Source: Podarcis pityusensis
Taxonomy: Eukaryota
Strand: one strand, 5' to 3'
NCBI GenBank assembly: GCA_964106645.2
Contig: OZ067041.1
DNA: 64,000 nt
The notes under the pieces were generated by a model. It had not been told where the DNA came from and did not search any database. It saw nothing but the letters and a program-made list of their open reading frames with translations. Positions 1 to 64,000 of this stretch are shown piece after piece. The first letter of the stretch is position 1, and each line of letters starts with the position of its first letter. The position numbers and the translations under genes were made by a program.

Positions 1-589
1 TATTGAGTTGATGTCCCCCGGACATCAATTCCGCCTTTGAAATCCCGTAATGTCAGGGGAAATTCAGATGTATGGCAGCCCTATTATAATGTTCTGAAAA
101 CTGATTTATTTATTTATCACCAAGGATGAGCTTTATAAGCTAAAAAAGTTCAGCTGTATGAACTTGAACTAGTTTGTAAGAGTATGAACATTAGCTTGAA
201 CTAGCTTCTTTTGGTACAGGGTTAACGTGAGCTAGAGCTTGCTCCTTTTTAAAATGAATTTTCCAAGCATTGGTGAAGAGTTATTATACAATCTTAGTGC
301 CCATGAAGCTACCAGAAAGCAAGCTAAGAATTGTTATTCAGTGGTGATCATCTGCATCCATTTTCACAGCCATCCTTTTAATAGTGTCACAAAGAGCTGT
401 GTATTACAGAGGGAAGTACAGCAAGTGAATTCTGCTTGTTATATAGACTTAATGCAATCAATATCAATTTGTTAAGATTTTACAGTGAAATGTCTCATAT
501 AACTCTGCAATTTTCTTGCTTGACCTTGACATCAGCAAGTCAGTTTCTTGATTTTATTGTTACTCTTTTGCCTCAAGTACAACATAGCA

Positions 590-632
590 TATCTATCTAT
601 ATCTATCTATCTATCCATCCATCTATCTATCT
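590..632. repeat. (TATC/CATC)n microsatellite
   Basis: Imperfect tetranucleotide run. Confidence 0.9.
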
Positions 633-3600
633 TCCCAATTTGCAAGAAGGCAGAGTCAGGTTCTTTGGGAGACGTTGGGGATGCCAGCACTGTAATCGTG
701 TCTCCTTTTTCAAAACCTGGTAAATGCATCGATTCAAAAAAACCCAAAAAAACTTATTTGTGACCAAAGTTAAGGGTATCATGTTAGCTCAAACTCCACA
801 AATCTGGGAAATTGAATCATGGCTCAACAGACGTGTCCCTGATCTGTAACAATGTTGTGCAATGTCACAAACTGTGGTTGCTTACAACTTGCCCTCCATG
901 CACCCACCCTTTTGCTTAGTCATTCAGGACCTTGAAACTGGTTCGGTAGCAGATGGGTTTTGTATGCAGTTTTGCATAACATTTGTTTATTATTTTCACT
1001 GGAAAACCGCATCACAAAATTTGGAGAAGTGCAAATTTTGAAGGATAGCTGTATTTTGGTTCAAGAAGTTAATAAAGTAGGCCGATGTACAAAATGAATG
1101 GAATTAATTTCTCCCTCATACCTACCTCTAGGATAGCTGTGAGCAACCCCTGACCTTTCAGATGTTGCAAGACCCCAGCAGCTCACCTGTTATTAAGGAC
1201 CACTGGGATTGTAGGTGAGCAATATCTGGAAGGCCGTGGGTTCCCTCTGAACAGCTTGGGACCATCATGAGGACACCTCAAGGTTAGCTTTTACCCACAT
1301 GAGCTTTTTTAAACATTAAGATATGTCTGCAGAAGCCCATAATCTCAGTATATTTCAACAGTTCACTCATCGAGGAAAAATGAAGACTATTAAAAAAAAA
1401 AGTTGCAGACCAGTTAAGGATATTTGTTTATTCTGTCACAACTATTTCAGACCCACCTTTCAGTATACAAATCCAGGGTTGCTTACAAGTAACCTAAAAT
1501 TTCCCATTGAAATATCCAGGCAGCTGCCATCTTTGTATTTCTACAGCTAATTTAACTCTCCTGATTTAACTCTCCACATTCCAAGCTGTTGGTGAGCCCA
1601 GTTGAAGGGGATTTTCCTCAGGTAGGCACAGCTGGGTCTGAAATCAATAACCTTTCAGCACCTGATTAAATCCTTTTTATTGCTGTTTTTAATCTGGTTT
1701 CATATTGAAATAGTGCTCTGTTGAATTTGAATAGTAGTAGTAGAAGAAGATGATTATGATGGCTGGCAGTTTCTCTGGAAGCTCTTGCCCTGAACTTGCT
1801 TAAACTAAATGAATTTTTCAAGGCAGCTTATAGAGGCACAATAAAACAAAGTACAAATTGGTAGTTTTAACAAATGTGAAAAGTGTTTAAAAGCATCAAC
1901 AGTGACAATCTAACAGATGAGTAAGAAGCAGTAATCTGAAAAGCCTGTTGAAAGGAAAATGGTTGCTGCTTGTCTAAACAAAGGCCAGCTGTACCGCTCT
2001 TTGAAGACTGTTCCGTATGTTGGCTGCCTCCACAACTAATTTGAGTAATGTTTATGGTTAATTTGATGGCTGAGGGACCCAGGCAAAGGCCTTGGGAGTA
2101 GAATAAGGTTTTTGTGCAAGGGTGATCCTTGAGATATTCTGACACCGGGCCATAACACCAACCTGAGCCCAGAAGTAGGCTGCTCTAGTGTAACTAGCAA
2201 AGGCTTGATGGTTGTTCAGTGGGGTTTTCCTGTCTTCTCTCTTCTTCTGCAGCATATTACCCCCCCCCCAAAAAAAAGCTGCTCCTGAGGGTGACGTCAC
2301 ATAACTCTGGAACTATGCTGGCTGGGGCTACAGAAGGGCAGAGCTTTGAATTAATGCCATACTTGTGTCTCCATGACTATGACAAGTTCCCTATAAAGAT
2401 TGTCTAAATTTAGCTTTACTTAAAAAAAAGTAGTCAGCCGTTATTACTTTGGGACGTGGCCACTGATGGCTTTGTGCTAGCATAAAGCACTTCCTTCGTG
2501 CAACCAGTTTCCACTAATTCTCCCCGCAACACAGCCAGCCCCTGTGCCCCTGGGAAACTGCTGCTGAGGGCTGAGCCACCCTCTGGCGCTGCATGAAGGA
2601 GATGCAGCACAGATGGCTGAAGCTGGTGGGGAGGAATCAGTTATAACGGGATGCCCTGCCTTGTATGAGCAGAAAGTGTGGGGGTCTTTGGCCCTGCAGA
2701 TGTTGTTGAACTTCAGATCCCGCCATCCCTGACCACCAGCCAAGCTTGCTGGGGCTGATGGAAGTTGTAGTTCAGCAACTCCTCCTTTTAAATATAAGTC
2801 AGACCTACAAATCAAAGCCACTTTCAAAGGGCCAAAGGTTCCCCACACCTGCACTACTGCAAAGCCATCATGGTACGCAACTATTAGGTTCCAGGCCAAA
2901 GGTTGGTTCATATGTGTGACTTTCTGCCATTTTCGTCTCATGCATGTTATGCTTAATCTGGGCAGTATAATGTGTGAGTAGGTGCTTAAGTTATTCAGCC
3001 CATTTTGACATATATTTTCTCTATTAGCAAAGCCTAGAATGTTAGAGGGAAAGACATTTTTACATAAACTTGTTGGGTGGGTGCGCACGCATGATGCGCA
3101 TGCCTTGACTTGGTATAATTGAGGTTTATTCCAAGGATGGTTGCTGTCACTTGCCAACTTTGAACAGAAGATGGCAGCAGTCTCTTGCACACTGCCTGCA
3201 GCACTAGCCCGGTGCTTAGTCCATGCTGTTAACTAAATCAAAAGGATAGAGGTATTAAATCACAAACAGAGAATTAATTCATGAAATGAAGGCTTCATGT
3301 AGAAGCAAAGCCATAATCACATTTAATAATGCAGTATCCAAAATTAGAAGTCCCAGGTATGACTTTCTGAGCCTTCCGAATTAGATTTAATGACTTTTAA
3401 ACATAGCATGCTGCCTTTAGGAAAGCAGGACACAAAAACGGAGACAATCAGATGATGAACGATAGGGCTCTGTTTTAGTCTGCAGTATTTCTAAATGATT
3501 CAAAATGACTTCACAGAAATGTAGCCCAACCCTCTGCAGTGCAGGAATCTTTTGCCCAACCCCATGACCAAGGGATTAAGAGTCTCATAGAGCAGTGTGT

Positions 3601-5644
3601 GCCATGCAATCCGTCTTGTGCCACCTTACCTGCCCTGCTGCCCTCAGGTGTTGTGGTGGACATGGTCTCATTGCCAGTGCTGATAACAGCTGGCAGCCAT
3701 GGGCAGGGTGGGCAGCACTCTTCAACTCAGGCCCTGTCAGTAGACTCAGTACAGTAGATTCCTCGCCACAGGCACCCAATAGCTATCTTAGGTAATCATT
3801 TTATATGAATCGGGGAGTTACACATAAGTGCACTCTGAACATGATAGTCCTCAGTCCAACCACAGAATGTCCAGTCTATGGAAAAGAATACCAGAGGGGA
3901 GATTTTTCTCTTAAGTTAAATAGTTTACCTTCCCAATTAAGGAAGCATGACTGCTTAGTGGGGTAAAAAATAGTATCAGCTGACACCAATCTCTTCCAAA
4001 AGAAAAATACCGGTAAACCTTGCCCATTGTTGCCTGCTTGCTAATGTTAGCTCATTAAATGTATCATTTCAAACCACCCATTTCATCTGCTGTTAAGGCG
4101 AGTTTAAGGATTTAAAAATGATATCAAAGAGTGAAGTTCAAAGGAAAAACACAATTGTGTGGTATTAAATCTTGCAGGGCATAATTCTATTATGAAACTG
4201 ACTGGTTCCTTAACCCCCCAAAAGTTACAACTGGATACCCCTTTATTAATCATAACCACTGTTGTGTTAATGTATGTATAGTCTTGAAGAGCTCTGCATG
4301 TGTGATTTGCTGAATGAAATGCCAAAATAAAGTGTCTGGACACTGATTCATTCTTAAACTCTAGACTCAGAAATGTGATGTACATAATATGAAAAATATG
4401 CAGAATTATAAACTCACTCCTTCTTTTGCTAAATGCTTATCAATTGTTTTATTCCCTTTCTGCAAGAAATGTACCGCATTTACATCCCTCTCACACTCTC
4501 TCTCACATATACTCAATGTCAATAAAATCCATACTGTTCTGACAGTATGCTCTTACCAAACAGGGATGCTATCATATTCATCAATACACATAGTATATCT
4601 ATTTTTCATACATTCCATCAACAGGAGCCATTTACTTATAAATTTTGTCTTCCATCCCACAATCGAAACAGCGCTCTGGGTTTCTCATTTCCGCCACTTT
4701 CCAAATTTTAACTAGCCATTCTTTAATTGTCGGTTGTAGCTCTTCCATTTTTTGGATTCTAACAAACGGGCAGCAACATTTAACTATTAAGACTGCCTGG
4801 GTTTTTACATACTTCTTGACATAGAATCTATGTTATGGAGCTCCACCTTTCTGTTACATTACACGGGTTATTTTCACTTGCTGAAATTTATTTCTTCATG
4901 ACATCCCCTTGTTTAGAATTTTGATAGCCCAACAGATGCAATGTGTGTGTGAGCTTTATTAATTTGAGAAAACAAAATTAAGCTTATACTCCTCCATCTG
5001 GCATTGAGCAAATAATTACTGTTCAATGTTAATCTGTGTTTTCTTTTGCAGATTTAGCGTGAGTGATGTTAATTTTGATTGCATTAGGAGTAAGCCAATA
5101 AAGGGGAGTGAGAAGCTTTGGAGTTCATTACAAAGGTTTCATTCATTTCAAATGCAACTCAAGGCAATATGTAAAGAATTCTTCTAGCGCAGCTCTTGTG
5201 TAGGTGGTACGGGTTCAAGGTTTGGAGATTACTACAGGCATATAGCAAGTACTTTTGGGAATCTTCCCATAGAGATTCTATTTGAGTAAATACTTTGATC
5301 ATAGAAGAATTATATGAAAATCCTATACCACATTGTGCTACTTTAAATATTGAATTAAGGAGATAGCTTCTTTCTTTCTTTCAGACCACCCTTTGGAGAA
5401 CGCATAAATATTTGCTCTTTGATATGACTTAATCTTTCCCTCAGATTTATTGGGAGTGTGTGATTCCACAGCTACAACTGCTTCAGCAACTGTGAGAGCA
5501 CCCCCAGGGAAAATTGGAACTGCTGGTGATGAGCTTTAAAGTCCCAAATGACTGGGGACCAGAATCACTTCCCACACTAGGAATTCCTTGGTGTTGCTCA
5601 GATATTACTCTTCTACTCTTGGCTGTAAATAGAGTTTTAAAAAA

Positions 5645-5690
5645 CGACTGGACCTAATGGTCAGGGGTCCCTTTACCCTTTACCTTTATG
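5645..5690 (+). mobile_element. Sauria SINE 3' tail fragment
   Basis: gactggacctaatggtcaggggtccctttaccctttaccttta matches the end of the 57064 copy. Confidence 0.7.
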
Positions 5691-5827
5691 TTTACTTATT
5701 TCATAAAATTTATACACTGCTTTTTTGTAAGAAACCTCGAAGTGGTTTACAAAAAGATAAAGCAAGAAAATCAAAAGTTAAAATACTAAAACAGGTTAAA
5801 ATTACTATAGATACAGATTTTGAAATT

Positions 5828-6030
5828 CAGTGGTACCTTGGTTTAAGAACAGCTTAGTTTATGAACAGCTTGGATTAAGAACTTTGCCTTGGAATAAGAA
5901 TGTGTTTCGCTTCCTGTTGAGTGTGTTTCATTTGTAAATTTAGTCCCCTGCTTCTATGGGAAAGCACGCCTTGGTTTAAGAAAGCTTTGGTTTAAGAAAG
6001 GACTTCAGTTCGCAAACCAAGGTACCACTG
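5828..6030. mobile_element. Tigger-like MITE with related TIRs but different interior
   Basis: CAGTGGTACCTTGGTT...AACCAAGGTACCACTG followed by TA. Confidence 0.8.
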
Positions 6031-6672
6031 TAAGTACTATAACTTAATAGACATACCATAGGGAGGAAGACTGTGCCCAGGTGACTTGAGTACCTGCTCA
6101 TTCTGTGGTTCAGGTGCTGTTGGTGAGCAACTATAAGACACCTCCTAGTTTTAAATATCTTTAAACCACGCCTGGTTCCTTCATATAGAGGACGCCTTAA
6201 ACAGAGGGCTCTCTTCTGTAAAGTAAGACACATGGCCACTGCATTAACATCTGACAAGGCCCATCCACACAGTGAAATATGAGGAAGGCCATTTGATGAG
6301 ACCCCTCTAAGATGGAGTGGGGGTGAGTGGGGAAGACAAACTTCCTTTTAGTGCTAGAACACAAGTACTGTCGTCCATCAGCACTTTTTACACATCTTAG
6401 TGCTCTGGGTTACAGAATGCACAGGGCTTCTTATTTCTGAACTTCAAAGCTTAGTGCAAGAGAATGGGCTTTTCCCCTTCCACTCTCTTACGGAATAAAG
6501 CTTTGAAAGCCATAAAGCTTTGAAAGCAGCAAGGGTTTCATGCTTAGATCTGAGCAAAAATTGCCACTTAAAACTGTACCGGGGTGCAACGTTGCTAAAT
6601 TTTCTTTGGGTGGCAGAGAAATACTTCAACAAGTAGGTGGAGCTAAGTGTAAACATCAGTTGAGCTTTTTCT

Positions 6673-6698
6673 CAGCAGCAGCAGCAGCAGCAGCAGCA
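6673..6698. repeat. (CAG)n microsatellite
   Basis: 8 units, non-coding. Confidence 0.95.
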
Positions 6699-6876
6699 AC
6701 TGTAATGTCAGCCTAGCAGATGTTTTGCATCTACCTCAAATGTCTCAAACCTGGCATTGTTCTGGAGTATTGTTATGGGGTGGGTGGGTGTGGAGAGGTG
6801 GGGTTATGGCCACCTGAAAAACAACAGGGATTCAGAGGTATACTACTGTAGTACATAGCCATAAGGCTACTAGGTA

Positions 6877-7150
6877 TTGATAGCCTTATACTCCATGAAT
6901 TTATCCCTCACCCTTTTAAAGGCATCCAAGAGGCCATCGCTACAGCTTGTAGGAATTAATTCTGCATTTGCCTCTCTGCCCAACACCCACCTTTATTGGA
7001 AGATCTTGCTTTCTAATATTATGAAGGAAGGAAAAACATTCTTTTTTCACTTTCCCCATACTGTGCATAACTGTACACACTTCTATCATGTTTTCCTCCT
7101 TACTAACCTTTCTTCAATATTAAAAATTCAACTTGGAGTCTTATAAATTA
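6877..7150 (-). mobile_element. CR1 LINE 3' fragment
   Basis: ttgatagccttatactccatgaatttatcc...cttttaaaggcatccaag is the reverse complement of a typical squamate CR1 ORF2 end. Confidence 0.55.
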
Positions 7151-8050
7151 GCACAGCCTCTTGCTGCTTTCAAAACCTCACAATTCAACAATCAACGTGA
7201 CTAATAGAAGGGAGGGATACTCTCCCCACTTTCAGTGGGTCTGTGAAGGCTTTGCAGAGCTCTCTGACTCAACACAAGGCCCTCGCATGCCCTGTCCCAC
7301 CTCCGTTGAAACTAAGGAATGTAGCGAGAAAACAAAAAGCATTAAGTGTTCACAGTACTTGTGTTTCATCACAATAAGGAAGTCTGTGGAAGGGAGAGTC
7401 AGCAGTAAATAGAATCGCTGAGGTTGCAGTGTTTCAGGGTTTTTCCTCCAGTCCGAATGCATTAGATCTAAAAAGGAACAAAACAAAAGAACAATGGTTT
7501 GCTGACAACACTCTCTATATGATCAGTAGGGAGTGAATGGACCAAAAATAGCAATTGGCTAGTATAGAAGTAGCTCAGGTTATCGGAACCATCTCCTGTA
7601 TCAGGGATGGAAAACCTGTGGCCCTCCAAATATTGTTGGATTCCCAACTCCCAACAGCTCCATCCAGCATGACCAATGGTCCCTGCCCTATATGTGTTTC
7701 AGATCTTCAGAAGAGGGCCTTCTGTATTCCTCGCCACATCTGTAAACTTTCTTTTGTTGTCCCCCAACACCACCCTGTTGCCTCCCACAGACAAGAGGTA
7801 AACAATCCCCATAGTTCTCCTCTGTGCCTGGCTCAAACATTCCCATTCCCCTCTCCAAAGACCATCTGATTTACAAGAAATATATCATTTCCAATCTAAA
7901 TGCTGGCTGCCTTTCAGCTGATAGCAAATGTTTATTACTAGGCATAAAACTCTGTAAATAGCCATTTATAACTGAAACACTGATGAAACTAAGCAATAAA
8001 ACTAGACAGCACATCAATTCCAATGTAGTTGCCTGCTCCTTGTGCTGGAC

Positions 8051-8053
<3 letters not shown>

Positions 8054-8094
<41 letters not shown>
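8054..8094. repeat. (CA)n microsatellite
   Basis: About 20 perfect units. Confidence 0.98.
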
Positions 8095-8095
<1 letters not shown>

Positions 8096-11000
8096 TTATA
8101 ACACAGTCCTACATATGTCTGCTCAGAAGTAAGTGCCATTGAGTTCAGTGTACTTATTCTTAGGTAAGCATGGGATTGCATACACTATTATGCTACTTAT
8201 TTCCTCTATGCTGGATTATAAGAAACAGTCGTAAATTTCTCAGATGTTTATATGAAGAAATGGTAATCCTCAAGGTCACCTAGTCTTCCCAAATAGTCCC
8301 ATTAACATAAATGGGAATAGAATTTGACAATTAACTCTTCTGCTCCATTGTATTGATATGCACATGTTTATTTGCTTTTTAAATTACAAGACTAGGAAAT
8401 TGTTGCTTCCAAAGCAGGAGGGAAAGCACCCATCTGTGAGTCTTCTTTTCGTTTCAAGGATATTGACAATTTCCAGTGTAAATAAATAAATGCTCTCTGA
8501 CTAAACAAAACAGTAAGTACAAATGCATCTGCGAAAAATATACTTATTTCAGCATATGCTCCCTATTACCAATTATGTCAAATCATGCTTGTGAATTAAA
8601 GGCAGGAACTGAAACAGATGAGTAGTAAAACTCACACTGAGAGAGAGAGAAATTCTCACAGTGTGATTTACAGAACAGGTTGTGGCTAGTATAGTGGACT
8701 CATAAAAACAAATATAATTCAGATGGAATTTAATGAGACACTGTTTTGGCCAAGGACAATCCCTTCCTATCTGAAGCCTTCCTTTTGTCTGTCTCAAGGC
8801 TTTTTTCTTTCTGCACAGAAAATGCCAAAAGAATCTTACTTTGTAATGCATGATGGAGATCCAATGAGCTGCCAGGGCCCCAGCAGAATTTTTCATATAT
8901 ATAATTTTGTCCTGGGTTCAAAAGGCTATCTTAGGCTATCTTAGAAAGCAGGTTGTTTCAGTTGAACAACCTGCTTTCCAGCAGTTCACCTGGGCTGATC
9001 TGTGTCCATATGGATAGCTGTAGAAAGCAAGCAGTTCCCCAGATTACATCCGCTCAATCCATCTGTTCTCTTTCTCTCTTATCCAAAGAGAGGCTCCAGA
9101 GCAGGGATCGGGAAACTTTTCTAGATGGCGCTCCCTGTCCCATCTAAGGGCCTTCTGGTGATCCCCTTACTGCGAGAAGTGAAACTACAAAAAAAGAAGG
9201 CATTATGGGTAGTTGCACCTGCCCTGTGGAGTACCCTCCCAATAGATGTCAAATAATTAAACAACTATATAATTTTTCCTAGACATCTGGAGGCAGCCCT
9301 GTTTTGGGAAGCTTTTAATGCTTGATGTTGTTTTTCCTGTATTTTTGTTGGTAGCCCCCAGAGTGGTTGAGGCAACCCAATCAGATGTGCGTGCTAAACT
9401 GCGTAGGCTAGGAGGTGGAGTTGAGGAAGGGGGGGCCTGGGAAGAACCATGAGGACCAGAGAAAGAGATATCTGAAGGGCCACGCTGCACCCCTTGGCCT
9501 GAGATTTCCCCACTCTTACACTAAAGGTAAACAAGCTAAGTACTTAAAATTGTCATTCAGGGCACCTGTTTTGCTGAGTTCTCTCACAATATTGCCAGGC
9601 AGGCAGGACTTCCAGAAAATAAACTGACTTTTGTCACAAAAAGGGGACCTCACACACCCAGGGGAACATATCACCTGTTTCTTCCTTCTGGGGAGCCAGA
9701 GCCTTAAGTATCTCAAGAATATCTCTCTCATATATAAAATTGTAAAGATCTCATCACACTGCACTTCACTTGGCCACAGAAAGGTGGCAGTAAGAACTAC
9801 AGCATGGATATCCCAGCCTGGGCAACATGTTGTCAAAATGGAAAAATCTCAGCCAAATCAAGCAACACTTTCCACTTCTCTTACTGAAGAATTACATGTA
9901 TTTGATCATTTTTTCACATTTTGTAGTATATGCTTTTTCTGTTAGAATGAAGCAAAATTGCCAGATATATTGTTTCCCCTTGTAAAAGCTATTTAATGAG
10001 CTGAAAGCATGACAAACATTAAGTGGTAATCTTGCCCTGCCAAGTCTTGTGAATATAATTAATGCATGTGCAATAAGCCATGGGTTTATGTAAATAATGA
10101 ATGTCCTTTGTTTTTAATGTGTTCTGTTTTAAACAGCATTACATTAACATCACACTCAATTTTATCTATAAGCCTAGGAAGCAGAACAAATCAGGTAGGT
10201 TGGGTATTTGCTTACAATTATAGAATGAATTTTACTAAAGAGCAGGGTATACATCCCTGTACAAACAAACAAAGTAAATAGGTTGCTCCTCACCCCATCT
10301 CCACAGTTCACCTGTTTCTACTTTGCTTTGATCCAACAAAAGGATAGATGAGCACAATCAGAAGTGAGTCAAGCAGCCACTTACTGTAGAAAATAAATAC
10401 AATTACAAAAGTAGGCACAAGTGGCTCTAGAGACTAGCTTCCTGCAGGTGCCTTTAGACTAGAGGTGCTGCTATAGCAGGCCTACATAATTTACCTCAGT
10501 GCAGCCCACAAGGTACACATTGTGGATTTCCAAGTTCTTGACAACACCATCCTCCATTTTAAAATTTCTGATGAAGATCAAGCATATCAAGTAAACTGCA
10601 GTACATGGCTGGGGACAACCTTTAGCTTGATGTTTGTTGTTGCCCAAGATTGATATGGTGATGAGGATGCCACGTAGAATGCCTAGTTTCCGAAATCTTT
10701 GGGAAGGTCCAAAGGCAAGGGAATGGTTCAGTATGTCCAAATGAAAGGAAAAGCCAAGCCTCAGGGGCCTTCTTTCCTCACATCATGACCCAGATCATCA
10801 CAAGTGTTGTCCTGCACATTCCACAAAATAGGTATCTCAAAGTGTCCCACATCACAGGCTGTAATTCAAAACAGCTTCTCTGTCTTCCACCTACAGAGTG
10901 ATGCCAACACCCCTTCAATGTGGAGCTCTCTGTTTTGCCTGCCAAAAAGAGAGGAGATTACAGGTGGGATTCCCAGTTATGGTAGTCTATGGAAGGCCAC

Positions 11001-13174
11001 AAAGCAGGGTAAGGAGGGACTGAAACAGCCCCAAATTCACCAGATCCCAAGCCAGCCCCACTGCCATCACTTGACAGCCATAGCTAAGCACAAATGTGTG
11101 AGCATGCAGCTACTCGCAGTAGAAATAGTGGCTGCTTTGATTCTTCCCAAGCCATCCTGCTATGCTACCTGTAGCTAAAAGGTGGTCTGGCTTAATCATC
11201 CATCTGAACCTGAACTTGTGGTTTATCTTGCTCCAGATAAACCACAAGCTGTAGCTAAAGTTAATTCTTGACAGACCATCAAAGAATTAAATAACGTAGT
11301 TTGGCTTTCATTAGGTCTTAATAAATTTAGATCAGCATATGTGAATGTTAAGCAAATAAATTGTGGTTTAGAGCTAACAAACCCAGAAGCCCAAATGTTC
11401 CTTCGGTGCAAAGATCCCAGCAATAATATGGCTTTAAAATCTACTTCTGTTTACATAAAATCTGCCCCATAATAACATGTGAAGATTACTTTTTTTAGGA
11501 AGATATATAGCAATCATGAACAGAAGGGATTAAGAAACATACTGTCATTTATTACAGCTACTGTATACATTACTGCATGGAACATCAAGTTAGTATATTA
11601 TAGGAATGCTTAATTATTTCAAACATGGATTTAGATGAAAGGAATCCATCAACATAACTTTTAAATAGCCAGATGGTCAATGCATACCCATGTTTATAAT
11701 TTCTGTTTGTTGCAGCCTTCCCTGAATTAATATTACCCATCTGATATTTTTTAAGGAATCTGATTGTCCATCTAGCAGCTGGCTACGTTAAAAGTGTTAA
11801 GTTTATATAGCTTTAAGGCAGTAGACTTTTTGTGCTTGACATAATAGAACATTGCCTTGTGGCTATGAGTGTAACAGGCCCTTTTCAAAACTTAGCAGTT
11901 CTTTTGTATTGCTCAGCTTGCTTGGTCATGAGGAGATTTTGCTAGTATTCCTGAAGGATGTTTGTCGAGTGATGGGCTTCTCATTTCTGAGCTCTCTCTG
12001 TCAAGTGAAGGAATACTGTCTGCTGCAAATCTATGGATTATGTGAATTACCTTGGGCAAATGCTTTGCAAAACGTTGTGACAGAATTCAGAAAATTATTT
12101 CATTCAGTTAAGATTATCCCCCAAAATATATTCAGATTCTGTTTATGGCAAGAAAAATAAATTAATTATTCTGTCGTATATTGTAGCTTTTGATGAAAGT
12201 TGGCAAGAGATAAGTGCAGTCTCTGGAGATGGCTTATTATTATCAATTATTTAAGAACACATAGGAAGACAGCCTTACAATCAAATATACTAGAAATAAA
12301 TGTAAAGTTGGAGGGCGAAAAGACTCCCAGTGCAATCCTAATCAGACTAATCAGAAGTAAGCACTACTGAACTTAATGGAACTGGCTCTTTAAGGTAAGT
12401 GTGCAGAAGTGCAGACTTACCGTAATTGGATGGTAAAAATAAATACAAATGTGTACGACTGACTACTCTGTATTGGATGATTCATAGGTGAATAGTAAAC
12501 AGATTCCATAAATACTGTCTCAGCAGGCTCTCCATGTGTTAGAACCTCTGGAAAATCAGGACCCTAACAGATGAAGGGAGTCTCCACTTTCAGAGGAGGA
12601 AGTTCATCCTCCAATCCATGGAGACATGGTCTCTCTCTCTCTCAAACATAATGACTGAAGAGAGCTAGAATGTCTGCCTGTCTTCACCCTAAGCAGAAGT
12701 TTAGAATGATAGGCCCATATATTAATAAACTATTAGCGTTATTGGTCATACCTTTTTCTTAAGACCATAACTTTTGTCTTGTATTTCAGCCTGGCTGAGA
12801 GGTAGACCAGAAGACGAGCACTGGAGATGGGGCACCATAAAGCCGCAGTCCACTAACCTTCAGTGGAAAGCATTATGTATTCAGCGTTTTTCCAAGCTCC
12901 AGGCTCTCATGCCACAGAAAGCCACTTTTCAGACTTGGTGGTTTGATCCTGTGGGTTTGTGTACTGCTTTTTATAGTTCAGCTGTACTAATACAAACATA
13001 TCCATACTCCAAAGGTACAGTATATTGTTTCTGTTGTCATGCCTTCTCTCCCAGAATCTTGAAAACTGTGAGGTGCTGAGAATGGGACGTTGATAGTCCA
13101 CTCCTTAAAGAACCACAGTTCCTAGGGCTCCTTAAGGTAAGGAAATTAGTATTACTATCAGATCGTTTTAAGTC

Positions 13175-13310
13175 TAGGAGTGGAGAACTGTTGGCCCTCC
13201 AATTGTTGTTGGACTCCAACTTCCACTGGCCCCTGTCAGTATGACCAATGATCAAGGATGATGGGAATTGTAGTCCACCACCACCTGGAAGGCCACAGGT
13301 TCCACATCTG
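13175..13310. mobile_element. Short palindromic hAT-like MITE (related copies near 1140-1245, 2690-2780, 7602-7682, 30275-30350)
   Basis: ggccctcca..gttgttggactccaacttcc ... gggaattgtagtccacca..ctggaaggcc inverted arms. Confidence 0.6.
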
Positions 13311-14645
13311 TAGTCTAGATGTGTTTTTGCCACTTGTTTCTGGTAGTGTTTTTGTTTTAACTGTTTTAAGTGGTCTGTGCTGTTTGTTTGATTTTGAGAG
13401 ACACAAGGGAGTTTGAAATAAGACATGATTCAAGAATTTGATACTGGTCTCGTTCTAAAAGTGGAATGGCTTTCTTTTAATATTATAAAAATACACATGA
13501 ACTCTCTCTCACACTTGTAGTGGATTTCATCCTTTGGGGTGACAGAGGGAGGGAAGGCACAAGAGCATGTATATTGGATGAAAGAGAATCTGACCATTTA
13601 ACATACACGCTTTCCTATAATCCCTTCCTGCTCCGGTCATTTATATTTGCTCTTGCTGGAAAGGAAGAAAGGGGAGCAAAGCAGCTGTGTACTAGAGGCA
13701 GGTCATGGGTCTCTAATCTTCTATTTGCTACATATAAGATTAAAGATCTGCTTTGAGTTTTGATTAAGAATTCAAAGTTAAGAGATTAAATACCCGCAAG
13801 CCAAATTAAAGAGGTTTAAATCCAATCTCAGAATTCATCAACCTACCAAAATTTTAAGCTGTCATTACAACATAGGATTGTGCAAAGCTCTCCTGAATCT
13901 TGATTTGATGTCCTTTAGTCCTCGCTATTTCTTTCTCTTTACACTGTGAGAAAGCTATTGCTGTGCTTTAGAGTTCATCTCACCTAGAATCTACTAGTTA
14001 AATATCCACTGTGTCTTTTGTGATCCGCCACCTAAATAGCCATTCTACATTGTGTCTTGTCCCTAACTATATTAGAATTTTGCTCTTTTAGGGAATAAGA
14101 GAAAGCCTTCCTAATAATTCACCTTGTTTTGCAATATGTCCCTTCTATATCCTCACTTGCCTTGATTATTGAAAAAGATATGTCAAGTTATAAGAAAAGG
14201 GGGAATGCAGTAAATAAAATGGCTGATTAATTTTGTGATTAAAGACTGTAACTAATGCACATTCCTGATGATAATCAGGAAATATTTCAGATAAACTTGA
14301 CAAAGATAAATTATTTATAAAATGGGTAAAGATTAATCTCTGAATCCTTCTACCCCAAATCTCCCCAAAGAAATTATGCAATGATCTATATTCAGGAACT
14401 TTCAGACTTCTATTTTTGGTTGGGTTTCAGTCACAAAGCAGCAAATTCAGGCTGTGCTATTCAAGTTGATTTGGAAGTCTTGCACAACATACCCACTTCC
14501 CCCGCAAATCAGACTTGTTGCCATAAGGAAAATACAAACAAATCGGAAAGAATGCTCAATGAAGCCATCTAACTTTCCCATAAACTTTGTGCAAATAAAT
14601 CAAGATTAATGCTCAATATCTAGGCTGTCTGTAAATTACCTAAAT

Positions 14646-14974
14646 CAGGGCAACCCAACTTTTCATACCGAGAGCACCGGAAGAATATATTTTGACATGT
14701 TAGCGGCAGGCTGCACATTGCCTTGTTGCAAGGGTGAGGGGAGGCGAGGCCAATATTTTATGCCCCCCCCCCCTCCAGCCCTCTTGCTGCCTTCCCACAA
14801 CCAGATAAGCTGAGAGGCTCTGGCAGGGTCTTAGAGTCCCCTGATCTCCTTCCCAAAGCCCAGCGTCTCGCTTACCTGGCTTTGAGAAGGCAATGTGAGA
14901 GCTGGGGAGGGGATGTCAAATGTTGTCAAGGGCTGTCCCAAAAGCCCTTGGGGACCACGTGTTGTACAGTCCTG
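14646..14974. mobile_element. Non-autonomous hAT element
   Basis: CAGG...CCTG ends with imperfect TIRs; 8-bp flanks ACCTAAAT/ACCTAAAC. Confidence 0.65.
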
Positions 14975-14984
14975 ACCTAAACTA

Positions 14985-15229
14985 CAGTGGTACCTTGGGT
15001 TAAGAACTTAATTTGTTCTGGAGGTCTGTTCTTAACCTGAAACTGTTCTTAACCTGAGGTACCACTTTAGCTAATGGGGCCTCCCGCTACCGCTGTGCCA
15101 CCGCCGCACGATTTCTGTTCTCATCCTGAAGCAAAGTTCTTCTTAACCCGAGGTACTATTTCTGGGTTAGCGGAATCTGTAACCTGAAGCGTCTGTAACC
15201 TGAAGCGTCTGTAACCCGAGGTACCACTG
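14985..15229. mobile_element. Tc1/mariner (Tigger/pogo-like) MITE, family A
   Basis: TIR CAGTGGTACC...GGTACCACTG, TA flanks; five related copies in the window. Confidence 0.88.
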
Positions 15230-18115
15230 TATACTGCAATGGATTGCAAATAGGTTGCTTGCTTGCATTTTTTTCTTATTGTAATGTTTTGGGTCTTTTC
15301 CATTTGGGTACCGTTCTGTTTTTAAAGTAGATGGTAAGTTCTTGCAATTAAAATAGGAATATTTTACTGGCTACGACTGTAACCACTTGTATGTATTGCA
15401 CTGGAGATTACGTCTACTCAAAATGATTCCCAGAATACTGTGTTGTGTGTGAAATGACCCATGGACAAAAACTCCATATAAACGTGGGATTGCAGGGAAA
15501 TTAGTAGAATAAGAAGAATGCTAGTTGGCTAATTTTCATAACACTGTATGAATGCACACAATAAAATGCAAATACTCTACTGTTTTGTTGAAAACATCAG
15601 ATTAATATTAAGGATGTGTCAGGTGAATTCTAAAACAAGGCAATTAAATTATTTGTCAGAGTTTCCCCCCAGTTAATTTACATAGTTAAATGCAACACTA
15701 GTCTTTATGGCAAAATGTTTCTCTTTGTTTCACATTACCATAAATAAAAGTGAATTATGTTATTTCCTTGTGAAGCTGTATTGTATAAACAGTAGTTTAT
15801 ACTGCATCCTGAATGGGAAGGCAACTGTAAAAGCCTGACTAACCACACTTAGGCCTCAGTAACTCCTCTAAGAGCAAAGTTAAATGCTAGTCTGTGGATA
15901 TGAAGGGTGTCTTTCCAGGCAACCAAGAAAGAACAAAAGAAAGTCTCTGCGGATGGTAACGTATCCTTGCTGAAAAATAGTGTATAGGACTCAAAACAAG
16001 CTCCCTGTCAAATCCCCCAAATGTTCGTTGGCCACAGGCTGTTCCTATGTGAACACATTAGCTGCAAGGGAATATCCCCAGTAGCTGAAGGCATCATACA
16101 TATGCTAGCCCTTGGCCTGAGAGGGTCGGGGAGACTGTCCATATGGCAGAAATGCCTTAGCTGAGTGGAAAGCTTGCTTTCCTTCTTCGTCAACACAAAG
16201 AGCTGCCAGCTGACAGGACTTTGGGTCCTCCTGTCTGCCACTGTAAAATTATATGCTTCACTGCTTGCCCCCCTTTGCTGCCAAAAGGATTGCAAGGAGA
16301 GCAGAAACAGGCAGGGCATTTTTTTTTATAAGCATGTAACATGTGAGGGAAATTCCATGCAGACCACATGAATCCCCCTCCCTGGTGCCCTTTTCATTCT
16401 TCCTGGTCGGGGTTTGCATTTGGGGAAAACACTGAACATGCTAGATGCTGTTTTGTGTTTTCCTCTAGACAATGTGATTTAGCACCTGACATCCTTCTTT
16501 TAAGCCTATGTAACCAACATGAGTTGTTTAGCTTATTTTGTAGTTGTTGATATGTTAACAGTGTTTTATAGATTGCAATTGTTTTGCTGACGATTTGTTA
16601 ATTATTCTGTATGATTTATGCAGGGTTTGTGATGTCCTATCACGCTATTGTTATTTATTGTTTGTAAGTCACTTTGGGGTTCATTTGAAAGAAATGTGGC
16701 ACTGAAACAGAAGAAATCAATCAAATAGTAAAGAAGTGGCTTAATTAGGCCTGTTACTTTAAGGATCTCCAAGGCTTTTAAGAGCAGGTGTGTAAATTGG
16801 GGTGGGGAGAGAGAGAAAGCAACCCAAGGCTTTGGAAGCCATTTTGATTAAGAGCTGCTGAAGAGCTGAAGGAGTGAATTTCGTGGCAGGCCTGGCCTAC
16901 CTTGTTTTAAAGGGTGAGCCCTATTTGCCTAGTTATTATCTTGGGGGGGGGGAGGTCTTTCAAATCCACATGGCAAGGACAGCAAAATAGATTTGTGACT
17001 GTTTTCAATTTTTTTCTAGAATATGCTAGAACCCTGAGTCAGGAACTCCCATTTCCCACCAGGGCTGCTCTGCAAGGACCAACCCCTTTCCTCAGCAATC
17101 CTGCTTTTTTGGGTTAGGAGGGTTGGGGAAGCAAAAGGATATTCAAAGTCCTGAGATGGAAGAAGACTTTGGCTTGGGAAAGTCTGCTGCTATTTGTTAG
17201 AGCTTTATCTAGTTAAGAGCTGGATCTGAAGGAAGTTTGAACCATTCATCCCAGGTGCTACTTTTTGTATAATCCAAGTAGATGATAGGAGGCTGTGGGT
17301 TTTTTTGTGTGGGGTGTGTGTGTTGGAGTGTGTGTGAAATATAGGACAGTACTTGCCTATTATCCTGGACTAAACAACAACAACAACAAATTTCTTATAC
17401 CCTGCCCATCTGACCAGCCACTATGGGTAAGCATGGCTTCCCTGTTGGCAAGTAGTGCCTTATGTTTTAGTATCTGTCCCACAGTTTGTGTCTGATCAGG
17501 GGACTCTCCTGCAGATGGATCTGAGGGAAAGTTTTTTTGAGTTGTTGTTTTTTTAATCGAAACTGCATAATCCATTCAAACTCCAGTTCCCCAACCACCA
17601 CTGACTGGTAGGGGAAGTTCATTCCAGGGCCCTGGTGGAACCTAATGCAAGGCAAGGTCTGCTGTCTGAGATCTTCTATCTGCACAGTCACAGAATTTAT
17701 GAAGGCAGGATCGATGCTGTGTGCCTGAGTCTTTCCAGCGAAAGGTGGCATATTTGCAGATGAACCATACAAACAGTGGCAAGAAATTTCTGAAGTGCTG
17801 CTTCTCCCACTTTGGAGTGATGTAGGACGTTCAGTGTTTGTGTCTTTGCCTGCTGTTGCCCATAACTTTTGGCATGGGGCAAAATCTTCTGGCAGCAACT
17901 CTGTCAGCACACTCGCAAACAGAAATAATTGCATGACCATGCATCATATTATGCTGGATGACACACAAACAAGTATGACAACACAGATAGTTAATACGTG
18001 GTGAAACATACCTTGGAATGAGATTGGTGCAATGTGTTATGGGTAGTGGATTATTGGATTGTTCTTGTGTTTATTATGAATTTTGTGTTTTTATAGTGTC
18101 ATTTTATATTGTATA

Positions 18116-18349
18116 CAGTGGTACCTCGGATTACATACGCTTCAGGTTACATACGCTTCAGGTTACAGACTCCGCTAACCCAGAAATAGTGCTTCAGGTT
18201 AAGAACTTTGCTTCAGGATGAGAACAGAAATCGTGCTCTGGCGGCAGCAGGAGGCCCCATTAGCTAAAGTGGTGCTTCAGGTTAAGAACAGTTTCAGGTT
18301 AAGTACGGACCTCCGGAACGAATTAAGTACTTAACCCGAGGTACCACTG
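18116..18349. mobile_element. MITE family A, opposite orientation to the 14985 copy
   Basis: Same TIRs and TA flanks; internal sequence is the reverse complement of the 14985 copy. Confidence 0.88.
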
Positions 18350-18549
18350 TACTGTCCTGAAACCTGTGGGTATAGGGCGGTATACAAATTTAATAAATAA
18401 TAATAATAATTCTTGGCCTGTTGTTGTCCAGAGACAGGAGACAATACCAGCCTGTTCCAGAGATTTATTCTGAGCAGGATTTTGTTAAAACAGCTGCAAC
18501 ACCAAAGTAACTTTCTGAGTTGTGTACATTGTTAGCTTATTCTTAAATA

Positions 18550-18761
18550 CAGGGGTACCTCGGGTTACATACCCTTCAGGTTACAGACTCCACTAACCCA
18601 GAAATATTACCTTAGGTTAAGAACTTTGCTTCAGTATGAGAACAGAAATCTTGCAACAGCAGGAGGCCCCATTAGCTAAAGAGGTGCTTCAGGTTCAGAA
18701 CAGTTTCAGGTTAAGAACAGACTTCCAGAACGAATTAAGTTCTTAACCCAAGGTACCACTG
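18550..18761. mobile_element. MITE family A
   Basis: Same TIRs and TA flanks; 200 bp from the previous copy, same orientation. Confidence 0.85.
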
Positions 18762-20510
18762 TACCAAGTTTCTTTAGATTACTATTAAAATAAATGTTTC
18801 ATTAAAAGCTTAATTATGCACATCTACTTATTTAAAATGTAGATTTAAATGCCCTTCTGCATGATTTTAAAGTGTACTTTTGAGTTCATGCATCCCCTCC
18901 CTCCATGAAAATTCTTTTTTTAAAATTATGGGTCCAATACTACATGTACTGGGATGCCAAAACCTACCAATTAATTTCGGTGTCAAAGTGAGTGATCTTC
19001 TTTCATCACTGAATAGATTGTAAGGGAAAGAAGAACTGAATGGTGGTGGTGGGAAGAAAATGGACCAAAAAAAGTGTGCCCTTTTCCATTCCCCTCAGCA
19101 ATTTACTCTTCCTTTTCCTGCAATTATTTGCATGACCTTCCTTCTTAATAATGTGGATGACAATGCAGCTTGAATGTAGGAAGGAAATGCTTACCATTTA
19201 CAGACTCTCACTCTCTCAAAGCTGAATTTCTTGTAAAAATCATTGCATCAATAACTTGGTTCATCATTTTGGAAATAGTATCATCAGTGCACTTATCACT
19301 TAAGGCATAAGTGTTGAAGCAATTGCTTCAATCACTGCCAATCACCGTGTCTTTGTTCGGCTGATGGAGCTAGTATTACGCTTCATGTACATATTTCATT
19401 ACGCTGTGTCTCATTGACCACCTACTGAGAATGCTAGACATTTCCCTTTGGGATTTCATGTTTCTATCCTTAGAAAAGCAGAGTGTTCCAGTAAAAGCTG
19501 AGATGCAGACTAGATGAGATATGTCTGAGAGTTTATTCTATTTTCTGTTTTACATAACTGTGCAAGCAGGAAATGGTGCATGTAGTCAGGTTTGGGGTTG
19601 TTTTTTTAAAGCAAAATTCTTTTAAACAATGTTCCAATCATTGCCCTGTCACCACTTCTATGCACATTAAGGCATGGGTATGTTATTCTGGGTTATCTGT
19701 ACTCAAATTCAAAAAGATTGCAAAGCATCCCTCCCTGAATGTTCTTTGTTACTAGAATAGTGATGAACCACCCTAGGTATGGGGACTATTATTGCTACAT
19801 GTTGCTGTTACCATATAAGTGTTCACACCCAGAAGAGTATGACTTATTATCCCGTGTGGGGGGCCTCTGTGGCTAAGATAAACTCCACTTGAGGAATGAT
19901 GAAGTAGTTGCCTTCTACATAAGACCTACTTACTATGACTTTATATGATCAGGTATTGCCTCAGCCTCTTTTCTCCCCCACACCTAACTCCCCACAGCAC
20001 CAAAAAAAAGAGGCAATCTCCAGTGTAGTCCACACTGATGGTATGGTTACTTTACTGATGGTATATTTTCCCTTTATTTTATGTGTAAGATCATGACAAC
20101 TTTAGAATAGCCTAGATGTTTTACGATTATGCCTTTTAAAGGCTCTCCCCCATGTTTTATGTTGGTACTTGAATGTAATATGCTGCTTTGACTCGCGTTT
20201 TTTCATAGGTTTCTTGCTTTTCCTTTGTATAAGAGTCATTATTGACATTTATTGCCATTTGTTTATGGAGCATTCTGTTATAAACAAATTTTTCAGGATA
20301 CCACTGCTCTGTAACAACTAGTACTTTCTGGTCCAAAGAATAGCTGTCCTCTAGGAGGCATACCAAAGAATGTAGCATTCGGCCTCTTCAAGGAGAGTTG
20401 TACTATATAGTCAAAGATATATAAACAATGCCGTGTGTGAATGGTATTTGGAGAAAGATGTCCAAAGTAAAGCACACTGTTGCAGAAGAACACCGAGAGA
20501 AAAATAGTTA

Positions 20511-20677
20511 CCGTATTTTTCTGTGTATAAGACTAGGTTTTTTTACTAAAAAATTATGTTAAGAAAGGGGGGGTAGTCTTTTACACGGAGGCAATCTTCC
20601 CCCCATTTTCTAATTCTGAGCCTCCAAAATAGGGGGCATCTTATACATGAGGGCATGTTATACACGGAAAAATACAG
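20511..20677. mobile_element. Tc1/mariner-superfamily MITE, family B
   Basis: TIR CCGTATTTTTCTGTGTATAA / TTATACACGGAAAAATACAG, TA flanks. Confidence 0.8.
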
Positions 20678-21035
20678 TATAGTATTTATAAAGACCTCTG
20701 GGGAGTCATTCTGCTACCGGCAGTTAAGTAAATCATCTTTCTCTTTTTGAAGCTTTATTATCTGTGGCTTCATTTATTTAAGGCTGAGTTGCACAAAGAA
20801 AAGGGATCAGATTGAGCAAGCTGGATCCCAGTGATACTTCTTTTTCTTAAGTAAATTAAATGGTTTAAAATCGAAAATTAATGAACAGAAGCATCTTAGA
20901 GATTTCTAGTTATCTTGTTGAACAAACGTATGATGATAAGTGTAAGAACTAGCTATAATTTGCTTTAGTTCCTATGGATTTCTGGCATCCAACAATAAAG
21001 GTGAATTGGGCCTATTGAGGTATTTTGTACAATTA

Positions 21036-21294
21036 CTGTATTTTTTGCTCTATAAGACTCACTTTTTCCCTCCTAAAAAGTAAGGGGAAATGTGTGTGCG
21101 TCTTATGGAGCGAATGCAGGCTGCGCAGCTATCCCAGAAGCCAGAACAGCAAGAGGGATTGCTGCTTTCACTGCGTAGTGATCCCTCTTGCTGTTCTGGC
21201 TTCTGAGATTCAGAATTTTTTTTTTCTTGTTTTCCTTCTCCAAAAACTAGGTGCATCTTGTGGTCTGGTGCGTCTTATAGAGCGAAAAATACGG
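21036..21294. mobile_element. Tc1/mariner-superfamily MITE, family B-related
   Basis: TIR CTGTATTTTTTGCTCTATAAGAC / GTCTTATAGAGCGAAAAATACGG, TA flanks. Confidence 0.82.
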
Positions 21295-22481
21295 TATATC
21301 TCACAGAATTCATGCTTGATTTGTCTTACAGCCACTTGTGATTTTGAACATTTTATTTTATACTTGACTAATTCAGAAAACCAGTTGTCCTTAAACTTAG
21401 CTAAGGTCTAGACAGTGCCACCAGCATTTATTTATGAGCCCTCAAATACTAAAATGATCAATACTATAGAAATGCCTTTATTTAGGTGGCTAATTCCCAG
21501 AGTATAGAGTTACATACTGGCCCAGAATGTCTTGATTTTGTCTAATAGAAATATGATCTGAAGAGAAACCAGAGTTTTATTTTTCTTTTGCCAGATTGCA
21601 TCCGTGCCTGTTTTTGTTTTGTTTTTTATTATGCTAGCATAATTATCAGTAAAGTCGCTTAATGGGGAACAATTCACTTACTTTGTTAAGAATAACATCA
21701 AATATATATTTATGGTTTTGTAAGACATATTAGGTTCGATAGAGGCTTGTGTTTAATGCTGGAGGAAAGGGTGGGAGGAATGCAATTTCTGCATATTCCT
21801 TTTACTGTTTCCTTCCAAAAAGCCTGCTCCAGTGGACTGGGGGGCTCTCCACAACTGCATGAGGTGATGCTCTGGATTACAGGGTAAAAGCAGAAATAGT
21901 GAAAAATGGCTTCCTCTATCAGAAGCCCCCCCCCCTTTGAATTTTGCTTTCCTCTGCGAAGGGAAAGAGCCCTTCCATTACAAGTGTAAATTCAACCTTT
22001 TTATTTTTTAAAAAATGTTCTTTGTGTGAAACAAGAACCAGCCCTTCCTCTGGACACAAAACATTAATCCCAAACTGAAACTGTATGTAACAGGAAAAAA
22101 AGGATTATGGATATATCTTCTGGTACTTTACTAAGAGCTTCATTTCCCTGGAAATCTAGACCACGTCAGTATTTTGTCATCTTACGCCACCTTCCACCTT
22201 GCATTTTAGCCAACTCAAGCAACATGTAATAGTAAATCATAGCAGTCTAGTGTGTTCCCGTGTTTTACTCTTGTGTTTTCCTCTCCAAGCTGTTTGTGGC
22301 GATTCTGGACTATCCTGGTTTATGCTTTTCTGACATTTTCCCCAAAGCAGTAGAGAACTGAGAGAATGAATGCAATTCTGAAACTGCAGTACTGTACCTG
22401 CATCTATAGTTTACACAGATACATTTACTTCAGTTTGGAACTAAACTTTATCTGCTGAGTGATATATTTTCTCTGGGCTCA

Positions 22482-22514
<33 letters not shown>
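22482..22514. repeat. (GAT)n microsatellite
   Basis: 11 perfect units. Confidence 0.97.
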
Positions 22515-24067
22515 CTAAAACTTCTGTTGCTCAGTTTTTCAGTTGTGAGTTAAATTAGCACAGCCAGCCATTAGGAAGTAAAGATACACAGTATCTTCTT
22601 TGGTTAATTGGGAAGGTTTGAGGAAAAACACACACTAATGTGCCAGTTATAAGATTCTGCAGTGCTAAGTCCAGGTTGCAGAGATCCTTTCCAAAATAAA
22701 ACCACCACACATTAGAACAGGATTTATATGTTGTTAGCTAACTTGGCAGGACCTTAAACAAAAGCAACAACAGCTAAGGAACATACATACTAAAAATCTA
22801 ACCTACATTTCCCCTTCACTGTGTACCTTAGTGATTTACAGAAACTTAAGTGTTTTGTATTGTTTTTGCCTATAGGTCCCAGGGGTGGAGTACTGTACTT
22901 ACTCAGGCTTCTGTGCCCAGATAGATTCTGCTAATAGGCCAGCACTCGGCGGAAACAGGTAGGTTCATAATCCGCTTTCTTTTTATTAGGAACGACATAT
23001 AGAAACATAAGAATCTTGCTGCTAGACAGAGCATCACATACATCAGAGGTGGAGAATTCTTTTCAGCCAAAGGAATACATTCCTTTCTGAGCAGCCATGG
23101 GGGGGGGGGGGGGACACATACCAGTGTGGGAAGGGTAAGAGGGAAAACTAGCTGGAGAAATGAATATAAATGTTACTTCTGTATGTAGGCTGCTTTCCAC
23201 AGAAAATCACACACCCCTTTCTATTCTCCATCCTGTCAAGCAAGAGGAACTACCATAGTTCAAGAACACATTCCAGCCAGACAGTAACGTGCAAGGAGGG
23301 TATGAAGCAAGGCAGGTGAGGGGTTGGTCTTTTTGACGGAGGGCCTCTGGACAGAGGAGTTGGTGTTGCCTGAGGAGAGTCCCAAGGGTCAGGCAGAGAG
23401 GCCTGGAGAGCCACATTTAGTCCCTGAACCTGAGCTTCCCCACCCCTCTCATACAGTCTTACCACTCATTCAGGTACTTCTTTCTCACATACATGTGTTG
23501 GTTTAAACCACACCAGACAAGTATCAGAGAAGAAACTAAGCTGTTACATAAAATGGATAAGATGCATGAAGCAACAATTCCCTGTTTATCATTTTTTAAC
23601 TTCGCCTTTGTCAAATTTCAGAGACTCTCTAAGTTTATTTTATGGATTTATAAAGATCTGCTTTATCTGTGCCATGAAATATTGATAGGGCAAGATAGCT
23701 TTGCAATACCATTGTAGTTCATTCTGGGAAAGTCAACCTCAGCCAACTGGACATATTTATGTTCTGTGGGAGCCTCTGTACACAAAATTGGAGAGTTGGT
23801 TAAATACATCAAAGTGAACCAAGCAGCTTTTGTCTTCTCCCCTGGTAACTGGCTAGCAAGCAGGAAGCAGAGGCAAAGAATATATGGATAGTTTTCACAG
23901 TGGAAAGAAGTAATCAGCAGGGCGCCTTAAGGATCAATATCCCACAAGGATCTGTACTGGGAAAAGTCCTATGTAATTTATTCATGAATAATCTCAAGTC
24001 AGGAGTGAGGCAACCATATATTCAAGTGTTAGCAAATTATTCAGGAAGGTGAAAATTGATGCAGAGT

Positions 24068-24178
24068 GCTGACTGCTCAGTTGGTTAGAGCATGGTGCTG
24101 ACAACACTAAGGTTGCAGGTTCAGTGCCTATAGGGGATAGCTGCATATTCCTGCATTGCAGGCGGTTGGAATAGATAG
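24068..24178 (+). mobile_element. tRNA-derived SINE (5' part; tail resumes near 24519-24545 and 24628-24640)
   Basis: A-box/B-box-like gctcagttggttagagcatggtg...gcaggttcagtgcc, then cctgcattgcaggcggttggaatagat; tail ends tctatgattcta. Confidence 0.65.
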
Positions 24179-24179
24179 T

Positions 24180-24518
24180 AATTTATTTATACCCCGCCCA
24201 TCTGGCTGAGTTTCCCCAGCTACTCTGGGTGGCTCCCAATCGAGTGTTAAAAACAATACAGCATTAAATATTAAAAACTTCCCTAAGCAGGGCTGTTTTC
24301 AGATGTCTTTTTAAAAAAGGATAGCTGCTTATTTCCTTGACATCTGATGGGAGGGCGTTCCACAGGGCGGGCGCAGCTACCGAGAAGGCCCTCTGTCTGC
24401 TTCCCTGTAACCTCACTTCTTGCCATGAGGGAACCGACAGAAGGCCCTCGGTGCTGAATCTTAGTGTCCAGGCTGAACAATGGGGGTGGAGATGCTCCTT
24501 CAGGTATACAGGACTGAG
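24180..24518 (-). mobile_element. L2-clade LINE 3' end (5'-truncated)
   Basis: ORF 24264..24536 has the L2 ORF2 C-terminal signature RAFSVAAPALWNALP...KRHLKTAL; (ATAA)n-type tail. Confidence 0.8.
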
Positions 24519-25302
24519 GATGATCCTTGGGATCAATTCCAGCTTGATGTTTTATGTTCTAATTTGTTGGAAGCTGGCCAGAGTGGCTGGGGCAATGCAG
24601 CCAGATGGACAGCATATAAATAATAAATTCTATGATTCTAAGATCTCTCCAGACTGGGTGTGTGAGAAACAGCATGACATTCAGTGTAGGTAAATGCAAA
24701 GTTTGAGACAATAAAGTCCGATTTTTGTATATGTACTGTTAGGATGTATGTCGGTTGTGACTATGCAACAGACCTTGGGGTCATAGTGAAATGTTCCATG
24801 GAAATGCCAGATTTTATGTTTATTCATTGCTATGGATTATTAGGAAAGGATTTGAAAATAAAACAGCTAGTATAATATAGTCTTTATAAAATATATATTT
24901 TGCAGCCGCATATGGAATACTTCTCACAGTTCAATTACTTCATCTCAGAAAAGCGTACTGAAGGACTAGAAAAGGTTCAGAAAGGGTAATGAAAATGACA
25001 AGAGGTTGGAGCATCTTTTCTGCAAGGAAAACCTCTAGCATTAGAGGCTTTAAAAAACAGCATGCTCATAGTTTTAAAAAAGTTATGGCGCAGATGAAAT
25101 CAATATAATGGAGATTCCCCCCCCCCCTTTCTTAATAGCACTTGTGGTTGATAGTAGATTCAAGATAGACCAAGAAAGTACTGTTTGACACAACATTTAC
25201 ATAGAACTTGCAGAATTCACTTTCACAAGATGTGGTGGAAGCCACTAGTTAAGGTAAATATTTGAATGGTAGTCCCTGGTGGATGGTGGAGAAACAATAG
25301 GG

Positions 25303-25517
25303 CAGGCATGTCCAAAGCCAGTTTTGTGGGCCCACCGGTCGGCTTAATCTGGCCCCTGTGGCAGTTTTCCTGGGGCAAAATCCTAAAAAAAACACCTCAA
25401 CAACTTCAATCCTAAGAAAAGCTCAACCACTTGGGGGAAACTCCTTAAAAAAGCTCAACTTCAGTCCTTGACTTCATCAAATCTGGCCCCCCTTTGAAAA
25501 AAGTTTGGACACCGCTG
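25303..25517. mobile_element. Non-autonomous hAT element inserted in a CR1 3' region
   Basis: TIR CAGGCATGTCCAAA / TTTGGACACCGCTG; 8-bp flanks CAATAGGG/CCATAGGG. Confidence 0.75.
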
Positions 25518-27181
25518 CCATAGGGAGAGGCCTGCTGCCTTTGGCCCATGCTTGTGGGCTTCCTGGAAGTATCTGGCTTGTCTCTGTTAGAAGCAGGATG
25601 GATATTGAACCAGCTGGACTATTTGTCTTACTTAGAAGATCTAGCTGTTAATTCTCCACTGAAAGGGCCTAAAGTGCATGGCACTATTACCTAATCAGAT
25701 AGTCATGTATTGATATCCATGTGCCTGAGCCTCGTACTACATGGTTGACTCACTGAGAGTAATCAACAAGTAGATCTCCAGATGACAAGTATCTTGGGTA
25801 ATAAGATTTGAGGAGGATGTTGAGGTGAAGTGAATGTTTGCATAGCTTGCAGCAGTGCTTCCTGTTTAAATACAATACAGAATTCTGTGAACAGGCTCAA
25901 CTAACCCTCTGTCATTTGTAGTGCATAATGTGCTAATATGGGGAGTGTTGATACAGTTTTCTTTAAAAGAAATATATGAAAATGGACTAGTGTCATGAAT
26001 TAAAAATTCTCCCACAATCATATTCAGGAGGTTGCAAAACATTTCCTAATGAACAATTCACTTGTGCATTTAATTCTTCCTGTTATCACCTTCTCCCTGG
26101 GTAGTTTATGTGATTTGTTACTTTTAGTTCTTAACTGGAACCTGGAGAGCTAAAGAATATGAGTGTGTTGTTTTGAATAAAAATATTGTTACGTCTGAAC
26201 ATTAAATAATTGTGACACCCAGGAAAAGTTTCTTTCAGGAGGGTGGAATCCTGCTTTAAGCAGGAGGGAGCACAGTTTTCTTGCCTTTATTTCTTTGTAT
26301 TTAGTCAGATTGCCCACATGACTGTGACTTTTCAAGATGTGAAAATCATTTGTTCCTTGATGTGCACATTGTTCCATGCAATACACAAGCAGGGGGTGGA
26401 TGCTAAAAATAAAAATCCAAGTCCTCTGTCCAGAACACTTACATTATGTCATATAAATAACACACACACATTATTCAGATGGGCATGATTTTGCTGAAAT
26501 TATCTTCTTCAGTTGCACAATTGATTACTTATAAACTTCAGTTCCGCTCATGGCTACCTACTAGTGGTGGCAGCATGACACTTCTACTAAAAATGAGGAT
26601 TGAGGAACATGCATAGTTTATAAATTTACTCTCTATTGCCCATGTACACAATGCTACTTCACAATAATGGTTTTGTGTGTGCTCAGTGCCTGAAGCAGAA
26701 TTGTGTCTATCACAGTGGCACTGTGAAAAGAAAATCTCCTTTGTCTTCTGCTGCAGAACTCCATAGATCTGCCCTAGAAAACTTTCTGAGATCATCTGAG
26801 AGCTAAAGCTGAAGCCTAGAGATGGGCAGATCTCTCTGATAAATTTTGCTAGTCTTACTGTTTTGTATGTTTTGCCAGAGAAGAAAGGTTCAAATTCATC
26901 TGGCAATGTACCTTTAGAGGTGCAGAGTTCCCCTATATTCATCAGATTTTTTATTTTCATCACTTGAAATTCTTCTGATTTCACCTGAGCAGCAACCCTG
27001 CAACCCTTGTTTTGGATGAAATTCAGGGGGAACTTGATAGATTGTATGTATGTATGTATGTATTTGATTTTTTCATGTAAGCTGTTTGGACATCAGCATA
27101 ACCCTTTCCCATCATGGAAGTGTAGAACTTCCTGTCAGCATTTGGTCCTATTAACATATTGACTAAACTTACTCATTTGTC

Positions 27182-27625
27182 ATACAGAGATTTGGTAACC
27201 TCTAGGCTAGATTACTACAGTCCATTATGCATAGGGCTGTTTCTGAAGATGTTTCAGAAACTTCAGCTGGTGCAGAATTGGGCAGCTGGGCTGCTCACTG
27301 GGGCAAGACAGTTTGAGCATATTACACCGATTCTGACCTAACTGCAATGGCTGCCAATTAGTTTCTGGGCCCAATTAAAAGTGTGGGTGTTGGCTTATAA
27401 CGCCTTAAACAGCTCAGGACTGCAATACCTCAAGGAACGCCACTCCCCATCATCATCATCATCTGAGCCCCTTATTTGTGTTCCTCATCCATGAGAATGG
27501 GCCTTTTCTGCTGTGACTCAGCATTTGTGGAATGAGCTCAGAGAAGCTCGCCTGGCGCCTTTATTACATATCCTTAGGCACCAGGTGAAAACGTTTCTCT
27601 ATAACCAGGCCTTTGGCTGAATAAT
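27182..27625 (+). mobile_element. L2-clade LINE ORF2 fragment
   Basis: LVTSRLDY...KLQLVQNWAAGLLTGARQFEHITPIL signature followed by degraded C-terminal sequence. Confidence 0.8.
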
Positions 27626-27872
27626 GTTCTATATATAATAATTTAAGGAAAAACAAGATATAAAGCAGCCTGTTGCATTATTAAGTGATTATGTATTATT
27701 ATTTATTATTATTTATTTAATTTCTATACTGCCCTGTACCTGAAGGTTTCAGGGCGGTTTGACCTTCATTGTATGGCAGCTTCCTGAGTTCAATGTAATC
27801 ATGCTGAAGAAGAAAATGTCAGGTGACTTCTGATGAAGTGAAAGAATAATTCCATACTGAAAAATCCCTGTT

Positions 27873-27878
27873 TTTATT
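27873..27878 (-). terminator. Polyadenylation signal AATAAA of the GluK1b transcript
   Basis: TTTATT on the + strand, ~310 nt downstream of the stop codon. Confidence 0.7.
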
Positions 27879-28184
27879 CATTTAGAAAGCACATACAGCA
27901 ATGAATGGGGAAGTAGTAGAGAGAGATGCAAAATAGGTGACCGTAGAAATCATTTCAAAAGTAAAAGCGAGACGTTTCCTGGGTGATTTGTAGTACATCA
28001 GTCTTATGTGAGTTCTGATACTGCTGTACCGCCTCGAGATTAAAAAAGGGGAAATCACACTGAATTTCTGAGATGTAAGCTGTCTCTTTTTAAAAATCCC
28101 TCTGTACAATTGTCTGGTAGGCATAAAAAGTTTTTTGCTTTGCCTTTTACTCAAGATCTCTTCCATGGGGAAAGTTGAACTCAT

Positions 28185-28340
28185 TCAAGCCATGGTTTCT
28201 TTTCTCAGTGTCCGCCTCTGATGACAAGTAAGGATACTTGTGAATGACGACCGCCCTTTAGTTCTTGTCCTTTTCTTTAATTTCTTCTGGTGTTTGAGTG
28301 AAATTCCAAGTTCCTCCATTATGGCATTGAAAGAAAGACA
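28185..28340 (-). CDS. GRIK1: GRIK1 terminal exon, GluK1b type: CLSFNAIMEELGISLKHQKKLKKRTRTKGRSSFTSILTCHQRRTLRKETMA*
   Basis: ctcctaccttctactag|TGT; 51 codons plus TGA; not in the ORF track. Confidence 0.96.
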   Translation of the reverse strand, partial: CLSFNAIMEELGISLKHQKKLKKRTRTKGRSSFTSILTCHQRRTLRKETMA

Positions 28341-31300
28341 CTAGTAGAAGGTAGGAGATGAAAAAATAATTAAGAATTACGTTTAGTACAGATTGTCACC
28401 CTATTTTGCACAATTGATTTTCAACTAGATTCTGAACATACTAACTGGGAAGTTTGAATATCTCAGTTCATTGAGTTAGATTTCTTCCACTATTACTGTG
28501 AATTTGCAGAATTGAATTAGGGGTGCGATGTGTAAAGGATTCTTTATGACCCCAGAAATTGTAAATATTGGTTGCTTCTTTATTGAAATGTGTATGTCCC
28601 AATGGCAGGAATCTGGCTAATTGGCATTACACAGAAATAAGGGTTGCAAAAGAGCAGAATCACATATTTAATAATATCCAACCTCAGATGGAATTCATGT
28701 TGCCCCTTAAAAATCTAAATGAGGATAACCAAGATTTGTTGATTTAGCAGACTTCTAACTTGCATCCAACTGCAAAGCCTTACCAGTTGAAAAAAATAAA
28801 CTATTAATCAGCATACATTTTTATCTAAATAGCATTGAGCCAAAATATTACAAAATCAATACTTTGGAGCAAAATGGTGCTTGTGCTGTGGTGGGTTTCT
28901 GAAAACCCTGAACCATGCGTTTAATTTGTTATTCTGCAGCTGTTTGCAAACTTTGACCCCACAAGAGAAGTGAGCCCCATCAAAGGACTGGAAGAAAGGG
29001 AAGCATCCCCACATTGACTAGGCAACCAGATGAATTTTGCTATTTTCCTTTGCTGTGCTGCAGTGACTCACCAGGTTCAGTTGAGTGCAAGAAAAGAGGG
29101 AAGCAACACAACATTGCCTAGGCAATGCAAGGAAATACCCCTCTCACTCTTGCCACCAGCACAATGAGTGAACTCTCCCACCCTTGAAGTCTCCTCTGAA
29201 TAACTGACAAAGGGAGGCAGCAGTGAAGCTAGGATTGGTACCTCAGCTAAGTACAAATTTTGGGGCTAAACTCATCAAAATCCAAGTTTTGGGATTTTAG
29301 CTAGTTCATTACCATGGACTTCAACAGAACAAAATCAGCTTACACCCAAGTACTTAGTCTTATTTTGGTTGCTCATTAGACTGCCCACCACCTGCTCTAC
29401 CTCATTGTCATTTTGCCCCTTACTGATTTTGTACCAGAAAATGTAGCCAAAATTCTGTCTTTTGTGTTGAACTTTTTTCATGCTTTATTCAGCATGATCA
29501 AAATGCAATAGCAAAAGGCTTTTCCAAAGCTTTATTTTCCTGTTTAAGTTTGTGTCATAAACTGTAGGGAGCAAGTAGGGAGCAAGACCAATGCTTGTTT
29601 TCTTTCTTTCAAAGAGTGACTAGAACTTCTTAGATAAGTTTCATGCTTGAACAGTTTAAACAGGAACGTTTTAAGCAGCAACATATCACTGTAGTGGTGA
29701 GAAGTAACAAAGAAATAGGTTAACAGTAATAAACATTTGTGAGCACCCAGATTATATAGCTAAGTGCCAATACCAGAAGTTGAGTTCTCAAACCCTTGTA
29801 CAATTTTTTTGTTTTTCGTCTCAAGAATTGCAATCAATTGTTCTTTTGTAACAAAGAGACTAAATTGCAAGAAAGAAACTGGAAAGGACTCGAGCTATAA
29901 TTTTCTGAGCCTGTTGAGGTATGTAGGAAGACTTGTAGGCAGCCAACAGGGATTTCATTCTTTCCTTTCCCATATACTACACTGAAATGGGAGTTTGTAG
30001 TTCCTTTGTTTAAAAACAAAGAAGATGATTGTGAAGATTACTATGGTGGAAGTGGTGTTTTTCTTTTAATTCTAGTCTATGTCATGCATGGACAGATGGA
30101 CAACAGAAATTATTGCTTATGGTGAAAAACCACAGCTCATTGAAACGTATCTGAAATCCTCAGAAGCTGCTGCTAGCCAGTGTAAGATATTTCAAAATGT
30201 TTAATTAGCGTTTGCTATTCAGGAAAGGAAGAATTTAAAAATAAATCCAAAAGCTTAGAGCAGGAGTGGCCACTTTTAGGGCCTGCTGATGTTGCTAGAC
30301 TACAACTCCCATAATCTCTGACACTTGGACATGCTGACTGGGCCAACTGAAGGGCCACAAGATATCCATTGTAGAAATTATTCTGGTCATGAGGGAATGG
30401 GGAAAAAATGGAGTACATCTGAAATGCTCTATGCCAGAATTGTAAGGAAAATGGAGATGGAAACGTAGCAAGAGTTTCAGTAATATGCTCAAATAATTTA
30501 AAATTTATCTTAATTGGATAAGTGAGAGTTTCTGTTTTGTTTTAAAAGCAGCCAATGAGCAGTGTCCGTGTCTATAAATAGTCAAAAAGACACATCTGCT
30601 ATAATCTAGGGATCATGAGTTGTATGTGGGAAAAGGCTGTTGTGCATGTGTCAGCAAATGGCTGTGTGGCTCTGGTACCATTTATATTGAAAATCCATGT
30701 AGTATATAGAAATGTGCAAGGGCAAAGTCAGGCTAATGGGCTGCCTGGTCTGGTGCCAGATTGATTACACGGGAGCTGAATGCAAACCCCATGTGCAAGT
30801 TGCATGCCTGTCAGAAATGCATCCAACGTGTCCATTGACTTGTTTTCTTTCCTTTGCCAAGATTCCTTTTTATAACATGGAATTTATAAACAAGATACAA
30901 AGGTAAAGTGAATGCAAGAGAAAACAGTGAGTCATTGATACGCAGCTTGTAGCCATGGTTTAGTTAGCTTACAGAACATGGAAGTCAAGGGGAGTATAGA
31001 AATATAGAAATGTTGATCAATTGGCGATGGCATAAATTGGAAGTAGAATTCATAAAAGTATTGCATTAAATTAAATATTACTCTGCTGCCTTGGAACAAA
31101 CTGAAGGTTACATAAGAGGAGAATAGTGCAATGTTGTGTAAATAAAGGGGGTGAGCATTTAGGACCATAATTTGAAGTAGAAACTGATGACACTGTGTTG
31201 TTCCTAGAATCTTATTTTAAACTAAAAGTTTTATTGATGTCTAAGGTTACAATTCTGATCACAATAACTTTCCACTCAAATCAGTTTAGCTCTGAAGTAG

Positions 31301-32541
31301 AAGCAATGATAACTGGGGTGTAAGTGTGTGAGTGGTTTTGAAGTTGAACAAGTTGCCTTTAGTGGGTTGTGAAATCTTTGTCCTTAGTGGGTTCCCAATA
31401 AGTCCTGGACCTACTGCAAACATTGTCAACTGTGAAAAGTGAAGAATTTTAAGGAGGTGGAGAGAGACAAAATATGAGTGATATTTACTCAAGCAGATGC
31501 ATTGAAAGGAGTGGCTCAAACACAATCATGTCCATTCATTTCAGTGGGTCTACTCTGAGTAAAACTTTGTTGACTACAACTCTACAATATTTACACTGGC
31601 CATAGTACAGATGATAGATGAGATTTCAGTTTTAAAGAATGGGCTCTGTAAACACAGTTCCAGATGCTGGATCAGGGAAGGGAAACAGCTGGTGCAAGCA
31701 GTTTCCCATTCTGAATGCATGGAAGCATGTTTTCACACATGTAATGGCCCCAACTGGATTGAGTTTATTTATTAGTTTGAAAGATAGCATTGCATTTTGA
31801 CCAAAACATTCTCATAATTCTGTTTGGAAAATACAACACACTGAAGCACAAGTAAGGCTAACTAATTGAAGTGATATGAAAATGGACAGTGTTATCAGAT
31901 TATGATGCTATACTAGAGTAATTTGGAAATCGGATTCATTACTGGCTTGTGAAGTCTAGCTATTTTATGACATATAAATACTGCAATTTATTTGGTAAGT
32001 TCTATCAATTGGATTTTAGTTAGAAATATATGCTTTTTTCAAAATTTTGACTTCACAAACACAAAGCTGTCAGCAAAGAATGGAACTGTCTGTATCTGTG
32101 CGGTAGTTCTCAGAAGTCAACAGGCACCTGAAAGCTTATGATTGGATAAGAAAGAACAGCATTGGCTTTTAGTGCAGGTAAAACTTATTATCTAAAATCC
32201 TTGGTTTCAGGTGCTCTAATTAGTTCTGCCAGGATAGAATGCAAACAAATTTATCTTACCTGAAAATGCTGAATCATGCAAAAAGAATGGTAAAAATTTA
32301 TTGACCCCAATCCAAAAACAGATGTAAGCAGCAAGGCACATACTGGTGGAGTGATCCAAGACAACAGACCTTGCAATGTAGATAGGAATTACTGGTAACA
32401 TCCTCATAAAAGAGAATGGATAGGGATGTATGTTTCATTCCACATGGTTAGACAAATGAAAACGTGGGCCTGCTGCAAACCAATGCATTGTGGATAGGGA
32501 TTACATCTGATGTGTAGGAGCCCTTTCCAATGTATCTTGTA

Positions 32542-32750
32542 CAGTGGTACCTTGGGTTACAAACACCTCAGGTTACAAACACTTCGGGAAACAGACTCCA
32601 CTAACCCGGGTTAAGAATTTTACCTCAGGATGAGAACAGAAATTGTGCGGTGTGGCGGCAGCGGGAGGCCCCATTAGATAAAGTGGTACGTCAGGTTAAG
32701 AACGGTTTCGGGCTAAGAACGAATTAAGTTTGTAACCAGAGGTACCACTG
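32542..32750. mobile_element. MITE family A (GRIK1 intron between the d and b exons)
   Basis: Same TIRs and TA flanks. Confidence 0.85.
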
Positions 32751-33405
32751 TATTTTACCAAACAACAGTTATTAATTATAACATTCTGTTACATTGTGAT
32801 GTGGCATTTAGAATGCATTTTTAACTATACCAATCTTCAGGATGACTGGAGAATCATCCAACAGTTTGAACATAAAGCCTTGGTAGAAAAAGCTTAGAAG
32901 TATTTTAGACACTCAAGTGGTAGGTATGCCTAGTAGGATTTTTTTTTAATCTTTGAAAAGCAGCTCCTGATAACATACCACAACCTGCTTTTGAAAGTCC
33001 TCTCACTTTCAAAAGCCATTTGCTATTTGACACGTGGGGCTACTATAAGAAACTCTAGCCCAGAACTGACTTTAACACAGTGAGTAGTATTCAACTGAAT
33101 AGTTGTGCTGGCAGAAGGATTAGCAAGAATAAAGGGGGTTCCCCCCCTTCACTACATTCTACCCTCAAATCTGCTTCAGAGGGTTTTTGGGGAAACCCAG
33201 AAGAGATTTAGAGAGAGGCTGTGGGGAGGAGAGGAAGAGAAAGTTCTATTGCGGAAGAATAAATCCTTGTGCTGACTTAGATTAGTGCTGTGTTGAATAC
33301 AACCCACCACGTTTTTCTTTGGATTCCAGCCAAAATATGGTTTCCTGCTAATGTACATTGTTGAAGAGGTATGCCTTAGGTGCACACACCTTTGCTTTAC
33401 TGTAA

Positions 33406-33555
33406 CTATACAGTATGGATTGAGGGTTGTGTTCGAATCCCTCGTTCCTCCCGAATTAATTTGCCACAGTCTAACTCCGTAGATAAGGTAGTCCCAGAAG
33501 TGGAGTTGGATGGATGCGTTTGCTTGCACTGCAGTCCATAAAAGAAACAAAAGGC
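33406..33555 (-). CDS. GRIK1: GRIK1 alternative terminal exon, GluK1d type: AFCFFYGLQCKQTHPSNSTSGTTLSTELDCGKLIREERGIRTQPSIHTV*
   Basis: Long polypyrimidine tract, then gcgaaaag|GCC; phase 0; 49 codons plus TAG; near-identical to the recalled human GluK1d tail. Confidence 0.92.
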   Translation of the reverse strand, partial: AFCFFYGLQCKQTHPSNSTSGTTLSTELDCGKLIREERGIRTQPSIHTV

Positions 33556-34720
33556 CTTTTCGCATGCAGAAAGGAAAATATGGAAAAAAGAAAAATAAAG
33601 ATAATAATGGTTAAGCAAACCAACAAGAAAGTTTAAAATAAGAATGATACCAAAACTATAGGAAATGGGAAATGAAAACTGTCAAAAATACGAAAAATTA
33701 ATGGCCCCTCCAGACAACCTGTTTATTGAGCATTCATCAATATTTTCTTGCACAAAGCTTATGTGGAGGATTGATTATATATTGTCTTTACTGAGCATTT
33801 ATCCTGATTTGCTTGTAGGGTGTTTGTATGTCTTCCTGTATGTTCATTCCATACTTTTCACTGTATTTCCCTATCTCTTTCCAAACAACAAAAAGTCATT
33901 TAAAAATGGATTTGTTGTGTTAGGGTGAAAGAGCCCTTTAATCCACGCTTCATTAAGCAAACCTAAACTTCCAGTGTGTGCTTGAATTCCTGCCGCAAAA
34001 TAGTGGCAGTCTGGAGGTGCCATAAGTTAACCTTTGAAGATCATGTATATTTGTACTTTAGATTATTAAATGTTCATATTTTCAAGAACCAAGCAATCTG
34101 TATGAATTCTTTACCCTTCACAGTTTTCTTAATTGTTTCACTGAATAATGATAGAAGAGCAGAATAATACCCATATTACCATTTACCAGGGATGCATATG
34201 AGATTTTCTTCTGTGATTTTGGGGTTCTGAGTTACCTGAACTTTTTAAAAGAGCGGCAGTGATGTGTTACCAATCCACCATTTTTCTGGGTTTGATTCTC
34301 TGACTTCTCAAACTTCTGCATATGCAGAGAGTTTGATGTAGTATCCAGCTTGTACTTCCACCACCCCCCAAAATTTCTGCTGACACCATGCAAAAAGGAA
34401 TCTTGATAAGATTAGCTTGTGTACATTGATTAAATCAGGGCACAAAAAAGAATCCTGATGACCATTAACATTTGCACATAATCTTATAATGAAAACAAAG
34501 AAGAAAGTTATGCCAACCTGCATAATGATAATGATAAACAAAATAGGGGCAACTGCTCATCCACCCCTGCTCTTTACAAGTTTCTGCCATACAGTGAGAT
34601 GATTTTACATAAATGATATGTATTATGTCAGAATTCTCTTGTGATGCACAGAATGCTGATCTGTACATAGGAGGAATTTATCAGTTTCACTGAAATGAAT
34701 GCGTTGTTTCTTACTGGCTT

Positions 34721-35081
34721 TAAAGGTAAAGGTAAAGGTACCCCTGCCCATACGGGCCAGTCTTGACAGACTCTAGGGTTGTGCGCCCATCTCACTCAAG
34801 AGGCCGGGGGCCAGCGCTGTCCGGAGACACTTCCGGGTCACGTGGCCAGCGTGACAAAGCCGCATCTGGCGAGCCAGCGCAGCACACGGAAACGCCGTTT
34901 ACCTTCCCGCCAGTAAGCGGTCCCTATTTATCTACTTGCACCCGGGGGTGCTTTTGAACTGCTAGGTTGGCAGGCGCTGGGACCGAGCAATGGGAGCGCA
35001 GCCCGCCGCGGGGATTCGAACCGCCGACCTTTTGATCGGCAAGCCCTAGGCGCTGAGGCTTTTACCCACAGCGCCACCCGC
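34721..35081 (-). mobile_element. Sauria SINE, near full length
   Basis: tRNA-like head (GGGTGGCGCTGTGGGTAAAA...GGTTCGAATCCC) and (ACCTTT)n tail on the minus strand; CpGs retained, so probably young. Confidence 0.9.
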
Positions 35082-36288
35082 TGTAGAAAACAGATGTAAG
35101 ACTGTAGAAAACAGATGCCACCCAGCAAACACTGTTCTTGTGCAGTCCCCAGTCATTTTAACAGGATTTGCATAGAAGCAACTGACCTTTACTGTATTAT
35201 ATAGTTGCTCTAATAACAAAGCAACCATCTATCAGGCAACTTGCCATGCATTATTTGCTAATTTTAAGGTAAAAATGTTCCAAAGGTAGGATTATAAATA
35301 CAGATTTCAAAATAGCAGGCTGATCCTATCCTTAGTGGTTCAGACATGCGGAGCCTCAAGCCACGGTGGCTGCAGCAGCCTCCTGCATTATTCGAGCAGA
35401 GCTGGAAAGCTCTCTGTTGCTGCATAGCAAAGGAAACACCCATGCTATAATCTCAGGATCGGCCACGGCTTTTCCAGAAGTAATGAATTGAAGCCACTCT
35501 GGCAGCTTTTATGATGGGCATGTCAGCAACACCTCTGAACCTCATAGAGACGTTGTAACCTCTCTGTTTGAGGAGCAGGTGCCAAGGCACTGTTCTCTTG
35601 TACTAGTGTTGGGAATTTAGCTCTCGATCATCTGCTTTGGTTTCATTATAGGATTTCCCAAATCAACTGGTACATACATTTCCAGCTGGAAATACAGCAA
35701 GGCTACATCCAGAGCTAGATATTTCTGCCTTATTTCTTTCCAAGCCAGCCTATGCTTGATTTCCGACAATAAAACAACAACTGTGTGCAATATTAACTGT
35801 GCCAAAAAGTTCTGCACAGTTTTGCCAAGTATCAAAAATTGGATGGAGCCCTTGGTACTTCCCTCTCCTCATTAACAAATGTACACAAGGCAGTGCCAGA
35901 AAGTCTGGCAGACTGTTAGTGGAGGAGTCTGACTCATAGAGCCTATTCTAAAGCTGAGATTCTCATGGGAGCTCTTGCACTGAAATGCCAAAGCCTGCAA
36001 AAACCTAACCTGGGTCTTGACCTGCTTCTTAGGTAGGTAGCTTAAGCGCTGCATTCTGCCTTGCAATGAAGCAGTTATGCAGAAAGAGGCCGAGATAGAC
36101 TCTCGGCAAGTACTGTATTGCCAGGTCACAACATAACCTTGACAGCTGCTGCTGGCAAATGACCCTGTATACAAAGATAGTCCTTTGGAATCTCTGGAGA
36201 GGGAGCAGTTTTGGGGTTCAGTCTCCCAATCTCAAACCACACGCAAACACATTTTTGTACCACACAGACTCACTCAAACTCTACCTAC

Positions 36289-36539
36289 CTGTTCGATGTC
36301 ACTGTTTTTCCTCGATTTGTAAATAAATTCTCCAATAGCTACAAACACAGAAAGAACAAGTCCTGCTGCAAGCACTATGAAGATGCCCCCAATGTTCTCC
36401 ACACCAAGGGCACTGGCTTCTTTGCTGTCCTCCTCAGGGCAACCATTGCCTCGCCACCACTTCTCCTTCATCATGTGCAGCTTTCCTTCCTCCTGTAGCT
36501 GGAGAATGGCAATAGTGATTTTGTCTCTGTAAGGAGAGC
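36289..36539 (-). CDS. GRIK1: GRIK1 exon: S2 end and M4, (G)[28 protein letters not shown]...[15 protein letters not shown]
   Basis: ccag|GC TCT ... CAG|gtaggt; 251 nt, phase 1-0. Confidence 0.98.
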
Positions 36540-36643
36540 CTGGGCAGGGTGGGAGGGAAGCAAAACAAGAAGGATTGAATATGACATTCAGGCAAGAGCA
36601 CAGGCAAAAGTAGAGTTATCAGTCTGATCCAGCTCTTTGTATA

Positions 36644-36656
36644 GCAGTAGCAGTAA

Positions 36657-36688
<32 letters not shown>
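36644..36688. repeat. (TAG)n microsatellite
   Basis: Trinucleotide run ~105-150 nt upstream of the M4 exon acceptor. Confidence 0.95.
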
Positions 36689-38681
36689 AGTTGACATTAT
36701 CAAGAGCACTAAAATATACAATGTGCATTCAAGGCATCCAGAACTGGACTTTTTAACAATGTTACTTATGCTGGTTATTCATATTGCTTGTTATACCACA
36801 CAGAATGGGCAATAGTTCTTTTTAATATTTTTGAATCTTGGTGATTTGATCCCATGGCTTAGTAGGACTTTGACCTGAGATCCAATTTTCTGTTCGTTGG
36901 ATAACACTGCTCTTTATCCAAACTGAAAGTAATATTACAGCCAGACACCTGAACCTTTAATTTATCCAGCACTGACCATGCCTCAATCACAGATAAAGTT
37001 CTCAGTGTTAAGAGTTCAATCCTGAAACATGTATATTATTAATGTAGGAAGTACCTTGGAGTTTTGGTTTTCTAACCGTTCCATCTATGTAGAAGAATAT
37101 TTTCCTAATATTTGGACAAAACAAACTTTTCTATCCCTTCCTATAACCAACACCACCTGTTAGTGGCAAGGCTGACAAAGTTGTCAGATGTCTGTAAATC
37201 CTGGAGAAACCTGACTTTCCCATCAGTCATCTTGTGCATTTGTTTTTTGTTGTTGGCAACACTGCAGAGCAACACTGCAGAGCAATAATGCAAGAAAACA
37301 TTTGAGTTTGTTGACTTTGCGAGCATTGTAGCTTATGAAATATTTTAACTTTTTTGTTTGTTTCAATTGTGTGGATGACATTGAAATTATTGATTTCACC
37401 ATAAACACATACATATCTTCCCAAATCTTTCTTCCCAAATCTAAGAAACCTCTTATAACTGCATCCCCCAGCTGTATTTCTGATGCATACGTTCTCCCTA
37501 AGGAGCTACCATCTGTTCTAATTTATTCCTTCATTGTTTTGGGCTTGAAGCATAGAATCTTTATCACTGCCCTGAAATCTTTACAGTGCATCAATCATTA
37601 TCTTGGAACCTTTGCATTTTCTCCTGGGGGCAGTGGTTGACGACTGCTGTCATCAAAGAAATTCAAATACAGTCTGAAACATTAGTCAAAATGCAACAAT
37701 ACTTTACAAATTAAGAGAACTTGGATAAACCTAGTCCTAAAAGCTAATATAGAATCCTAATATTAAAAATCAGCAGCATTAAACTGGAATGATGAACTGA
37801 CACAATTGTTCAAATTTACTGAAATTATTGAAAGTATTTATTAGTCATATTAAGGTTGTAGCTCTACATGCGTGGAGAACATGGCCCAGGGGGCTCCCCT
37901 AGACTTCCAGTATAATTACTCCCTTTCATGCCAAACATGCCATTGTTGTGCTAGGTGTGGTCCAATGTACCCAGATGACTGGGGCCTTGCTGGGCTTTCC
38001 CCAAGAGGCCTTGTGCCTGGCTTTACTCTTGCTTTTTCTGAGAGCAGCCTGCATATTATGAATCTGGAGAAGAATAAGCTGCTAGATGTTACAAGGAGAG
38101 GCCTGCACTTGACATGAAATCTACTCTTTCCTCTACAGGACCAAGGAAACTGAGGAACAATTATCTGGTGAGTGCCAGGCATGTTTTCAAAGTACAGAAG
38201 GGGAAAGGAAAGGGCAACTGTCCCCCTCAAAGTACCCATCTCCATCTATAACTTCTTCTGATGAAAAAGGCCCCAGCCTGGCTGCCCTAGTAGCCCACCT
38301 TGGTGCCTTAAAGAAGGCAAGCACAACCGAGGAAGCAAAAATAGCTGGTAGGGAAATAGGGCAGGAAATGCTAGAAACTACCAGGTCAATGCAATTGATC
38401 TTGCTGCTGTTGAGGCCTGGGTTTTAGTTGAAGCTCTATGGGAGGAAAGTTCCATCAATTTCGAACGCCTCTTTGTTTTTTCTCGTTATTAAATTGAGAA
38501 GAGGATATAAAAGAATATAAAGTAATAGCTTGTGGGGCTTATTTGGATATATTTGTGAAAAACATTGGAACTCTTTCGACCTACCAGAGCTCTTGCAAAG
38601 CAGTGAATGTGTCAGATAAAAAGGATTTTAATTTACCTATCACAGTCTAGCAATCACCACTGATATTCATACACTTCTTAC

Positions 38682-38907
38682 CAATGGGAGTTCCTACGCC
38701 GTAACCTTTGGAATCAATGAGCCCTCCAATCTGGGTGAGATTACAGTTCCTCTGAGTGACGTATTCTATGCTAGTTGATTCCATCAGCAGAGCATAGTCA
38801 GTGGTGAGCACACGCTGGATTCCCTCGTCATTGTTCTTCACCAGCGCTGTCTGCTGCCTGCTGCTCATGAATGCCCACATTTTCTCATAAGTTGATATTT
38901 TGGATTT
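38682..38907 (-). CDS. GRIK1: GRIK1 exon: S2, [33 protein letters not shown]...GYGVGTPI(G)
   Basis: tag|AAA ... ATT G|gtaaga; 226 nt, phase 0-1. Confidence 0.98.
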
Positions 38908-39631
38908 CTAAGAATAGAAGTCACAAGCGTCAGAAATAGGTCCTATTCACACGCTATATATATATTTTTAAACCCTCACATTGCTAGTTGGCATCAGCTC
39001 TAGTTGTTGAGTGTAGGAGAATCTTTTGAGAATTGGGAATCTTTTCCATTCAGATATATTCTGCTGAATGTAGCCTTATGGGTCAGCACTTTTACAAATT
39101 TCCAACAGCTAATATAATGAGCACATGGCTGCTTTTAACACCATTTGTCACAAAATACCATAGAGGCCTGTGGTCTGTTTGTGACCCAGTGAGACCTACA
39201 ATGGAAAACCAATGGACAGTACAGAACAATTACTGCCAGGTGTTCTATAGGAAAAGAGCTGTGCTATTGCTCAGCTGTGATAGAATGTACTGTGTTGTTA
39301 AAAATAGTCCAGTCTGATAAAGACAGTTTGTCAGCTTCAAACAAAAATATAAAGGCAAACTAATAAAAAAGAATTCAGGAACTTAAAAGAGTGCTCAGGA
39401 TAACCAAGGCCCCTGGTCTCCATGATAAAATTGCAGGTGAACGGTTTAATTACTGAATATTCAAAATACAGGTTCAGTTTTTAAATTTATAGAGCCCAAA
39501 ACACAACTGTGTTTTCTTTTATCCATAAAGAACATTATAGTCCCAGCTTTGTTCTTCCATCACTGACTGGGATATGATCTTTTGCTAGTGATATCTGCTA
39601 TTCAAATCAATTATACATCTCTATTTGCCGG

Positions 39632-39823
39632 AAAACACCTGAGGTTTTTTTAAAAAAATACTTAAGAAGTTGAGATTTGCATACAGAATAGGAATATCAC
39701 TTTGGATGATACCAGGATCTTACATGAAAAACACCTTAGTTTTTTTTAAAAAAAATACTTAAGAAGTTGAGATTTGCATACAGAATAGGAATATCACTTT
39801 GGATGATACCAGGATCTTACATG
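39632..39823. repeat. Tandem duplication of ~96 bp
   Basis: 39632-39726 is repeated at 39728-39823; identical except around the T/A homopolymer. Confidence 0.95.
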
Positions 39824-50367: not shown

Positions 50368-53300
50368 TATCTATGTTTTGCATTCCTACGCAAAAAATAA
50401 TAAAAATCTGTTTCTACTTGCTGATCTATGACACGTGTTTCTAGAAATGAAATGGCTAATAAAAGTTGGTTGATATTGTGAAGGAGTTCTTGTGCTCAAG
50501 TATTATAGGGGTCAACGGAAGAAATTATAAATTACCCTTTTGCAAACAGATACCCTCAGTTCTTGCAGAAAATGGACACTGTATTCTTTTGTGATCTATA
50601 CTTCACAAAATTATTTTAAGACTGTCCTAGTCACAGAATCCTGCCTGTTGCTGATTATCACAGCTGTAGGGCATACTTTTATTGTGATGTTTATGAATAT
50701 GGCTTTAATTGACAATGTCATGCCAGTACATTTTAATTGCTGTTTTAACAATATAATTAAGCTTTGAATTTATGCACTCTTGCAACTAGAGTGCTGTGCT
50801 AGGCTTGAAGCAATGAACACTGATAATAATGAAGGCACTAATTGAAACAGTTTTTAGTTTAGGATGCTGTTAGTTAAATAACATCATCATTATTGGTACA
50901 ATAGATAATTAAAAAAAACTGTAACACAAGATGCAGAATATAGCTTCAAGAAAAAAAATACATGCATTATATAAAGCCCCATTAAAAAACCCAAGTTCTT
51001 GTGTTTAAAGCACAAGAATAGCAACATTGAGTCTAATTGAGCATCAGAGCTCTATCTGCCCTCAAGGCAAGAGTTACACCTGCTCATATGACAGTTTTAA
51101 ATGAGCTGACCTACCTGCTGTCCCTTGCTATCCATTGCCTACTTATTGTTGGCTCCCCCACTGCATGCTTATTATACTCAAAATGACAGCAATGGACAAT
51201 ACTAGCACAGTATGGAGGTCTCTCGAGAGCAAACGATTATGGCAGACAACATGCACTGGGGGAAGGAGCTGGGGAAATTGGTCTAAATTGGTCTGTGTCA
51301 CCTCCCGCCCACACTATTGCCTAACCCTCTAGATAACCTTAGTATGATTTGCTCCCTTGTAGAAAAGCAGCTTATGTGCTCTATCTGGAATCTGTGGAAC
51401 AAAAGATGGATGGATGGACCTAAAACTTGTCCATCAAATAGAAGTAAATCTGTATTCTGAATTACAGCCATGAAGGACTTCCACTGAGTACAGGGACCTG
51501 GTTTCTTCTTTAAAAATTTAAAAAAAAAACAAAAAACTGCAGGGTTGTATTCAACTAACTCCTACTCAAAGCAGATCCATTGAAATTGATGAACTTAAGT
51601 TAGTCATGTCAATTAACTTCAGTGGGTCTTCTCTGAGTAGGACTATCATGAAATATAACCCATAATGCTGAGTAGGAGCAACTTCCTTCAGACCTTGTAG
51701 ATAAAGATGCACTCCAATTATTATTAATATTATTATTATTATTATTCTGTCTTTCTTCCAAGTTGGGATTCAAGGCAAATTATGTTATGTGGCATACTCT
51801 ATTGCATTTCCTGTCAACTGCAGGGCTGTCCTACAGGAAGCAGAAGGCAGACCTACAGAACTGACATTGGGTAAACATCATTGGCTGGATCTTGGTTGCA
51901 GGTCAAGTTCACCTCGATTTGGAACTGACATTGGTTCAGTTAGATTTACTGAATGCATGTTCCATCAACCATAGGAAAACATTCAACAAAATTGTTTCAG
52001 ACTGATGTATCCAGCAAAAAGTACAGTATATTTTGTTGCGTCCTTGGTCACTATCACTGCTTCTAGCTTTTATTTCCTTTTTAAAAGTCATCAATCTGAG
52101 GTAGTATTAGCTGTTTTTAAGATGTGAGGAAATCACTGTTATATAGTTATGATAAATGTAAAAATAAATAAAAGACATAAATGCCCTTTAAATATTGAGA
52201 GCAACTGGCATTTGAAACCTAATCCAATTCACCTTCCTCTGTTCACCTCAGTGCAAGCCTGAGGCTCTTAACATATTGTGCAGGAGGCTGCTGTGAAAGA
52301 AATACATCAAATTGGATTAAATTCTAATTTGGCGGAAGTCAGTGGCTGCGGCTAGGCATAATAGTATGCATACATAACATCCTTTAGCAGCATTAACAAT
52401 ATGTTAAACCACCCACAAGGCTGCAGGACATCACATAACCTCACCTCCTTTCTTTAGACTTCAAGACCCTCTTGCAGAATCGAATCTACCACTAGATGCC
52501 CCATTCTATAAATAGTGCAGGCGTGATGTCTAAAATTTTACAATTCTGGCACAACCAATAGCTCCCTAGGAAGAGAACCAATTATCACTCCACATATGTG
52601 CATTTATGTCCTATTAATACTGCATTCAGTATTAAAAAGCAAAGCATTTGTGCTAGGGGTGCATAAGCAATATAGCGATGTTTGCAAAAATGCAAGTAAA
52701 GTGTGACTGTGTTGCTCAGATACTGGCTTCTTAAAATGGACAACAAGTTAGAATTACTGAACTACACTCCAAATATATCATGTTAAAATGATTTCTTTAA
52801 CATAATGAAAACTTCAAGAAATAGTCACCCAAAGTGGCACGTTTCTTGGACTGAGAAAGGCCCACAGAATAATCCCAATATAATTTGCTTCTAAAAGCTT
52901 TGTATTATTAGAAACAAATGACTTTTCCATTTATATAGCACTGCTGTAATAGCAAGGCATTTCATGTGGAAAGTAGTTCACATCTGGAACACAAAAGATC
53001 AAGAAAATCTATGACAACGGATATCACCAATGAATGGCAAAAAGAATCATAGCTTTGGAAGATAAAAAAACAACTTGGAAGTATAAGTAGAATGTTCTGG
53101 CATTTTTTAAAAAAATGTAATTTGAGTTCTGTTATCTTATCCATCTTTTCTCCCAAAGTGAGCATGTGCTGATAATCATAGTATAATATATCCCAAAGTT
53201 ATTTTTGTCTAAAATCATAGCTCACAGTTCTGAAAACACTTCTATGGATTCCATTTCTCTATGCAGGGCAGCAGCAGAGAACATAGTGGGACTGTGCTGC

Positions 53301-56300
53301 TCATTTTACCTCCTTCCAACTGAGTTGCTGCTTCATACTGACCCAAAGAGGTGGAGGCAGCAGTAAGGTTGGCCTAGAGCAAATGCACAGGCCAGAGCAC
53401 TGGATTGGCTTCGCTGGTGTGTTTGCACCATGCTGACCTTGCCTGCCTGCCTCCCTTCTCTTCCTCTCCCCCTGGTGTTCTGCAGCGACTTAGCCAGAGA
53501 GAGTTCAGGTGTGTGGTTCAACCCCACTGCCCGTTGTTCACTACTGGAGAGGTTGGTGAGGCCACACGCAAAGGGGTAATTGAGATGTTTTTCAAAAAGT
53601 TCATATTGTTGATTTCTGTTTCCCTCACTGAGCAGCTGCTGGTAGTCACAAGACTATGTTTTCATTCCACAGTTCAGTTACTGTTGGGTTCCCATGGGAA
53701 AGGGAGACGGGATGTGACGTACACTGTTTTCCTGTTTTCCTTTGTTCTGTCATTCTTTGCTGGAGTTGCTCTCTGCTTCTCACAGAGACAAGATGTATGT
53801 TTGTACGCTCTCTGCATAGCTTAGGAATAAAGCTTTTCGCAATGTAGCCATACCTGCCTCATCCTTTCATTGCAGACACTGGATGTATACTCTGCTGGGC
53901 TCAAGCCAAGAGGAGCCGTATCAGCTCGATGGGCCGGAGCTGAATTCTAACACATATATGAGTATAGCTAGCTACGTATTTGAAAGACAGCCTTCCATAC
54001 AGACCCTCTTGGGTGTTAAGATCACTCTTGGGAGATCTGTTGGAAGCTCCATCACCCTCAGAAGGTCAGGGTGAAGGCAGTCTGCAGAAGGGAAAACTCT
54101 GTGCAGCCCCTAATGTGTGGAATTACCTCCCCATCAAGTTGCTCTGGCACTTTCATCATATAGCTTTAGTTATTTGATGAATACATATCTCATAGACCTA
54201 GCCTTTGACACCTGAAAAAGATGTTTTTAGGTTCTTTTGATTGTAAATTGTTTTAGCTGATTGTAATATTGTGTTTTGGCATTGCTGTAACCCACCTGGA
54301 GACCTTGTGGTGATGCGCTGAGAAGAAATCTGATAATAGCAAGTACAACTTCTCAAATGTGTTTTTGTGCATGTGCGTGCGTCTGTGAGCATATTATAAA
54401 AATGAGGTATATTGAAAATAGAAGAAAATATAATTTTAAATGAATAAAATTAATTATTCTCAGAAATAAGTTTGCAGAGGGCTTCTGGTCCCGCCTGCCT
54501 TAATGGAGGCAGCCCCCATGACAGCGGGGGATCATCAACGAGCAAAAAGGATGACAGAGGGTAAATCATCCTTGCAAATTCCCCGCAGGGATGGGGGGGG
54601 GGAATGGGCTTCATTTGCAATTCGTTTTGGTACCTGGCTTTCGTTCTGGCATGGAATGTGGGAGGTAGGGAGGCGCTGAGTGCAAAAGCACTTTGCCCTG
54701 CAAAAACCCTCCTATGCCACCATTATGGGCAGAATAAAGATAATAGTTTGAGTTCCTCACTTGAAGCTTTATAAATTTATATATTATAAAATCCTGAATT
54801 GAAATCATTAATTATGTAGCTGTTGTCTTAAGGAATTAATTGTTGTTGTTATAATTTGGCTATTATTGGGGGTATATTGGAAAACTGATTTTAAAAATTA
54901 CAAAAAAAAGAAGAAAAGAAATAAGCTTGCAGAGATCCCTGTGTGGTGTTTTTTGATTCTAGTTAGCAATTCACAGCCCCCTGACCTGTTGTCTGGAAGA
55001 CTTCACTTGTCCGTTGAAAATTCTAAAATGTTAAAAGCATTTAACATCTGTAAAGCTTCTCCAGATAACTGGAGAAGCACCTAAACATTTTCTCCTGATA
55101 TGAAAGGGAAGGAAGCACTAGAGATCCCACCTTTCTTTTCTGTTAGAACTTCTGCATCCTAAAGAGCTCATGCCTGGCAGAAGCTTTTCCTATCATTTCA
55201 TCTCCATGCTAGGAAAATGCTGCTAAGTATCTGCTTCTCAGATAACTGTTGAGGACACAAACACTTTGATAAAAGAGAAAGCTGGTAATAATAACAAAAA
55301 ATGCTCATATCTAGCTATTACAACTAGGTGGGTATGTCAACGTTTGGAGATTGGCATTCATTCAGAGCATCTTGTGTTGACATTGCTGAATCAAGCCCAA
55401 GAGAGAGGAAGTTGCAGGTTACTTATTTTCACCCATCTTTTTCTTAGAGACTAGAGCTAGTTTCAGTCTTGGCTCATTACACAGAGGACAAAAGAAATCT
55501 GTCAACGATGGTCAGATTGTTATTAGTCATGTATGAGCTCATGGTCCATGCAGAGTCAAATCTATTATTCATGGTACAGTGAGCAGAGTTTGCCAGAGTT
55601 TATGACTGTAAACAGTGGCTGCACTTGCAACAGCCTTGTTTAGGATTTGCATGGAAAACCAGACCATTAATTTCACTCTCTGCTTTTCTCTCTGACACAC
55701 ATACAACTAAGTTGAATATGGTTTTTGGATATTTTGCTCTAACTGTTCATTTTAAAGTATGAAACAACCCTAAAAAGTACAGTTTGATAGCAGATCTACT
55801 TTGAAAATCACTTTGGTTGAACCAAATTGATTTATTCACAGTACTATGATGTAACCCAGGAGTTTCCAAACTTTTTACTTTGTAAAGAACTTCTCTGCAT
55901 CAGTATGCCAGCTACAGAATCCCCACATACTGTGGAAGAGTCTGGGAAATGTTATAGAGAGCACAAACAGTTCAGGTGGCACCTGAAATTGCTGCAAATG
56001 TATTGCAAGTGGTCTTCGAAGCAAACCAACACTATGCTTGTGACAGTGTGCCTCAGCAAGACATTGTTTAGTTATGTGCAGGCTCATGGAGGGGGGCGGG
56101 CAGCAGCCAGGTACACTTGCCCTGGGCCTTGGAGGACTAAGCTAGTCGGGGAGTCCTGTTCGGTCTGCTGAAGTTATGCTGTCATGCCAAGAACAAGATT
56201 CCCGCCCTGGGCCTCAGACAAACTGGGCCCGATGATGTCCATTCATTATTGATCTTGGGCTGTGCTGCACAACCATAAAGTCTCTCTTCTGGTGGTCAGG

Positions 56301-57063
56301 GGACACCCCCCCTCCCAAGAAAGGCCTGAGATGTGTGTGGGGGAGGGAAGGGAATTGTTCAAAATCAGGGGAGGTAGATTGTACAAGCTTCATCACATTA
56401 TCCAGGCCGAAGATGCCTTGACCTTCAGTAAAGGCTTTGTAGAAGACACAGAGGGTTGAATCAGGAAGTGGGAGGGAAGACCACTGAAAATATCTAATAA
56501 AAAATCCAAAGCATCTCATGTTTCCCTCAGTTATAGTTTTAAAGCGCTGGTTAAATGCCTCGCAGAGAAAGACTATAGTACAAAGTAACTCCAGCTGTAT
56601 ATCTAGTTGCCAGTCCCTCCCCAAGTGCATGTGACGTTGCGTATCCTGGCCATAGTCAAGTCAAGAGACAGAGTAAAGCCCTTCTATTCTCAACTGCACT
56701 ATCATAAGTAACCTGATGCATAGTGCTAACATCTGTGAGACCGAGATGGGGGTCTTATTGTCTGGGTAGCCCACAACCTCCATACACACTGCATAGAGGG
56801 ATGCCAACAAGTGCTAATATAGTAGTGTGTTGACAACGTTACCACATTGCAGAAATATTTGCACCAAAGGGACATTTTGCAGTTTATTATGGAGTAGAAA
56901 GGTACATCCCCCTGTTGCCGTCCCCATCCCGTCCACCATATATTCTCATTTTGTTCTTGTTAACTCTGGCTATTTTTAGCCAGCGATGCCATGTAAAGGG
57001 GCTTTAAGCGTTCATTAAAAAACATAGTATTGTTTTTTTCTTAATATGGTAATACTAACCCTT

Positions 57064-57411
57064 AGGTTACAGGGTGGCGCTGTGGGTTAAATCACAGAGC
57101 CTAGGGCTTGCTGATCAGAAGGCCGGCTGTTTGAATCTCCGTGACGGGGTGAGCTCCCGTTGCTTGGTCCCTGCTCCTGCCAACCTAGCAGTTTGAAAGC
57201 ATGCAGTGCAAGCAGATAAATAGGTACCACTCTGGCGGGAAGGTAAATGGCGTTTCCGTGCGCTGCTCTGGTTTGCCAGAAGCGGCTTAGTCATGCTGGC
57301 CACATGACCCAGAAGCTGTACGCCGGCTCCCTCTGCCAGTAAAGGGAGATAAGCGCTGCAATCCCAGAGTTGTCCACGACTGGCCCTAACGGTCAGGGGT
57401 CCCTTTACCTT
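57064..57411 (+). mobile_element. Sauria SINE, full length
   Basis: Same head and CCCTTTACCTTTA tail; 8-bp target-site duplication TAACCCTT at 57056-57063 and 57412-57419. Confidence 0.9.
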
Positions 57412-57647
57412 TAACCCTTTCTTAATATGCCAATTGACTGTAGAAACCCCATCTGCTCTACAAAGTCTTCTGTTTCCTGTTTCTACAATAATAAAGCTCT
57501 GGAGTTCACAATATTATGTATAGAATAGTGCACAGAATATCATGTGATTATTATTTTGGAGACAAGAATAATGTATGTGGTCAGTGTACAATGTATAGAA
57601 AAAGAGTTATTAATGTGGCTTAGTGTTAGACATGACCTTTCAACTTA

Positions 57648-57917
<270 letters not shown>

Positions 57918-58806
57918 TTAATTTACCCACATTTTTTATTTCTTCACTTTCCTCAAGCATACTGACACAAATGAGATTCATTTGCTCATAACTGTAAGCA
58001 CTGATAAAATTTAAATGAAAAATAACTTTCTCATTGAAGCTCAATGGGGAGGAAATATAGCATCATTCAAACTATGTTAATTTCATAGTAATAATTCAGA
58101 ATGTGTGGTGCAGGGATGCCTTGAAGAAGCATTAAAGCGGTTACAGCCTTTTTCCATAGGACTTCCAGACTGACACTTTCACAGCAAAACTTTCATGTGG
58201 GAAATACAAATGTACCACTGCAGATAATCTTGGCATCATGTGGTTGTGGCTACAATAGGCCCACCCATGCTTCCAAGAGAAATGGTGCACATATTAGACG
58301 TCTCCATGTCTATATCGTAATAGCTAGACTATGCATTGTGCTCACCACATGAGAAATGGGCTGACTCTGCTTGTTAAGAACTTTGAAGACTCCCTGCTGC
58401 TAAAGAATGCTGCTGGGGATTATACCCTAGAGGAGCAAAGTGGCAAGATAAACAGATACAGTGGACCAATCAATGTATGGAGAAAAAGTAGTCATAAGTT
58501 TCCACTTCCTTGTGATCTATCCAGCTTTCTTTGGCTGTTGACACGGAGCTAAACTGCTTACCACATGGTGAAGAAAATTTGGCTCTTGTAGGAAAAAAAT
58601 GTTTTTATGCAGAAACTGATAACCATACTCTTTCCTGAGTATATGTATATACAGTATACACTTTCCCATTCTAATTCTTCTTGCATCTCAAATGGTTATG
58701 TTGTCTATTATTACTATTTTTAAAAAGGCCGAGTGGCCGGCTAGTTTAAATATATGTATCCAGCTATTGCTGGTTGACAAGCATGAAGAAGATGATTCCA
58801 TCTTAC

Positions 58807-59010
58807 GTGATCGATGAGTTCTTTGACCATCCCATTCCATTCTCCTTTGTCATTCTGGGCTCCATATTTCCCATCAGACACTAGTTTCACTTCATAGATG
58901 AAGCCTAAAATATTTGATAACTCCTTCAACAAATCCAAGCAGTACCCTTCAAATCTGTCGTTGCCATAAAGGGGTTTGTCAGATTTCTTGTACATGACAT
59001 ACGGATCTTC
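58807..59010 (-). CDS. GRIK1: GRIK1 exon: S1 ligand-binding segment, [24 protein letters not shown]...[13 protein letters not shown]
   Basis: cag|GAA ... CAC|gtaaga; 204 nt; inside ORF 58741..59028. Confidence 0.98.
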
Positions 59011-59494
59011 CTGCATGAAAAGACACAAGGCATGTCTCAGAAATTATTTTTCTTAAGTACATCTGTGATTGATAAAATACAGGTAAGGCTTAATTGCCTG
59101 ATAAAATTGTACATGGGCTACTTAAGAATAATAAATACTATATAAAGAATAGCACAGTAGCATAAAACTATGGCAGAGTCAAAAGTCTGGTATACATTTT
59201 TAGTGAAGAAGCTGAAATGCTTCCCAAAGATCCCTGAAAAGTTCACATTTATTTATTTGTTTGTTTATAGCATTTATTTTAGCTGCTCTTCACCTTCTGT
59301 AGCAGATTTATGGGGGATGCAGGGAGATGGTAGGATGGGAAAGTTCCCCTGCTAAAGCTTCTTGAGGCTGAAAACACCCACCCCTTTCATGAATGAACAA
59401 AAATGTGTAGTGATTAAATAAGTGGTTAGTAAGGCAACGTAAATTAACCAACGATAATACACAAAGAGTAGCAACAACACATGCCAAAACTTAC

Positions 59495-59608
59495 CAAAAT
59501 AGTGGTGACTATGAGCGTTCGGTTCGCCAGCGAATCAGTGATATTGGTAGATCTGTCTTTATTGCTGTCAGTCATATTAAGGCCACTGTTTGAGTTCCAA
59601 AGCCCAAT
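59495..59608 (-). CDS. GRIK1: GRIK1 exon: ATD end/linker/S1 start, [38 protein letters not shown]
   Basis: tgttctatgtag|ATT ... TTG|gtaagt; 114 nt, phase 0-0; not in the ORF track. Confidence 0.97.
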
Positions 59609-62304
59609 CTACATAGAACAAATTAGATAAATGGCTGCCAACCTTCATTAATTGTGTTAAGGAAAGGGTTGTTCATATAAAAAATGCAACTGAAAGTTCT
59701 GCACAGGAATTATTATTATTTAGGCAGAACTGTATGTTACAGCAATTGAGCAATAAACAAGTTGTGTAGGATATTAAAGGAGCAGACCAGCTGCATTTTA
59801 AAGTAACAGATCTATAATAAATGATGGATTATGAGTACTGTTAGTCGAGGGAAACACATTGCTCATTAAAAAGCTGAGATGGCCTAGTCACAAGAGTGTT
59901 GCATTAGTTATGTATAAAAATATTAAAAATATATAGTTTTGTTTAAGCAAACCAGCCTGCATTGTGGAACACCTACATTTCTGTTCTAAATGTCTAGTTC
60001 ATGGTTGTTGTTTTTGTAAAGGTGAAGTGGAAACGTAAGAAAACCTTTCCTTTCTAATCCATCAGTTTATAGAATATGCTGAAATAGGCTGCTATATTCA
60101 CTGGCCCTTCTCTTCTGTTAAAACCTGCTGAAGGTACAGATTTATTTTAGTTACTTTGTGACTATTGTATATGACAGAACCAATAAAATGACCCACTGAT
60201 CAGTGATAGCTCAGAAAATTAAAACAAAAGAGGCAGGGAAATCTGGCCTTGGCCTTTTTTCCAAACCCAGGAGCATTTTGTAACAAGACGACTTTTAGGT
60301 GCTTTAGGCCTATCTATTCAGGAGGCAGATATCTTATTTCAGTGGAATTTGAAATCCCATCTAGTGGCATGCATGTAAACTGCAAAGCAAACAATAACAT
60401 ACTTGTAAAATCAACTGTGCATGAATTCAATTTTTCACCCCCTTAGGCTTTAATGGAATGGCAGGGGAAGAAAAATAGCTGTCAATGACCAGTGTGAATA
60501 GCCAGTGTGAAACAACCAAGAGTAGGGCCAAAGCAGATGTGTTGATTGCACAAATGTGGATTTGCGGGGGGGGGGGGGGGCAGCAACGGGACTGCAGGTC
60601 AGAGAGAAGAAGTTTAATCCTTCTCCTCCGCTATCTACATCATTGGTGCTAAGACTTCCCTGTCAATGCAAATAGCTCACATAGTCTCAAAGGATGCTTT
60701 GATCCCCTGTACCTGTCATCTGCATTACAAAAAATGGGCATATTAATTGTATTCCTGCAACTGGCATTTACTTGAATGGAGAGGGTGTTTCTGCTTCTAA
60801 GGTGAAACTGTGAAGCACCCTTGTCATTTTTGCTAATAGATGCTGCATGTTTTTAAAGTAATATTGTTATACTGTACGTATAATATTGACATGTGGTTTT
60901 ATTATTTTTCTTTTGCTGTGTTTTTGTGAAAAAAATTTTGTAGCGTTCGTTTGAAATGCATCCCTATTTCTTTATTGTAAGCCGCTTTGAACATGAGTTA
61001 TTTGTGGAAAAGCGGCATACAAATAAAATAAATGAAAGAATGAATGAATGAAAGAAAGTGAAATACACCAGCTAGGTAGCATTTATATTAGTACATACTT
61101 AATACATATCTGGATTTCTTGATGCTTCATCCAGTGAAATTTGGACAGATTATTTTCTAAGACCACTTGATAATATTGTATACCAAGACTGCCAGATAAG
61201 ATGCTGTCTGTCTGAATCTGTGTCTTGCTGATCTTATATATATACCATTGGTCACATTAGAACTTCTACAATGACCATTATTTTAGTGGTCTCACCAGTA
61301 AAACCACATTTGGGGCATCTGTGACTTGTATCAGGGTCTAAAAGTTTAGATCTTCAGATCCAGCCCAATGAATGATTCACACCCACACAACTCAAATAGC
61401 AGCAGAAACACATAAACTCTACCAGTGATCTATCAGATTCTGTCAAATCTCCTGCCGGATTTTCAGTCCTGATCCATCAGATCTGTTCCATTCTGCCAAT
61501 GATCTGTCATTGTTCTATTATGCTTTTCTCATGACCTAGTAGATTTAATTCAGCCTGGATGGGCACTATTTTTGAAATCAGAAATTGGCAAGACGCCATT
61601 ATCTGTCAGTAGTCAATATTGACTTTGGCGAGATAATTTCAAATTAGGGCCTCTCTGAATTTAAGATCCATCAGCATCTTTGGGTTGATTCTTCAGTGAT
61701 GTTTAGTGGAATGTGTGAACTGCCTCTCTGAAAAGTATTGTACTTGAGGTAATAAGTACAATACTTAATTGTTATTTGAGCTGTTATAGATATTTCAGGT
61801 ATGCAAGGCATTATAGGAAAGTGCTGTACTATAGATGAAATAATAAAAAATCAGGTCTTCAGTGGGTGAAAACCTGCAGGCTATCCTTAGCTTTCTTAGG
61901 AAATTACTTTGTTTTTACTGCCTCAGCCTGCTGATACCTCATTCCTGCTTTAATTTTCATGATTAAAGCTATATTTTTTGAAGTATTGTGTTAAAAAATA
62001 ATGGCTATTTTTGGGTTGTTTGTTTGTTTGTTTCAGTATTCTGGGGCTGATTGTCAGCATCAACATGAAACAAACTATCTAATCCTTTGCTTCTGTTTGG
62101 AATAGCACTGCTATATTTTTATTTTCTCACTATAAGCTTTCTTTCATTCACTTTCAGAGGGAATCAATTCAGTGGTATTGATTCTAAAATAAATGAAATA
62201 CTTGTATAATAATATAGTTTTGCTGGGAGTGAGGGGAAGATACACTATTCATAGATTCAGATTTTTTTTCTTTGCAGTCTTTGCAATAAAGTCATAACTG
62301 TAAG

Positions 62305-62512
62305 GAACTACTGTGTATTAAGTCAGACCAATGAGCCATGTTGTCCGATGCTGTCTATCACTCTTCAGCAATTCTCAAATCTGCAGCAATTCTCAAATCT
62401 CAGGCAAAGCTTTTCCCCAGCCCTGTAACCTGATAGGTTTTGGCTGAAGATAGCAGAGGTTGAACTACAGGTTATACATGTAAAATGTGTGTGCTACCAC
62501 AAACCAATGTCC
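62305..62512 (-). mobile_element. Degraded tRNA-derived SINE
   Basis: Reverse-oriented head (gaggttgaac...tgtgtgtgctaccac) resembling squamate SINEs; family not certain. Confidence 0.4.
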
Positions 62513-63058
62513 TGTAGGTTTCCTGATGTACTTACACTAAGTGTGGAATTGTTGACAATGGGAAATTGTAACACATTCATACCAAAAAATAATTAAAAAG
62601 GGAACAATACAGTCACAAAATTTACAGAATACAATATATACACTGTACATTAGCATCAAAGGAATGAGAGTGTAGGCCAACCTTACAGTTATGGGAAAGG
62701 TCAGGAGGGCATTGAAGGAACGAGACCAAAGTAACACAGCACTAGGGTGAATTCAGGAGATTTATTGCAGTTTAGTGACAAGTTCAAAGCATAAAATATG
62801 ACAAATAGTGTCCAGTGCATTTTTTTAATTCATTAGAATTTGGATTAAATTAATTAAGCATAATAACTTGAACTACCAACAATGAAAAGATTCGTTACAA
62901 TATGTCAGATCATGACACATTAGTTGATGAGAAAAATTGGTTTTTAAAAAAATCTTTGACTATTTTACTGCTTATTAAAATATGTTTAATAATTAGGCAT
63001 TTTATTAGGTTATAATGAGATTGATGAGAAGCTGTAACTAATAATACTATGCCTGTAT

Positions 63059-63089
63059 GTAGATAGATAGAGAGATAGATAGATAGATA
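63059..63089. repeat. (TAGA)n microsatellite
   Basis: Imperfect tetranucleotide run. Confidence 0.9.
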
Positions 63090-63896
63090 TAAATTATTGT
63101 TGCAAGATATATAACCAATATCCTAGGTTTAAACAAGTGGGCTGCAATGAGAGCTTCCTGCTTTGTGATAGGAAAATACTTATGTTGTTCTCATGCATAC
63201 ACTATTTCTCTTTTAAATGGAGAAGCTCCTTAATGGGCAAGGCTAAGTGCATGCAAACAGTGTCGCTTAATTGTGGCATTTACATGGAAGTAAGCTTTCT
63301 CAAAATAAATGGAAAGTACTTCTATATCATATGTTTTGGATTAGGGTGTAACATCTAGATAGTGTTTAAAACTTGGTCCTAGTTTTGTACACTTCGCCAT
63401 CAGATACAATGGAAAGGTAATCAGCATTTCAGACTCCCATAATCTGATCTCACTATTCAGTAGAAAAAGACTGTATTATTGTAAAGGAATTCTTAAAACA
63501 GGCTACCTCAGCCTCGGCCCTCCAGATGTTTTATTTTTCCAGTATCATTGCAAAATATTAAGGCTGCAATCCAGCTGCCTTATTACTCGTGTATAAATCC
63601 CACAGGGTCTTAAAATGAGCATTGCTAATAGCAGGATTGCACCCTAAAGTGAAAGCTGTTACATATAATACTGACTCCTCAGCGGATTGTGGCCAAAACT
63701 CACTGTGACTTCAGCACTCTACAACTGGATAGATAAAATGGTTAATCAAAAGTCTATACTACATAGCATAGTTTATTCTAAGACCGACTTTTATTGTCTC
63801 TAAACTGCAATTGGAGACCATTTGTCAAAACCCTAAGGAAGAGTTTTTTTCAGACTCAACCTGTAGGTTTCTTACATCATCTGTCTATATACAAAC

Positions 63897-63941
63897 CTTC
63901 TTCCATACTTTATATAAATTATTAGTAGCTTCACCAGCAGC
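63897..63941 (-). CDS. GRIK1: GRIK1 alternative 45-nt ATD insert exon (GluK1-1 'exon 9'), AAGEATNNLYKVWKK
   Basis: ttcttttctaaattaag|GCT...AAG|gtttgt; 15 codons, phase 0-0; matches recalled mammalian insert A(A/S)GEVSKHLYKVWKK; not in the ORF track. Confidence 0.93.
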
Positions 63942-64000
63942 CTTAATTTAGAAAAGAACAGAAAGGGACACAAAACAGTTCTTCAGTCAAAATATAAAGC

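Follow-up and report, generated by a model that had tools for sequence, protein, structure and literature searches.

A conserved stop-containing exon in a lizard GRIK1 gene, probably spliced as a cassette, encodes the GluK1d C-terminal tail

The d isoform of GluK1 (GluK1d or GluR5-1d; GRIK1 isoform 1, NP_000821.1) is stated to be found only in human in the accessible portions of PMC4194049, PMC10706347 and PMC13221535. The first of these, a trafficking review, sets it aside as human-only, and the label was repeated in papers of 2023 and 2026 (PMC10706347, PMC13221535), the latter of which misprints the isoform as GluK2d. The original prediction that GluK1d is usually described in this way holds for these three papers, but four others (PMC6420428, PMC11540303, PMC7883153, PMC9916396) merely list the isoform in their available text, and data in PMC8257547 contradict the label. 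PMC3763755, considered as a further paper on the d isoform, was a false match. The accessible text of PMC8257547, published in 2021, reports enrichment of d in the subiculum. The available supplement gives d-junction versus canonical reads of 54/1610 in human, 3/75 in chimpanzee, 5/331 in macaque, 7/136 in rat and 8/230 in mouse, the rodent queries covering the first 20 nt of the d exon only. The junction thus amounts to 3.4% of the canonical count in human and to 1.5-5% across the five mammals, with a Fisher p of 0.53 for the rodent versus the human share. By these counts rat and mouse splice the d junction at a share like that of human, so that the suggestion that rodents may have lost or under-express the exon is not supported for the junction.

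The tail replaced by d is that of GluK1b, which according to the accessible text of PMC4194049 contains an ER-retention segment, PKC sites and a PDZ ligand for PSD-95, GRIP, PICK1 and syntenin. In GRIK2, the GluK2b and GluK2c C-tails are altered by a cassette located before the last canonical exon (PMC8257547, available part), as is the case for d; the working layout of a stop-bearing cassette is the same but no sequence homology was found in the parts of GRIK2 and GRIK3 searched. Poison exons, which act through nonsense-mediated decay, are likewise conserved cassettes that combine an in-frame stop with the motif of a splicing factor.

The minus strand of the window, a stretch of 64,000 nt, encodes the 3' half of GRIK1, to which all of the following gene features belong. 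An upstream constitutive exon (36289-36539) encodes the end of S2, M4 and the start of the C-tail and terminates in the donor CAG/GTAGGT. It is followed by the d exon, which in its spliced form comprises 166 nt (33390-33555), and by the last exon (27870-28340, where contigs end), which consists of the b tail (28340-28188), a TGA (28187-28185) and a shared 3' UTR. The order M4 exon, d and b (36289 > 33555 > 28340) matches the human coordinates. As had been predicted, an acceptor AG at 33557-33556 opens a frame that continues in phase 0 from the donor at 36289; the coding part (33406-33555) comprises 49 open codons (33555-33409) and a TAG (33408-33406). The predicted six differences at equal length from the human tail were confirmed against NP_000821.1 (GRIK1_HUMAN), to which 43 of 49 residues are identical. 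With the same donor exon, the same place before the b exon, an in-frame splice from the M4 exon in all four sequencing runs described below and a homologous tail of 49 residues, the exon is a true ortholog of human GluK1d. The peptide is encoded by a single copy in the genome.

The d tail is rich in Ser and Thr and contains three cysteines, of which Cys30 is invariant and Cys3 and Cys10 are less so; also invariant are SGTTLST, Gly31 following Cys30, and the His-Thr at the end. A class I PDZ ligand has Ser or Thr at position -2. The d tail ends in I-H-T-V, with His at this position, and so does not qualify. The b tail ends in ETMA, a PDZ-type end, and in the window both this end and the retention segment are recognizable, whereas d lacks both. 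Searches of Pfam and PDB yielded no match to the d tail, which is absent from solved structures. Three database models use an acceptor inside the exon, 27 nt from its start, but this site was not supported: it occurs neither among the 15 joints listed nor in the human rows examined.

The long pyrimidine tract predicted for the acceptor is real (29 of 32 nt, 33569-33600) but set back from the junction. With TGCATGCGAAAAG between the end of the tract at 33569 and the junction, an A at -3 and no adjoining pyrimidines, the acceptor (33556-33557) is of a weak type; it is used in all four runs. A TGCATG, an RBFOX-type motif, lies between tract and acceptor (33563-33568) and is kept in L009, a locus of host DNA from a metagenome that carries the M4 exon and the d exon. 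Relative to L009 and to read-through ORFs, the window carries three extra letters (33560-33558) between TGCATGC and the acceptor, which affect neither the d frame nor acceptor use. The donor AAAG/GTGTGT (33384-33393) is located 16 nt past the TAG.

Transcript contigs from four runs (four studies, two related organisms) were aligned to positions 27500-39200. The runs, none of which is recorded as RNA, are presumed to be RNA, and their GT..AG joints show splicing; they represent 4 of 18 presumed-RNA runs, the other 14 and six likely DNA runs having been left out, and uncovered parts do not count as evidence. The proposed check for a 36289 to 33555 junction was positive, in that all four runs contain this joint of M4 to d. 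The joint 33390>28340, from d to b, was found in two of the four (X1 and X5, which thus use the d donor) and the direct skip 36289>28340, from M4 to b, also in two (X1 and X6); all three joints have GT..AG ends. One X5 contig of 991 nt consists of the M4 exon, positions 33554-33390 and the b exon down to 27870. Based on these joints and the three-exon contig, the d exon is a stop-containing 166-nt cassette that shares the poly(A) site of the b exon, as one form among others. The last exon, which encodes the b tail when d is skipped, is wholly 3' UTR in spliced d transcripts. The AATAAA at 27873-27878, near which contigs of three runs end (27858-27873), is the likely poly(A) signal for both. 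Joint depths were 26.8 for d versus 9.6 for b in X1 and 6.7 versus 82 in X6, and offer only a hint that inclusion is regulated and at times high, contig depth being a poor measure that gives no inclusion levels. According to the available part of PMC8257547, decay requires a stop more than 50 bp before a downstream junction; with a stop 16 nt before the last junction, d transcripts are predicted to escape it.

The exon had been predicted to be terminal, but the donor used between 33390 and 33389, and its splicing to the b exon, show that this is not its sole form. It could nevertheless serve chiefly as an alternative last exon that uses a separate poly(A) site further downstream, as in human, the splice from d to b being a side product. 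Contigs of X6 and X10 continue unbroken past the 33390 donor (to 33195 and 33236), so that d is spliced onward in two runs and read through in the other two, and an ATTAAA lies close to the ends, at 32908 and 32939, of contigs of X1 and X5. In the human brain table, moreover, 54 reads lead into d and none out; among the 30 of 66 GRIK1 places examined, counted from the last exon upward, three rows reach the last-exon acceptor and none leaves d. Human d therefore looks like a terminal exon in this one data set, where it is rare, whereas in the relatives of the window it is also spliced to the b exon and forms the deeper joint in one run; the cassette layout is thus not universal. Opposed to a mainly terminal exon are the similar depths, in X1, of the joint that enters d and the joint that leaves it (26.8 and 25.6), the X5 contig across all three exons and the retention of the 33390 donor in L009, where the identical ten letters AAAG/GTGTGT follow exactly 16 nt after the stop although the preceding 12 letters agree at only 4 of 12 positions. 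The ATTAAA, a predicted poly(A) candidate, does exist at 32950-32945 but opens an A-run, and an X6 contig passes it to 32805; X1 and X6 thinly cover most of the last intron, as unspliced RNA would. A second candidate, AGTAAA, lies one base off its predicted position at 33401-33396, inside the spliced exon, and was rejected since it is not conserved, being absent from L009; no conserved signal is located by the stop. A mainly terminal d exon is therefore improbable for the relatives of the window. The transcripts that run past the 33390 donor reflect either retention of the intron or a terminal form like that of human, and encode the identical protein.

Other elements were noted in the window. 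A candidate 9-nt microexon in the last intron (32268-32260, minus strand) is marked by a series of pyrimidines, a TGCATG (32280-32275), an AG, CATTTTCAG and the strong donor CAG/GTAAGA, with an AATAAA (32302-32297) just upstream; it does not appear among the joints listed. A 213-nt element (32540-32752), which is bounded by 25-nt terminal inverted repeats (92%) and covered to great depth in each of the four runs, is likely a non-autonomous DNA transposon, and a second high-copy repeat lies near 34720-35080. At the edge of the window (about 63888-63944, minus strand) is the exon of the 15-residue GluK1-1 amino-terminal cassette.

The exon had been predicted to predate the mammal-reptile split, and matches in sharks and rays extend its age to the jawed vertebrates, a date supported by the distribution of the tail. 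A peptide search yielded 32 matches among 39 candidates and a profile search 36 among 1366; two database sequences that matched (P0074, P0075) were dropped as repeats. The named entries, most of which outside human are predicted 'isoform X' models, comprise sharks, rays, sturgeon, lungfish, axolotl, frogs, tortoises, lizards, birds, platypus, marsupials and placentals, the latter including pika, camel, whales and apes. Database tails from shark to human, together with the contigs from relatives and the rodent junctions, are incompatible with an isoform restricted to human. Several birds and tortoises match the window at 49/49 residues, amphibians and lungfish at 43-47 of 49 and sharks and rays at 38-42, and neither length nor stop position changes from sharks to human. 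No rat or mouse protein is among the named matches listed, pika being nearest. Nor are teleosts or jawless fish, a weak negative, cluster representatives and 15 of 568 main-cluster members being listed; sturgeon is the sole ray-finned fish, a weak hint that the exon may be missing or altered in teleosts. In some mammals the tail drifts (platypus 32/49, Dromiciops about 38/49, one mammal-type ORF 67%) and marsupial tails lack Cys3, while those of reptiles and birds are almost unchanged; the mammalian drift possibly reflects relaxation.

The b tail shares gene and mRNA end with d but is far less conserved to sharks. In the three species in which both tails were compared with the window, identities of d and b were 48/49 and 48/51 in pigeon, 49/49 and 49/51 in tortoise, and 42/49 and 25/51 in the zebra shark Stegostoma. 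The nearest named b tail, that of Phrynosoma, is 50/51 identical to the window, which fits a lizard, and the amino-terminal domains of goose and Stegostoma agree at 282 of 344 residues. The b tail is related to the last exon of GRIK2, which it matched as a control (E 0.0065) in a search of this genome that revealed no d-like exon in the 40 kb that follow the M4 exon of GRIK2 or the 30 kb that follow that of GRIK3 (best E 2.8). Based on this difference, d was likely gained by GRIK1 specifically, early in jawed vertebrate history. Three short probes for the mammalian GluK1c and GluK1a exons, allowing up to three mismatches, found none in 28341-36288, a weak negative, and no c-type insert was seen in the non-mammalian proteins examined; c and a may be mammalian additions and b and d the old pair.

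The selection on the exon was estimated by comparison with L009, one of two loci obtained from 99 pattern matches in a metagenome scan. L009 is likely of bird origin, as its intron reads through to a peptide found in a stork entry; the second locus (L010, 62% over 21 residues) is likely a chance match. In this one pair, the d exon displays 15 synonymous changes (35.7 sites) and no non-synonymous change (111.3 sites), where about 47 non-synonymous changes would be expected under neutrality (P about 6e-10), in agreement with the predicted purifying selection. The proportion of changed synonymous sites in the d exon (0.42) is near that in the M4 exon (0.51), which together with the unchanged residues indicates a constraint that acts on the protein. 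Since 86% of the tail is kept between shark and lizard, and no residue changed over a dS of about 0.6, the d tail very likely has a function.

These data bear on the possibility that d is a poison exon with a regulatory role, conserved for its effect on the RNA, that lowers GluK1b through decay and encodes an incidental peptide. A cassette with a stop, conserved letters in the flanking intron, an RBFOX-type motif and the low junction share in the mammalian brain data available would fit such a role. It is very unlikely, however, in view of a stop merely 16 nt from the last junction, synonymous sites that vary freely although all 49 residues stay the same, and a length and stop position that are constant from sharks to human. 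That d is a relic, or an echo of annotation in which models of other species were copied from the human protein and the splicing is noise, might be argued from the mostly predicted non-human entries, the junction share of 1.5-5% in the five mammals of the available supplement and the drift in some mammals, but is largely refuted and hardly credible given the joint into d in all four runs and a constraint in genomic DNA that is independent of annotation.

A cassette form that includes d thus remains the preferred reading, and its inclusion may be controlled from the acceptor. RBFOX bound upstream of an exon usually represses it, although such repression is not always observed (PMC11874969, accessible part). 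A conserved UGCAUG just upstream of d is present in the window and in L009, and all 11 bird- and mammal-type ORFs that read through the intron end in Ala-Cys-Lys before the d exon, which is compatible with TGCATG. The 64 kb contain 25 copies of the hexamer on this strand, which corresponds to a chance of about 0.6% in an interval of this kind, chosen post hoc. From the motif and the position rule, repression of d inclusion by RBFOX has a roughly even chance of being correct.

Depending on whether d is included or skipped, the last 51 encoded residues are replaced by a different set of 49 or kept, with no change of the mRNA end. Inclusion would remove the b tail with its ETMA ligand and basic ER-retention segment and supply the Ser/Thr-rich tail with three cysteines and a terminal HTV, so that a GluK1d subunit would be uncoupled from PSD-95, GRIP, PICK1 and syntenin. 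GluK2 is palmitoylated at C858 and C871. By analogy, the d-tail cysteines could be palmitoylated, and this modification might take the place of PDZ anchoring. A change in trafficking and anchoring is probably the likeliest role of the d tail, as it lacks the retention segment and PDZ ligand but contains candidate palmitoylation cysteines. On the whole we consider it probable that the GRIK1 d exon, as old as the jawed vertebrates, is a decay-safe 166-nt cassette whose inclusion is likely repressed by RBFOX and whose use in place of b likely alters trafficking and anchoring. A bolder and more doubtful proposal is that GluK1d, rather than GluK1b, is the most constrained GluK1 C-tail of jawed vertebrates: an RBFOX-gated cassette that would count among the main isoforms of certain non-mammalian tissues and of RBFOX-poor cells, with an unrecognized binding or lipidation motif (SGTTLST-x3-CG, HTV), and that the mammalian lineage converted into a rarely used last exon.

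The d isoform itself is already known, and database models place the exon outside human. What appears to be undescribed in the searchable literature is how deeply the exon is conserved compared with the canonical tail, its conserved layout as a decay-safe cassette and its RBFOX-type motif; a search in which subscription journals are largely missing found no paper on vertebrate-wide conservation, the cassette form or RBFOX control of the exon. Because the cassette shares its last exon with b, 3'-end and probe assays directed at the last exon would score d transcripts as b. The splicing of the d junction in rat and mouse, documented in the available supplement, makes a neglected isoform testable in standard models. 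If d is indeed the most constrained of the GluK1 tails, the field would have overlooked a core trafficking variant that is still spliced in mice.
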